Virus record (IMG/VR): IMGVR_UViG_3300021400_000552
Location: 51,676-115,675 of that record
Origin: a virus
Taxonomy: Duplodnaviria > Caudoviricetes
Length of the DNA stretch: 64,000 nt
Reading direction: 5' to 3' (one strand)
In this document: piece after piece, positions 1-64,000 of the stretch
How the letters are laid out: each line of letters opens with the position of its first letter
Position numbering within the stretch: the stretch's first letter is position 1
Notes under the pieces: generated by a model
Databases searched by the model: none
Told to the model about the DNA's origin: nothing
Seen by the model: the letters and a program-made list of their open reading frames with translations, nothing else
Translations under genes and position numbers: made by a program

Positions 1-1
1 C

Positions 2-3000
2 ATTTGGGGGAGCACTATTCACGCTACTCATGGTGATATTACAAATTGGTGGTCTAATAATAATATTGGCTCACCTGTAACATCAGGTGCAGCGGCTACT
101 AAGGGTAAGTTTAATTTATATAATATTTGTGCTGTTGGTGGAACACAGACTAAAACATCAATTGAGGCAAATGACGCAACGAATAGTAATATCTCACTCA
201 TTTTGCCGTCTGAATCAGGTACGTTAGCTCTGACAAAGAACTATCAACCGTATGTTCATTATTCTACGACGGCTGCTAATGACACGATGGCGTCGAAGTA
301 TTATAAAATAAAAATTAACTCTACACAGGCTTGGATGTTAAGCTTCGTTGTAAGGTTATATCATTATTATTCTGCCTATGATTTACAAATTAGTGGTTAT
401 AACTATGGTTCAAGTCATTGGTATTCGCCAGATGTCGTAATGCTGGGTTCTAATACAACTGGGGCAATCGACGTAACGTTTGGGTATGATGGTGACTATC
501 AACTATGGGTGTCTATTCCGGCTAGTGCATATACTGGATTGGACATTACTAATGTTACAAATGGATATTTCCAAGTGGATAATCTGGAAGGTTTGTTTAC
601 GATAACATTAGAAGATAGCCAACCAACTACTGTTCAAACAACCAAAACGGCTTATCGCCCGTGGTATCGTAATGAAACAGTAACTAATGCTACTAATGCC
701 ACTAATGCGACAAATGCATCTAAGGTTAATAACCATACTGTAAATGCTGATGTACCGTCTGGCGCGAAGTTTACAGATACAACGTATGTAGTGGCGACAA
801 ATACAGCTGATGGCCTAATGTCCGCCGACGATAAGAAGAAGCTTGATCAGATTAACGTTTCTGATATTGGTCGTGTTGATGCCAATACGATTGTTGGCGA
901 GAAAGATATTAAAGTTACTATTTCATCTGGTATTGCTACAGTCGGTCACGCTAATACAGCTATTACGGCTGGTACGGCAAGTGGCACTTCAAGCGCTACC
1001 AATTTGGCATTTGGCGCAACAGTTACTTTACCATCTGTAACATATGACGCTTATGGTCATATTACAGCAGCAAGTACAACATCGTTTAAACTCCCAGCTG
1101 CACCTACAAGTGTAAGTGGTAATGCTGGTACTGCAACGCAATTTAGTTCTGCGGCAAGCGTAACGTTAACTGGTGATACAACTGGTTCCGCAAGTAGCGT
1201 TAAAGGGTGGTCGTTAACTACGAAGACTGATCGCCTATCCACTGTCAGTGATAATCGTAGCGTTGCAACAACGCCAAATGAATATAAAAATAAATTTATA
1301 TTCCAAGGGCTAAAAAATAATAGTACTATTGGCAGTCCGTCTACCTCTACATACTCCTATTTGTTTGGACTACGTGGTTGGAGTGATAATTCTGGTGGCA
1401 ATGCGCATGAACTAGCATTTAATGATGCTGGCATTTATCGTCGTCAAGGTGCAACAGATTCATGGAATAATTGGGAACAATTGCTTGATTCTGGTAATTA
1501 TACTGACTACACTGTGAAAAAAGACGGCACTGGTGCTACTGGTGATTGGGATATCAATATCAGTGGTAATGCCGCTACAGCCAGTAAAATGGCTATTTTG
1601 GAGACTAAATCGTATAGCAATATTATCGGTGCAACGACAGCAGATGCAGACACTCATTTCTACTTTGCAAAAATACAACCTGAAAGCTATAGTGCTAGAT
1701 GGCGCATTAAATATAAAATTAGTGCAACTATGAATGGTCAACCAGAAGGTGCGGCATATTCTATAGTCGAGATTGAGGGTATGCGCAATACTTATGGTGT
1801 TTATCGCACATATAATATGCATACGAATAGCGGTTATCGACCGTATTATTACCATACACTTTATTTCGCAAGAGATACTGGTATTAATAATGGATATGGT
1901 CATGCGTTAGGTGTAAGTCTATTGTATTCGTATGGCTCAGCCACAACTGCTAACGCTCGACATTTCGACATTGAGGTTTATGAATGTGAGGGATGTACTC
2001 TTACATTTTTAGATAATATGGTAACATATGCGGATTGGCCAGGTAATGGATCGACTAATTATTATAGCAGAAGTAATTTCGATGGTTCAACATATGGTTG
2101 GACGCAGGCTGGTGACAGGAATGATGTTAATTATCAACAAAGAATTTATTATACTAGCAGTATAGCTGCCGAAGCTATTTATAGATATCAGTTATTATTG
2201 CGTGATAGAGATCAGCATTTAATACCTGTTAGCTCTGCTAATAATACTTTCGCCATTGGAAAAACATATTCATCTAAACCATTTGATCCATTTGGGGAGA
2301 TTTATTATTATTACAGTTCTGGTTCTGTATCAGCTAATGGCAATGTTGGTAATTCTACACTTTATAGACAATTTTTAGTAGATTTGCGTTATGCATTTGA
2401 TTTAGACGCATCTTCATCTCATGAATTGGTTGCCAGAAAACCTGTTTATCTTACAGCAACGCCACAGGCTGATGGCACTGCAATTTTGACAAAGCTTAAT
2501 AATAGCACTATTGGGCCTTTGACACAGAACCTGCCAACATCAGATGATGGATTAATTTACATTTATCTTGGACAGGCATATGAAGACTCACACCCATATA
2601 GATTAGAGCTGTCACTACATCATCCTGTGTTTTGGTATAAAGATGGTAGTGTAAAACAATATGCCCCATTTGCATCTAAAGCGTTAACCGCTGTAACGGC
2701 TACATCTGCTGCGAGTGCAGCCAGTGCTACAAATGCCACAAATGCTACAAATGCAACAAATCTATTAGCGCATAGTAATAACGAGGTCTTTATTGGTGCA
2801 AATAGCGCAACGGCCGGATCATCCACTAATGATAGCGTGTGGATTAACTATCGAGATGTTTATAATGGTTCTACCTCTAACAATGCCACGAAAGTAACAG
2901 ATTACTATTTTGGCAATAGAAAAGGTAATACTACGGATGTTGAGGTTCATGCGGCTACATTTGCCGGAGCTTTGTCTGGCAATGCAACAAGTGCTACCGC

Positions 3001-3217
3001 TATTAGTAGCAGCACGTTTACAGCGGCATCTGCATCTGATGTAGATAGATACATGTGGATGTCATGGAACGATAATGGCGGTAGACCATGTTATTCTGCT
3101 GATGTGACATATAATACAAGCACGAAGATCTTAAAAACTCCAAAATTACAAATGGAAAATTGGAATGTGTCAGAAGATACTGTAACTAAAGCACTAGTCT
3201 TTAAGTTTGTAGGCTAA
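2..3217 (+). CDS. Phage tail fibre / receptor-binding protein (5' end lies outside the window)
   Basis: The frame is open from base 2 and in frame with ORF 203..3217. The protein is Thr/Ser/Gly/Asn-rich with ISGNAATA and TNATNATNA fibre repeats, and sits in a structural module. Confidence 0.75.
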   Translation: MWGSTIHATHGDITNWWSNNNIGSPVTSGAAATKGKFNLYNICAVGGTQTKTSIEANDATNSNISLILPSESGTLALTKNYQPYVHYSTTAANDTMASKYYKIKINSTQAWMLSFVVRLYHYYSAYDLQISGYNYGSSHWYSPDVVMLGSNTTGAIDVTFGYDGDYQLWVSIPASAYTGLDITNVTNGYFQVDNLEGLFTITLEDSQPTTVQTTKTAYRPWYRNETVTNATNATNATNASKVNNHTVNADVPSGAKFTDTTYVVATNTADGLMSADDKKKLDQINVSDIGRVDANTIVGEKDIKVTISSGIATVGHANTAITAGTASGTSSATNLAFGATVTLPSVTYDAYGHITAASTTSFKLPAAPTSVSGNAGTATQFSSAASVTLTGDTTGSASSVKGWSLTTKTDRLSTVSDNRSVATTPNEYKNKFIFQGLKNNSTIGSPSTSTYSYLFGLRGWSDNSGGNAHELAFNDAGIYRRQGATDSWNNWEQLLDSGNYTDYTVKKDGTGATGDWDINISGNAATASKMAILETKSYSNIIGATTADADTHFYFAKIQPESYSARWRIKYKISATMNGQPEGAAYSIVEIEGMRNTYGVYRTYNMHTNSGYRPYYYHTLYFARDTGINNGYGHALGVSLLYSYGSATTANARHFDIEVYECEGCTLTFLDNMVTYADWPGNGSTNYYSRSNFDGSTYGWTQAGDRNDVNYQQRIYYTSSIAAEAIYRYQLLLRDRDQHLIPVSSANNTFAIGKTYSSKPFDPFGEIYYYYSSGSVSANGNVGNSTLYRQFLVDLRYAFDLDASSSHELVARKPVYLTATPQADGTAILTKLNNSTIGPLTQNLPTSDDGLIYIYLGQAYEDSHPYRLELSLHHPVFWYKDGSVKQYAPFASKALTAVTATSAASAASATNATNATNATNLLAHSNNEVFIGANSATAGSSTNDSVWINYRDVYNGSTSNNATKVTDYYFGNRKGNTTDVEVHAATFAGALSGNATSATAISSSTFTAASASDVDRYMWMSWNDNGGRPCYSADVTYNTSTKILKTPKLQMENWNVSEDTVTKALVFKFVG

Positions 3218-3231
3218 TAAATTAATGTTAT

Positions 3232-3261
3232 GGGTGTCAAAGTCAGATTTGGCACCCTTTT
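3232..3261 (+). terminator. Rho-independent terminator
   Basis: GGGTGTCAAA-gtcaga-TTTGGCACCC followed by TTTT, just after the fibre stop codon. Confidence 0.65.
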
Positions 3262-3286
3262 ATTTATATATGGAGGTAACAATAGG

Positions 3287-4966
3287 ATGAGTTTACAGGT
3301 TTGGTTGCCTCTATGTGGTAACTTAACACAACAAGGAATAAGTAATATTGAAGCCACGAATCACAATACTGTTGTTAATGATTATGGTAAAATCGGAAAA
3401 TGTATGGAATTCACAGCTGATAATAGCTATATTGAATTGCCAGTAACAGATTTAACTCAAATGTCTGGTGCATTTTCAATTGTTTTGTGGGTAAAAATAT
3501 TATCATGGAATACCAATTACGCAACATTAATAAATGCTTGGGATGTAAGTTATTCATGGAAGAATTTGATATTTTCATTATTAAGATATAGTGGTCAAAA
3601 TCGACTTTGTTTTAATATCGCAGATGGCCATGCATATACAGCGGGTGGCTGTATTACAGATGAATTGGAATTAGACACTTGGTACAATTTTGCATGTATT
3701 TATGAACCTGGCGTTACTAAGCTATATCAAGATGGAACTTTAGTGAGTTCTTATAGCACCTCCGTTGTTCCAGATTTTTCAAAGATTACTAGTTGTAAAC
3801 TTGGTCAAACAATGAACGGATTTTACCAAGCTAATTGCTTGATGAATGATGTTCGTTTATATGATCACGCTTTAACAGAAAAAGAAGTCAAAGAAATTAG
3901 TCGTGGATTGGTTTTACATTATCCGTTGAATGATAGATATGTTGAGCCAACAAAAAATATGCTTCCAATAGAAAAACAAAATTTTGTAGTTAATGGTAAA
4001 GCAGATGCTGGATATTATAATGTCACCACATCTGAGAGTGGGGCTTATACATTGAGCGCCTATATTAAGCGTGAGACAAAAGATGATGAGTGGAGCGCCC
4101 CTCGTTTCTCTATGCAGATAAAATATACTGATGGCAATACGACATACAATTATACGGCGTTCAATAATATTCCAAAGGATGGAAAGTTCCATTACTATGA
4201 GTTGACAACCATATCTAATCCGAATAAAACCGTACAATCAGTGTATGGATGGATGCTAGATCATAGTAGTCCTACAACGACAAAATATGTAGAGGTATGT
4301 AATGCGCAATTAGAAAATAAAGATCATGCTACTGCATATACGTCATCAGAACGTAAATCTTCTGATATATTAGTGCATGATATAAGCGGCTTTTCAAACA
4401 ACGGCACCGTTACTGGCGCGCTGAGTACGTCCAGTGATACGGTTAGATATAAGGCGAGTACGTATTTTAATGGCTCAAGCTATGCGCTTACTGATAGTGG
4501 TTCTTTTTCATGGTTTGATTTTGATAAGTGTACTCTGTCTGTATGGATGAAACCTACTACCACGCCCTCCTCATGGGCGGGAACTTTTGGCATAGCGCAT
4601 AATAATTCAAGTGGAAATAAATCCTTTGTTATCGGTAATTATGGCGGAAAGTTTACAATGCAAAGTGCTAATGGTGGCTGGGTAAATATTCAGTCTGTAA
4701 ATTTACCAATCAATGAATGGCATCATTGTGCGGCTACTCTTGATGGGACAACAATTAAAATGTATTTCGATGGTGAACTAGTGAATACTTATACAATAAA
4801 CTGGGGAACCACCACAGTAGCTTCAGATACAAGGGTGCAAGTTGGCGTTGATTTACCGGGCTCAGATGAAATTTATCAAGGTTATTATTCTGATGCGAGA
4901 ATTTATACAATTGCCCTCTCTGCCAACGATATTCAAGAACTATACGCAATGGGGGTGAGTGAATGA
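3287..4966 (+). CDS. LamG/concanavalin A-like domain virion protein
   Basis: GGAGG upstream and a MSLQVWLPL start. Two LamG-like domains (W..F..IY..G...LY.DG and MNDVRLYDHAL; WHHCAATLDG..IKMYFDG and SDARIY). Confidence 0.75.
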   Translation: MSLQVWLPLCGNLTQQGISNIEATNHNTVVNDYGKIGKCMEFTADNSYIELPVTDLTQMSGAFSIVLWVKILSWNTNYATLINAWDVSYSWKNLIFSLLRYSGQNRLCFNIADGHAYTAGGCITDELELDTWYNFACIYEPGVTKLYQDGTLVSSYSTSVVPDFSKITSCKLGQTMNGFYQANCLMNDVRLYDHALTEKEVKEISRGLVLHYPLNDRYVEPTKNMLPIEKQNFVVNGKADAGYYNVTTSESGAYTLSAYIKRETKDDEWSAPRFSMQIKYTDGNTTYNYTAFNNIPKDGKFHYYELTTISNPNKTVQSVYGWMLDHSSPTTTKYVEVCNAQLENKDHATAYTSSERKSSDILVHDISGFSNNGTVTGALSTSSDTVRYKASTYFNGSSYALTDSGSFSWFDFDKCTLSVWMKPTTTPSSWAGTFGIAHNNSSGNKSFVIGNYGGKFTMQSANGGWVNIQSVNLPINEWHHCAATLDGTTIKMYFDGELVNTYTINWGTTTVASDTRVQVGVDLPGSDEIYQGYYSDARIYTIALSANDIQELYAMGVSE

Positions 4967-7071
4967 GTTTACAAGTTTGGCTACCGTTAACTGGGAATCT
5001 ACATAATCAAGGATTAAGCGAAATTACATATACTGGCACTCCCACTTTTAAATCGGTTGGTAAAATTGGTGCAAAATCTTATGATCTTAATTACAGAACA
5101 ACTATTACATGTCCAGATTTGACGAATAAATCTCGCTTTACTATTGCGTTTTGGGCAAAGGTAAATACAGATACGTCACTTACTACTAATTGGGTTGATG
5201 TAATAGGTTTTACTGATAAACATTCTAATGGAACTACTGGACAGCTACGTTGGGAAACTTGTTATGCCAATTCATCAACACGTGGTATTAGTGGCCACGA
5301 TAATGCCATATACGCAACAACCAATGGTCCAAATGGAAGTCCAACCACCAAAGACACATGGCATCATATTGTGTGTGTTGTTGGTGATGATGTACGTGAG
5401 TACAGAAATGGTAAATTAACGGGAACATATACGGCGAATGGCGGAACATTAACAGGGGTATTTTGGCTTGGTGAAGCTGGCAAGGTTAATGGTGAGATCA
5501 ATGATGTACGGATTTATGATGAATGCCTTGATCCGCTGGAAGTTAAACGGTTATCCCAGGGTCTAGTCCTCCACTACCCTCTTAATAATAACGGTCTGGG
5601 AGGTACAAACCTATTAAATAATCCGACCAAATTTACAGCTGGTGGGGCCGCATCTGGAAATACAAAAACCGTTCTTGATGATGGAATAGTACAAGTAGTT
5701 GCAGCATCTGGTAATTCAAACTGGGTGCGTTTTGCTGATTCTGATACCACATTGCCGCTCACTAAGGGTGACACATTTACATTTTCGATACGAATACGTA
5801 GTGATGATTCAACGAAAAATCCAACCGTATATTTTAATGATGGCCTTGGTTATTTTACTATGCAAGGACAAATGTCCAAAGAATGGACAACCATTTACTA
5901 TACTGGTACATGGAGCATTGACAAGTTAAATACGATGATCCACTTAGGCTTCAGCTCAGCTCCTGGCACATATTATATACAAAGCTTTAAGTTGGAACGA
6001 GGAAATAAGCCGACACCTTTCATTGATAATGTTGTATTTGAAAAGAGTGGTTTAATAGTAAGTAATTGGGGATCCGCAGAGGGTTCTAGGCTGGAGTTTA
6101 GGTATTTAGATACTGGCACTTCTTTTCACATTCAAAGTGGCGAAAAATTAATGGTATCTTTTGATTTTAAGATGATAATTAATACCGCCCCATCTAGTGG
6201 TAGTGCTCCATACTTTATTATGTATAATTCGAATTATCGTGGACCGCATGGCAATTGGACGTATGTGAATTTTAATACAGAACTTGCTGGTACTTATGCT
6301 GTTGGTGATGTTATTGAAAAACGTATTAATAAAATAGTTACAGTTGGTGCACTAAATCCTGGCACTAGAGCTACTGATGGTATTGAGTTTTATTCAAATT
6401 ATGGTTCTAATAACTGGTATGAGATAAAAAATTTAAAAATAGAACGATATAACGATATTGAATATGATGTAAGCGGATATGGAAGGAATAGTACACTTTC
6501 TCAAAACATACAAACAGTTTCTAATTCTCCACGCTATTTAACAAGCACATATTTTAATGGTTCAGCATATATTCAAGCTGATCCCCTGCCCTCAGAAGTT
6601 AAAACCATAAGTTGTTGGGTGAAAACAGATAAACCATCAACAAATCAGTTTTATTGGTGCGATACTGGAACGGCAATGTGCCTTGCTACGTATAACGGCC
6701 ATGGCACTGTGATAACTTATTACAAGCAAGGTGGTCAAGGTGCGGGTAGTAAATGTACACTGAGTGGATCTAAGTGGAATAGTAATGGGTGGAATCATTT
6801 CGTCGTTATTGATACTGGTAATGGAACTAGAGATGTTTATTGCAATGGTGAAAAGCTAACGCCCACATCAAACGATTGGTATGGAACTGTCGGATCTAAA
6901 TTAGTTATAGGAAATCGAGGATCTGGCGCCGTTCCGTTATATGGATATGTTTCAGATTTTCGTGCTTACGCTACACAATTATCCCCCGACGACATCAAAG
7001 CACTATATGAGAACTCCGCATACATTGCGACAGACGGAACAGCTTATGCGTATGAGTTTGTGGAGGAATAA
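4963..7071 (+). CDS. LamG domain virion protein, paralog of 3287..4966
   Basis: Same MSLQVWLPL start and GLVLHYPLN linker, plus INDVRIYD and SDFRAY LamG motifs. Confidence 0.75.
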   Translation: MSLQVWLPLTGNLHNQGLSEITYTGTPTFKSVGKIGAKSYDLNYRTTITCPDLTNKSRFTIAFWAKVNTDTSLTTNWVDVIGFTDKHSNGTTGQLRWETCYANSSTRGISGHDNAIYATTNGPNGSPTTKDTWHHIVCVVGDDVREYRNGKLTGTYTANGGTLTGVFWLGEAGKVNGEINDVRIYDECLDPLEVKRLSQGLVLHYPLNNNGLGGTNLLNNPTKFTAGGAASGNTKTVLDDGIVQVVAASGNSNWVRFADSDTTLPLTKGDTFTFSIRIRSDDSTKNPTVYFNDGLGYFTMQGQMSKEWTTIYYTGTWSIDKLNTMIHLGFSSAPGTYYIQSFKLERGNKPTPFIDNVVFEKSGLIVSNWGSAEGSRLEFRYLDTGTSFHIQSGEKLMVSFDFKMIINTAPSSGSAPYFIMYNSNYRGPHGNWTYVNFNTELAGTYAVGDVIEKRINKIVTVGALNPGTRATDGIEFYSNYGSNNWYEIKNLKIERYNDIEYDVSGYGRNSTLSQNIQTVSNSPRYLTSTYFNGSAYIQADPLPSEVKTISCWVKTDKPSTNQFYWCDTGTAMCLATYNGHGTVITYYKQGGQGAGSKCTLSGSKWNSNGWNHFVVIDTGNGTRDVYCNGEKLTPTSNDWYGTVGSKLVIGNRGSGAVPLYGYVSDFRAYATQLSPDDIKALYENSAYIATDGTAYAYEFVEE

Positions 7072-7074
7072 GAT

Positions 7075-7647
7075 ATGAGCAATATATTTTTAAGCGAAAC
7101 GATACAATCATACGCAAAAACTCCTAACGCGCGTGGGCATGGCGAATATGTTTTTCACAATGGATACTGGGCTATGGATATAGAACCGGCAACTTTTTAT
7201 AAGGGTAGTGATGAAGTAAAAGATGCTCATGTATTAAGCGAAGAATTTATTCCAAATATGCGATATGTATTTGACATATGGGTTGATGTGGACGCAATTA
7301 TATATAACGATATTAATCGACCCGCTGGTTTAAGGATTTTTTATACAGATGGCTCATCTGATAGCTCATCATTAATAACTACTGGTAGTCATGATCCGGC
7401 TACTGGATATCAGCATTTGTTTTATGTGTCACCATCAAATAAATCAGTAGATTATCTTACTGTATATTATTGGTCGTCATCATATGTATATTATCGAGCA
7501 GATTCATATATTTGCCCACTTGACGAAATCCAACTACATCAAACTGGAGTTTTAAATACTCAAAATATAACAGAATCATTAACCAGAGCTAAAGACTGCA
7601 AAATTATACATGGCAATATATCGCCCACAGAAATTATTGAATTATAA
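7075..7647 (+). CDS. Hypothetical tail-module protein
   Basis: 190 aa ORF with an RBS, coupled to its neighbours. Confidence 0.55.
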   Translation: MSNIFLSETIQSYAKTPNARGHGEYVFHNGYWAMDIEPATFYKGSDEVKDAHVLSEEFIPNMRYVFDIWVDVDAIIYNDINRPAGLRIFYTDGSSDSSSLITTGSHDPATGYQHLFYVSPSNKSVDYLTVYYWSSSYVYYRADSYICPLDEIQLHQTGVLNTQNITESLTRAKDCKIIHGNISPTEIIEL

Positions 7648-7657
7648 AGGAGATAAT

Positions 7658-8533
7658 ATGTCACGAATTATTGTTAAAATTAATAACACAACCGAGTTTA
7701 CGCTGGTTGAATGGGATGCGACCGGGTTTGTATCAAATCCGCAATTTAAAATTGCGTCTGACGACCTCGCCAGTGTAAAGAACGCGTTTTCTGAAATCGA
7801 GAAAATTCAGGTGTTCCAGGATGAACATCTTGCTGCCGAGACGACACAATATGATACATATGATGCGATACAATATCTCGGCACGGTATTTAGCCCATCA
7901 ATGGATCGGTTTGTTGAGTGCCTACAGGTTAGTCTTAAAAAGACAAGCCTTGTGGAACAGGTAGAGAGATTAACAGCTGAAATCTTTCCAGTAACCGATT
8001 TTGATGCTATGACAACAGAGCAATACAGGACATGGCTTCTGAATAAGATTGCTGAAGATTGTCAAAACGATGTATATGCTGGCACAAGCGTACAGATTTC
8101 GACTGGTGTAAAGCATTTTAGATATACCATGGAAGATCAGCAGAATCTCGGCAGTATTGTTGCTCTGCTGATGAGCGTGCCGGAACTCCCGGCTATGCCC
8201 TATCATGCGGATGGCGAATTTTGTTACTTAATGTCAAAAGCTGATATTTTGTTAGTATATTTGACACTACACATGAGACTGCTGGCAATTACTACGCGGT
8301 GCAATCATATGAATATGTGGATCAAGAGTATTCAGACTAAAGAAGAATTAATGAATATTGATTACTCTACTCCACTTCCGCAAGAATATCAGGATCAGGT
8401 AGATGCTATCATGGCGCGCGCAATCGAGATGGAAGAACTGTTGATTGCACATTATCTGCCAGTACAGGACGATGATGGATCGGGTACGGACCCTGTTGAG
8501 GAGCCGACAGAAAATGAAAACGGTACTGAGTAG
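7658..8533 (+). CDS. DUF4376-like tail fibre accessory protein
   Basis: AAGGAG RBS. HFRYTMEDQQNL and PYHADGEFC motifs are typical of this phage family. Confidence 0.55.
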   Translation: MSRIIVKINNTTEFTLVEWDATGFVSNPQFKIASDDLASVKNAFSEIEKIQVFQDEHLAAETTQYDTYDAIQYLGTVFSPSMDRFVECLQVSLKKTSLVEQVERLTAEIFPVTDFDAMTTEQYRTWLLNKIAEDCQNDVYAGTSVQISTGVKHFRYTMEDQQNLGSIVALLMSVPELPAMPYHADGEFCYLMSKADILLVYLTLHMRLLAITTRCNHMNMWIKSIQTKEELMNIDYSTPLPQEYQDQVDAIMARAIEMEELLIAHYLPVQDDDGSGTDPVEEPTENENGTE

Positions 8534-8975
8534 GCTACTACAAGTAGCTTTTATTTTTATATTTAGTGGAACTGCTTATGTTTTGCTTGAAATGTTATGT
8601 CGTGGTTATAGCCACATAACAATGTGGGTGCTGGGCGGCATATGCGGCGTAATCATTGCGCTAGTTAATAATGACATATTTTTAAGTAGTAAAACGCCAT
8701 TTGAGATTCAAGTGGCGTTTTGTGCTACTTGTTGCGTTCTTGGCGAATACATATTTGGCATTATTTTTAACCGCGATTTTACCATATGGGATTACCGCGA
8801 GATACCCGGCACTTTTGCTGATGGACAATTAAATATATTTTTTATACTGCTTTGGATTGTAATATGTATATTTGCGATCCCACTACTTGACTGGATCGAA
8901 TATAAGCTGCTTGATGGCAGGCGACCAGTTTATAGATTTTTATGCTTAAAGCGAAAAGGAGAACAACAATTATGA
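8514..8975 (+). CDS. Multi-pass membrane protein (CmpB/ABC-permease-like, common in phage tail-lysis regions)
   Basis: Four hydrophobic segments and an E..CRGYSH..M...GG / EY..G..FN..IWDY pattern. Confidence 0.6.
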   Translation: MKTVLSRLLQVAFIFIFSGTAYVLLEMLCRGYSHITMWVLGGICGVIIALVNNDIFLSSKTPFEIQVAFCATCCVLGEYIFGIIFNRDFTIWDYREIPGTFADGQLNIFFILLWIVICIFAIPLLDWIEYKLLDGRRPVYRFLCLKRKGEQQL

Positions 8976-9472
8976 AGAAAACTATTATCAATATCGCAGC
9001 TGTAAACGTTATCTCTTGGTACAACAACGATGCTACACAGACAAAGCTTAAGAAACTGCCGCTTAAAATGCAGTGGACAATGCGCAAAAACATGAAGGCG
9101 CTGGAACCGCTGGCAAAAGAGTTTGGCGATTTTAGAGATGAGCTTATTCAGAAGAGAAACGAGGAATGGTTTGTTGAAGGTAATGGTAAGTGCGAAAAGG
9201 TGACTCGCAAAGATGAAAATGGCGTCGATCAAGAACTGTTACAGATTCTGCCGGAATGTCAAGATGAGTTTGCCGAATATGAACAGGAATTAAACGTGCA
9301 ACTGAGTGAAATTGCAGCGGAGGAAAATACGGTGGAGATTACACCGATTGATCTTGAGCAATTTGTTGATGTTGCTGATGAATATAACACGGGTATCGAT
9401 ATGGACGACCTTGATATTATTAGTGTTTTTGAGGCCGTTGAGGAAGTCGAAGCTGAGATCGTAGAGGGCTAA
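8972..9472 (+). CDS. Hypothetical acidic protein
   Basis: AGGAG RBS; followed by the hairpin AGAGGGC/GCCCTCT and a T-run. Confidence 0.55.
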   Translation: MKKTIINIAAVNVISWYNNDATQTKLKKLPLKMQWTMRKNMKALEPLAKEFGDFRDELIQKRNEEWFVEGNGKCEKVTRKDENGVDQELLQILPECQDEFAEYEQELNVQLSEIAAEENTVEITPIDLEQFVDVADEYNTGIDMDDLDIISVFEAVEEVEAEIVEG

Positions 9473-9510
9473 ATATCGCCCTCTTTCTTTTTGAAGGAAG
9501 GTGAATTTAT

Positions 9511-12500
9511 TTGGCAATTCTTAATAGTTTAAGCGTAAATGGCTCAAGCAGGTTTTTAAATAAGGCTTGGTTCAACGACGTAAGTATTGGCGGCACACTA
9601 TCAACTGCCGCCATTACAGCCGCGTCATTAACAAGTACCGGGACATTAAATGTAACTGGTACATCTACATTGGGGACTGTAACTTCTGGCCAAATTACCT
9701 CATCTGGCAGAATTTATGGCACTGGTTTTGGTACTGATGGTACGATGATAATTAAGCCACAAAGTAATAATGAATTTAACTTTGGTGGTACGAATACATC
9801 GTCAACAATTTATTTTGGATATAGGGCGCTTGATAGCAAGCCAATACCTACTAAATTTGTCTTTGGTGGATCTGGTGGCAGTGCCAATCTAACCGCTGGC
9901 AGTGCAACACTATCTGGCACATTATCAGCGGCCACTGGCAATATCACCACTATTAACTCGTCTAATATTTACTCACAAAATGCATCTATTTCCGGCAGAT
10001 TGCGGGCTACGGAATATGATCTGCAAGTAGCGCAAAATACTGGCGGCGCATTAACAGTCGCCCCTACCCTACGTATTGACGATTCTATGACAGCTACAAC
10101 GCTCACGCGGGATAGCAGCAACAATATTACATTGCGGGTAACACATTCCAGTATTACTAAAGCAGATATTGGCGGCATTACATGGGCCACTGGCTGTAAG
10201 GTAAAAGTCAGCTTAGATGTAAATGGTAAACCGACTGGCACTATGGACGGCACAATTACAGCATTAAATACTAGCTCCCACTTTATTGAGGTGAAAGTTT
10301 CTGGTGGAGATGCTGCGAACTTAGATGTCGCGAATAAGAGTATTTCGCATTTAGCCATTATGGTGTACGAACTTGCCAATGGCAATCCAGTTGGAATACA
10401 AATTAATTGTTACGATGTTCGTAACTCATCTCCGGCCATTCGTATTTATGGTGGTACATCTACAACGCCGACAGCTATGCTTGGCAAACTTGATAGTAGC
10501 GCTAATAGCGGTGGCGCGGGATTGCCTCAGGTTAACGGATCTTATCCATCTGGTTGGGGCATGTATACATCAAATGGATATTTTACGGGTGTTATTGTCA
10601 GCGAATCTGGGAAAATTGGTGGTTGGACCATTGGAACTAATTCAATATACTCCGGCAATGCCACCCCAGGCGCGTCTGCATCAACTATGGTTGTCTCTAC
10701 AGGAACAGCGTCGACTAACAATATTGGCGGCGGCGGCACAACAAGTAAGACGTGGATGCTGTCGGCTGGAACTGGATTCGGCGTAACTACAGCCGGGGCG
10801 CTTTATTCTAACTCTGGTTATATTGCCGGATGGAAAATTGAATCGAATGATTTAGTAAATGGGACGTGGGGCTCAGATAATTCGGTTATGTTATGCACAG
10901 GGTCGGCCACAGCGAAATCCATTGGTGGATCAGAGTCAACAGTTAATGGATGGGTTATTACAGCAGGATCTAAGTTTGGTGTTACTAAAACTGGGGCGTT
11001 ATATGCTAATAGTGCTACAATTACTGGCGTTATTAAAGCAGACACTGGCCGTATTGGTGGTACTTCTGGTTGGACCATTGCGTCACAACAAATTAGTAAT
11101 GGGACGATCGGTGCTGATGACAGCATGTTCTTATCCACTAAGAATCTTGCTGGGACTGTTGCTGGGAAAGCACTCACTACAACCGCCCCATCTTGGCGCT
11201 TAACAGTCGGTAGTAATTTTGGTGTTACAAATACTGGTGTTGTTTATGCGAATAGCGCCCAAATTTCTGGTAATCTTTCCGCGACTAATGGCTTCACCGT
11301 TGCTCAGGATAATAAGACGTTGACCTCGATTACAACGAACGGGATGATTGTGTATGATGGAGTTGGTACAGCAGATAGTAATGTTGTAGCGAAATTTACC
11401 GGCAATGATACACAAATTGGGAAAGCTACCAGTCAACACACTATAATTAATACAGATGGACAATTTTTTTATGGACCAGATAAAGTTTTACTTGGACAGA
11501 TTGCAGCGGGCAATATCACTAAAGAACTAGTAACGTATACAAATGAGAAGATGTCTAATTTTGACATTTTACAATTTGATATAAGCGCTTCAAATACTGA
11601 GGTAACAAAAGTAAAATATCCGTTCATTGTGCCGTGTAATAAAAGAAATAAAATTTATTTACCATATAAATGTGATTATATTACAATTTCTTTATATAAC
11701 TATAGTGGGCAGACTGAATTAACTGATCAACGTATTAATGCTGGGGGTAGTGCAGATATTTCTTATCAAAGTTACATTTATCTTAACGAAGACGGTGACT
11801 ACATCAGTTTTAACAATTTAGAGGATGCAGGAAATTATGGTGGAGATGGTTATAGTTATTTGTTAACAGGTGATATAGGGATTATATATGATGGTATGCA
11901 GAATCCAGCAATTATGAATGTTCCATTTTTACATTCTGAGGCTAGAGCAGATGGTGATGAGTCAGATTATGTACTAAATAACATTCCACATCCATCGGTT
12001 TGTTTAAATGACAGTAATGGTGACGTATTAGCTTGGGAATATGGAATATCTGATGTAACTTATACAGCATCACGATATATTCAATTTACAACTCATGGAG
12101 TAACTTTTAAAATTGACGAACGTTTATATTCGGTTGAAACGACACTAAATAAAACAGAATGGGTGGCATATTGGATATCACAAGGGGGCGATGAGAATGA
12201 TATACCTTATCCCGCCAGTTTTAAACTATATTATGTTCCAGTTAGTTGTTTGTATTTTACAGGAACAATTCAAGCATATGAACATCAACCGTCTCCATTT
12301 ATAAGTTTTTCTTCTTATAGTAATACGACAAATTTTGGTAAATATTCTTTTGCAAACGGAGATCAGGTATATACTACTAATGATTATGCTGCTGTTTTTG
12401 GGGAATATAATGAAAATAGAAAAAACTCAATTTTTGAAATAGGTACTGGATCAGCAACAGCGCGAAGAAATGCTTTTACAATAGATAAATATGGTAGTGT

Positions 12501-13356
12501 TGAAATTTGTATGAATGAGTATGGATCTAATCAATTTTTAATAAAAAGACGTAGTGCTTTTGAGCCATATAATACGGATAATCTTGTTACCGTTGACCCA
12601 GAAGATGGCACTGTGGATATATTTGGGGAACTGAATGTAGGTGGATTAACTGTTAAAGGTATTGAAAATTCCATTGCTCTAACTGCAAATTGGGATGGTT
12701 GTTTACGAGCTTATGACTTAGTAGCTAAATCGAGGGCAACCTCGTATGATGAATATTCTTATCGTTACCATTATTCTATTAATGACAAAACTGGTCAAAT
12801 AGTTGGTGCTATTGGAAATCATACATATGTTAATGGTAGTCTTGGCTCTTTTTTAACTAGTCGAAGGCTAGTTAATAATAAAGAAAAAATAAACACGATT
12901 TCAGTTAATATTGATAATAACGGTGACGCATTTTATGGCGTTACCGATCCACGTGCTTTTTGTACGGCCTTAAATTTAGGACAAATATTGAGTCATGAGC
13001 CGGATGCTGTTTCTTGTGCTACTGGAAAATATATGCAAATAGCTTATTTAACATTAACACCTGGTACATGGTTAATAAATGGTTCTGGATATTTTCCATA
13101 TGTTAATACTACAGGTGTTCGTAGAATATATACAACTCTTGCGACCTCTGGTTATAATAATGTAACGACTGGGCCAGAATCGATGGGTAATCAATTATAT
13201 GACCAAGAACCTGTAACTGGCTCCTATGTAACATTTTTACATATTAGTAAACCTATTACAGTTACTTCTAATACAACCATTCGTTTAATTGGTTGGCAAA
13301 ATAGTGGTAGTGCTATATCAGTTGTAGGTCGTTTATATGCCGCACGATTGGCTTAA
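9511..13356 (+). CDS. Large tail/baseplate-associated protein
   Basis: 1281 aa with repeated G.IGGWTI and FGVT.TG.LYA beta-repeat units; AAGGAAGG RBS and TTG start. Confidence 0.7.
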   Translation: MAILNSLSVNGSSRFLNKAWFNDVSIGGTLSTAAITAASLTSTGTLNVTGTSTLGTVTSGQITSSGRIYGTGFGTDGTMIIKPQSNNEFNFGGTNTSSTIYFGYRALDSKPIPTKFVFGGSGGSANLTAGSATLSGTLSAATGNITTINSSNIYSQNASISGRLRATEYDLQVAQNTGGALTVAPTLRIDDSMTATTLTRDSSNNITLRVTHSSITKADIGGITWATGCKVKVSLDVNGKPTGTMDGTITALNTSSHFIEVKVSGGDAANLDVANKSISHLAIMVYELANGNPVGIQINCYDVRNSSPAIRIYGGTSTTPTAMLGKLDSSANSGGAGLPQVNGSYPSGWGMYTSNGYFTGVIVSESGKIGGWTIGTNSIYSGNATPGASASTMVVSTGTASTNNIGGGGTTSKTWMLSAGTGFGVTTAGALYSNSGYIAGWKIESNDLVNGTWGSDNSVMLCTGSATAKSIGGSESTVNGWVITAGSKFGVTKTGALYANSATITGVIKADTGRIGGTSGWTIASQQISNGTIGADDSMFLSTKNLAGTVAGKALTTTAPSWRLTVGSNFGVTNTGVVYANSAQISGNLSATNGFTVAQDNKTLTSITTNGMIVYDGVGTADSNVVAKFTGNDTQIGKATSQHTIINTDGQFFYGPDKVLLGQIAAGNITKELVTYTNEKMSNFDILQFDISASNTEVTKVKYPFIVPCNKRNKIYLPYKCDYITISLYNYSGQTELTDQRINAGGSADISYQSYIYLNEDGDYISFNNLEDAGNYGGDGYSYLLTGDIGIIYDGMQNPAIMNVPFLHSEARADGDESDYVLNNIPHPSVCLNDSNGDVLAWEYGISDVTYTASRYIQFTTHGVTFKIDERLYSVETTLNKTEWVAYWISQGGDENDIPYPASFKLYYVPVSCLYFTGTIQAYEHQPSPFISFSSYSNTTNFGKYSFANGDQVYTTNDYAAVFGEYNENRKNSIFEIGTGSATARRNAFTIDKYGSVEICMNEYGSNQFLIKRRSAFEPYNTDNLVTVDPEDGTVDIFGELNVGGLTVKGIENSIALTANWDGCLRAYDLVAKSRATSYDEYSYRYHYSINDKTGQIVGAIGNHTYVNGSLGSFLTSRRLVNNKEKINTISVNIDNNGDAFYGVTDPRAFCTALNLGQILSHEPDAVSCATGKYMQIAYLTLTPGTWLINGSGYFPYVNTTGVRRIYTTLATSGYNNVTTGPESMGNQLYDQEPVTGSYVTFLHISKPITVTSNTTIRLIGWQNSGSAISVVGRLYAARLA

Positions 13357-13441
13357 ATTCGATAAATTTAACTCAGGCGTCACCAACGCGATGGCGCTTT
13401 TTTTATTTTAAATTCAATCATACTAATAGGAGGAATAACTT

Positions 13442-13744
13442 ATGAACTTTGGAACAAAACTGAGAACAGTATTAGTAATTGCAACTTCACTCAATACTGC
13501 CGTAATGGCGACCGATCTCACTGATTTCGCCAACCCTACTCTCGATTCCATCTACAAAATTGTCTCCATTGTTCTCAACTTTATCATCGTGGCAATTGCT
13601 GCTTACTTCAACAATGATTTCTCTGAAGAAGCATGTAAGCATACTGGCGCAATGAGACTTGAAAAACAACAGGCAAAAGGTATCTTTGACGGTGAAAATT
13701 TCACCGATGAAGGCGCGCCTATTGACGAGGAGGATGATGAGTAA
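13442..13744 (+). CDS. Holin (SPP1-like)
   Basis: GT.LRT N-terminus, two hydrophobic segments, YFNNDFS and an acidic tail, directly upstream of the endolysin. Confidence 0.7.
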   Translation: MNFGTKLRTVLVIATSLNTAVMATDLTDFANPTLDSIYKIVSIVLNFIIVAIAAYFNNDFSEEACKHTGAMRLEKQQAKGIFDGENFTDEGAPIDEEDDE

Positions 13745-16011
13745 TGGGATATATTACATATGAACAAGCCGATTCTCGTTGGGGAAGAAAAAATTATAAT
13801 GGCTCTTCCTCAATGGCTACGGCTGGCTGTGGGCCAACATCAGTTGCAATGCTTGCATATGCCGTGGATGGCAAAACGACCCCGTGGGATGTTGCTAGAT
13901 ATATGCAAAAACACGGTTATGCGATACGTAATAATGGTACTGCATGGGCAGGCATTCCAGCAGCAATGAAAGCGTTCGGATTAACTGATGTTAAGAACGT
14001 AGCCAAAATGGAAGACGTTTGGAAATATATGAGTAATGGGTATTGCGCTGTGTTTCTGTTTCGTGGCGGCAGCCGAGGCGGGGTGACTTGGACTTCGTCG
14101 GGCCATTATGTGGCTGTTACAGATTATAAAGCAAAAAACGGAAAGCATTATTTATTTACTCGCGATTCAGGCGGAAGGAATCATACGGGCTGGTATGCAT
14201 ATGAAACAACTATGCGTGGATTAATCCCGCAAATTTGGGTTGGCAAAGTACCAGAAGGGAAATCCAAACCTAAACCTCCGGCACCAGCGCCAAAACCCGC
14301 CATAGCCAAACCAACTAGCGTGCCAACATTACCATCTCGCGGATATTTTAAGAGAGGAGACGTGGGATCTGGAGTTGCTCATTTACAAAAGATTTTATTG
14401 TATCTTAAATTTAGTGTTGGCGATGCCGGAGCTGATGGCGATTATGGTGGAGGCACAGCCAGTGCTGTAATAGCTTTTCAGAGGAAATATGGACTAAGTG
14501 TTGATGGTGAATGGGGTAAGCAATGTAACGATAAAGCTAGTGAATTACTTGGAATTAAAAAAAAGACTCCTACCCCAACTAAAACAACTCCAAAATGTAT
14601 AGATGTTTCTGATCATCAAGGAAAAATTAATTGGAAAAAAGTAAAAGCTTCGGGTATTAATTATGCTATTATTCGCGCAGGATATGGAAATAATAATATA
14701 GATTCACGTTTTGTTGAAAATATCAAAGGTGCGATTGCTGCAGGAGTCAAAGTTGGTGTTTATTGGTTCAGTTATGCTTATACTATCGCAATGGCGACTA
14801 ATGAAGCACGCTGTGTGGTCAAGGCGATCCAACCGTATAGAACGCATATTGAACTTGGCGTGTGGTTTGACTATGAATATGATAGCGATAATTATGCTAA
14901 AAAGAAGACTGGCGCAAAACCATCTGCTTCTTTATTAACAAATATGCACAAGGCTTTTTGTGATACGGTAAGGGCATCTGGATATAAGGCTGGGTTTTAT
15001 TATAATTATGATTATAAAAAGAACCGTTTAAATATGGACGCCCTTAGAGGATATTATCATTGGTATGCACTCTATACGAATGAAAAGCAAACAAATATTG
15101 GCATGCAGCAATATTCAAGTGACGGAAAAGTCTCTGGCATCTCCGGCAATGTTGACATGAACTGGATTATAAACGACTCTTTTATGGGTGTGCCAAAAGA
15201 TTTATCAAAGGTGACAAAATCGGACACTCCATCTAAACCTGTAGCAACAGCGAAGCCGATTGCAACGACGGCAAAAGCTTATACGGGTAAGTTGCCAAGT
15301 CTGTCCAATCTTGCACCGGACATTATTGCTCAAAAGGCAAGAGAGCTTGCTTGGCCATATGGCACGAAAGCTAGTAAATATAAATATCCTTCGGGATCTC
15401 CGACGGCGGCTTTTAAAATGGCTCTTAACAAAGCATATCCAAATCGTAGTGCGTGGAGTGATCGCCCGAAGAAGGGAGCGTCTTGCGATGTATTTGTCGG
15501 GACTGTTGTTCGCGTGTCTGGTCATGACACGTCATTCCCTCGCGGGCTATCCGATGTTCCAGGGCATGTTAAGAAAAAGCCAAATGCGTGGGAGGTGATT
15601 AGTCGCCCAAAGAAGAGCGAATTGAAGGCTGGCGATATTGTCATGTGGGAAACGTCATCTGCCGGACATATTTTTGTTTATACTGGCAATTTGCACGAGG
15701 CTGAAGCAAATCATAATGGTAGAAAATATGGGCATATTTCTAAATTATACATTCCATCAAGGCCAAAGTATTATATGGCTTTTAGACCAATTGGCGGTAG
15801 AGAGTATCTTAAAAAAGGAGACGAATCCGTGCAAGTTGGTTATATGCAGAATTTCTTAAATTGGTGTCTTAAGATTTCGCTGAAACCAGATAATGATTTT
15901 GGGCAAAAGACTGAAGATGCAGTAATAGATTATCAAAAGAAATATGGCTTAATGCCGGATGGTATATTTGGCATAGAGTGTCTTGAAAAAGCAAAGACTA
16001 TCAAAATTTAA
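13744..16011 (+). CDS. Multidomain endolysin: C39-like peptidase, PG-binding, GH25 muramidase, NlpC/P60-like, PG-binding
   Basis: Q.D.RW..AGCGPTS..GHY; FQRKYGLSVDG; IDVSDHQGKINW..IRAGYG..FDYE..QYSSDG..VDMN; SCDVFV..GDIV..GHI; YQKKYGLMPDG. Confidence 0.85.
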   Translation: MGYITYEQADSRWGRKNYNGSSSMATAGCGPTSVAMLAYAVDGKTTPWDVARYMQKHGYAIRNNGTAWAGIPAAMKAFGLTDVKNVAKMEDVWKYMSNGYCAVFLFRGGSRGGVTWTSSGHYVAVTDYKAKNGKHYLFTRDSGGRNHTGWYAYETTMRGLIPQIWVGKVPEGKSKPKPPAPAPKPAIAKPTSVPTLPSRGYFKRGDVGSGVAHLQKILLYLKFSVGDAGADGDYGGGTASAVIAFQRKYGLSVDGEWGKQCNDKASELLGIKKKTPTPTKTTPKCIDVSDHQGKINWKKVKASGINYAIIRAGYGNNNIDSRFVENIKGAIAAGVKVGVYWFSYAYTIAMATNEARCVVKAIQPYRTHIELGVWFDYEYDSDNYAKKKTGAKPSASLLTNMHKAFCDTVRASGYKAGFYYNYDYKKNRLNMDALRGYYHWYALYTNEKQTNIGMQQYSSDGKVSGISGNVDMNWIINDSFMGVPKDLSKVTKSDTPSKPVATAKPIATTAKAYTGKLPSLSNLAPDIIAQKARELAWPYGTKASKYKYPSGSPTAAFKMALNKAYPNRSAWSDRPKKGASCDVFVGTVVRVSGHDTSFPRGLSDVPGHVKKKPNAWEVISRPKKSELKAGDIVMWETSSAGHIFVYTGNLHEAEANHNGRKYGHISKLYIPSRPKYYMAFRPIGGREYLKKGDESVQVGYMQNFLNWCLKISLKPDNDFGQKTEDAVIDYQKKYGLMPDGIFGIECLEKAKTIKI

Positions 16012-16018
16012 TTTATAT

Positions 16019-16051
16019 AGGGTGGCCACTTATGGCCACCCTTATTTTTTT
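16019..16051. terminator. Terminator between the convergent endolysin and integrase genes
   Basis: Perfect 10 bp stem AGGGTGGCCA-ctta-TGGCCACCCT with a T-run. Confidence 0.75.
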
Positions 16052-16056
16052 ACATT

Positions 16057-17220
16057 TTAAATTTGCGGTAAATTTACTGCTTGTGTTTTAAGTTTGTTAG
16101 AAATGGTAACATACGTGTTAAGCGTAACATTGATGCTACTGTGTCCCAATAATTCAGATATTATTTTTGGTTCTAAACCTTGTTCAAAAAGCGATGTTGC
16201 AAAAGTGTGTCGCAAACAATGCGCGCCCACACCCTTCATGTCTTCCGTGATATCTGCAGCTTTACAGATTCTATTAAATGTTTTTGTTAACTCTAATGGT
16301 GGCAATATTGTATTGCGTGTGGTTGTTATAATTAGCTTCGTATTATCAAACATGTGTGACATAATAGATAACATTTGAAAAGCTGTGTCATTGAGTGGTA
16401 CATAACGTCCAGAATTCCACTTTGTTTCATTATCTCTGATTACAACCTTGTATTTCCCGTCTATTTTAATTGATGCGGCGCTATTTCTGACTCTGATATA
16501 TTTTTCCTCGATATTAACATCTTCATAGCTTAGAGCGCACATTTCAGACTCTCTGAGCCCTGTTTGCATCATGAATACCAGGGCTGGTCCATAACGATAT
16601 ACATATGAGCCATTTTTATATTTCCGCAAGGCTTCGTCTGTAAATCTTTTACGCTCATTGTTATACATGTCGTTTCGTAAATAACGTGGTTCAGCTGGTT
16701 TAGTTTGAAATTTGTTTTGCGCTATCATGTTTACTGCCAGCATTGGATTTTCATTTGGCAATATATCTGCGCGTGCGATGGCGTATTTGTAGCATGCCGT
16801 GAAAGCATCGTATATTTTCTTAACTGATGAATACGACAAACCATTGTTTTGGGCGTCTGCGAGTCTTTGCTGAATTAGGTCGCTGGTTAAATTTTTAAAT
16901 TGCGTCTTTGTATAAAATGGTTTGATGTGCGTATTAATTGTACTTTCTAATCTTCGAAAACTCGTTTCGCTGATTGATATTTGCTTGTATTTTAGGAATT
17001 GATCAAAATAGTCGGGCACTTTAATGTTAGATGTAACGAGATTTCCGCCGCCTTTTTCTCGTTGAAATTCTTCTTGTAGCGATTTTAATACTCTTTTTGC
17101 TTCTGCTTTGTTATTTGTTTTGCGACTTTTGTCGCGTCCATTTTGCCTAAGACGCACTAAGTAACCGCCGTTTTCTAGCGGTGTAATACTTCCAGATCCC
17201 TTTTTTCTGCGTTGTGCCAT
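16057..17220 (-). CDS. int: Tyrosine integrase
   Basis: RRKKGSGSI arm-binding N-terminus; TGLRESE, HCLRHTFAT and LLGHSSINVTLNTY catalytic motifs. Confidence 0.92.
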   Translation of the reverse strand: MAQRRKKGSGSITPLENGGYLVRLRQNGRDKSRKTNNKAEAKRVLKSLQEEFQREKGGGNLVTSNIKVPDYFDQFLKYKQISISETSFRRLESTINTHIKPFYTKTQFKNLTSDLIQQRLADAQNNGLSYSSVKKIYDAFTACYKYAIARADILPNENPMLAVNMIAQNKFQTKPAEPRYLRNDMYNNERKRFTDEALRKYKNGSYVYRYGPALVFMMQTGLRESEMCALSYEDVNIEEKYIRVRNSAASIKIDGKYKVVIRDNETKWNSGRYVPLNDTAFQMLSIMSHMFDNTKLIITTTRNTILPPLELTKTFNRICKAADITEDMKGVGAHCLRHTFATSLFEQGLEPKIISELLGHSSINVTLNTYVTISNKLKTQAVNLPQI

Positions 17221-17274
17221 GTGATATTTACCTCCAAATGCATTATGTATTATATCACATGTATCTTTGAGTCA

Positions 17275-17307
17275 ACACCCCTATGACACCCCTATCCACA
17301 CCCCTAT
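17275..17307. repeat. Three direct repeats ACACCCCTAT (candidate integrase arm-type sites)
   Basis: Copies at 17275, 17286 and 17298, between int and the tRNA fragment. TTGACGTAT occurs twice (17541, 17552) on the far side. Confidence 0.6.
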
Positions 17308-17431
17308 TGTTGTGCTACGCGAACGTTTAATTTCCAATGTTTCCCATTTTATATATAATGTGTCATTTGGGGACGATATATAAAAATAACCCCGAACTAT
17401 TGATTTTTCAACGTTCGGGGCTTGTTTCTTG

Positions 17432-17480
17432 TGGAGGCGACACCCGGATTTGAACCGGGGAATAAAGGTTTTGCAGACCT
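17432..17480 (-). mobile_element. attP core: 3' part of tRNA-Cys(GCA)
   Basis: Minus strand AGGTCTGCAAAACCT...GGTTCAAATCC...GTCGCCTCCA runs from the anticodon arm to CCA. The 5' acceptor strand and D-arm are absent. It lies about 200 bp from the integrase. Confidence 0.8.
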
Positions 17481-17602
17481 AGTGGCTACAATGCTATAGC
17501 CTAGTGTTTGCAATATTTGAGTCGCTTAACACGTCTTTTGTTGACGTATTATTGACGTATGTGTTTGGTGAAAACTCGCCTCTCTTCCCAAACGCCTTAT
17601 GT

Positions 17603-17632
17603 AGTATACACTTTACTGCCATCTATTGTCAA
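17603..17632 (-). promoter_or_regulatory. Sigma70/SigA-like promoter facing attP and int
   Basis: Minus strand TTGACA-18 nt-TATACT. Confidence 0.5.
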
Positions 17633-17639
17633 CCCTGTT

Positions 17640-17951
17640 TTATTCGATCTCCAATTTCTTTTTAAATTCTTTTGATTTACCAATCATTTGCGCCATACAC
17701 ATTGTCCAATATTTTACATCTTCCGCTGCCTTTTGGACATCTTCTAAATATTTATCAAGCGATTCTGCCTTACTAAGTCTCGCCTCGCGTGCCATAAGCG
17801 CGCGTAAAAGATTATCGATATGGGTATAATACCCTATGTAATCCAATACTGGTTCACCATCTTTATCTTTTCTACCAGTATCTTGTGCGAGAGTATACTG
17901 ACGAGAATCTGATGAAATAATATACTCACCATTACATACTTTCACTTTCAA
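17640..17951 (-). CDS. Hypothetical phage protein
   Basis: 103 aa with a Y.I.SD..QY.L...GYY pattern. Confidence 0.5.
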   Translation of the reverse strand: MKVKVCNGEYIISSDSRQYTLAQDTGRKDKDGEPVLDYIGYYTHIDNLLRALMAREARLSKAESLDKYLEDVQKAAEDVKYWTMCMAQMIGKSKEFKKKLEIE

Positions 17952-18459
17952 TTTGATCGTACCTCCATTTTAATATACCAGATTTTAAGTTCGCAATAAT
18001 AAAATCTACATCTACCTGTCTAAGACCTGGACCATTACGTAAACTATTTTGATCTTGCGTACAAAACCAATAATTACCTAAGTGATGTTTTTCCCAGTTA
18101 AAATCTTCATCATCTAATATTAAGATCCTATTAATATCACGGCGATTTTTTAAGTAAGCAATCACTTCTTTGGCACGCAGATACCACTCATAAGACGGCG
18201 TTTCATCTGATATCTTTAAATCATATTCTTCAAGCTTCTTTTCTAAATACCGTCCAAGCTCTGTAATTTTTTCCTTATTGCCACTCATCCATTCAGAGCG
18301 CCAAGTTGATGTTAACACCAACTCAGCACTCATTGCATTGACTAGTTGTTTTAAGAGAGCCACCTTTTGACTTTCAATGCCTCGACATCCACAAATTGTA
18401 TCCGTTGTTTCGTCACTATTTAATACGCCGTCAATATCTAAAAATATGATTGTTCTCAT
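17932..18459 (-). CDS. HAD-family phosphatase (Swiss-army-knife RNA-repair type)
   Basis: IFLDIDGVLN, LTSTWR and ILDD motifs. Confidence 0.75.
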   Translation of the reverse strand: MRTIIFLDIDGVLNSDETTDTICGCRGIESQKVALLKQLVNAMSAELVLTSTWRSEWMSGNKEKITELGRYLEKKLEEYDLKISDETPSYEWYLRAKEVIAYLKNRRDINRILILDDEDFNWEKHHLGNYWFCTQDQNSLRNGPGLRQVDVDFIIANLKSGILKWRYDQIESESM

Positions 18460-18869
18460 GGCAGCATCCTTTGTAAGTCGTGTAGATCGCGTTTTTCTTT
18501 TTTATGATTTGACATTTCGTCGGTATCCCAACAGTATGTACGCAGTTGACGATGAAAGGAATTTCCTAAAAATCTTTTTGCAATACAATATAAGATGCCT
18601 TTTTCTGGATCATATTCTTCGCCCTGGACGCACTTAACTACGGTTTTTGTGCCATCTTGCCAAAAGACTATGGTCGCTGGATCATGATAAATTACTTTCT
18701 TAATTTCATTTGGTTTGCCTATATTAAATGTTGCCAATAAATAGCGTTCTTTGCTTGCAGAATCGTATCCCCAGATTTTTGTATTATTTTCCACTACTAC
18801 CAAGCGCCCCCTCTCCGCGTTCTGTATGCGCATATTTTTCCGCAAACTCAATCTTGCTAATTTGTTCAA
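18456..18869 (-). CDS. Conserved phage hypothetical protein (start uncertain)
   Basis: KKVIYHDPATIVFWQDGTKTVVKC..YDPEKG motif; the N-terminal part overlaps dut. Confidence 0.5.
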   Translation of the reverse strand: MNKLARLSLRKNMRIQNAERGRLVVVENNTKIWGYDSASKERYLLATFNIGKPNEIKKVIYHDPATIVFWQDGTKTVVKCVQGEEYDPEKGILYCIAKRFLGNSFHRQLRTYCWDTDEMSNHKKEKRDLHDLQRMLP

Positions 18870-19494
18870 TACTTAATTTCGGTACTGGCAAGAACAATGC
18901 CTGGCAAATCGCTTTTTCATAAGGATAAATTCTAATGCTTTCAGCTTCATGTCGCGCCTTAAATTCATCTATCCACACGTCTTTAACGATTGCAATGGTA
19001 TAATCATTGTGATTTGTTATCGGGACAAACCATTCGCCACGATAACTTGCATCGATGATACCAGCACGCTGCCCAAGACCACGAGTCCCGGTAGAACCAC
19101 GCTCTTTAAGTACGGCGACGTAATCATTAGCGAATGCGCTTGCAATACCAGTCGGAATCATCGTTGTTTGATGTGGTCTTATAATAAGCCAATTGTCTTC
19201 AAATGATGCGTAAATATCATACCCAGCATCCCCATCTTTTTTACATGGTAGTTTCGCCTCATTGTTTAGTAACTTAAATTTTATGGTTTTGCGATCAATT
19301 TTGTCCCTTGCATATACGATGCAGATAACGGCCCATAATACGATAACAATTACATCACAAACCATACACAGTAAATTTTTGTCTTCAACGGCCTTATCAA
19401 AAATGCCGAGCCAAATAATGAATAAAAAGCAAAAGATTACAGTATAATTCCACACTATCTCTCTTTTAATTGAGTTTTTTTTCTTTGTCATCAT
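18784..19494 (-). CDS. dut: Trimeric dUTPase with N-terminal hydrophobic extension
   Basis: DAGYDI, PTGI, RGS, GIIDASYRGE, Q and RGEGALGSSG motifs. Confidence 0.85.
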   Translation of the reverse strand: MMTKKKNSIKREIVWNYTVIFCFLFIIWLGIFDKAVEDKNLLCMVCDVIVIVLWAVICIVYARDKIDRKTIKFKLLNNEAKLPCKKDGDAGYDIYASFEDNWLIIRPHQTTMIPTGIASAFANDYVAVLKERGSTGTRGLGQRAGIIDASYRGEWFVPITNHNDYTIAIVKDVWIDEFKARHEAESIRIYPYEKAICQALFLPVPKLSIEQISKIEFAEKYAHTERGEGALGSSGK

Positions 19495-19934
19495 ATATTT
19501 TCCTCTCGATATTTTTTATCATTAGCATCGTATAACATGTCGCCATTATTTAATCTGTATATCCCATTTCCGTTTGTGGAATCTATTTTTAACGATTTTA
19601 TTTCAGCAAGATGATTAAGATATTGGCGAACCTCCTCTAATTCGGCACGTGATGCGTTACGCATTAATTTTTCAATTTTTAGTAGTAATTTTTCTCTCAT
19701 TTTTTATTCCATCCGCTTTGCAACTTCCATTAATGTTTCTAGGACAAGGAGTTTGCCATTTCTGTTTAATTCTTTTTCCTCACACCACTTTTTAAAATGG
19801 TTATCCCAGTTAATTGATTCATCCTCTTGTTTGTAGCGACGTTCCGTTCCAATGATGTATCCAAATGCCCACATCGCTATCATCATAATGGCTGCTATCA
19901 CCACATATAAAAATACTTGACCCATTTATATAAC

Positions 19935-20456
19935 TCACCTACTATATAAAATAATTGTTTTATTATTTAAGGTACTCTGAACATCGATCACTCTTTGATT
20001 TGAACTACCCCTAAACGGTAATGTAATGTTGCGATTTTCAGATTCAAATTTGCCATCGATTAGAACATTTGTATTTGACAAAACTGTTTGTAGATATACA
20101 TTTTGTCGCGCTTCTTGCATTAAGTATTCAAATTCATATCCAGTCCAGATAAATATTAAAATGTTTGGATATTTTTGTTTGACTTTAGAAATGAGTCGTG
20201 TAGTAAATTCAAGATTTTCTTCGCACAATGGCTCGCCACCAAGGACAGACAAATTGCGCTGTATGCCATTTTCAGCAATAGCGGAATCTATAAGCTCCAA
20301 AAGATCATCTTCGTCTATTTCATTACCGCCATCAAAATCCCAAGTTTGTGGGTTATGGCATCCGGGGCATCGAAAGCGACACCCCTGACACCAATAACTC
20401 ACACAAACGTCATATCCATTTACCACATCGTTACGAATAATGCCTGCATATTTCAT
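19935..20456 (-). CDS. nrdG: Anaerobic ribonucleotide reductase activase
   Basis: QGCRFRCPGCHNPQTW radical-SAM motif, LGGEP and FRGSSNQR. Confidence 0.92.
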   Translation of the reverse strand: MKYAGIIRNDVVNGYDVCVSYWCQGCRFRCPGCHNPQTWDFDGGNEIDEDDLLELIDSAIAENGIQRNLSVLGGEPLCEENLEFTTRLISKVKQKYPNILIFIWTGYEFEYLMQEARQNVYLQTVLSNTNVLIDGKFESENRNITLPFRGSSNQRVIDVQSTLNNKTIILYSR

Positions 20457-23400
20457 TGATGTTTCACTCTCATATTTACTTCCTGTTGTTTACCCTTATT
20501 AAAAGCTGTTGTGTAATTACCTGTTAAATATCCAGTTACCCTACGTAATTGTTGAATATCGTGACTCCCACACATTGGGCATGTGTCATTAAATTCGCCA
20601 GTAAAGCCACATTTTAAGCATGTATCATTTGGCACGTTAACCGCAAAGTACGGAATGTCATGATCCATGGCATAGTTAACGATCGTTTCTAACGCCTTTG
20701 TATTGTTTTTTACTCCGCCATCAAGTTCCACATATGTAATACATCCAGCAGAACTGTATCCAGTTAGTTGTGATTCAATATCAATTTTTTCGAATGGACT
20801 TATATTTTTCCAAACGGGAACATGCATTGAATTTGTAAAAAAGTCTTTATCGCTAATATTTTTAATTTCTCCATATGATTCTTTAAATTTTCGCATTGCT
20901 GTATAGCAAAGATTTTCTGCAGGTGTAAAATACACGCCAAAATTCAATTTGTATTTTTGTTTAAATTCGGCGCATCTTTGCTTGAATAGTTCTTCAATAC
21001 GTTTTGCAAGTTCCATTCCGCGTTCATCCGTGTGGTCACAGCCAATTAGGATCTGTAATGTTTCTGCCAATCCAAGTTGCCCAATGGCCAGCGTTCCATG
21101 TTTCAAGGCACTACGAATTCCCTCTTCTGGGACATACCCCGCCATAGTTCCGTTTTGATACATGAAAGTGGCCGCTTCTGGTGGTTGTGCACATATCCAT
21201 TCAAATCTTTCAATAAGAGAATCTTTGGCTTCTTGGATCTTTGTGTCTAATAAATCGATAAATTGATCGACATCCTTATTCCCAATATCGCCATCTACCT
21301 CCATTGCTAAAGTTGGCATAATAATTGTTGTTGGGCAGATATTTCCACGACCATCTTTTAACTGACCGAAACCGTTAATATCAAGACCATTTGCCGTTCT
21401 GCAGCCCATGGTGCTAAAGAATGTTCTTGGATCATTTACATCGTATCCAGCGTTTCCGCTCCAATCTACGTTCGCATAGTTTGGATATAGCCGCTTTGAT
21501 GTTGATTCTAATGCCAGTTGGAACAGATCGTAATTTGGATCGCCCGGTTTGCGATTAACGCCATTCATACACTGGAATATTCCACATGGAAAGATTGGTG
21601 TTTTATGAAGTTTACCGATACCAGCAATAGATACATCAAGTAATGCTTTTGTAATAAGTCTGCCTTCCGGCAACGTACATGTGCCGTAATTAATTGAAGA
21701 GAATGGCAACTGATTACCCGACCTAGATTGTAATGTATTCCATAATGTTCACGTAGATTCGCTACTTTCTACGCAGTTCTCTTATGAACTTCTGCATATC
21801 ACTATGCAGATCAGACTATATCTTCACCCTCGAATATATGAGGGGGCTATCTTTTCCATGCGCTTGCATGTACTCCATATTTGGATAGTCGTTAGACATT
21901 TATACATTATTTATTAATTATATCGAAAATGATAACCATGAGTGCTTTTATGCCTGCCTTTGCAACAGGCGCAAATTGCCGTTGCGTATATATTTAATTG
22001 TCTACCACATTCTTGTATAGATGGGTACACCTTATCTGTTTCGTAACAATAAACTTTCTTTTTTTCATGTGAATCTGAAATCTTTTTTCTTGTTGCCATA
22101 CTTGGACTTTTGTGTGGTTTGTTTTTCTTTGCAGCTGATATATTTTTTCGATGCTCTGTTGATAATTTTTTGCCCTTTTGTGCCATACTGATTTTCTTTT
22201 TCTTTTCTTCAGAACATATTTTTCCTAAGCCATTTTTATTACCACGCATTATTTGTGACATATATTGTCTTATTTCCAACGGCATAGATGGAGCTGTGCC
22301 ACCCTCCATAATATTATATCCAAATGCCTTATCTTGAGTTTTATACTCACGTATAAGTCGTTTTTCTAATTCACAAGCCTCTTCTTTAGACAAATTTGAT
22401 TTAATAATTTCGTGTTCAAAATTACTCCACCCATATTTATTTATAGCGTTAAAAAAGTATGGTGAACTTCGATATTTGATTCCATTTAGGCCACATCTTT
22501 CCTCTAATGTGCGTTTTGTGATTCCTATATATTGTTTATTGTTAAGTTTATTGATATGTCTATATACGCAATATTTATCACTCATAATTAAATAATGTAA
22601 TTTAGTACGGTATTGTCTCAGTGAGATGTTCACCGTTTAGATAGCTATGTTCCCAATATTACTATTGGGTCGCCCAAATATTTATAGGTTATGATACATT
22701 CCCTCGACGGCCTGGTACGCTTCTCTCATCGTCATATCTAATGCATACTTATATACCTCCGGCATATCTTTATAAAATTCCGCCTCAATAGATAGGTCTG
22801 CCGGATCACAACTTAATGCGATTTCATCTATTTTTTCTAAATACTTGGCGCCATCTTTATAATGTTTATAAAACGATTTCCTCACATATGGAACCATAGA
22901 ATGATCCAGATGTGTTGCGCTCACGCCTCCAAACTGTTGCAAACTTTGAATCTGGAATAATACAGCTACTAATTGCATCGCAGTGCTGATAGACTGTGCT
23001 GGTCTTACATCTGTCTGTCGCGTTTCAAATCCGTTTGCCAACAAATCATCGATAGGCACCGACAAACAATTGTGATCACCGAGTGCATAATGTCCAAGAT
23101 CGTGAATATATACCATGTTATTAACATGATTATCTCTTGTAGTCTGAGACACTAATTCGTTCAACGCATAAGCTTTTAACACACTTTCTGCCGTTTCACC
23201 CATACGACCACCAAATGATTTTTCATCTACATTTGCATTCTGATTTTGTACATTACTGGCTTGTGCTTTTTCACGCACAATGTTCATAATATCGCTACGC
23301 ATTTCTCGTCTACGTGTACGTTGATCGCGATATAAAATATATGCTTTTGCTACATCTTTACGATTGCTGGCCATTAATTTTTTTTCGACGATATCTTGTA

Positions 23401-23578
23401 TTTCTTCGACCGTCATATCTTTGTTCATAGATTTGACATAGCGCGCAATTGTTTGCGCCTTTAACTTTGCAGCCGAAGTTAATTCTCCATCAACCTCCAA
23501 AAAGGCTTTTGTAATGGCAGAAATTATCTTCGTAATATCAAAATCATCTTTGCGGCCATCTCTTTTAGTCACAATCAT
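20453..23578 (-). CDS. nrdD: Anaerobic (class III) ribonucleotide reductase, spliced: exons 23578-22686 and 21740-20453 (726 aa)
   Basis: ATP-cone N-terminus, HNC, MGCR, CxxC..CPxC and the RRVTGYL glycyl-radical motif. Joining CT|G restores YHNLNTLQSRSGNQLPF. Confidence 0.9.
21741..22685 (-). mobile_element. Group I intron in nrdD
   Basis: The 5' exon ends in U and the intron ends in G. R-like GTCTAACGACTA (21886-21897) and S-like AAGATATAGTCTG (21812-21824) core motifs are present, and removal restores the frame. Confidence 0.88.
21914..22585 (-). CDS. Intron-encoded GIY-YIG homing endonuclease
   Basis: CVY..(10)..YIG..R motif, NUMOD3-like KKKIS repeats and a NUMOD1-like C-terminus (YPSIQEC..I..CCKG). 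Confidence 0.85.
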   Translation of the reverse strand: MSDKYCVYRHINKLNNKQYIGITKRTLEERCGLNGIKYRSSPYFFNAINKYGWSNFEHEIIKSNLSKEEACELEKRLIREYKTQDKAFGYNIMEGGTAPSMPLEIRQYMSQIMRGNKNGLGKICSEEKKKKISMAQKGKKLSTEHRKNISAAKKNKPHKSPSMATRKKISDSHEKKKVYCYETDKVYPSIQECGRQLNIYATAICACCKGRHKSTHGYHFRYN

Positions 23579-24158
23579 CTAATTCTTCCTCACTTTCAAG
23601 CCACGCCAGTGTCGTGACGTAATCGTATATTTCCTTCCATGTTTTTGCTCTAATCGCACCAATCCCAGTTTCGTCACACCATTGATTATGTGGACGATCA
23701 AATAAGATTTTGGCGCAACCAGATTTCATCGAACATAAATTCGCTGGGTTATCATCGATTAAGATGTCGACATCTATGATGTGTTTTGCAGATGTCAGTA
23801 CAATGCTCTGTTCATCAATAAATGGGAAATGATTTAATAATCTGCGTATCTTCGCTGGGGCAGTATCTGGATAGGTTGCTGTTACGATATACACATCAAT
23901 ATCATCATGTTCATTAATTAGTTTCCATAAATATGTAATCGATCCATCTACAGCACCAACAGTTCGCCAAAACAGATTTTCATGTAATATATTGAAAAAT
24001 GAATCTCTGTTTCCCTTGTGAATATATTGAGCAATATCCCACGATTTTATGTCGTCCGGCACTACATTGTCTCCAGTTAATTCATTATGTCTGATTAACC
24101 AGGCATCTGTTGTGTTAAGCAAAACGTCGTCAACATCAATTCCTATTCTAATTGTCAC
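23565..24158 (-). CDS. 5'(3')-deoxyribonucleotidase (HAD/NT5C)
   Basis: IGIDVDDVL, IVTA, K and LIDD motifs. Confidence 0.8.
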   Translation of the reverse strand: MTIRIGIDVDDVLLNTTDAWLIRHNELTGDNVVPDDIKSWDIAQYIHKGNRDSFFNILHENLFWRTVGAVDGSITYLWKLINEHDDIDVYIVTATYPDTAPAKIRRLLNHFPFIDEQSIVLTSAKHIIDVDILIDDNPANLCSMKSGCAKILFDRPHNQWCDETGIGAIRAKTWKEIYDYVTTLAWLESEEELDDCD

Positions 24159-24162
24159 TCCA

Positions 24163-24741
24163 TCACCTCCCTTCGGCGCTCATTCTCTCGTCTAATGCCG
24201 CATTAGTCATTGTACGCAACAACGTAGCCGCCTTGTGCACATTTGCCACAACTACTGGCAACACATCGTTCGCATCAACATGTGTTGGAATTTTATTTTC
24301 AACGTCGCGAAACTTTTTTTTATCATTACGCAAACGTCTCTTGATGTTATAATCGCTATCTCCCCGTTCTCTCATACGTTCCTTACATGTCTTCACACTT
24401 GCGTCAAGATAGATAGGTATTACCATTTTAGGACCTTTATATAAATGCTTAAAATAATCATATCCGTCTGGATCAATAACATAAACATCAGCATCGTTGA
24501 CCTGATCTACCGTAGCACAATATTTATATCCGTCAAACTCTGTATATGCACAAATCCCAGACAATCGATTAAATTCATCTTCTGAAACAAAGATGTGCCC
24601 AGTCTCATTTTCACTACGTTTCGGCCGCGTTGTATAGCTTTGCAGCACACGCCAATTAAAACCTCTTTGTAGTTCATTACACACACTTGTTTTCCCACTA
24701 CCAGATTTTCCAATTAATAAAACTATAGCCTCTTTTGCCAA
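24163..24741 (-). CDS. gmk: Guanylate kinase-like protein
   Basis: GKSGSGKT P-loop, SYTTRPKR..E..GH.F and VID.DG. Confidence 0.8.
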   Translation of the reverse strand: MAKEAIVLLIGKSGSGKTSVCNELQRGFNWRVLQSYTTRPKRSENETGHIFVSEDEFNRLSGICAYTEFDGYKYCATVDQVNDADVYVIDPDGYDYFKHLYKGPKMVIPIYLDASVKTCKERMRERGDSDYNIKRRLRNDKKKFRDVENKIPTHVDANDVLPVVVANVHKAATLLRTMTNAALDERMSAEGR

Positions 24742-25026
24742 ATCTATACCTCCAATATGTCATGTTTGTTGTACATCATAATAATTGGAGCATTTCCATC
24801 ATGATTCATATATGGTATGGCTCGTGCCGTGTTATAACTTATAAATTCATTGGCATCCTCATACGTCATACCATCATCTCTCATCAGCTCCCATACCATA
24901 TCTTCCCAATTATATATTACGCGATCGTCGTGCGATAACCCGATGATTGATTGATCGAACGATGGATTATCTAATACAACCACGCTGTCTCCACAAAGTT
25001 CCGCTATATTTGCGCGTATTTTTTGA

Positions 25027-25641
25027 TCAATCATTAAGAAAAATCTCCTTAAAATATGGCAAACGTTTAATCCAGGCACAAATTTCATGCCACTCTTTTA
25101 GACGATGATTTTTTCTAGATTGATAGATGTTGTATAGAACCTCATAGTTTGTGTGCCATGTAAATCGATAATTGTAACTTTGTGGTAGTAGCTGCCTCAT
25201 TGCGCGAAAATAATCATAGTCGCCAGTCTCAATGTATTGCTGACGTAAGTAATTAATCTGTGCAATAATTGCAAGCCACAGCTTTTTATTTGTGCAACCA
25301 TTTTCATCTATCGTAAAATCATCAAGTGAAAAATCCTTAGATGCTCCCTTATGCTGCAATGAACATGAATTGCGAGTTGTACCGATCTTATATGTATCCA
25401 ATTCATTGGTAATATAGTTGGGAGCTTCGATATCCGTCCATACATCAATCATCCTCGCAAATTTACGATGATCTGTTCCGGCTTTTGCGAGTTTACTCAT
25501 AAGGGCTAAATCAGCCTCACCTATCTTAAATTCTTTGTTTGCATTATAATAACTATCACTTTTACCCCATGATTCATGCGGATTTCGCATCCCGCGAATA
25601 GCGGGAGCGAAACCAGCAACGCTTGTATTGTATATTCTCAA
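25027..25641 (-). CDS. ThyX-like (FAD-dependent thymidylate synthase-like) phage protein
   Basis: H.KF.R, AP, ELDTY, R.LLPQS, NYE.L..IY..RK.H..EW pattern, in a nucleotide metabolism cluster. Confidence 0.5.
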   Translation of the reverse strand: MRIYNTSVAGFAPAIRGMRNPHESWGKSDSYYNANKEFKIGEADLALMSKLAKAGTDHRKFARMIDVWTDIEAPNYITNELDTYKIGTTRNSCSLQHKGASKDFSLDDFTIDENGCTNKKLWLAIIAQINYLRQQYIETGDYDYFRAMRQLLPQSYNYRFTWHTNYEVLYNIYQSRKNHRLKEWHEICAWIKRLPYFKEIFLND

Positions 25642-25771
25642 CTACTCCTCCCCATTGACAGTATCCGCTTCACTGTCTTTGCCTTCATCAGTTTGCGGCA
25701 TAGCAATCGCTTCAATTTGAGCTAATAAACGTATGCTGTCTACCAAGTAAATACTGCTTTCGCCCTTAGTT

Positions 25772-26305
25772 TCAACCTTCATCAAATTCTGACGAATTGT
25801 CGTCAATGCCTCTAATAACGTCATTTAACTTACTCCCTTCAGTAGCCTTTATAAAATCTGCAAAACACGATGCACAGTCAGTAACCTCAACGCCAAAAAA
25901 TCGTGCTAAGTATTGGATAAATATTTGATTTGACTCAATAGCCAAGTTCAACAACGAATCATCATCATCGGATGAAAGCCAGGATTCCCATGCGCACATA
26001 TTTGTAATTGCGAGATGTTTTACCATACACCATAATTCTTTGTCCCCGTCTTCAAAAAGTGCATATGCCGCAAGCATGAGCTGCCGTCTTAATTGGGCCA
26101 ATTCCATGAGGTCAGAGCGATATTCTTGCGCCTTTTGTGCAAGCTCTAATCCCGCGTTTGGGTCATCTTGATTATAAAATCCGTGCTTGAGATCAGATGT
26201 GGTCTTTTCAAAGATAGTTTTAAGATGCATCTCGGCACAGGCTGCGTTAGCAAATGCTCTAACTAAGTCTTCTGCTGTGCCGCTGTTGCTATATGTATTA
26301 TTCAT
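25772..26305 (-). CDS. Hypothetical protein
   Basis: 177 aa ORF in the operon, with WC..KH and CxxC. Confidence 0.5.
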   Translation of the reverse strand: MNNTYSNSGTAEDLVRAFANAACAEMHLKTIFEKTTSDLKHGFYNQDDPNAGLELAQKAQEYRSDLMELAQLRRQLMLAAYALFEDGDKELWCMVKHLAITNMCAWESWLSSDDDDSLLNLAIESNQIFIQYLARFFGVEVTDCASCFADFIKATEGSKLNDVIRGIDDNSSEFDEG

Positions 26306-27323
26306 GTGGCCGTTATCCTATTCGTAATTTAATTCAAAGTTATCTATATACTTATTGTTTGCGTATATCAATCTCGCTGGTTTCGATATCGTATCTCCAT
26401 TCTGTAGATTGATTAACCGTTCCCCTCGGAAAACAGCTTTCATTGGTCTTGCATCTTGAGCTATTTGATTAACAACTTCCTGGCATTGCATAATGATAAT
26501 TTGATATGGCGCAGATAAATGTTGTGACCCAACAACTTGATCCCCTACGGTAATTTCCGCGTCTATATCAAACATTGATATGTTGCCGCCAAAACTAAAA
26601 TTAATCATCTTCGTTTACCCGTGATATATATCTTGCAGATGGTGTGATGCGAATAGTGTGCGTAAAACAATTATTAATTCTGTAGCAGTGTCCTTAATAT
26701 ACTTGTGATCGTCTTCAATATCATATACTGCATCTTCCACCGCAGAGATATATTTGTTTAAGTGTGTTATTTCATCCTTATGTAATGTAATATCATTACA
26801 GCTATCACTCATAATCATCCTCCCATTTTGGTTATTCCTTAAATTCGCGTTCTTTTTGACGCACGATATAATCCAAGACGCACGCTAGCACATACCCGTT
26901 GCGTGCCATTGTATTAGTATCTGGTGCTTCCCACACTGGAACACAATAATTTTCAAGGATATCATCTATCTCTTCATACGAAAACGCGTACATAGTATTT
27001 TGTTTACACATATTCATCGTCCTCCGCAGCAATAATGCCATGCATAATTTTGTTTAGCACTTCATTTAAATCGTGCCCCTGTGTGTAGATACTTGCACTC
27101 ACCGGCTCCATCACTTCATCGTCATCGTCACAATCTTGAGATTTACATGAACAATTGTCACGCTGTTCATTATCCCATTGATTAATAACTTTCATCGTGA
27201 TAACCGTATCGATCATAACTGCAAGCTGATATCCCATCCTTGCCATCTTTTGATTGTCAAATGTGTTTAAGATTAATTCAACCTGTGCGCGAAGCATATC
27301 CACTTCTTTGTCAGTTAATGTAA

Positions 27324-28034
27324 TCATTGTTTTGCCACCTCAATTCTTTGTTTTGCTATTTCAAAATATTCCGGGTTTATTTCAATTCCAATAAATTTTC
27401 TTTTGAGATTTGATGCCGCCACTCCGGTCGACCCTCCGCCCATACAATTATCCAAGACTGTATCTCCAATATCTGTATATGTATTGATGAGATATTCAAG
27501 TAATGCTACCGGCTTTTGAGTCGGATGCACTTTGTCCTTATCGCGATTAAACTGAATAATATCGATTGGGTACCGCTTACCATTATTATTCGTAGTCACT
27601 CTATGATAATCTCCATAGTTATTGCTGTCAGAGTGTTGTTGAATAGTATATGGCTTGAAGCCAGTTCGCATTTGTGGGTGATAAGTTGGTAATTTTTTAT
27701 AAAAAACACATATATTTTCATGTATTTTCATTGGCATTTTCTTTGCGTTTAAGAACCCGGTGCCCATTTCTTTTTGCCAAATCCATTCGTATCTAAACAT
27801 CTTTAAGTTGCTATTTACTAATACGGCTGTAAATGGCATTTGACTAAACAAAACGATTGCGCCATGATCTTTAATTATTCTGTTATATTGTTCCCACAAT
27901 GCTTCTAGCGGAATGACTGAATCCCATTTATTTTGTGTTGTACCATAAGGAAGATCGCATAAGATAAGGTCGATGGATTTCGACGGAATATCATCCATGA
28001 TTTCCAGGCAGTCGCCTTGCCTTAATTCAATCAT
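27324..28034 (-). CDS. Orphan N6A/N4C DNA methyltransferase (beta class)
   Basis: GDCL, DLPYG, HPTQKP, VLDNCMGGGSTG and GIE motifs; no cognate restriction gene nearby. Confidence 0.85.
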   Translation of the reverse strand: MIELRQGDCLEIMDDIPSKSIDLILCDLPYGTTQNKWDSVIPLEALWEQYNRIIKDHGAIVLFSQMPFTAVLVNSNLKMFRYEWIWQKEMGTGFLNAKKMPMKIHENICVFYKKLPTYHPQMRTGFKPYTIQQHSDSNNYGDYHRVTTNNNGKRYPIDIIQFNRDKDKVHPTQKPVALLEYLINTYTDIGDTVLDNCMGGGSTGVAASNLKRKFIGIEINPEYFEIAKQRIEVAKQ

Positions 28035-28519
28035 TTTATTTTCTCTCGCAACCAATATATAAAGGTGCTGTAGATCCAAAGTGCTGATTGACTAGAATCT
28101 GGCATGAACACGACTTCTAGATTGTAACGATGATTAAATGCGTGAAGAGTGGCTAAATAGGACTTCGGGCTGTAATCAGAACGATAATTGCCATTAATAA
28201 TGTCATTGTATGTACTATTTTCAATAAGTAAATATTTTTTGCCGTTAAAAGTTGCCATCTCTTCTTCGAATCGAGTACGATGCTGTGTTAGATTGCCAGC
28301 CAATTCGTCAAGTGACGCCTTGCGTTCAATGGCGATTTCCTTGTCAAATCGTAGTTCTCGCTCGATATTAAGTTGCTGATCAGCTGGAATATAAAATGAA
28401 TAATCACAGTTATCAAGTTTTTTCTTTTTATAGGGAATATGCTTTTGATCAAGCCAATTCGTGATATTTTTATTAACCTTTTCTCTTGTATCTATCAATA
28501 TTCCGATAGAACCGAGCAA
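28031..28519 (-). CDS. ERCC4-domain nuclease (start uncertain)
   Basis: IDTRE, DYS and IERKAS..EL motifs. Confidence 0.8.
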   Translation of the reverse strand: MLGSIGILIDTREKVNKNITNWLDQKHIPYKKKKLDNCDYSFYIPADQQLNIERELRFDKEIAIERKASLDELAGNLTQHRTRFEEEMATFNGKKYLLIENSTYNDIINGNYRSDYSPKSYLATLHAFNHRYNLEVVFMPDSSQSALWIYSTFIYWLREKIK

Positions 28520-28811
28520 CTTTTTCTTTTCTGTTTCTGTATAGTAATAGTTGTTTAAAATTCCATAATCACCCCTTTTGTATGCTGCGTAAGACGCGAT
28601 TTAAGCGATTTTATTTTAGTGAGTCGATAAATTAGTTGGCCTTTCAATTTCAATATATTCAATTGAATCCAAATTATATAATCCGATCCACTGTTTTTCA
28701 TAAATGACGATAAAATATTTTCCATCATACTTATAATCGGTATAATCCGACGTATTATAATGTGCCATATCACCGTTCTTAAATACAATTTCAATCATTC
28801 TCTCACCACCT

Positions 28812-31800
28812 TTATGATTCAACTTTGCGCCAACGTTTTAAGATTGTTTCCAGTTCATCAATTTGTATCCATTGATCATCTTGTTTCTTCCATTTACGTT
28901 CATCGCTGGCACTTAGCGTTAATATAATGTCGTTCTTCTGTATAGGATTTTGTTCAAAGGCTTTGCCTTTTATCTTGACTGTCTCAGTCTCTCCAGTTTT
29001 GAGGCGATATAATTCTACGATTCTGTTGTAATACTTATCATTAATATCAACGACAAATGCTAATTTTGCATCAGCATTAGGCTTTATAGTTTCGATGTAT
29101 CCAAGATATTCTCTTTGATACTTCATCTTATCAACAATGCTAGTTTGGCGTTCTTTCCCATCGTCCAAGGCTCTGATCAGTTTCATAGAATCGTCAATTT
29201 TGAACATTTTTTCGGTTTCCATAAAACCTAAATTTGATAGAATTTTTTGTTCGTTTTTGTTGACATTTTGCTTCGAAATTTGCTTTCTTTCATGCCATTT
29301 TGTCAACAATTTATTCTGATATAATAACTTTTTTGGACTTCCGAACTCTGAAAAAAAATCAAGTTTGATTAATATATCTAATTGATCAGATTGCACAGAC
29401 GTTTCAGCGTGAATCGCCTCTAGCAGCTCATAAAAGTCACTATACTCTCTCTTACCAAGTTCAAACAATTCGTTTGAGATTTTGCGATTTAAATTCTTTA
29501 CAGATGCCAACCCTTTATAAATTGTGTTTGTGGCTTTATCATAAGTATACTCCGGCCTTGAATGTCTAAATTTGATGGATGATAATGTTAGTCCAAAATA
29601 GTCAAGTTCTTTTGCCAATCTGCGCGTCTTGTCTTCTTTCTTCTCATAAATATTGAATACCTCTGTGTAATATTCGATTGGGTAATGTGATTTTAGGTAG
29701 GCGCAATATAGACAATCAAGTGCATATGCCGTTCCATGCGGACTATTAAAGCCATACGCCATCATACTCTGCATATCTTCCCAAATATCATCAAACCCAT
29801 CAATAGAACCTGTTTGCTTGATCCAACCTTCTCTCAACCTATCGGTGAGATTATCAAAGTCGCTTTGTTTAATTTTCTTTTTTGAGATTTTCTTGATTAA
29901 CCCAATAGATTCCGCTGGTCCAACACCAAGCCATTCGAAATATTGCATCAAGTTTTCTTGAAATAAGACGAAATGATTAGTCGATTCCAAGATATGGTCA
30001 AGGTCTTTAGACCCGGTAGTGTATGGTTTACGATGAATAAAGTCATCCCTGAACGAATTAAATGATGGGCGAATACATGCAACGAATTGTGCCAGTTCTT
30101 CAAGTGTCTGTGGTTTATATTCCATTACGAGGCTAGTTGCCCATTCGCCATCTACTTGATTCAATGTTGATGTAATTCCATTTGCAAACAGGTCCCAAAC
30201 TTTATCGTCCAATGAATTGATGAGTTCGCGAACGCTCATTATAGGTTGATTAATCGATTTAAAAATCTTATTTATAATGTCCCATACCGTGACGATTAAG
30301 TAATCATTTTTTAAATATTTATATTCATCGGCTTCATCGGATGTTATTAGCGCACACAACACACCTTTGGCGCCTCCAATACGAAACACTCCTATTTCCT
30401 CCCGTATATCTCCGTTAAATAACAGATGCGCACACGGATGTGGGGAGCATGATACGATAGTACCAATATACTTTTGGGCCTCATCAATAAGATCTGACCA
30501 CTCAGGATCATCTCGATATTTGTCAATGTGCATGGCTATCGAATTTGTGAGCGCATATGGTATTCCTCGCGCCCTACATGTATTTCGCACAGCTTCTGAT
30601 TCTTTTAGTGTTCCGTATGCAATCATGGGATAGCATCCATGTTCGCCAAGCAAGTCCTTACTAGCCTTGACGAAAGGCTCCTGCTCAATGATATTATAAT
30701 CAATATCCGGCATAGCTTTATTTTCAAGCAATCTGGCTGTTGACATGAATCGTTCGCTGTAGATTGGTAAATTTATTGCTAACCTATCAATTTCAGTCAT
30801 TCCTAATACTTTATTGATTAAAAATGCACCACCAGAGCCTCGGCCACTACGAGTTAATACGCCACCGTATTCGTCGATCGCTCTGTGCATTAATTTGTAG
30901 TTAAGCAGGAAGTAATCATCACTATGGACGGCGCTAGTTTCTTTGATTACTTGAAATTCCTTTGCTATTTCTTTTCGATATTGATCAATCTTTTCATCTG
31001 GAATGCAATCCTCGCGACACATAACTGGAAATCTTTTAGCAATGATTTTTTTGAGATCGTTTAATTTAACACTTTCATCCGTATTTGGTGGATATATAGA
31101 TGGCATTTTAACGTCTTGGTTCAGAATAATATCTTCACAATCGTCAAAAATTAGAGTCTGTTCAATACTAGATGCTATATCTCGCTCACTTAATATGCCT
31201 TGATTTCTGAATCTATTAAATAACTCTTCGTAAGATGGATAGTCCAGCATAAAGGCATCTTCGTCGCTATACCCTTCACCTTTACGTTTTCCGGCTATCA
31301 GCTCATCTCTATCATTTTTCTGCTCTGGAAAAATATAATGACTATCATTGGCTGCTATCAGATACAATCCATATTTACTGGAAAATAGATACGCCTTCGC
31401 GTTCAGTTCCTTTTGTACATCGACGTTATGCGATTGAACCTCAAGCATGACGTTCTTTCCGTATTTTTCCACTAAAGGTTCAAATATTTGCGATACCACA
31501 TCGTCGTCTCGAATGATTCCGGCAATACACGCTGTTGTTATGAATAACTCATTGGGCTGAAAGTTCTCAAGCAAATCATTCATAAAAAATCTTGGTCGAT
31601 AATAATAACCATCCTCATGAGCGTGTGAACTTGCCAAATTTAACTTTTTCCGAGCTGCATTGGTAGTTGGAATGAGGATAATGTGATAATTACGCCTATC
31701 TTTCTCCAATGGATCTGGTACGATGTAACCTTCAATTCCGAATTTACAATGAATACCTCGTTGCCGACACAGTGTATTGGCCTCGAATATATCTCCGCCA

Positions 31801-31943
31801 GAACCGTGATTTGTTGTGAAATATGTATCCGCACCAAGTTCTTGGATACGATCTAAATAATCAACACATTTGGCATGACTATCAGTTGTCATCAATGATG
31901 ACATATGATCATGTTTGTGGTAATTGTTATATCTTTGCTTCAT
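28812..31943 (-). CDS. dnaE: DNA polymerase III alpha subunit (family C)
   Basis: PHP domain (HKHD, TNHG, ANDSHY), GRGSG, PDID, HPCA, KNDYL and YGFN..H..Y. Confidence 0.9.
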   Translation of the reverse strand: MKQRYNNYHKHDHMSSLMTTDSHAKCVDYLDRIQELGADTYFTTNHGSGGDIFEANTLCRQRGIHCKFGIEGYIVPDPLEKDRRNYHIILIPTTNAARKKLNLASSHAHEDGYYYRPRFFMNDLLENFQPNELFITTACIAGIIRDDDVVSQIFEPLVEKYGKNVMLEVQSHNVDVQKELNAKAYLFSSKYGLYLIAANDSHYIFPEQKNDRDELIAGKRKGEGYSDEDAFMLDYPSYEELFNRFRNQGILSERDIASSIEQTLIFDDCEDIILNQDVKMPSIYPPNTDESVKLNDLKKIIAKRFPVMCREDCIPDEKIDQYRKEIAKEFQVIKETSAVHSDDYFLLNYKLMHRAIDEYGGVLTRSGRGSGGAFLINKVLGMTEIDRLAINLPIYSERFMSTARLLENKAMPDIDYNIIEQEPFVKASKDLLGEHGCYPMIAYGTLKESEAVRNTCRARGIPYALTNSIAMHIDKYRDDPEWSDLIDEAQKYIGTIVSCSPHPCAHLLFNGDIREEIGVFRIGGAKGVLCALITSDEADEYKYLKNDYLIVTVWDIINKIFKSINQPIMSVRELINSLDDKVWDLFANGITSTLNQVDGEWATSLVMEYKPQTLEELAQFVACIRPSFNSFRDDFIHRKPYTTGSKDLDHILESTNHFVLFQENLMQYFEWLGVGPAESIGLIKKISKKKIKQSDFDNLTDRLREGWIKQTGSIDGFDDIWEDMQSMMAYGFNSPHGTAYALDCLYCAYLKSHYPIEYYTEVFNIYEKKEDKTRRLAKELDYFGLTLSSIKFRHSRPEYTYDKATNTIYKGLASVKNLNRKISNELFELGKREYSDFYELLEAIHAETSVQSDQLDILIKLDFFSEFGSPKKLLYQNKLLTKWHERKQISKQNVNKNEQKILSNLGFMETEKMFKIDDSMKLIRALDDGKERQTSIVDKMKYQREYLGYIETIKPNADAKLAFVVDINDKYYNRIVELYRLKTGETETVKIKGKAFEQNPIQKNDIILTLSASDERKWKKQDDQWIQIDELETILKRWRKVES

Positions 31944-32096
31944 AGTAATGTAGTCCTTTAGCTTTGAATTCTCTAGGCATAGGTCTAGTACCAAGAAACC
32001 AACGATTTATAACTCGTCCATAATTACTAACCCGATACCTTTCTTCATATCCACGAACATCTCTCCATTTTTCATGAGTATTCTTTGGAGTATCAC

Positions 32097-33209
32097 TCAC
32101 AGAAATGACTCCAAATCTTCACTCATTAATCTCTTCTGTTCTAGAAAATCCGCAAAATGTTTACAATGTTTACTATGACCGCATAGCGCAGAACAAAAGA
32201 AATAGTCATCAACTTCTCGTCCATTCTTTGTAAATTTGGTAAATGACCGTGGTTCCCATTGATCTACGTCATCATTGCTACGTTGATTAAACTGCGTTAT
32301 CATATTTTCAATCCATTCCTTACACTCCTCTCTAGTCTTATCATTGAGCGGATACTCAACAATGCAAGGTGTGATTAAATAATTCTCTCTGACTGAAGCC
32401 GGAAGACCATCCAGCGAATTTGTCGTAAGAGCCATATCAACAAGCATTTCAATTTCGATATCATCATAATCATTCTCTATCAGATCCTGTCTAATATATG
32501 GTTCAAGCTCCTGAACTAATTTGCGACGATTAATATTTTTTACAATTTTAGTTTTGCATTTTGAATTAATTCGCGCCTTCCCCATAAAGATTACGGTTAC
32601 ATATTTTAAGAAATACCAAGCGATTTTCTTTACTCGTTTGCCGTTTTGTTCAGCAGCTAATGCATATATTAGTAATTGTTTAGCATGTTCATCCAAATCG
32701 TTCCCGCTATACATGCTACTAGTTTTCCAGTCATATATAGAAATTTGATCTTTATCTACTTGATCGTGCTCAATTAAATCTATGTAACCTTGAATAAACG
32801 TATCTTCATTAATTTTATATAAGAAAAATTCCTCCGTATTAAATGTCCCCTTTGGTGGGATGAAATTTTTTGCAAAATGCCTCATATCCGCCATCCAATT
32901 ATCTTGAATAGTGTTATTACCTTTGCGATCTTTGGGGAAAGATAACCCAAGTAGTTCTGCCTGTTCAAAGCTATCATCGACAATGTCTGGTAAACTTCTT
33001 ACATGCATCTTGCCCTGCATAATAGCTTCTAATGCATCATGTATATTGCCACCAAGAACACCATATATATTATTTTCACCGCGGCAATGCTTTACATATG
33101 TTAAATAAGCGGCATATGGACAATTTTCCATAGTAGATAATTTGGAAAACGAATATACGTTTTTACCGTCCTTGAACAATTGCTGCAAGGTTTCATTTTC
33201 TGCTCTCAC
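32097..33209 (-). CDS. PD-(D/E)XK nuclease (RecB/Cas4-like)
   Basis: YSFSKL..CP, G..IH, GYIDLI, DWKT, QL.IY and C-terminal cysteines. Confidence 0.8.
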   Translation of the reverse strand: MRAENETLQQLFKDGKNVYSFSKLSTMENCPYAAYLTYVKHCRGENNIYGVLGGNIHDALEAIMQGKMHVRSLPDIVDDSFEQAELLGLSFPKDRKGNNTIQDNWMADMRHFAKNFIPPKGTFNTEEFFLYKINEDTFIQGYIDLIEHDQVDKDQISIYDWKTSSMYSGNDLDEHAKQLLIYALAAEQNGKRVKKIAWYFLKYVTVIFMGKARINSKCKTKIVKNINRRKLVQELEPYIRQDLIENDYDDIEIEMLVDMALTTNSLDGLPASVRENYLITPCIVEYPLNDKTREECKEWIENMITQFNQRSNDDVDQWEPRSFTKFTKNGREVDDYFFCSALCGHSKHCKHFADFLEQKRLMSEDLESFL

Positions 33210-33211
33210 AC

Positions 33212-34264
33212 CTATTGTTCATCACCTCCAAGCCATATAACTTTATTTTGTAATAACTTTTGAAATGTTTCTTTACCAAGATCCGTCGGGGAGCACTTGC
33301 TCCCCTTCGGCATCAACTCATGTTCTCTGTCGAAAATGTATCCGACATTTAAATGATATATATGATTTCGCATTTGCAGCTTATTTGCTGCATCGCGAAG
33401 TATTGATTCGTCAAGCCCTTCGTCAAAAGCTACGATTATTCTGTTAATGCTGGCGCAATTACTTTTTAATATTTTCGCTTGCACATCCGACACTGTATTT
33501 GTACATGTCGCTAATCCGAAATTAAACCCCATTGAATCCATTTGCATCACAGATTTTTCACTCTCTACAAGAACGCATCCAGCTCCTTGCTCTATAGATC
33601 GGATATTATTAGCATATCCGAATAATGTTAGACTACGCGGACATGGAATGATTGGCAACCAACGTTCGCTATAGTCACATACAGAACTATTCATGCGGCC
33701 CATTAATCCTATTAGATTTCCATAAATATCTCGTTGCGGGATAATAATTCTTCCAGAATCCGCGTCATAACCAAGCTCATATTTGACTTGAGATGCGAAA
33801 TCAATACCGTCCTTATAAAACAACATATTGGTTCTGATTCCGCCATATTCTGCTAACGTATTTTCTGGTAAGATGCTTAAATTTGCTTCAGGTGATTCTT
33901 TATCTTTAAGAATGTCACGCCAAAACCCATCAAATGGAAGTTTAATTGTGCAATCTTGGTAGCCATTGTCTTTAAGATTTAATTTACGCCCAATCCACTC
34001 CAGTGCGTAACGAAAGCCTAACTTCCTACGATCCATAACTAACGATACGATGGATCCTTTTGCACCGGTTGAAAAACATTTATAAAACAATGTTTTTGTG
34101 TTTATACACACGGATGTCGGGTTGTGCCCATCTTTCCTTGAACAGCGAATTTCATTTCGCCGCTCATTATATGCAATATTGCACATCCCAAGCTCTTCGA
34201 GGATTGTAACGATGTCGTCGACATTGTTGCGTAGATGTTCGTTTATTTTAATAACGCTGTACAC
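33212..34264 (-). CDS. DNA primase (Zn finger plus TOPRIM)
   Basis: C..H.PTS..CF Zn motif, IIIP..D..G..GR, VESEKS and AFD. Confidence 0.8.
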   Translation of the reverse strand: MYSVIKINEHLRNNVDDIVTILEELGMCNIAYNERRNEIRCSRKDGHNPTSVCINTKTLFYKCFSTGAKGSIVSLVMDRRKLGFRYALEWIGRKLNLKDNGYQDCTIKLPFDGFWRDILKDKESPEANLSILPENTLAEYGGIRTNMLFYKDGIDFASQVKYELGYDADSGRIIIPQRDIYGNLIGLMGRMNSSVCDYSERWLPIIPCPRSLTLFGYANNIRSIEQGAGCVLVESEKSVMQMDSMGFNFGLATCTNTVSDVQAKILKSNCASINRIIVAFDEGLDESILRDAANKLQMRNHIYHLNVGYIFDREHELMPKGSKCSPTDLGKETFQKLLQNKVIWLGGDEQ

Positions 34265-34268
34265 CTAC

Positions 34269-35747
34269 TCACCCCTTTCGAGAATAACCATCGAAATCTA
34301 CGTGTGTATATCCGACTTCTTTCATCGTATTGTAATCCATATTGCGCTCATATATTATTGGCGGTCCAATACTTCCGAATCTGTTTTTGGGCGTGAATAA
34401 GATAACATAATCCTTTTCTGGGTCAAGTGGTATCTCGCGTGTCTTCCTTTCGTAATTGACCCCAACATCCTCGTAGGCGAAAGCTTTGATTTTGTTATTT
34501 TCCAGTTCCGATTTGCTAACTGATCGGAACATTACAACTTGCGTTGCTGTTTCAGCAATGGCACGTGATTTACCAACGCAAGACAGGTCTAAGTATCTCC
34601 TACTCATACTATCCGATGATAGTTGTGCTGTAGCGACGATAGCAACGTCGCATTTTTTGGCCAGCAAAAAAAGTTGTTTTGCTACTTCACTGAATTCTGC
34701 CCAGGCTCTGTCTGTAGATTCAACCGTAGGCTTTAGCGTGTCAAAAATAAACAATGTGTATTTCTGTTTGCTATATTTTTTGATGATCTTTTGTACATTT
34801 CCGATGGAATAGTCACGCGTCTCAACCATACAAATGTTGCCTGGTTGGCTTGCGATCCAATCCTGTCCTTGTTGCATTATGTCTAATTGTTCAGCAGTAT
34901 AACCTCCCTCAATAAACTTTGATCGATTTATAATGCGAGATCCTAATGTGTGACACACCACGGTGGACAGTATCATTTGCCTGAATTCAGAAACGTCTTG
35001 TTCATTAGCGATTATACAGACATTCTCTCCGTTTTGAATTGCCGGTAAAATATAGAATAAGATAGCTGATGTTGTTTTACCGTTACCGATATGAGCCATG
35101 TGAAGAAGCAAATTTTTCTTGTGAACACCCATCAGCCTATCATTTAGAAGATTGAAACCAATTGGGGTTCCTTTCATGAACCCTGTGTCCCATTGTTTTA
35201 TGTATGATGCGTATCCTTGAGACAAATCTTCGGCTTGCATTCTATCGACATTTGATATACAGGTCTCATCAACAAGCCTTTCTACCTCGTCGTATAGTTG
35301 TTCGGAGTTTAGTGATTGATAATATGTCAGGCTATCTATTACGTTGAAACCGTTCTGATGAAGACGAATCAACATGTTAGATTTAATTAATTCATCATAG
35401 TAGCCGTCGATGTTGTCTGTTTGGATGGTGTCTAATATTTCTGCGACCGTATAGTAACCGCCACGTGTTTCGAATTCTTCACGCAACTTTTCACGATCCA
35501 CTAAATAACTTGCTATTGCCATATTGTCTATGACATCAAAACCTAAATCGTGTACACCACACAAGATTTTGAAATATATTTTTCCATCTTCTGACAACAA
35601 ATCGTCATCGTTGATTAGTGGAGCGTAATCTTCGTATAGTAGCGGATCTTTCCATAGTGAGAATACTAGATTGCATTCAATCGCGCCCCTGTTTTTAAGT
35701 AATTGCTTTGGGATTGACGAACCTCTAGCGACTCTCCTTGCAGCCAT
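34269..35747 (-). CDS. DnaB-like replicative helicase
   Basis: Walker A AHIGNGKT, NEQ, FIFDT, TAQL and KNRFG. Confidence 0.85.
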   Translation of the reverse strand: MAARRVARGSSIPKQLLKNRGAIECNLVFSLWKDPLLYEDYAPLINDDDLLSEDGKIYFKILCGVHDLGFDVIDNMAIASYLVDREKLREEFETRGGYYTVAEILDTIQTDNIDGYYDELIKSNMLIRLHQNGFNVIDSLTYYQSLNSEQLYDEVERLVDETCISNVDRMQAEDLSQGYASYIKQWDTGFMKGTPIGFNLLNDRLMGVHKKNLLLHMAHIGNGKTTSAILFYILPAIQNGENVCIIANEQDVSEFRQMILSTVVCHTLGSRIINRSKFIEGGYTAEQLDIMQQGQDWIASQPGNICMVETRDYSIGNVQKIIKKYSKQKYTLFIFDTLKPTVESTDRAWAEFSEVAKQLFLLAKKCDVAIVATAQLSSDSMSRRYLDLSCVGKSRAIAETATQVVMFRSVSKSELENNKIKAFAYEDVGVNYERKTREIPLDPEKDYVILFTPKNRFGSIGPPIIYERNMDYNTMKEVGYTHVDFDGYSRKG

Positions 35748-35750
35748 TTG

Positions 35751-36839
35751 TTATGCCAGTAACTCAATAAGGTTTTCGAGAACTTCGATTGGCATGTCGG
35801 GGTCTTTGATATTAGAACATCCAGTATCTAGAATCATTTTCTTAAATTTCTGTTTAACGTCTTTATCTGCACCCGGCAATTTTTTTGAAATTTGATCAAC
35901 ATAGTTCGATCTTAAATTTTCTTTAGCCGCCTTAGCTTTTTCTTCCTCCTCTTTCTTCTTAGCGACCTCTGCTTTTCTTTTAGCCTCAGCCTCCTCTTCG
36001 GCCTTAAGCTTTTTAAGATCAACATCTCCATCCATTGACCCCCTAACACCTTGTTCAAAGGCGTCAAGGAATTCACGTGGCGAAAGATGAATCTTTTCTG
36101 GGAGGTTAGAAAAACGACTGCCTGCGTCTACTTCTGATGTGCCACGCAGATACACAACTCTATCTTCATTGACAATTTTTCCATTTACAATATCTCTATC
36201 CATGACGCCAACCATCACCATCTGAGCTGCATCTGCAATTTTTGTGTAAATGTTGCCTTGTAAATTGTTGGTAATCTGTTCGTACTTTTCACCAGTTTTG
36301 AGATCAGTTTTTTCTTTATTTTTTGTATGACACAGATAGAAAACGGCCAAACCAGCCATTCTCAATCTATTTTCCTGCTCCCTCATTAAAGAAATCAGCC
36401 TATCAACGCCTCTTGCAAAACCGCCAAAGGCATCATTTAAGCTCTTACATACCGTACCTTTTTCACGCTTATGTTGCTTTAAAACTTCTTCTGTGCAGAC
36501 ATCCACCATTGTATCCAATGTATCGAAACATACACCTTTAATGCCGTACTCGTTATTATTTTCTACAATATCATCTACAATCTGCACAAAACCACGAAGA
36601 TCAGTGTCTTCATCGTATGGGGCGTCCCACTTCTGTGCAACTTCGACTTGGATCCCATCTAATGCATGATAGCCTTCTTCATTACCGAACGAGATCAGCA
36701 ATCCTCTTGTGTCGTCGCCCCATGCTTCTCTAACCAGGTCGCGCCAGAATGTGGTCTTGCCAAACTTTCGTTCTGCAAGGAATATATATGGTGGATAGCT
36801 GCAGAGGTCTGCTTTAACTTTATTAATCTTGAATCCCAT
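35751..36839 (-). CDS. AAA ATPase (Sak4/AAA_24-like recombination protein)
   Basis: KFGKTT, E.G, FDT.D, FLCH-like and AGSR motifs, next to the SSB-like gene. Confidence 0.7.
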   Translation of the reverse strand: MGFKINKVKADLCSYPPYIFLAERKFGKTTFWRDLVREAWGDDTRGLLISFGNEEGYHALDGIQVEVAQKWDAPYDEDTDLRGFVQIVDDIVENNNEYGIKGVCFDTLDTMVDVCTEEVLKQHKREKGTVCKSLNDAFGGFARGVDRLISLMREQENRLRMAGLAVFYLCHTKNKEKTDLKTGEKYEQITNNLQGNIYTKIADAAQMVMVGVMDRDIVNGKIVNEDRVVYLRGTSEVDAGSRFSNLPEKIHLSPREFLDAFEQGVRGSMDGDVDLKKLKAEEEAEAKRKAEVAKKKEEEEKAKAAKENLRSNYVDQISKKLPGADKDVKQKFKKMILDTGCSNIKDPDMPIEVLENLIELLA

Positions 36840-36851
36840 TTATCCTCCTTT

Positions 36852-37916
36852 CTAGCCAAGTAAATCTTCCAGTGTGGTGTCTGATAATTCGTCATCATCA
36901 TCCGATTCGTCAATTACTTCCTCAATTTTGACTGGAGTTTCAGTCGGAGAGTATACCTGCTCCTGCAACTCATCCATAGTGTAGCCGGCGTCGACAGGTC
37001 CATCAGAGAATTCGCCATTAAGCATCTGCTTAAAGAATCGGAATTCATAGATGTTCTCACCAATTGCACTTGCAAAATCTTCTGGCTTCGCAATACCACA
37101 CTCGATCTGTTGTTTCTGACGATCTGTAAGCATATCTGGGTCGAAATCCTGTGTTTCTACGCCGCGAATTACCTTGCAATCCCATGGCAGATGAATGATA
37201 TCCTTATCTTTAATATCAATATCCATCAAAAGCATCTTTGCGTACTTCTGATGTTGTTCACTATCATCGAATTTACTTACATCCAAGACAACTCTCTGTG
37301 GAACGAATTTCTCACCTTCATCTTTGTTGATGTACTGTTTAATATATCCATCTACAATGATACGCTTCTTGTCTTTAAATTCGGATTTGTCAATACATTC
37401 CTTGTTATAATACAGATCAAGCTTCAAATGCAGAGAATTCCGCTCTGCGGTGGATGCACGAACAGTTTCAACCTCAAATTTGTCAAACATCTCACCCTTC
37501 CAAAATGACCTACTATATCTGCCGCTGCAGAAAATTTTACCGCTATATGTAGTGAGTTTTTCCTCTAAATATTCAATAAAATCATACTTTGATAGAAAAT
37601 GTTTTTCTCCTTCATCAAATTCCGCAGTAAATAATCTGTAATTTGGAATATCGGAAATAATATCGCTATCAAATCGACTGTCCCATGGAACCTCGATCTG
37701 ATTTCCATCTTTATCATATGACATAATTGTGTCATACTTGACACCAAAACCCTCAACCCACATTGAGTTGTTGCGGCTTTCTTTTACGCCAAACCTAATT
37801 GACGCCATATCCGTGTCTTTGTTCGCACCTCCTTTCCACTTTCTGACAAATGAATCATTGCTCTTTTTTGAGATAATCGGTTCACCAACAAAACTAAATC
37901 TTGCTATGTACGCCAA
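36852..37916 (-). CDS. Putative single-stranded DNA-binding protein
   Basis: Position in the replication module and a highly acidic C-terminal tail. Confidence 0.45.
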   Translation of the reverse strand: MAYIARFSFVGEPIISKKSNDSFVRKWKGGANKDTDMASIRFGVKESRNNSMWVEGFGVKYDTIMSYDKDGNQIEVPWDSRFDSDIISDIPNYRLFTAEFDEGEKHFLSKYDFIEYLEEKLTTYSGKIFCSGRYSRSFWKGEMFDKFEVETVRASTAERNSLHLKLDLYYNKECIDKSEFKDKKRIIVDGYIKQYINKDEGEKFVPQRVVLDVSKFDDSEQHQKYAKMLLMDIDIKDKDIIHLPWDCKVIRGVETQDFDPDMLTDRQKQQIECGIAKPEDFASAIGENIYEFRFFKQMLNGEFSDGPVDAGYTMDELQEQVYSPTETPVKIEEVIDESDDDDELSDTTLEDLLG

Positions 37917-38562
37917 AACACTATTCTCCCTTCTAATAATTATTCTAAAACTTCTATGTAGTCGCTAATATGAATAGTGAAACCTTGCTCAAACTCATTG
38001 TTTCTTTGTAGATAATTTTCATCATTGTTATTTGGATCGTCATCCCATGGAACGCTCCACTGACATTTTTTGCCATTTTCGAAAATTACATCTACCCATG
38101 AAATATCACGAGCTCGGCACAATCTATTAAAAATATCTGGACTACGATAGATTTCCTTATCAAAAAAAATATGTGTGCTATACGGGATATGATCAAACAC
38201 ATCAGCCATTGGCCATTTCGTACGTTCAACGCCCATTGCCTCAATATACTTCCTTGGAACAACAATCTGTTCCAAATTTTCAAATGTAATAACGATATGT
38301 TTAATCTTTGTTAAGTTGAAATAATCCATTACAAATCCCCTATGTTTGTTACATCAATATCTTTTATTCTTTTTGTTATGTAACATTACAGATGCCGCAT
38401 ACTGTGCTTCCATATTTCCAGAAGCTGCCTTCGCTAGTAAAATATCCCCAATAGACGCTGTAGAACGCCTATATGGACGCTGTGATTGTTTTAACTTTGA
38501 CTTACTAGATTTCAATTTACCACCTCACTTGTTATATTTTATATTTAATGTATTTAAAAAAA

Positions 38563-39480
38563 TTAACTATTCCATAATTCTATAAAGCGATAAAATTGCT
38601 CTCTTTTTGTTTTTGTTAATCTATCCCCATTGAAACAATATTCCAGTATGTGTGCACGATCACTATTTGCCGAATGATGCTGGTAGAAATCATATAATTT
38701 ACCCATATAATATATGTCTTTCAGTTTGAGCCGCAATCCACGCATATTATAAATCACCATCATGTTCTGTCGGCGTATTTCTCCTGGTGCATTTCTCCCA
38801 TTATCAATCAAATATTGATTTAACGGCAAAACCTCTTGCATATTTGCATGTTGATAACAATAATTACGACATGTTGCAACCTTTGCAATTAAATCTGAAA
38901 ATTCGTCATATACGATCACAATCCTATCGTTTGTGATAATTGCAATATTTTGTTCCGTTATTTTTACATTATCGACAGTTAAGGAAATTGCTTCATTTGG
39001 GGAAAACCCTTGATATATCAACATAGCATACGCTGTTGCAATTTCATCGATTGATAGTTCATCCGAATATTCTACGCGCTTGGTAAGTCTAGACCGTAAT
39101 TTGATTGTAAATTCTTGTGGGGTATAAAAAATTTCGATATTACTGCACTGCAAAAAAATCTTTTTAAGATCTACATTTTCTTCAACATATGCTTTAGCAT
39201 AAGGCTGCAATAGGCCCTGGTTTAACGCCCATCTTTTATAATCTTTAATGTCATAATATCTTGTGCGAAAAGTCATAAATGACGATATGTTGCTTTTCTT
39301 TATTACTTCTGGTAGTAAAATATCAAAAGGAATATCGTAAATGTCTGTATCATGTTTGCTTTCGCATTCGAAAAGAATGTCAAAAATTCTTTGTGCATTC
39401 CTTCTTTTCGCATCGCTCTCCAACGATTTACAATAGCTCAGTTTGACATCTTGGTTATATATTTTTGCATTACTCGCCAT
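38563..39480 (-). CDS. Divergent integrase-fold protein, probably non-catalytic
   Basis: LIYQGF..EAISL...V resembles tyrosine recombinase box I but lacks the R and HxxR residues. Confidence 0.45.
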   Translation of the reverse strand: MASNAKIYNQDVKLSYCKSLESDAKRRNAQRIFDILFECESKHDTDIYDIPFDILLPEVIKKSNISSFMTFRTRYYDIKDYKRWALNQGLLQPYAKAYVEENVDLKKIFLQCSNIEIFYTPQEFTIKLRSRLTKRVEYSDELSIDEIATAYAMLIYQGFSPNEAISLTVDNVKITEQNIAIITNDRIVIVYDEFSDLIAKVATCRNYCYQHANMQEVLPLNQYLIDNGRNAPGEIRRQNMMVIYNMRGLRLKLKDIYYMGKLYDFYQHHSANSDRAHILEYCFNGDRLTKTKREQFYRFIELWNS

Positions 39481-39553
39481 CAATACACCTCGTGCGTAAC
39501 TTCGATTTAATCGCATTTTATATGTATCGATGGCCGCTTGTCAATGGCAAATC

Positions 39554-39964
39554 TTAAGTAACGTAAGTACGTATACTTTTTAATTGTTCCATAGATAAAT
39601 ATTGAATCAGTGGGATGCTGATCATGCTTGCGATGGATATTTGCTCCATGTATTCTTTCGGTAAATGCCCCATATAGCAACGTATGCTATCTTTATCGAT
39701 GGTGCAGACTGATTCACATTGCACAACGCTATCTTTAGTAAGCCCGGCTACTCCAGCCGGTATTTTAACATGTGTTGGAAGGCTAGATTTTTTACATCTG
39801 CTTGTTAACGGAAAAACTTGTACCGTTGGGCTATGATAGTTCCCAATATTATTTTGCACTATCACGGCCGGTCTAATCCCTCTTTGAACATGACCCTTGC
39901 CATTTAATTCAACCCATACCAAATCTCCTAACTTAACACTGTTCTTATTCACCTTGACCACCAT
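39554..39964 (-). CDS. MazF/PemK family endoribonuclease
   Basis: GDLVWV..G.VQ.G.RPAVIVQN..GN..SPT..PLTS..LPTHV. Confidence 0.85.
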   Translation of the reverse strand: MVVKVNKNSVKLGDLVWVELNGKGHVQRGIRPAVIVQNNIGNYHSPTVQVFPLTSRCKKSSLPTHVKIPAGVAGLTKDSVVQCESVCTIDKDSIRCYMGHLPKEYMEQISIASMISIPLIQYLSMEQLKSIRTYVT

Positions 39965-42075
39965 ATACCCTTATATAGTTATATTTTATTTTCATATGTA
40001 TTATACTATATAAATAGCGGTTTATTGTCCCCTTTTATAGAAAATTATATCTTTTTTGCATTAAAAGTATAAATGTTATTTTGGTGATCTGTAATGGTGA
40101 TTAGGTCTCGATTAAATGGCAGTTCTTCTATACTGAAATTTAATAATGAATCAAGGACACACACACTGTCGCCACTATTAGACGTTAATATAAGATGACC
40201 GTAACGATCAAGTTCAACATATGTGTATGTGTTCGTAAACTGCATTGTGATATGATCATTGATATAATATTCCTGATGATAGGTTAGTGACTGATATTTC
40301 TTTAGAACGTCATATAGTTTTTCCATTATCGCGTCTCCGATATTGTGCTGCTGATGAAAAAATTATATTACGAACGTGTGTTCTCGTCAAGATTTGTGGC
40401 CTGCAGTTGCTAATAGGCGGTAAGTATCTGCCCTATTTTCTTGTTTTTCCAAGTATTTAATTCTTTTCGAGTACGGAACATATTTGGCATATCGTTAAAA
40501 TCATATACACCGAAATCCCTAAGTATAGCTATTGTCATATGTATATCTGTCTGCTCCGGCGGTAAATTTAAGATGTCTTCTGGCTGACAAGAAATATCTG
40601 TAACACAGTGAGAGCGCCCAAGTTTAACAACCCCCTTATGTTTCTCTCGGCATTCTGAAGAACAGAATATTTGCCTTTTTGAATACGGCTCAAATGTCGT
40701 ACCGCAAATCGGACATTTATTCATTGCGATCAACCCCCTCATCATATCGTTTGAGTATTTCATTTGTTACCATAATATGCGTATGTCCATTTAACATATA
40801 ATTTTCGTGAATATAATCATGTGCAATCGTATACAACTGCTTTTTACTCATTTTCGATTTGTACTTTTTCAAATAATCTTCAAGCCCCATCTTCCTGACT
40901 TCAGATGCGACGATTTTGTGTGAATTATTGCCCATATATCACCTCTATTTAATATTTGATAATATCTTAATGTACATTTCTGCAGCCTTTGTATCACCAA
41001 CGAGCATTGCCTGTCTCACCTTTTCCTGATAAAACTCTTTGTCTCTTTTCTTTTTTCTACTTTGTACAACAAAAAGTGTACCCCAAATACCACCAATTAC
41101 AAAAAACTGAACAATACTCGCACTAATCATTATCACTCACCCCTTCTTATATTCGTCTTTTACAAATCTCTTCACTTCGCCTAAAAAATTATACTTATCA
41201 GACACTAAATACTTGAACGCAGTTTCATCCTCCATCATCTTTTGAGCAATGGCAATATAACTTAACTCCCAAATATTACATTCTGCCATACCAGGAAAAC
41301 AATTCCGAATTTCTTCAATGACCTTATCCTGATCATAAGTATCAATTAACCGCGATTTATTTCCGTCATATTTGTTTATTTGTAGTGGCACATTATAATT
41401 GCCGCGATGGTATTCTTCATTTTTTAATTCTTGAGCATTTGATTCAATGCCACTTGCCACCACACTTCCAAATATCATTCCTATTCCTGCTAAAAATCTA
41501 AGCGGCGTCGACGGATCTCTACCTTCGCTCACTTTATTCACCCCCATTCAAATCACTTATTTATTTCACTTAGAATTATTATAACTCTTCTTTTGCTCAC
41601 AATGAGCGACCGCTTCTGTAATTTCCAATTAAAATACCACTATTAATTTCACTTTTATCATTTACAATCTCTACTCCCGCCTCTACCATACGCCGTTTGT
41701 ATTCCGGGTACGACCAGATATCATCGTAACGAGTCAACCAATAATCAAATAACTCCGACTCCGTACAGGCTATTATTTTGTTATTAACAACTATCATTTT
41801 CCCCAACTATCCTCAAAATCATCTAACATTTTTTGCGCAACTATTCTATCAGACTCATGAGCTTCTTCGTATTTTGCAACAACTCGTAATGCTTTTATCA
41901 ATACAGACATTTCTAAATTGGTTAGTGACAATTCCCACGATTTAATAACATAATCGTTGAAATCTTCGTTCCACATCTCTTTTCTTACCAGATGCATTCT
42001 ATTTCCTTTCCCCATAACTACAAAAATCTTCATCTTGCCACGCTCAATACTTGGATTTCGTTTGCAACCTTTCGT

Positions 42076-45000
42076 TCATGCTTTACCATCATCTATGCGC
42101 CCAACGTGGCAATATCCATCTGGCCTGGTTTCCCAATGGTAATAGTCACAAATATATCCTTGATCGCATGGAATCTGATTACCGGTATCATAGTAATACA
42201 TACAATCTTTACATCGGACCACAGATTCTGTGTCTTCTACTTGCTTTAGGGATTCGATTGCCATGTTGAGTGCTTTCCTGTAGGTTCCCGATAGACTATC
42301 ATGGTGAAGCCTCATGTCATCCCGTATCATTTTGATTGCTTCTTCATTCGTCATGCTTCACCATCCTCTCTGCGCTCTCCGTAGGAACAAAAGTCAGCCG
42401 CACTCGGTCTGATTCCATCGTCCGCAAATTCCATGCACCGTCCATCTGCTATCATGTGTTTGCACTCTCCGCATCTGACTATCTCGCTACGAATAATATC
42501 CGCCCGTGTTTCCGCATCTGCGTTTGCAAAGTCTTCGTCGCTTATTTGTACAATAAATGTTCTCATGCTTCGCCTTCCTCTCTGCGCAATCCATCAGCGC
42601 AATAGTATGTGTCCTCCATGTAACCACGGTGTATCGAACACCACAGCCGTCCTGTGTATTCGTCTCTCTCCCTTGTCCGTATGCAGTCCTTGCATCTAAC
42701 AACCGGGACGCAGGATTCCAGAACCATCCGCAGTTCATCACAGGCTGACCATCCGAGATACACATCGTTTTCACCTTTGAGGATGGCGAGATACCGTTGT
42801 TGCCTGTCACGCACTATTTCTTCCCATGTTTTCATTGTCACCACCTCTACTTGAAATCTTTGTACTTGATTTTCACAATGATTCGCTTTCCCCTACGGTC
42901 TCTCAGTTCCACCTTCGGTCTGCCTACCACACCTTCCATATCTGCTGTCCCGATAGTTGACTTCGGATGACCTTTGATATATTCAACGCCGTCGTCAAGT
43001 GTCCCCTCCAAGACGATTGGGACAACATCTACTCCGAACGTCTTGGCTATATCCTCTACAGAATCTCTTCTTAAGTACATGTCGTCTCTTGGGGCGTATA
43101 CGTCGAAAAGGATGAAGTCTACTCCGTTGGGGATGTATGATCCACCCTTCTGGATCTTCGCCCCGTATCCCTCACCGAACAGCACTACTTCCATGTCGCC
43201 AAATTTCTGCTCGAACAATTGCTCGTTCTCATCGCCACCGAACAGATCGTTCAGCCTGTCCAGAAGAAATGTCGGAATCTGCGCCTTCGCTGTCCTTCCT
43301 TGAATGTGGATCTTGTGTCCGTCCCAATAGATCCCGATGTTGGTTCCATCGATCTTCTCTGTAAACTGCCACTTGATGTCTTTTAAGGACTCCACCGTTG
43401 CGTCCCGGAACACCCCCGGCATTAACTTCTTCGACCCCTCAAGATCTCTCTGATATAATGTCTCTATCTTGTGATACTCATACATTCTTCTTCCCTCTCA
43501 TCCTCTCGCTTTAATCTCCGTTTTGCGATTCGTCTATTCTGCTTCTTCGCTTTGCTCCACCCGTGATGGTTGTTCGCCCAACAAGCGAACCGTCTTGCGA
43601 ATCTGTCTTCTTCCGTGAGCCGTTTGAGTCTGCTTCTGCTCATGCTTCACCATCCACTTCGAAAGATTCGCCATTGACCCTGTTCATTAAGTCCAATCCC
43701 CCAATGATATAGGCGAGTTGTGCAGTATGTTCCATAGCGTCCATACGCTCTATTTCGTCATCACTCATTAGGGCGTCCCTCAGATTGATCAGACGAATCA
43801 ACGCTTCGCCCTGTTGCCTTGCAGTAATTATCTTCATCACTCACCATCCTCTCTAACCATCCTCGCTCCGCACCGAGAACAGTATTTCTGACATTTCTCA
43901 AATCGCCCTGCTCCGCATTGGTCACATTCGTAATGCCATTTAGTTACGTTTGGCGTTTCTTGGTCTATCACCTTTACCCACTTCCCAGTTTTCGGCTTTG
44001 CTATCTTGTCGACTATCTCATTGACTATCTCATTGACTTTCTCATTGACCAAATCTTCCATATCGTCTCGGTCTATTCTGATTTGTGCAATGCACTTGGT
44101 CTTCGGCTCTGCTGATGGGACTTCTTCGATAACCCTGTTTTTCTTTTCCTTTTTTGCTTTTTCTCGCTCCCACGCTTTCAATGCTTCACACCGCCTTGCC
44201 GACACGCACATATCGTAACAATCATAACTTGGTTCGATTCCTACGTTTGTACACCCAATCATTCCTCACCTCTCATTATCGCTCCACACGCCGGGCAATA
44301 TGGCGATTTCCACTCGTTGCCCCACTGCGTTTTCGGTGGTCGCTCTCCGCACACACTGCACTCAAACCAGTATTCGACGTCGTCTTCTTTGCGTATCCAC
44401 TTTCCCGCCTTTGGCTCTGAATTTTCCAGTGCTTCGATAGCCAGGATCTTCGCATCCGCAAGTTCACTGTCATATGCAAGTGTTCTTCGGAGAACTTCGA
44501 TTGCTTCTGTTCTTGTCACTTTTGCTTCCCCCCGTTATAGCTGCCGCAGTTGGGGCAGTAATCGCTCAAGTCTTCTCGGTTTCCAAACGGCGGTTCCATA
44601 TTTGCAAAATTGCCACATTCCGAGCAACAATGATGACCATGAAATTCTGGTGGCATCATGCCTGTCGCCTTTACCCACTCCCCTGTCTTCTGCTCTGACA
44701 ATGCTTCGATTGCCATGTCAATAGCAGGTTCATCATCATCTTCAGAAAATGCACGAAGATTATTAAGTAGTGCTATCGCCGTTTCCCTTTTCATTCTGCC
44801 TTACCTTTCATATCATCCGCCTCGCTTTATTAAAAAAACCATGCTTCTGGATACATACTGGATATACCCCATTCTTCATCAATATCATACACACGATAAT
44901 TTTTCTTTGCCTTTTTATATGCTTGAACATTGTTGTAAATGAAGTGATAATAAGCGTATGCTGTTTTTTCTTTCGGGAGTTCAATATTAAGCACTTCGGC

Positions 45001-46862
45001 AATTTCCCTTGCATATTCTATTTGTTTCTGCGTTGCCTCTGTCATTCTTCCTCATCCCCGTTCATCCTTGCTCCGCAGTTAGGGCAGTAACTTGGTGGAT
45101 ATCCTATTGTTATATGTGAGCAATTACTGCAAAGATATTCACCATTTTCAATTTCAGCCCATTTCCCCGTCTTCGGCTCTGCTACGGCTTTCTCCCCACA
45201 ATCTGTGCGTTTAAGTGCATCCTCAAATGGGCATACACCATTGCACTCTTTTACTCTATTGCACGTTATCAGTTGGCTTTTGCAAAACAAGTCATCTTTA
45301 TTTTTGTAAAAAGCACACTTTTCCCTTTCAATTCCCGCTTGAAAGATGCACCCTACGGTTGCACAGTTGTCGCAAAGACTACTTAATTTTTTCCATCTCC
45401 CTCTCAATGGACACGCTCTGTCTGCTAATGCACACAACATATTCAAATCTTCAAGCGGACAATCTTTGCGATATGGATCGTACTCGCCTGTCGCACCTAC
45501 TTTGCAATTACCATACTCGCCATCCATCAGAGGGCATTCGCAACATCCTTTTGGCATATTCATGCCTTTGATTAGTACGCTCATTTTTCGCCTCTCATAT
45601 ATGCTCCGCACCACGGGCAATAATCACTGTTCACCCAACATCCTCTGTGACACTTTGAACAGAGATAGTTTGTTTCCTCGTCTATCCAGTGCCCTGTCTT
45701 AGGCTCTGCGGATGGGATTGCAGGAATCGTCATAATCACTTGGTCAAACTCTGTCCGTCCTCTTGGCGATAACTCTTCCCATGACCTTAACAACCCCTCT
45801 CTCGATATAGCATCTTTATCGCATGGCTCTGCGGATGGGAGTGAATTAATGATTTGCATACAGTCCACAAACGCCTCATCAGTTATTTGTATGTCATGGT
45901 CAAACTCTCCACTACCATCGGGAGTTGTTAATGACGGCATTTCTTTTGCAAGCGCATCTATCGCATCCGCTCTGCTGATAATGTCAGTTAATGTATTGGT
46001 TGGTGTTTCTTCTGAAAGTTGGCGTTTCTTCGATACAGTTGGCGCTTCTGCGGATGGGAGCGTGTCGATGCGTTCGTTGAGAAACGATAAGAATTCTTTT
46101 TGTGAATCGGCAACTTTTGAAATAACAGTTCTTTGTGATTCAACCAAAACATTGTATAAACCGCTTTTCTTAAATGTAATCCCTGTGCTTACACAATAAT
46201 TTGAATCAATTTTATTTTCAAAAATTATCCTATCTTCATCGCAAACTATTGTTTCTTCGCTTTTAGTATATTTACTCATTGTTGCTCACCTACGTTATAA
46301 CTCCCGCAGTTGGGGCAGTAATTTCCTTTCGCATAGACAAGCACCCTCAATCCGCATTCAGAACAATTCCACGAACCATCATTGTTTGATATCCACTCCC
46401 CCGTCTTCGGCATATCCTCTTGCGCCGTTTCGTAACCATGCTGATATGCCATTGCAATATTGCATTCATTACAATGGTCTTGTGCATAATCGTAGCAAGT
46501 AGGATGCAGATTTGTTTTGCACCAGTCAAATCTCACTCTTCCTCACCGTCCTTTTTATACGGCTCTGGGAGCGGCTTCCATGCGACTATTTCAGCATCTT
46601 TCCAGTCTCCCCAACCTTCACTGTCATGCCAGTATTCTCCTAAAGTCACTTCATAGTTGTCGTACGGTTTGTGCCAGAGCACAGTAATAAGCACCTGCTC
46701 TGTGTTTTCTGGTAACCTCTCGCCGCTTACTGGCGTCCACTCGGTCTGACGTAGGGCTTCTATTGCCATATCCAACGCTTCTGTTACTCCGCTTGTATAT
46801 CCACACAATACGCCATGTGCATCTCTTGTGGATAGTATTTGTATTGCTTCTTCCCTTGTCAT
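42076..46862 (-). repeat. Accessory region of small modular Zn-ribbon proteins with shared DNA micro-repeats
   Basis: Recurring MT.EEAI..L, ALDMAIEAL, PSAEPKTG.W, VRCKDC and CS.CG..YCPNCG modules. CCGCAGTTGGGGCAGTAA at 44544 and 46304 (one mismatch at 45073); GGCTCTGCGGATGGGA at 45702 and 45825. Confidence 0.75.
42847..43485 (-). CDS. RNA ligase (Rnl2-like nucleotidyltransferase domain)
   Basis: EKIDGTN (motif I), FGEGYG, FILFDV, EGVV and KIK. Confidence 0.8.
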   Translation of the reverse strand: MYEYHKIETLYQRDLEGSKKLMPGVFRDATVESLKDIKWQFTEKIDGTNIGIYWDGHKIHIQGRTAKAQIPTFLLDRLNDLFGGDENEQLFEQKFGDMEVVLFGEGYGAKIQKGGSYIPNGVDFILFDVYAPRDDMYLRRDSVEDIAKTFGVDVVPIVLEGTLDDGVEYIKGHPKSTIGTADMEGVVGRPKVELRDRRGKRIIVKIKYKDFK

Positions 46863-48019
46863 TCGTCCTCACCTCCATCTCCATCCATCGGTGGCGCGAT
46901 CCGCGCCATACAGTACCAGTCTCCGCTCCTGCCTTGTACGGCCTTCAGCGGTATCACATCGCCGTAGGACATAATCTCGGCGGTCGGGTTGACTCGGTCA
47001 GTCTGGTACGTCCTGTAATTGATGCCCTGTGTCAGCGTCTCCGTCTGCCAGTCTGCCCTGTCCACGCTTACCTCGATCTCGGTGTCATCCTGTGTGAGCA
47101 CGATCATGTGCATCTCGGATGCTGATACCGGGACGGTCATAAGTCCGAACAGCAGACCAGCTATAATCAGTTTTCTCATTTATCTATTACAGCCTTCCAA
47201 TTTTCTTAAACCTTAAATTGATGTGTGAGTGGTGTATTTGTTATATAATTTGTAATATGTAGTGATTTTGGAAGATATAAATCTATTAAGAATTCATAGC
47301 TTTCTCTTGCCATTGGACCATAATCAAAATGGTACATTCTATTCATAACTTTATTAATAAGCCGCTCACCATCAAAATTTTTATATTTTACATATTCATC
47401 ATAAATAGCCGCTCTAACAATATCGTTTATACATTTATCTGGTTTGAATTCTGGGCAAGTGCGAACGATAAAGCTGTTATCCCATCGTTCACCTTTATCA
47501 ACGCGCCATCCTTTAATTGGCAAACCAATCATTGCCCACTTGCATTCATTTAATGAATCACAGGCTGCCCGTCGACAACACCAGCATAAAGTTTCATTAC
47601 CAAAATTCTTACTGGGATTCATCAACATCGATATAATCACCCCTTTTCGCAATAAAATCTAAAGCGTCAACTTCATTACAAAAAGAAGTGTTTGCATTTT
47701 GCAACCACTTCCTTTATGTGTTTTCGTTTTCTATATAATTCATACGGTCTAATCTCCTTGTATAGCTTGCGGAGGGATTTAACTTTTTACCATACAATTT
47801 GTTGTGCAACTTATGATATCCGTTATGCATTATTGGAGAATCTTTGGAGTATTGGTGTAAATTATCAAAAGCCATATCTTCAGCATTTGCCTTTGTCCTA
47901 ACATGGTCCAAACCTTGTTTGCGACGCGCTTTTTTAATATCATTTTTACGTCGCATCGCTCGTTTTGTTCTAGACATAATATAAAAACACCCCCTAAAAA
48001 ATATAACTTAAATAATAAT

Positions 48020-48102
<83 letters not shown>

Positions 48103-48362
48103 ATAATTAACAATAGTCAAGGTGAACTAAGTTAATAGGCTCCATGTCGTGTGTTCACCAGCTGGATTCCTATACCAGACACACGCTTCTTACTACTCCC
48201 GAAGACCGAGTTTTTATGAGTTTCTCTCTCAACTTAATTGTGCTACTAACTAGAACAATAGATTGGTCACCGCCGCGGCGCCACCACAACGCCTGGATGC
48301 TTACTCTATTATCCTTACAACCTCGCACTTACGTTGGTTAGACGCGGTTTAATTATAAATAA

Positions 48363-48449
48363 TGGAGCGAGATATAGGATTTCTCACCTACTGTCTACTT
48401 GTCTATCAGAGCATATGTAATAGATTTTTGACCCACTATTGTGTCTCGC
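48363..48449 (-). ncRNA. Atypical tRNA-like element
   Basis: GCGAGA/TCTCGC acceptor-like stem with TCCA end and a T-like arm GTAGG-TGAGAAAT-CCTAT, but no normal D or anticodon arms. Confidence 0.4.
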
Positions 48450-48544
48450 ATGTCAATGCGGTATTTATATTGCGGCGGCTTAGCCGTTTCCGCCCGCTCA
48501 CGCTATTATTTAATGTCGCTCAGCGCCAGCTATTTAACGATCCT

Positions 48545-48631
48545 TGGTGCGGCTGGTGGGATTTGAACCCACACGCTCACAGGAGCATCGGATTTTAAGT
48601 CCGAGTCGTCTGCCAATTCCGACACAGCCGC
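48545..48631 (-). tRNA. tRNA-Leu(TAA)
   Basis: TCGGA-CTTAAAA-TCCGA, long variable arm, CCA. Confidence 0.92.
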
Positions 48632-48634
48632 ATA

Positions 48635-48677
48635 TGGTACTCCACCAAAGAGTTGAACTTTGTGTACGCGCTTATAA
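48635..48677 (-). pseudogene. 3'-half remnant of a tRNA, probably Ile(TAT)
   Basis: Minus strand TTATAA-GCGCG-TACA-CAAAG-TTCAACT-CTTTG-GTGGAGT-ACCA; the 5' half is replaced by the HNH gene. Confidence 0.6.
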
Positions 48678-49187
48678 AAACTTAGATTTATTTGTATGGA
48701 TTTTACGATGACAGTTTGCACATAAAATAATACATTTTTTAGCTTCTTCTTCTAGTTCTTTTATTCCATGATTACCTTTATTGGAAACAGAAAAACTTTT
48801 TGTTTGTGGATCGACATGATGAAATTCTAACGCATCTATACATTTATTATATCCACATACACTACATCCATTTCCATGCTTTTGAATCCAATTCTTCTTA
48901 AATGCAAAAAACTTATCAGAAGGATTATTTGTAATTGGACTACAATCAAAACAATATTTACGATTTCCACCTTTATTTTGATAAGTAAAAATCTTTCCAC
49001 AAATGTGGCATGTTTGAGTCACCATATTATCAAGTAAACTGCACAATATATTATTTTTTATAAAATAATTTTTTATAGTAATTAAACTACCACGACTTTT
49101 ATAACCTAACTTATCCAAAATTTCTTGCCAACTACTACTTTGCATTGCAATTTCTTGAATTTGTTCTAAAGTAAAATCTTTTAACAT
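48672..49187 (-). CDS. Free-standing HNH homing endonuclease
   Basis: CSVCGY..C..ALEFHH.DP..K and C..LCANCHRKIH. Confidence 0.85.
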   Translation of the reverse strand: MLKDFTLEQIQEIAMQSSSWQEILDKLGYKSRGSLITIKNYFIKNNILCSLLDNMVTQTCHICGKIFTYQNKGGNRKYCFDCSPITNNPSDKFFAFKKNWIQKHGNGCSVCGYNKCIDALEFHHVDPQTKSFSVSNKGNHGIKELEEEAKKCIILCANCHRKIHTNKSKFL

Positions 49188-49201
49188 AACTATTCCTCTT
49201 T

Positions 49202-49277
49202 TGGTAGGGAAGGTAGGGATTGAACCTACGACCAGAGCTTTATAAGAACCCCACTCTTACCACTGAGTTACTTCCCC
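49202..49277 (-). tRNA. tRNA-Ile(TAT)
   Basis: Cloverleaf with anticodon loop CTTATAA, GTTCAAT and CCA. Confidence 0.85.
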
Positions 49278-49686
49278 ATAAAATTACCTCAAAACCGTCG
49301 AGGACAAGGAGCATATTTATACTTCTAAAAGATAATGAGCAAACATTTCTGCGTTGGGTTTAAATTGTTCAAAACAATCCCATTTTTCAAATTTCTCAAG
49401 GTTTGTTTCAAAAGCGTCTCCAACAGAGATTTCATATTCTCTCCGTCCCCATTCTTGCCATCGAACAATCCGAAGTAAATTATTTACAAATTCTTCAAAA
49501 GAACATTCTTTATTATTATAGTTTTTAACTAATTCTAAAGTGGATTCATAAACATGAATATTATCAAAAATATTATAATGAATTACTTTTCTTTTATTAA
49601 AATCATAATTTAATACATAAAATTGAAGTTTATCTTTTATATTATTCATGTTATAAACCTCCTTTAATTATTATAAGTAATTTAAT

Positions 49687-49763
49687 TGGTCCGGGTAGCA
49701 GGATTTGAACCTGCGGCCCTCTGCTCCCAAAGCAGATGCTCTGCCAAACTGAGCTATACCCGG
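49687..49763 (-). tRNA. tRNA-Pro(TGG)
   Basis: TCTGC-TTTGGGA-GCAGA and CCA. Confidence 0.92.
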
Positions 49764-49903
49764 TTACTTCCCCATGGAACGCATCCCTGGGGAGCACTCA
49801 GCGTTCGAAAAACCTCGTCTGCAGCCGATACAGCTCTCACTTGCCTTACAGTACGGTCATGAGCCAAACCATTTGGCCGTGAGCCTGCTGAACTGAGTAT
49901 GTT

Positions 49904-49979
49904 TGGACCTCCCTGTCGGACTCGAACCGACAACCGCTCGATTACAAGTCGAGTGCGCTACCAATTGCGCCAAGGGAGC
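49904..49979 (-). tRNA. tRNA-Thr(TGT)
   Basis: CTCGA-CTTGTAA-TCGAG and CCA; the 1:72 pair is a G-G mismatch. Confidence 0.85.
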
Positions 49980-49984
49980 AAGAC

Positions 49985-50660
49985 TGTGCAGCCTCTACCA
50001 GCCAACGGCTGCACAAAAGATAAGTTTTACGTCTAGAGCTGGCCTGGACAAAGCGGGGGACAGTAGTTTCAACCTGTCGATTGGGTGCTATGGATTCAAC
50101 GAACGTAACTGAGGTAGCTTACGCGGATTTGTATTCCCAGAGCAAAACGCGATTTGGTCTTTGTAGTCCACCGCCGCCTTCTGTGGTGTCTCCCCACTGC
50201 TTTCCAATGTTGCACCTCGCATTATTTTCTTCTGCGTGTATTAATACTTCACCACCCCGCTTTATTTGCTTTGCAGCGTTAACCGAACTCCGCACTCTCT
50301 TTAGCGTTGGATCACTGCCTCGGTGTTATGTGGTTGCCTCCAGCAATAGGTCTACCACACTCACGGAACCGGCGAATTCTTCAAGCCTAACGCCTCTTGG
50401 CATCAGATATGTGTCTCTGTCCGACTTCTGACGCATATCCTATCTCACTTATTGCCCAGCTTCCCGGTTGATGCCCGGTTCTCCAATTACTGTAACGCAA
50501 TTGGTTTCCGCTGTATGACAGTTGGTAGAGTTCACCATGATTCAAAGATGACGGCTGTGTACCCAGGTACCCATTGGGTAGAAAAACCGTAAGCGTTGGC
50601 GCAGTCGTAACCGCGTTATTAACTGGAGCTACCTCCTTGCCTCACATTTAATTTTTCTAC
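49985..50660 (-). ncRNA. Candidate large structured ncRNA (ROOL/GOLLD-like context)
   Basis: About 670 nt, relatively GC-rich, with no credible ORF, between two tRNAs. Long-range complements at 50111-50119/50627-50635, 50121-50126/50611-50616 and 50050-50058/50255-50263. Confidence 0.5.
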
Positions 50661-50665
50661 GGCTC

Positions 50666-50739
50666 TGGCTGGCGATGGAGGTTCCGCCCCTCCGCCGCGG
50701 GAGTCAAAGTCCCGTGTACTACTATTATACGAATCGCCA
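50666..50739 (-). tRNA. tRNA-Gln(TTG)
   Basis: U1-A72, CGGGA-CTTTGAC-TCCCG and CCA; atypical T-loop GGCGGAA. Confidence 0.8.
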
Positions 50740-53149
50740 TTATACATATTCCCAACGATACCCATAATATGAATTGTTTTATTTAACACTCATCCCAATG
50801 CTCATAATACTGGAATAATCCTGTATTAAAAAGCTGCTCCGCATATTTTTCAAAACTTTCAATTGTCCATCCAGCATAAAACAACATTTTAACTGGCTCA
50901 TTACTGTGATTGACAAAATATGTTTCAAATTCATACGACTCTGGAATTCTCTCTTTCGTATGCGGGTGCACCCACTCCTCGTATTTATGAATATTGAGGA
51001 AATATTTTTTACCCATCTCGTCTTTAATACATTTCTGAAAATTTGCAATTACGCCATCTGCATCAAACGGTCCAACAGGATACTCGTGATATCCAAAGTT
51101 TAAAATATCTTTATCTGTCATATTATGCTCCCAATCTCCTCCGCTTCTCGCCTATCTTCGTTTTCGCGTTTCCATCATCTCACTATGCAAAAGTTATATT
51201 TTGTTTGTAATGACATTATAGCATATTGAATTTATCATTTTGACCCTATATGTGAAAATAATTACTTTTATTTTTCACATTTAATATTACAAATTTATAC
51301 TTCGAAAATCTCTTTACAAGTTAACTCAATACAGATTGCATCGAATCTCTGTTCGATCGCAATGCCGTCTACAATATTCATGAGATCTCGCCATATCTGC
51401 ATATCATACATAGGAACGGATAGACCAATAGTTTTTATTAGAATTGTTCCGTGGTAACCATCATAACTAACCTCTACCTTATCATCATCAAATAAGATAT
51501 TTTTTAATAGATCCACCGCGTCTTGTACTTTATGAAAGTCTTTTGTTGGTCTCTTGTTCTTCTCTAGTTGTTTAAGCGCCTTTTCTGCTTCTGCCCATCC
51601 CCTTGAACTAAACAACTCTGCGGCCGCCTTTTCATAAATTTTGCTCAAAATGCATCATCCCCTATCTTTATTATTTTTCTATAGTATAACTTATTTACCT
51701 TACAATATACTACATAATTCTTCAGTTTTTATTAATATAGGCTCATCAAATAGCGACAATTCATCCCCATCATAAACCAGATGAGACCCTTCTATGCGCC
51801 ATGAATTTTCATATCTAAGCTTTCTGGCTCTCCAAAAATCATCATCACTTTCACCATCAGCATATAATTCGGCCGCATCAATAAACTGCAACCATTCATT
51901 ATTTCCTACAATGTCACATATTGCCTCTCCGTAATGATTACCGTATCCAGATATTTCAATGCAGCGCTGTTTCTTTTCTGACAAATCCACATCGCAATCA
52001 TATGGCATCATTTGCTGTATCGTAGAAATTAAACTATCCACAATCTCATCAGGAGTATTGTTTTTTAAGTAGATATTCCCATCTACGGCGGTATAGTAAC
52101 TCATAAAACATTCACCTCCATATCGATTACACTAAAAATTTCATCAACATATCAACCTGAATAATGATTTTTTCAATTTCTTCGAACATTTCATCGGTCC
52201 AATTCCACCCACATTCCATTATTTCATATTTACCATGATATACTCTTTTAATAGTCACCACACTGCCACAATAATCATCCATGCCAGGAACAAAAGTATC
52301 CGCAATATCGCTATCAAGCATGTAGTAACGATGATCAAGTTCTAAATCTTTACGAACGACAACTTTATCTCCACTTTTATATTTTGTTTTATATTTTGTC
52401 ATCCCATCACCTCATAAGAAATTTATCAAACATTGTTTAGGGAGAGCGTAAACATTGGAACCCCTCTCACCCTGCTTAAGAGCAAAAGAAACGTCTTCAA
52501 CGAACCAGTATTCCAAATCCATATCGGTTAACATACCGTCGTATCGGCTATTATTCAAAGTATCTCTTATAACTAGACGAAGCAGCGCGATATCATCGTC
52601 AAAGTCTAATTCCTGAGCTACATGATTAACCAATTTTTCAAAATCTTTATCAACACTCCCATCAATTGCGCAACTTTCGCAATCATATTGTATAAGATTA
52701 CGCGAAGTAGATTCGATAGCTTCATAATCACCCAATATCTTCACACACTCAAAAATATCTACACGCATTTCGCCAATAAATTCATATAACACATCACAAC
52801 CAGGCTCATAATCTATATAATCAATCGGTAATGAACGACCAACCAACTTTCCAATGAGCAGCCGAGCATATGGATTCTCTTGTGGGAAAAAGAACAATGA
52901 TCCATCTTCGTCAAACATGGAGCTCGCTGTCCATCGACCATCGCCAGAAAAACCAACAGTAGGAAGCATATTATTTTCAATATCTTTCCGAATATCATTA
53001 CCACATTTATTGAAATACATCACGCCATAAAAATTAGGAGATGTGTAATTATCAAGGAATGCAATCAATTCATTTGCGCATTCCATCGGAAACGTAATCT
53101 CTCCATGAAACTGTGATATATTGGCCATTCCATTCACCCCCAATCTCAA

Positions 53150-53839
53150 TCACGTCAATTCAATAATATCATTAAACAAAAATTTCATTTTATCTACTGT
53201 TCTATTTGTATGCCAATGCCCACAATACCAGCGCTCATATTTTAAACGCGACTCTATTTCATCAAGCCAACGTTCTGTACTATCATCTACTTTTGACTGA
53301 TCAATTCCACCAAGAAACATATCTGTCGGCTCATATCGCAATGGGCAAGTATGACTTAGCACACCATCAATATCCCACTGACAAATATTTTCCAATGTCC
53401 ACTCAATATCTTGCTTCGTTTGTTCATCCGGCTGTTCATTTGACCACCATTTACCATTTCTGAGCATACGATATTCCTTGTCCACACTATACGCTCCACC
53501 AATCACGATATATTCTTTGCCATTGAATGTATACAAATTACCATCACGAGCAAAACGGATGTTTGGATAATCCTCTTCATAATAAACACCCGCAGTATCG
53601 TCGTAAATGTAAGATTTTATTTCCTCTGGCCGTTGTTCATGATTGCCGTGAATGCAAAAGAAGCTAATCGGAAACGATGCAAGATATCTTTTAAATTCAA
53701 CATCATGTTCGTCTAACATATAGTTAATACATGCATCGCCAAGTACAATAAGCGTGTCTTCAATGGTGGTATTTTGCTTTTGACAAAATTTTTTGATATG
53801 AGAAAAATTACGATGTGTATCACCTGTTATGTATATCAT
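53150..53839 (-). CDS. Calcineurin-like metallophosphoesterase
   Basis: GDTH, LGD, GNHE, SHT and GHWH motifs. Confidence 0.88.
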   Translation of the reverse strand: MIYITGDTHRNFSHIKKFCQKQNTTIEDTLIVLGDACINYMLDEHDVEFKRYLASFPISFFCIHGNHEQRPEEIKSYIYDDTAGVYYEEDYPNIRFARDGNLYTFNGKEYIVIGGAYSVDKEYRMLRNGKWWSNEQPDEQTKQDIEWTLENICQWDIDGVLSHTCPLRYEPTDMFLGGIDQSKVDDSTERWLDEIESRLKYERWYCGHWHTNRTVDKMKFLFNDIIELT

Positions 53840-54501
53840 AAACCAAATTGCCTCCTATTATAAAAATGAACACAAAGAGGACGGGTCGATATCTATCTTG
53901 CTAATTAAAAAATCAAAAGGATATAAAGCTTCATCTGGATGGAATTCCGCCACATATTCCAACAGACGCGACATACTATTAGCGTCTTGCCAATTAAAAG
54001 TATAACAATTCGCGCCAAGATCGTACTCATAATACCTATAAGGAGCGTTTTCATTCCAAGTCCGATCGCGCATTGAAAGAATTGCATTACTTTCCATGTC
54101 GTTTTTTGCATGCTCGATAAAAAAATCACACATTAAATCCGACTCCGACTTATTTGTAGTGTATATCAATATCCTTTTCCCCATAATCAACCTCCATATT
54201 TACAAAAAGTTTATCAATGTATCATTGTCAATTTCAACAACACAATGGGGTTCAATATTTTCAACATGCCAATACCATGAACCGCCATCCTCAATAATTT
54301 TCACGCAATCATCAAATGTGCCAGATGCTACTGTCGCAATCGTGTCAATCCATTTATCCATTTTTCCACTATGGTTCAAATGGCGCGGATACCCCATCTT
54401 ATCTTTCGGTAAAATATGTATTTTATCCCCTGGTTTATAGTTTTTGTAAATTGCCATGATAGTAACCACCTTTCATTATCATTGCATTAATCTTTTGTCA
54501 A

Positions 54502-54827
54502 CTTCAACATCGGTCTACGATTTGTGTTTTGCTGCATGTGGCAGCTCAGTCCGTTACTTGTTTTTGCGGGCGCAGATCTTTCTTGTTCGGGTTTGGATCC
54601 ATTTTGTAAAATTTACCGATTTGGGTGTTTTGTTTTCAACGGTTTGTTATTGCTTGGACTTCGTCTTCGAGTTGTTTTGATGACGTGACTGTTCAACCTG
54701 TAGGTCGCCGCGTGCTAACTTGCCGGTGGCCCTGCCTCTTTTCCCGAACGAAATGATGGCTTCGATTACACCGAAGTCATTTGTAAATGTTCTACTGACA
54801 TTAACAAATAATGCACCGATGTTGAAG
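54502..54827 (-). ncRNA. Retron-like msr/msd ncRNA, copy D
   Basis: 13 bp terminal inverted repeat CTTCAACATCGGT (54502-54514 / 54815-54827). GCATTA follows the 5' arm, and the hairpin CUUCG-GUGUAAU-CGAAG is at 54760-54776. Confidence 0.75.
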
Positions 54828-54907
54828 CTCACAAAAAATTAAATTCACATCTTCACACAATACTTTCATTTTGTTGAATGAAAAAATTACTAAGTTTAAT
54901 GCTTTAC

Positions 54908-55289
54908 CATATCGACCACGAGGTATGTGAGATCTACAGCTGGATTTTCGAGTTGGGTGCGGGCTTTGTCTCTGGTGTGGTTTTGGACTTCCGTCCGTAG
55001 TAGCGGTGTTGAACTCTGTGTGGTGTCATCCGCTTCGTTTACGCAGAGTTGGTACTGGCTTTCGTCCTATTATCTGTGTTGATTTGAGTTTTTCTTTTGG
55101 TTTGCTCCTTGTCCAGATTTCGCGCGCTGTTGTTTGCGCGAGGAGGAAGCTAGTTTTGCCGTCGCTAACCGGTTCCCTGGTCAACCTTCATGTCTCACGA
55201 ATTGATCGCTTCGGTAACACCAAAGTGACTTATTTTTACACGCATAAGCGGCGGGGACTTCCCCGATTAATAAGTAATGCGTCGATATG
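54908..55289 (-). ncRNA. Retron-like msr/msd ncRNA, copy C
   Basis: 9 bp inverted repeat CATATCGAC (54908-54916 / 55281-55289), GCATTA, and the hairpin CUUUG-GUGUUAC-CGAAG at 55209-55225. Confidence 0.72.
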
Positions 55290-55327
55290 ATTAGGTTTTG
55301 AATAACTAATATCTATTAATATGCTTT

Positions 55328-55549
55328 CTATTTAATGGTAAACTGATAATGACAATAACCATTTTCATACCCACCATGATTTGGTTGTACGCACAATGTT
55401 TCTCTTTTTAGCGTCTTTTTATCTAAATCTTTCACCTGAATTAAACCATTTGAATAATCAACCTTTTGGTACACATGAATATAAACTTCATCATCTGGCG
55501 ATAATTTTAACGCCTTAATCGCTTCATTCAATTTCATATATTTCATCAC
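55328..55549 (-). CDS. Small hypothetical protein between ncRNA copies B and C
   Basis: 73 aa ORF with a GGGTG RBS-like sequence. Confidence 0.5.
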   Translation of the reverse strand: MMKYMKLNEAIKALKLSPDDEVYIHVYQKVDYSNGLIQVKDLDKKTLKRETLCVQPNHGGYENGYCHYQFTIK

Positions 55550-55565
55550 CCACTTTCATATAACA

Positions 55566-55737
55566 CCATAAATAGCGCGGCATTGTCCCGTACTACCGCA
55601 CTGGTGATGATTTGAGTTCCGATTCAAAAATAAAAAGTTATTTTTATTTTTGATGAGTGAACTCAAATTGTTTGTTCGAAGCATTTTCGCTTTGACAACT
55701 TTGATTACACCAAAAGATACCGTTTTATTATTTATGG
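55566..55737 (-). ncRNA. Retron-like ncRNA, short variant copy B, directly after the RT
   Basis: 9 bp inverted repeat CCATAAATA (55566-55574 / 55729-55737), hairpin UUUUG-GUGUAAU-CAAAG (55699-55715) and a long msd-like hairpin at 55610-55668. It lacks the GCAU motif. Confidence 0.55.
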
Positions 55738-55792
55738 CAATAGATCCCTGTTGTAGATAATCCACGTTCATACGGGTGTCGTGGCAACATTC

Positions 55793-57109
55793 TTAAATAG
55801 ATGCGGCTTTGATATCTGCTTTGATTGCAGTCATGATATCGAAACCGTATTTCGTATTGTACTTTTGAATGATTTCACTAATTGGTTTTGACTCTACCGA
55901 TTTACAATATGCTATCTCTCCCTGCAGCTGCTGCAGATCGCTGAGATTCCATGCGAGAGCATTACGTCTATCCATTGCGTAATTCGAAAGCGCCGCCTTG
56001 AGACGTTTCTTACGTTTATGCCCAACAGTAACCTCATAATTTTGATTATACATTACTCCAAGCATCCAGTTCGCACCGGCATTGGAACCAAAATGTGTCT
56101 TCTCATGATTCAATTTCATCGGGGCATCGTACATTTCAAGGACCGCATTCACGTAACCAATAATTTCATTCGGATCAAACTTCATACGATTTGAAATCGT
56201 GATATCATCAGCATATCTCGTGTATACGAAATTATATTCCTTATCTCCATTTGGGGATTTTACTGCGTGCTTTTTTAAACCGTTGCTGATTTTCTGATCA
56301 ATTGCAATCATAATGATATTTGTCAGCATAGGGGAGAGTGGCGTGCCCTGTGGCAATCCACCATTTAAGAACGCAAGACTCAAACAATTTCTTAAAGTCT
56401 CTTCTCCAAGAGGTAATTTAACAAATTCTGAAAACGGATACACTTCAGATAGCATTTTTATTGTAAAATCTGGTGTAATACTACCAAAGAAATTACTGAA
56501 ATCAAGTTTGAGCTCCCAATTTGACTTGTTTGCAGCATGCTTTCTTACTGCATCTACCGGGCACCGTTTTGGCACATACGCAAAAGCCGATGTGTGATAT
56601 GTACAACCATCCATGAGCGCTTCAAACATCACTTTTAATGTTCTGAGGGCGTCTTCCAGTTCCTTACATGGGGCATCAATCCGTCTCCACTTCTTTTTCC
56701 CAGGCTTACGTTTTGGGAGATAAAATGTGCGATACATACCGCAATATACGTATCCTCGCTCATTTAAAACAGATGTCACATACTCACGCTTTTCGTATTC
56801 ATCCGTAATGCCTTTTTCTCGCGCCTCTTTCTCTAACTCGACCTGCAGTTCATAATTATAATTCGGATTTCCATCCACCAACAGATGCTTATTATTCTTA
56901 TAAAACTGCTGCATTGCTACTATTTGCTGATCAATTCTAAGTTCGCGTTTCTTTTCTGGTGTAATATGATCATAGTACACCGTACGTGTACCTGTAGTCT
57001 GAAACACCGTCGGAGGCGCGAACATCTGCATTGTCACCAGACCATTTAAGAAATCAATAAGATCAACCTTATGAGCCTTAGGCTTTAATCTGCTAACTAC
57101 ATACGGCAT
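55793..57109 (-). CDS. Retron-type reverse transcriptase
   Basis: RRIDAP..L, HTSAFAY..DAVRKH (region X-like AxxH), LKLDFSNFFGSI, LPQGTPLSP.L.N, YTRYADDITIS and MLGV (region Y VTG-like). Confidence 0.9.
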   Translation of the reverse strand: MPYVVSRLKPKAHKVDLIDFLNGLVTMQMFAPPTVFQTTGTRTVYYDHITPEKKRELRIDQQIVAMQQFYKNNKHLLVDGNPNYNYELQVELEKEAREKGITDEYEKREYVTSVLNERGYVYCGMYRTFYLPKRKPGKKKWRRIDAPCKELEDALRTLKVMFEALMDGCTYHTSAFAYVPKRCPVDAVRKHAANKSNWELKLDFSNFFGSITPDFTIKMLSEVYPFSEFVKLPLGEETLRNCLSLAFLNGGLPQGTPLSPMLTNIIMIAIDQKISNGLKKHAVKSPNGDKEYNFVYTRYADDITISNRMKFDPNEIIGYVNAVLEMYDAPMKLNHEKTHFGSNAGANWMLGVMYNQNYEVTVGHKRKKRLKAALSNYAMDRRNALAWNLSDLQQLQGEIAYCKSVESKPISEIIQKYNTKYGFDIMTAIKADIKAASI

Positions 57110-57130
57110 ACTACTTTCTCCTTCCTTTTA

Positions 57131-57388
57131 TTATTTACAATTTTCAAGAAAACTCATTACATCGTCTACTTCTGGAGCACCAGGTACGCTCATAATCGTG
57201 CCACCAACACTCATGAAATCAAAAAGACCTTCGATATAATATCCAAGGTCACTCTCCTGTTCCTGCGTAAGATGGTAAGTAGCATATATTTCATCATAAA
57301 GATCTGACTTAATGTTTTCAATTATCTCAGCCGCATCCTGTGCGGCACAAATAGCTTCTACAAGCCGTTCTTCAATAGCATCTTTCAT
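57131..57388 (-). CDS. Small acidic hypothetical protein (85 aa) between E1 and RT
   Basis: GGAGG RBS before the ATG at 57388; coupled to both neighbours. Confidence 0.6.
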   Translation of the reverse strand: MKDAIEERLVEAICAAQDAAEIIENIKSDLYDEIYATYHLTQEQESDLGYYIEGLFDFMSVGGTIMSVPGAPEVDDVMSFLENCK

Positions 57389-57389
57389 A

Positions 57390-58088
57390 TCATACCTCCT
57401 CTGGCAGATCATCACGCCGAAAAGCATCAATTGCATGCCATTTTGTATCATAGAAAATAACTTTATGGAGTTTACGACGATCTTTAACAAACTGAACAAA
57501 GTTATTCACACCCTCACTTACGATCCCCATAATTGTATAGAAAATCGACAACGTTTCATGGCAAGCAGACATCGGTGTCTGCGCATCAGCTTCTTCCTGT
57601 GTAAAATCAAGAGATGCAAAAAGCGCATCCTTCATTTCCACACTTGACCAATCCGCAGCATAATGCTGCGCGTCTTCAAGCCGCATACGAAAATCGAACA
57701 CCGCAATAACATTCGGATTATATTTATTATTGTTGACTATCGCCTGCCTGATTTTTAAGGAATCAACAGCCATAAACACATAACCGTCAAGCTGTTCGTC
57801 CTTATACCAGCCTTTGGTTTTTACCGTGTGCTCGCAATCTGGATTTATCTCGGCCATGATTGCTTTTAATGATTCTGTCTTCGGCTTACCTATATCAATT
57901 GACCGGTACATCTGGTTTGCCACGTTTTTACCTTCAACGATATCATCATCCCATAGGGTAATGTTGGTCAGACCCAACTTAGCGAGCAGAAAAGCGATGG
58001 TTGATCCGATAGCGCCACATCCAACGATGTGAATTTTTTCTTTGACAGAATCCGGCTGAAAAAACTCATAATGCTTATTTGTATCCAT
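57390..58088 (-). CDS. ThiF/E1-like adenylating enzyme
   Basis: IVGCGAIGS, DDDIVE.KN..NQ, GKPK, AVDS..IR, D.R and a C-terminal SAC cysteine. Confidence 0.88.
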   Translation of the reverse strand: MDTNKHYEFFQPDSVKEKIHIVGCGAIGSTIAFLLAKLGLTNITLWDDDIVEGKNVANQMYRSIDIGKPKTESLKAIMAEINPDCEHTVKTKGWYKDEQLDGYVFMAVDSLKIRQAIVNNNKYNPNVIAVFDFRMRLEDAQHYAADWSSVEMKDALFASLDFTQEEADAQTPMSACHETLSIFYTIMGIVSEGVNNFVQFVKDRRKLHKVIFYDTKWHAIDAFRRDDLPEEV

Positions 58089-59341
58089 TATGCTCCCTCC
58101 TTATTTCTAACTTCCTTTTTTTGATTTGCAATATAAACACTGATTACTCCGTTGTCGAATTCAACGTTTTCTGCTGGAGCTAAAATCATATCCATGATTT
58201 CATCCTCATTATCGGGAATCACAGCGGTGATATGTTCACCGTCTTCACTGTCTTCCCAAACAGAAAAGAACGAAACATTCTCTTCAATAATTCCCTCTAC
58301 TAATCTCATCAAAACGCAATCATTTGTAACTGGATGTCCAGGAATCAATTCGTCGTCTGTAACAATCAGGCGATAAATGTTCCCGCCAATCTCGTCCTCA
58401 ATAATTACATCATTCTTATAATCAAAAATGCGTTCATTTAAAACTTCGGTTACCTCAACGGAATCACTTTTTACTTCAATGTCATATGCCCTGCCAGACA
58501 CGGACCCGATGTCGTCGTAATTATCATCGTCATCTTCGCCGTAAAGTGATTTGTAATATTCGGATATCCACTCCTCACCGTAGTATCCGTAATCCTCACT
58601 TACATCATTGCTGGCTTTTGACGTACCATTAGTTGATACGACATCATTCTTGTCATCTTTTTTATTGTAATTGTTATTTTTCTGATTACGATTTTGAACG
58701 TATGTATTATAGCCACCATAATTGTATCCAGTCGCGACCTCATGATTCGCACCAAATGCTCCGCCACCCTGACTGGAGTATGTGCCCTTGTTGAACAAGA
58801 ACGCGGTTGTCGGCCGAATATCACGCACCAAAGTCTTTGTTTCTTCGAAATACTCAAGATTTGTTTTCCCGTATTCGACCTCGATCATGACATTTACATC
58901 ATTCTTTACGTACGCCTTATCTGTTTCTCCATCATATACCCACCAGTACATATCACAACGTTTGTTCATGATTACACAAATTGCGAATTTGTTTTCCAAA
59001 GCGGCACACGATGTTTGCGCAAACCGCTTAAACATATCAGTATCGGTGCCAGATGGATATGTCGCCATGTTCACATGTGAATGACCCCAAAGCCGTCTTG
59101 AGTTATATGTTTCATCATCTAAGGTATCGAGCCATTTGCGGAATTCAAGAGGATCATCGCGTTCATCATCCACAAAACATCCACTTGTATATTGGGGGAA
59201 AACCAGAATGTCCTTAATGCGATATTCAAGATGCCCAACCTGTTCACAGGTTCCAAACCATCCGACCTCTTTATCATACCCCATTACAAGTGTCTGCATC
59301 TTCATCCACGCAATTGGTGAAATTCTAATTGTTGCTCCCAT
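58088..59341 (-). CDS. JAB/MPN+ metalloprotease with acidic C-terminal extension
   Basis: EVGWFG and GHSHVNMATYPSGTD (E..HxHx7SxxD). Confidence 0.85.
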   Translation of the reverse strand: MGATIRISPIAWMKMQTLVMGYDKEVGWFGTCEQVGHLEYRIKDILVFPQYTSGCFVDDERDDPLEFRKWLDTLDDETYNSRRLWGHSHVNMATYPSGTDTDMFKRFAQTSCAALENKFAICVIMNKRCDMYWWVYDGETDKAYVKNDVNVMIEVEYGKTNLEYFEETKTLVRDIRPTTAFLFNKGTYSSQGGGAFGANHEVATGYNYGGYNTYVQNRNQKNNNYNKKDDKNDVVSTNGTSKASNDVSEDYGYYGEEWISEYYKSLYGEDDDDNYDDIGSVSGRAYDIEVKSDSVEVTEVLNERIFDYKNDVIIEDEIGGNIYRLIVTDDELIPGHPVTNDCVLMRLVEGIIEENVSFFSVWEDSEDGEHITAVIPDNEDEIMDMILAPAENVEFDNGVISVYIANQKKEVRNKEGA

Positions 59342-60706
59342 TTATATCTCCCCCTTTTCGATTGCCTTAATGAGTTCATGGAAATTGCGATATTCACCAT
59401 CTGGACACTCAATGCACTGTTTTGACTCAATGCCGTCAATGAAAATATTGGCCGCATAACTATCATATAACGTGAATTGCTGTGTCGCATATGCGATAGC
59501 ATTCATGGCTTCAAACACTCTTGCCTGCTTTAAGTATCCAATAATTGTTGTTGATGCAGTGCCAAAACAACTGATGCTGCTATTAAGATGAGGATGATTC
59601 ATAGAATGTTCGCGCTTTATATTCGTGGCAACATCAACAGTATAGTTATACATGTCAATATTGATGATTCCACACGTCCACACGATGCAATCTTTATCCT
59701 CGATAATACGCTTATATGCCTCCTTAACTACATCAATGTCATAGCCACCAACAAATCTGTCTAAGAACATCGAAGACGAGGATGCGTTCTTAATCATTGA
59801 CTCATATTCATCTTCTGTACTGTAAGATGTCAGCGGCACGCGGTATGCGAGATAAACCTTGTCATTTGAAACATGATCAAGCTTATAATCGAATGGCGAC
59901 TCCTGAATGAACTGGCGCAATTCGGTAATCGGATTTTCAAATTCGCACTGCGAATTCTCGATAGCATTTAGTTGAATCTTCAGCTCACGGATTTCAGTTG
60001 CAAGCTTCATAAACGCTGCGCAATAATCTTCATAACTACGCTGTTTATAATCCAGCTCATCGCGGATATTCTGAGAACGATTTTTTAAGATGCGCTCACC
60101 CATTTTGTCCAGCTTCTCTTGTTCAATCCTTTCAATAATACCGCTATCCCGAATAGTTTCCTCAAAAATTTCATTCATCTTCTGAATTCCATCTTCGCTG
60201 ATAATCGCAACAGCAGTATCCCGCACAATCTGCATCTGTTCTTCGGATAAGCCATCAAAATACCATGGCAATAATTTTGTAATCAGCGACAACAGCATCT
60301 GTCGCGTTCCATATCCGATGACAGACGAATATGAGGCGGTTGCATCCATCTTAGTGATCTGAACAATGGCACGTTCTGGGATCGAGTAGATCTGGTACAT
60401 TTGTTCATCTTCGTCAGCACCGATACTATTGTTTATAAACGCCGACGTTAATTCGTCCAACGCGTCCATCTTAATGGGTGCGCCGCCAATTACAATAGCG
60501 TTGCATGCGTCATCAGCAACGCCGTAATCTGCCGCATCAATCAATTTGATGGGCGTATCATTAAAACGGAAGTTTAGATCAAGTTTTAACTTATAAATTA
60601 ACAACAGCTTTAAGAAGTTTTCCCCCTCTAAATTGTTAAGAAACGAAATCGTTTCAAATTCATCCACAAACAACTGATACACATCGATAATTCTATCTCG
60701 ATCCAT
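59342..60706 (-). CDS. Coiled-coil protein with C-terminal prokaryotic E2-like domain
   Basis: NHPHLNSSISCFG matches the E2 HPx...C-hydrophobic-G signature; it lies between the Ubl and JAB genes. Confidence 0.6.
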   Translation of the reverse strand: MDRDRIIDVYQLFVDEFETISFLNNLEGENFLKLLLIYKLKLDLNFRFNDTPIKLIDAADYGVADDACNAIVIGGAPIKMDALDELTSAFINNSIGADEDEQMYQIYSIPERAIVQITKMDATASYSSVIGYGTRQMLLSLITKLLPWYFDGLSEEQMQIVRDTAVAIISEDGIQKMNEIFEETIRDSGIIERIEQEKLDKMGERILKNRSQNIRDELDYKQRSYEDYCAAFMKLATEIRELKIQLNAIENSQCEFENPITELRQFIQESPFDYKLDHVSNDKVYLAYRVPLTSYSTEDEYESMIKNASSSSMFLDRFVGGYDIDVVKEAYKRIIEDKDCIVWTCGIINIDMYNYTVDVATNIKREHSMNHPHLNSSISCFGTASTTIIGYLKQARVFEAMNAIAYATQQFTLYDSYAANIFIDGIESKQCIECPDGEYRNFHELIKAIEKGEI

Positions 60707-60740
60707 CCAGTAGTTCCTCCTTTCTTTTTTTATGGTTTAG

Positions 60741-61074
60741 TTATTGCAATCAACGATTAATTTGCAGATCAGGAAAGGTCGTCGGGTGGACCCGTGCGCT
60801 GGTACTTACTTATTTTATTTTAATTTTGCACGAGACATTTTGTTGTTTCGCTCGCATCGCCCCTTGGAAATTTCTTTTCTTTTTAGGATTTCGAGTTGCA
60901 TCCAACGTCCTTTTGTGATGATATGTCATTTGGGAGTTTCGGATGGCTGTAATGAACTCTGGTGCGTGCCTTCCTGGAGGTGGCAGCATTTCCGGCAGGC
61001 GTCCTTGTTCCTGATCGAAACGACGGCATGGATAACACCCATGTCACTCATAAAAGAGTTATGCATTGCAATAA
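60741..61074 (-). ncRNA. Retron-like msr/msd ncRNA, copy A, inside the Ubl operon
   Basis: 10 bp inverted repeat TTATTGCAAT (60741-60750 / 61065-61074), GCATAA, and the hairpin CAUGG-GUGUUAU-CCAUG at 61027-61043. Confidence 0.72.
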
Positions 61075-61127
61075 AAAATAAGGACGAGCTCACGCTCGCC
61101 CTTTAGTAAATATTATCTTATAACTTA

Positions 61128-61379
61128 TTAAGCACCAGTTGTTTTTGCGGTTTCATACAGCTGGATCGCGGCTCCCGGAGCAGCGTACCCTCTTGCGTAA
61201 GCCTGGTCGAATGTCATATCCAGGTCACCGCCACTGATTACCGCTCCGTTAATGGAGAACTGCGCCGTCATAAGTGCGCCCTTTTCTTCAAGATACTGCC
61301 TTACTGTCTTGTTTCCTGCGATGATTTCTTCCGGGTGTCTCTGAGCTGTGCTTACGAATCTTACCTTAACCTGTGTCAT
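61128..61379 (-). CDS. Ubiquitin-like (beta-grasp) protein
   Basis: 83 aa with V.V.FV, TVRQYL, INGA and DLD.TF, ending KTTGA; upstream of E2, JAB and E1. Confidence 0.65.
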   Translation of the reverse strand: MTQVKVRFVSTAQRHPEEIIAGNKTVRQYLEEKGALMTAQFSINGAVISGGDLDMTFDQAYARGYAAPGAAIQLYETAKTTGA

Positions 61380-61491
61380 AATGTATTCTCCTTTTCTTGT
61401 TTAATAAATAGTCTCTTGATTATTTTGTTTGCATCTCATAACATAAGGCGGAACAACATGCTCCGCCTTACCAATTATTTGTGACTGTCTC

Positions 61492-61893
61492 TTACAGTTC
61501 GACCTCGTCGATGGTGTCAGCAATGGCCTGCACCTTATCGTCAGCCTCCTTAATTGCAGCCATGACCTGCTTCTCAACCTTTGCCAGATTTGCGAGAGCC
61601 ATTCCGTACTCATCCAGCATCCATTCCTTTGTGTCGCCCATGCCGTCCTCCGGCACGCCCATCCAAGCGATGAGCTTTTCGCCCACCTTGATGAACACCG
61701 CGCTGTAATCCTTCAGCTCTCCGAACACCTGTCCGCAGAACGCCCCCTCAGATGCCAGGACGGAGAATTTTTCATCACCATCCTCATCAACGATCTTCAG
61801 CGCCTCCGGCGCATATCTTGCAACTTTTGCAAAATCCTTTGCCGGAACATCCAGAGCAATACCTACCAGATTTTCGATCTTCTTTACCTTCAT
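61492..61893 (-). CDS. Hypothetical protein
   Basis: 133 aa with an AAGGAG RBS, immediately upstream of the Ubl gene. Confidence 0.6.
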   Translation of the reverse strand: MKVKKIENLVGIALDVPAKDFAKVARYAPEALKIVDEDGDEKFSVLASEGAFCGQVFGELKDYSAVFIKVGEKLIAWMGVPEDGMGDTKEWMLDEYGMALANLAKVEKQVMAAIKEADDKVQAIADTIDEVEL

Positions 61894-62013
61894 GTACTTT
61901 TCTCCTTTTCTCTATAAATGAGTGTAATAAGAATTGATATATAAACACTCGGCCACACTATCGACCAGCGTGTTTATCTTGAATAGAACAATTAACGCTT
62001 ACCATTTAATCCA

Positions 62014-62244
62014 TCAGCCAGAACCTTCTAACTTACGGAGTGCTTTGAGTAACTCACCAATTTCATCTGCGGTAAAGGTGACACCCTTACCCATCTTGTC
62101 ATGGTCTGGCGACCAATCGCGGATGTCGAATTTAGGGTCCCGCCCATTCCATGACACCCGATTGAGCTCTTTGCGCCACCCTTTCGGGCTTTCACTTAGC
62201 ACTGCAATATGCTCCTTGATTTCAAAACTTACTCCATTCGCCAT
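62014..62244 (-). CDS. PC4/YdbC-family ssDNA-binding protein
   Basis: FEIKEHI.VLS..KGW.KELN.VSWNG..PKFDIRDWSPDH.KMGKG.T. Confidence 0.85.
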   Translation of the reverse strand: MANGVSFEIKEHIAVLSESPKGWRKELNRVSWNGRDPKFDIRDWSPDHDKMGKGVTFTADEIGELLKALRKLEGSG

Positions 62245-62522
62245 TCTTTAATACCTCCCTTCAAGAATCAATCCGCATGCCAGCCCAATACTCGGCATCT
62301 GGCACGATGTTATATTGCAAAACCCCCTTTGTATCAATTTTTTGGAGCAATACCGATTCATCATCGTACAATGTTACTGTTGTTATGCTGCCATCTGGAG
62401 CACGCTCATCAAGCAGCAGTGGATCAAAAAGCTCGTTATTTTCAAACGCAATAACTGTTGAGTCGAACTGTTCTTTAGTGACTGTCAGATATGGAATAGA
62501 CACATAATCACCTCCCTATCAA

Positions 62523-63218
62523 CTACAACATTTGTAATAGAACATCCTGTGTCAGCGGCTTTGGTTCCCAAGTGTGTACTGGTGTACACTCCACATTCGC
62601 ATGATGATTTTCCGTTGTGCTATAGTATTTACTATCCTCCATCATTTCATTAAAGGTATAATATGTCTCATCGACACCACAATCATACCCACTTATGTAT
62701 CCATACTCGCCAACATAATCCTCACCATCCATTGCCCGATCTCTACCAAACTCATAATAGTCAATATAGTCTTCAATCCAGTCTGGCAATTCGTTACATT
62801 CGAAATACGATCGAGCCACTTCTCTACCATAACCTTCGTAGCTCTCTCCATATTCGTATGTGTAATAATTTATGTCTTCGGACTGCAAACACAAATTACA
62901 AAATACTTCAAGATCGCTACATCCGGCCCAATCAATGTAAGCCTCTACACTTGGTGTCCATGTATCACAATCGCCCCATAATTCTTCCGCTAAATTAATC
63001 AATAACGGATGGTTACAAGACTCCATCAATCCTTCAACCGGCGTTTCCGTACTTATTTCAACCACGTCAACATTTTCAATTTCTTCGCTATCCGCCTCCT
63101 CTTCATCGTATTCAACACCTAACTGGTTGAGTGCATCAAAATAATCTTGCCGTTTAAATGGCGTGTTTATCTTGACGATCTCTCCCGTCGTTGCATTCTG
63201 CAACCATATATAACTCAT
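62523..63218 (-). CDS. ArdA-like antirestriction (DNA mimic) protein
   Basis: Very acidic, with the C-terminal ELPDWIEDYIDYYEFGRD motif. Confidence 0.6.
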   Translation of the reverse strand: MSYIWLQNATTGEIVKINTPFKRQDYFDALNQLGVEYDEEEADSEEIENVDVVEISTETPVEGLMESCNHPLLINLAEELWGDCDTWTPSVEAYIDWAGCSDLEVFCNLCLQSEDINYYTYEYGESYEGYGREVARSYFECNELPDWIEDYIDYYEFGRDRAMDGEDYVGEYGYISGYDCGVDETYYTFNEMMEDSKYYSTTENHHANVECTPVHTWEPKPLTQDVLLQML

Positions 63219-63789
63219 CACCACCCTCCTTTCTTGCATTTGCAATATCCTCCATTGCCTCGCCATATGTATCGGCGCTGCAATAAAAAACGCCGTCACG
63301 TTTGACGACGTAATGACCGTATTCATGTACTATTTTATACATTGTTCTACACCTCAAGTCAGCACGGTAACTTCTACATCCTCCGGGATGACGATCATAC
63401 CTTTGATTGCATCAAAAATTTCCGCGCCAGTCATCTCTCGATATAACTTTGTCAACAGAATCATACCGCCATCATCATCGACAAACGCAGGTTCGTAATG
63501 ATTCTCGCAGCTGAGCCGAAATGTACAGTAATCGATATAGTCAACATATCCCTGTTGAATGTCCTCCTCCAGTAGATTGTCGCCAGTGCCCTCACAGAAA
63601 GCAATGTACAGGCCGCCGCATCTATCGTACGGGTCATCTACATAAAGCATAGTCTCACATCCCTTATGAGTGTTGAGATAATCGTATACATCTTTTCTAT
63701 ACATAATCCACACCCTCCTCTATTAACTCAATAAGAATCGGCGGTCGATGTTGGCGGGAACACCCGCTCAATCACCGCCGCCCTGTAAA

Positions 63790-63866
63790 TGGTGCCCATA
63801 CTGGGATTCGAACCCAGACTATACGGATTTTGAATCCGTCGTCTCTGCCAATTGGACTATATGGGC
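63790..63866 (-). tRNA. tRNA with CAA anticodon (Leu), short variable loop
   Basis: ACGGA-TTCAAAA-TCCGT, GTTCGAATC and CCA; 77 nt. Confidence 0.8.
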
Positions 63867-64000
63867 ATAAGAAAAGAGTGGCTTTGCTGAATTTCCTTGG
63901 CTCCCCATTTGTATGGCCAAAATTCTTTGTGCACTTGGTGGGTAATGTTGCATCCCTCAACCGCTTTGCTTCTTGGGTACGAGGGTCGACCTCGCTCAGC

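Follow-up and report, generated by a model that had tools for sequence, protein, structure and literature searches.

Introduction

Retrons combine an RT and an msr-msd ncRNA with an effector and yield branched multicopy single-stranded DNA with a 2'-5' link; classical retrons carry toxin effectors as accessory genes. In type II CBASS, the E1 and E2 enzymes are fused and the C-terminus of the CD-NTase is the moiety that is conjugated. A bacterial ubiquitin-like anti-phage system, BilABCD, consists of a Ubl, an E2, a JAB and an E1. In the Bil Ubl, the C-terminal Gly is conserved throughout, next to a tail that can be removed, BilB has a catalytic Cys with an adjacent downstream His (CEHH type), and the type II BilD combines an inactive and an active adenylation domain with a CYS domain (PMC10557695). 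Operons with E1-E2 and JAB genes were grouped into the classes 6a-6e by Iyer et al. (2006; PMC1779556), in whose paper reverse transcriptase is mentioned 0 times. In the literature that we searched, no description of a reverse transcriptase (RT) paired with a ubiquitin-like cassette was found.

Here we describe such a pairing in a window of 64,000 nucleotides from the virus record IMGVR_UViG_3300021400_000552. An earlier note on this DNA had proposed that the RT/ncRNA unit is coupled to the Ubl pathway, with chance adjacency in an early operon as the alternative.

Organisation of the locus

The module covers about 5.6 kb. On the minus strand, p133 is followed by the Ubl gene, a hairpin, ncRNA copy A, p454, JAB, E1, an 85-aa ORF and the RT, and three further ncRNA copies lie downstream of the RT (Table 1). 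The layout that had been described earlier was confirmed. The coordinates place copy A between the Ubl and the E2-like genes, and the RT follows E1 and the acidic ORF with gaps of 1 nt (E1 stop to ORF) and 21 nt (ORF stop to RT). A scan for terminator-like sites listed none in the spacers from the E1 stop to the RT start; only weak sites were listed, within coding sequences, for example at 57630-57612 in the E1 gene. Nor was a classical retron toxin effector recognised: no PADLOC defence or effector model matched any flanking gene, and none for the known retron effectors (types I-XIII) matched in or around the module.

Table 1. Positions of the module features and ncRNA copies in the window
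Feature	Position	Strand	Basis or remark
p133	61492..61893	(-)	first gene of the module; cluster recovered in 70/82 loci
Ubl, 83 aa	61128..61379	(-)	AF2 + Foldseek
Terminator-like GC hairpin + T-run	61080..61103	(-)	10 bp stem, strong
ncRNA copy A	about 60741..61074	(-)	predicted msr-msd-like; between Ubl and p454 genes
p454, E2-like, 454 aa	59342..60706	(-)	AF2 + structure alignment + motif
JAB/JAMM metalloprotease	58088..59341	(-)	PADLOC JAB + conserved JAMM residues
E1-like adenylating enzyme (ThiF/MoeB type), 232 aa	57390..58088	(-)	Pfam + PADLOC
85-aa acidic ORF	57131..57388	(-)	strong RBS
Retron-type RT, 438 aa	55793..57109	(-)	RVT_1, PADLOC and NCBIfam profiles
Short ncRNA variant	55566..55737	(-)	directly after RT stop; shared loop hairpin
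ncRNA copy B	54906..55291	(-)	closing helix + hairpin
ncRNA copy C	54487..54842	(-)	inverted-repeat arms + hairpin

The terminator-like hairpin at 61103-61080 separates the Ubl gene from copy A and touches the 5' arm of the ncRNA. The same layout was found in L003, the closest relative, and GC hairpins upstream of the ncRNA also in several other loci inspected. Since the hairpin adjoins the 5' arm, transcription probably reads through it to express the enzymes, the ncRNA and the RT. The module is surrounded by small early-type genes, and an ArdA-like anti-restriction gene lies about 1.1 kb upstream within a long co-directional block. The same phage carries several tRNA genes.

The reverse transcriptase and its ncRNA copies

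The RT matched Pfam RVT_1 (4e-19) with an intact YADD motif, and its catalytic residues are invariant in the family alignment. The best-scoring models were those of retrons, namely PADLOC RT_II-A (4e-46) and NCBIfam retron_St85_RT (7e-51), the latter with 173 bits, which is under the curated cut-off (235 bits). At its N-terminus the RT has a conserved, clade-specific extension of about 125 aa. Fusions of the RT to E1, E2 or Ubl were not seen among the related loci searched.

Copy A is closed by a helix of 10 bp (UUAUUGCAAU/AUUGCAAUAA), and the G that follows its 5' arm is unpaired. It contains two predicted msr hairpins, of which the second is CAUGG-GUGUUAU-CCAUG at 61043-61027, and its template region is branched; next come the RBS and the start of the E2-like gene. 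A covariance model made exclusively from other loci matched this copy weakly on the same strand (61077-61000, 17.5 bits, E 0.17). In the short variant after the RT stop, a hairpin with a GUGUAAU loop was found at 55715-55699, and L003 likewise has an ncRNA copy directly after its RT. In copy B the closing helix measures about 14 bp, the 5' arm is followed by GCAU, and the hairpin CUUUG-GUGUUAC-CGAAG lies at 55225-55209; the z-score of this copy is -2.7. Copy C has inverted-repeat arms of 39 nt that are 82% complementary and the hairpin CUUCG-GUGUAAU-CGAAG at 54776-54760, and was again matched weakly by the covariance model (54824-54734, 14.8 bits, E 0.58).

Closing helices are thus present in copies A, B and C, and the G after the 5' arm is conserved among the loci. 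Compensatory changes were observed at 12 of 12 predicted base pairs across two ncRNA hairpins, and all 184 covariance-model matches lie on the RT strand. We conclude from these sequence comparisons that the ncRNA is genuine, is encoded on the RT strand and resembles a retron msr-msd. Its template regions gave no match to GenBank phages.

The unit shares with retrons an RT that scores best against their models (type II-A / retron St85 family), an ncRNA with terminal inverted repeats, the unpaired G after the 5' arm and covarying msr-type hairpins, the position of this ncRNA just upstream of the RT in most module loci, and the tie of the RT to accessory genes. It differs from retrons in these accessory genes, which are a five-gene Ubl conjugation set and no toxin, in the several ncRNA copies per locus, in the additional N-terminal domain of an RT that scores below the NCBIfam curated cut-off, and in its carriers, which are large temperate Clostridia phages. 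In the window, moreover, the main ncRNA precedes the E2-like gene and not the RT.

The Ubl conjugation genes

The Ubl is predicted to be a beta-grasp ubiquitin-like protein (AF2 pLDDT 89) with the C-terminus ...KTTGA. Its model matched SUMO1, Hub1, archaeal ubiquitin and the bacterial Bil Ubl 8tyx_A with a Foldseek probability of 1.0. In the family the end reads K-[AT]-x-[N/G/S]-A, where the Ala is invariant and an optional tail may follow. The penultimate conserved position is Gly only in a minority, which includes the Ubl of the window, and a Gly-Gly end was absent from the family alignment. The conserved 130-aa protein p133 has a C-terminal helix, and about 9 related loci encode it as a fusion, placed after the Ubl; it had no match in Pfam, PHROG, PDB or Atlas, and its family alignment contains no invariant Lys.

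The E1 consists throughout its family of a single ThiF-type domain of 223-232 aa. It matched Pfam ThiF (4e-20) and the PADLOC E1-E2 models (3e-14), its best NCBIfam matches were ThiF and MoeB, and GCGxxG, D47, N55, N58-Q59, K70, D109, R114 and C176 are invariant. In the JAB protein (PADLOC JAB 2.5e-5), the metalloprotease domain comprises the N-terminal 170 aa and is followed by an acidic, Asn-rich and variable extension; E25, H87-S-H89, S97 and D100 are kept in 52 of 52 family members. The 85-aa ORF has a strong RBS (GAGGAGG) and a weak, sub-threshold UBA-like Pfam match. It is specific to this phage, with no homolog among 80 related loci.

The AF2 model of p454 (pLDDT 84.6) starts with an alpha/beta domain, continues with a coiled coil about 70 residues long and closes with an E2 (UBC)-like domain. 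Residues 256-433 aligned over 112-121 residues with UbcH7, Ubc13, UBE2S and UbcH5b (VIA-align Z 4-4.9). His373 and Cys380 are invariant and Asn371 is nearly so, within the motif PN[PTQ]H-x5/6-C-x-G; the conserved Asn and His stand 9 and 7 residues ahead of the Cys, as in canonical HPN E2s. No Pfam or PADLOC profile recognised an E2 in this domain. The modest Z scores below 5 together with the motif support an E2-like assignment of the predicted fold. The N-terminal domain showed a weak likeness to MoaB/MogA (Z 4.2-5.0). p454 is the fastest-evolving part of the module, with a mean identity of 30% vs 60% for E1, and its family forms 2553 clusters at 50% identity. This divergence and the number of clusters fit a role of the variable part in target recognition. 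With the catalytic residues kept, the module enzymes look catalytically competent.

With Bil, the module has in common the activities Ubl, E2, JAB and E1 in identical order, including a JAB/JAMM gene, and a Ubl with a single beta-grasp fold, the model of which matches BilA (8tyx_A). In both systems there are Ubls with short C-terminal tails, presumably removed by JAB, and the Ubl of the window ends in Gly-Ala, as does E. aridi BilA. The module differs in the addition of the RT, the ncRNA and p133. Its E1 is a single 232-aa domain, unlike the multidomain type II BilD, and its E2 domain makes up the last third of p454. The N-x-H motif precedes the Cys, whereas the BilB His follows it. Known conjugated Ubls end in Gly, which is invariant in Bil, whereas the module Ubl ends in [N/G/S]-Ala with the Ala invariant.

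Within PADLOC, the module E1 scored best against the Cap2-type E1-E2 models of type II CBASS. With Cap2/Cap3 and related E1-E2/JAB operons, the module shares the JAB partner and the character of a mobile conflict-type cassette. In contrast to type II CBASS, its E1 and E2-like enzymes are separate proteins, and no Pfam or PADLOC model for a CD-NTase matched in the operon. PRTRC_ThiF (TIGR03736) gave 27 bits with the E1, the cut-off being 144.75, and no other PRTRC model matched. Unlike in the ThiS/MoaD sulfur-carrier systems, the Ubl has no Gly-Gly end, and no rhodanese or desulfurase was found among the module and flanking genes searched.

Co-occurrence and mobility of the module

When related phage loci were anchored on the RT, 75 of 80 had E1 upstream and 74 of 80 had JAB; contig ends interrupt all five loci without E1. 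Anchored on E1, the RT was present in 80 of 80 IMG/VR phage loci and in 71 of 80 loci from Clostridia genomes. Seven of the nine genome loci without an RT have less than 2 kb of contig remaining downstream, and in one more it is probably off the contig end. A single E1-anchored locus clearly has no RT. In this MAG locus (L182), the Ubl genes and the ncRNA are kept and the RT was nowhere found. Perhaps the Ubl part can be maintained without the RT. RT and Ubl genes coexist in well over 100 related phage or prophage contigs, and the near-obligate pairing holds at RT identities as low as 36%. There are 337 E1-related loci in IMG/VR, very widespread within one phage group.

The RT, the ncRNA and the Ubl genes are co-oriented and tightly packed, with order and strand kept across the loci. 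In most loci the ncRNA lies before the RT, between E1 and RT. It precedes the E2-like gene in the window and in L003, and in L198 the RT is placed between JAB and E1. The linkage is thus preserved across three different gene orders. The pairwise identities of RT, E1, JAB and p454 correlate (Spearman 0.81-0.88).

Among the contigs with the closest polymerases, E1 was found in 0 of 27, including all 6 that are at least 90% complete, whereas the positive control for this search recovered E1 in 5 of 5. Module-bearing phages have DNA polymerases that are just 27-37% identical, yet their E1 proteins are up to 70% identical. This absence and these identities indicate that the cassette is accessory and horizontally mobile, moving between phage backbones as a block. 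Its carriers are large temperate phages of Clostridia, and that of the window is a temperate gut phage.

That two independent systems stand side by side by chance is extremely unlikely, and the counts anchored on the RT and on E1 contradict it. L182, with Ubl genes and no RT, is the one locus in its favour. RT homologs that generally lack the Ubl genes, or the converse, were not what we found: E1 occurs with RT and RT with E1 in almost every related locus, the pairing is retained between distant RTs and through the rearrangements, and RT and Ubl genes are jointly missing from the phages with the closest polymerases. Taken together, the reciprocal co-occurrence, the linkage through rearrangement and the block transfer show that the RT/ncRNA unit and the Ubl genes belong together, as had been proposed, and are coupled at the genetic level.

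Discussion

The most likely explanation, by analogy with described systems, is that an RT-DNA complex controls or directs Ubl tagging. As a tentative proposal, to which we give slightly less than even confidence, the RT, the template RNAs and the Ubl genes would form one self-contained, mobile module in which the RT-DNA nucleoprotein controls or directs the Ubl cascade. The RT would copy part of the ncRNA or ncRNAs into a small single-stranded DNA that remains bound to it as in retrons. JAB would trim the Ubl, or cut Ubl-p133 fusions, exposing the invariant C-terminal Ala, and E1 would adenylate the Ubl and hand it on to the E2-like protein at Cys380. Selection of the protein for tagging would fall to the coiled coil and the fast-evolving N-terminal domain of the latter, and the tagged proteins would belong either to a competing phage, as in Bil, or to the host. 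The sequence of these steps, and which part controls which, we infer by analogy with retrons and Bil. If RT-DNA controls the cascade, the Ubl cascade would occupy the place that a toxin effector has in classical retrons. The strong conservation is equally compatible with a role in the phage's own life cycle.

The two arms might instead have a common purpose and no common mechanism, namely counter-defence or host takeover in lytic growth, where host sensors would be caught by RT-DNA as decoy or sponge and host immune proteins would be inactivated by JAB or the Ubl cascade. The ArdA-like gene in its co-directional block with the small early-type genes, the wide spread of the E1-related loci in one phage group and the several ncRNA copies per phage, which suggest a high RNA/DNA dosage, speak for this. 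We regard it as unlikely, since arms that share only a purpose would be expected to part often and almost never do, and no known anti-defence family matches the module proteins; the template regions without a GenBank phage match are neutral on a decoy. It is quite unlikely that the nucleoprotein is itself the product, with the Ubl attached to p133, to the RT itself or directly to the DNA or RNA that the RT makes (for example as a hydroxyl ester), which would give a nucleic acid with a protein tag that serves as decoy, primer or signal. The ncRNA lies within the Ubl operon and shifts inside it but not out of it, phages with Ubl-p133 fusions produce their Ubl linked to a module protein, the odd invariant Ala hints at non-canonical chemistry, and the clade-specific N-terminal domain of the RT could dock the machinery. 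However, p133 has no invariant Lys, no fusion of the RT to E1, E2 or Ubl was found, and the fast-evolving non-catalytic part of the E2-like protein suits variable targets better than a fixed internal one. We also know of no bacterial precedent for the conjugation of a Ubl onto nucleic acid. Still less likely, in our estimate, is that the RT-made DNA goes beyond regulating the cascade, either by being covalently Ubl-tagged into a conjugate of protein and nucleic acid, or because the DNAs of the diverse template RNAs in each phage steer the E2-like enzyme to particular targets, so that protein tagging would be programmed by nucleic acid.

A sulfur carrier of the ThiS/MoaD-ThiF/MoeB type, where JAB would trim as in CysO-Mec/QbsE-QbsD and RT-DNA or phage tRNA would be thiolated or modified, is very unlikely. 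The minimal ThiF/MoeB-type E1 with its NCBIfam matches, the weakly MoaB/MogA-like domain of p454 and the tRNA genes of the phage would suit it. The Ubl has no C-terminal Gly-Gly, however, a rhodanese or cysteine desulfurase match is absent from the operon and the flanking genes, and sulfur transfer would not require an E2-like domain in which His and Cys are invariant. The closest structural matches of the Ubl model, moreover, are SUMO, BilA and other Ubls that are conjugated.

The biology of phage-bacteria conflict has only recently come to include retrons and bacterial ubiquitin-like systems, each of which has been studied as a weapon of the host. Here, a retron-like unit and a Ubl system are combined in a single module that is carried by phages. 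The system is compact and has clear catalytic residues, so it is directly testable by mutation. Gram-positive gut phages with this module may also supply new retron RTs and template RNAs. If RT-DNA does control or aim the Ubl cascade, protein tagging would gain a new mode of regulation and retrons a new class of output.

Layout of the RT-Ubl module

The IMG/VR phage contig is 115.7 kb long with a CheckV completeness of 65%, and the window covers its right-hand 64 kb. No close DNA relatives were found among the GenBank phages. The phage is temperate and encodes a replisome of its own with a DNA polymerase of 1060 aa. As the earlier note had described, copy A, one of the four retron-like ncRNAs of the window (copies A, B and C and a short variant), was located between the genes for the ubiquitin-like protein (Ubl) and the E2-like protein p454. 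The gaps quoted there were exact, with 1 nt from the E1 stop to the 85-aa ORF, whose start is preceded by a GAGGAGG site, and 21 nt from the stop of this ORF to the RT. A terminator scan listed no terminator-like site in the E1-RT spacers, in agreement with the earlier reading, and placed a strong terminator-like hairpin just 3' of the Ubl gene.

Positions of the module and of nearby features in the window
Feature	Positions	Strand	Description
Module	61893 down to 54487	minus	genes and ncRNAs in one order
Module, 5' part		minus	p133 (first gene), 83-aa Ubl, terminator-like hairpin, ncRNA copy A, 454-aa protein (p454)
Module, 3' part		minus	JAB protease, ThiF-type E1, 85-aa acidic ORF, retron-type RT
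Downstream of RT		minus	short ncRNA, 73-aa ORF, two more ncRNA copies
Terminator-like hairpin	61103-61080	minus	GC-rich
ncRNA copy A	61077-61000	minus	covariance-model match within copy A
85-aa acidic ORF	57131-57388	minus
Fifth hairpin	62071-62091		within a 76-aa ORF upstream of p133
ArdA-domain gene	62523-63326	minus	267-aa protein
Integrase	16057-17220

The 85-aa acidic ORF had no homolog in any of the 80 related loci. Its Pfam match to the ubiquitin-associated domain UBA_SIK3 (20.9 bits, cut-off 27) was sub-threshold and not significant; as a UBA-like sequence match inside a Ubl operon it is suggestive. About 1.1 kb upstream of the module, an anti-restriction ArdA domain was detected (29.1 bits, cut-off 27), and a homolog occupies the same position in the closest relative, L003. 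In the fifth hairpin a stem of 7 bp carries a GGUGUCAC loop; the hairpin is probably a chance occurrence.

Co-occurrence of the RT and the Ubl genes

When the RT alone was used as a query, no close IMG/VR relative was found, and alignments were therefore needed. Of the best 80 IMG/VR relatives of the RT (36-56% identical), 75 had E1 and 74 had JAB. Almost without exception these genes lay on the strand of the RT and no more than about 1.5 kb upstream of it. The few exceptions had genes inserted between E1 and the RT. After clustering, p454 was found in 76 of the 80 loci and p133 in 70, and the loci without p454 or p133 were cut by contig ends. The phage contigs were then anchored on E1, which gave the RT in 80/80, JAB in 79/80 and p454 in 78/80. 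The E1-anchored genome contigs came mostly from Clostridia MAGs (Oscillospiraceae, Lachnospiraceae, Christensenellaceae and others), some of them longer than 240 kb, and the RT was present in 71/80. In seven of the misses less than 2 kb of contig was left downstream, and another, L196, mirrors a relative whose RT sits 7 kb further on. The locus L182 retains the Ubl genes and the ncRNA with no such RT anywhere in its MAG. At L198 the RT is placed between JAB and E1, so that the linkage survives a rearrangement. The pairwise identities of the four large proteins (RT, E1, JAB and p454) were correlated (Spearman 0.81-0.88). The neighbourhood check proposed for the coupling was borne out from both anchors, and we conclude that, at the genetic level, the RT and the Ubl genes are coupled more than by chance.

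The prophage-like locus L182:8001-9763 (MAG contig CAUDCW010000003.1) encodes p133/Ubl, p454, JAB and E1, followed directly by a high-scoring ncRNA (E 9e-8) and a 330-aa ORF without Pfam match. An RT of the window's family was absent from the whole 2.6-Mb MAG.

Movement of the module between phages

The closest DNA polymerases in IMG/VR come from 27 contigs and are 48-60% identical to that of the window, bar one at 34%. E1 was absent from all 27, including six rated at least 90% complete, and was found in 5/5 module-bearing records that served as a positive control. The module-bearing phages have polymerases only 27-37% identical to that of the window, but identities reach 70% for E1 and 56% for the RT. 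From the distant polymerase beside similar E1 and RT proteins it follows that the block moves between phage backbones as a unit, and the module is accessory as well as mobile. Such movement is typical of self-contained conflict systems. Judged from these sequence comparisons, it is the strongest argument that the RT and the Ubl genes work together.

In subsets of the phages the operon is broken by variable inserts, either between E1 and the ncRNA (L015-L027 and others) or between JAB and E1 (L009, L029, L039 and others). One insert encodes a 250-300-aa DUF6273 protein with a Hoc-like N-terminus (PHROGs), the second a protein of 150-200 aa with no family assigned that is also found elsewhere in the same loci. 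Fusions of E1 to the RT or to other partners were not observed among longer proteins, which is weak evidence.

The ncRNA family

Most related loci carry a conserved RNA in the gap of some 320-450 nt immediately 5' of the RT. Its 5' arm (CUGUAAC-type) is followed by an unpaired G, two hairpins, a conserved UAACAAAUUGUCGGG tract and a variable region; a 3' arm complementary to the 5' arm comes next, and after it the ribosome-binding site and the RT start. Compensatory changes were present at 12/12 predicted hairpin pairs. A covariance model was built from 20 loci, with the window and L003 left out. At an E-value cut-off of 0.01 it detected 184 copies in 80 loci, and every one of them was on the strand of the RT. 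A typical locus has one copy before the RT and one to three after it. In the window the two best matches, copy A (E 0.17) and copy C (E 0.58), were both weak. Copy A is closed by a 10-bp helix and has the two hairpins and the G that follows the arm; these features together with the weak match indicate that it is the template RNA of the family, shifted from before the RT to before the E2-like gene. L003, with an RT 56% identical, is organised likewise: a terminator hairpin abuts the ncRNA there too, and the RT is directly followed by a short copy.

A hairpin with a GUGUNAY loop is common to the four copies of the window. As a family-wide motif it was rejected, being confined to the window, L003 and L048-type loops; elsewhere the same stem carries other loops. 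With regard to a guide or decoy role, blastn of the template parts of the three copies A, B and C gave nothing in GenBank phages, which speaks neither for nor against a decoy. In L005, L006, L012, L028, L042, L053, L072 and the window, the 5' arm is preceded at a distance of 5-15 nt by a GC-rich hairpin. This spacing leaves no room for a promoter, and the hairpin may serve in attenuation, or in 5' processing or stabilisation, instead of being a true terminator. In some phages many extra copies, all on the RT strand, are strewn over 5-9 kb downstream of the RT, such as L003:12407-12483 and L003:18749-18827, and L011 had nine model matches between 9270 and 14541.

The proteins of the module

The RT contains YADD, and its top-scoring models were retron RTs. 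E1 retains the nucleotide-binding motif, the Mg-binding Asp and an invariant Cys176, and JAB has the full JAMM motif in 52/52 relatives.

The structural model of p454 (pLDDT 84.6) divides into an alpha/beta domain at the N-terminus, a coiled coil of 70 residues and a C-terminal domain. Residues 256-433 aligned end to end with many E2 enzymes (Z 4-4.9, 112-121 residues), and the order of one helix, four strands, a loop and then helices resembles the E2 layout. Only two residues, His373 and Cys380, are invariant in the family, and both are on this loop in the motif PN[PTQ]H-x5/6-C-x-G, which resembles the HPN...Cys site of canonical E2 enzymes. From the model, the assignment as E2-like is probable and not proven. 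The E2 fold was visible only in a second-look structural alignment. Every profile library searched, including Pfam and PADLOC, failed to recognise p454, tblastn against GenBank phages gave nothing, Pfam on all 42 members returned only coiled-coil noise and the PDB sequence profile only coiled coils, and both Foldseek with the whole model and a wide VIA search were swamped by the coiled coil. The N-terminal domain (residues 24-166) is faintly like the molybdenum-cofactor proteins MoaB/MogA (Z 4.2-5.0, 97-117 residues), too weak to interpret. With a mean pairwise identity of 30% (27% in the N-terminal domain, 22% in the coiled coil and 31% in the E2-like domain), p454 evolves by far the fastest in the module; the family forms 2553 clusters at 50% identity, and its alignment was too divergent for seeding a locus scan. 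Such divergence fits a role in target recognition under an arms race.

The Ubl model (pLDDT 89) matched SUMO1, Hub1, an archaeal ubiquitin and a bacterial Bil Ubl with a Foldseek probability of 1.0. Across the aligned family the C-terminal end is K-[AT]-x-[N/G/S]-A with an invariant Ala that is either the last residue or precedes a short variable tail, whereas Bil Ubls have an invariant Gly ahead of the tail (PMC10557695). About nine loci encode a fusion with the Ubl ahead of p133 and the junction ...DNA|AKI..., and free-standing p133 starts with M-AKI.... A cut after the Ala would therefore yield the N-terminus of p133 minus the initiator Met. We infer from these sequences that JAB would cut behind the invariant Ala, which would also be the residue that E1 activates. 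For p133 itself, PDB, Pfam, PHROG and Atlas gave no lead, and profile comparison showed no relationship to the Ubl.

Comparison with known systems and possible function

By the defining features of the known systems the module was excluded from the 13 retron types modelled in PADLOC and from Bil, Cap2/Cap3 and PRTRC, the last on score. A PADLOC search of the module and its flanking genes found no classical retron effector, in line with the earlier observation that no such toxin is adjacent. No link between an RT and E1, JAB or Ubl genes was described in the full-text literature searched, which included PMC10557695. Specific to the window is the relocation of the ncRNA into the Ubl operon.

Several explanations of the coupling can be considered. 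Chance adjacency is now very unlikely, given the co-occurrence from both anchors. In another explanation, the Ubl would be attached within the module, with the RT, p133 or the nucleic acid itself as the acceptor. The module might also be a sulfur-carrier system, or a counter-defence device in which the two arms have no more than their purpose in common. Most likely, by analogy to the known systems, is control by RT-DNA with Ubl tagging as the output, and the module would work most like a retron with a Bil-like cascade in the effector slot. The RT-DNA complex would sense or regulate, as in retrons, and the Ubl cascade would be the output, tagging proteins of competitor phages or of the host, as in Bil.
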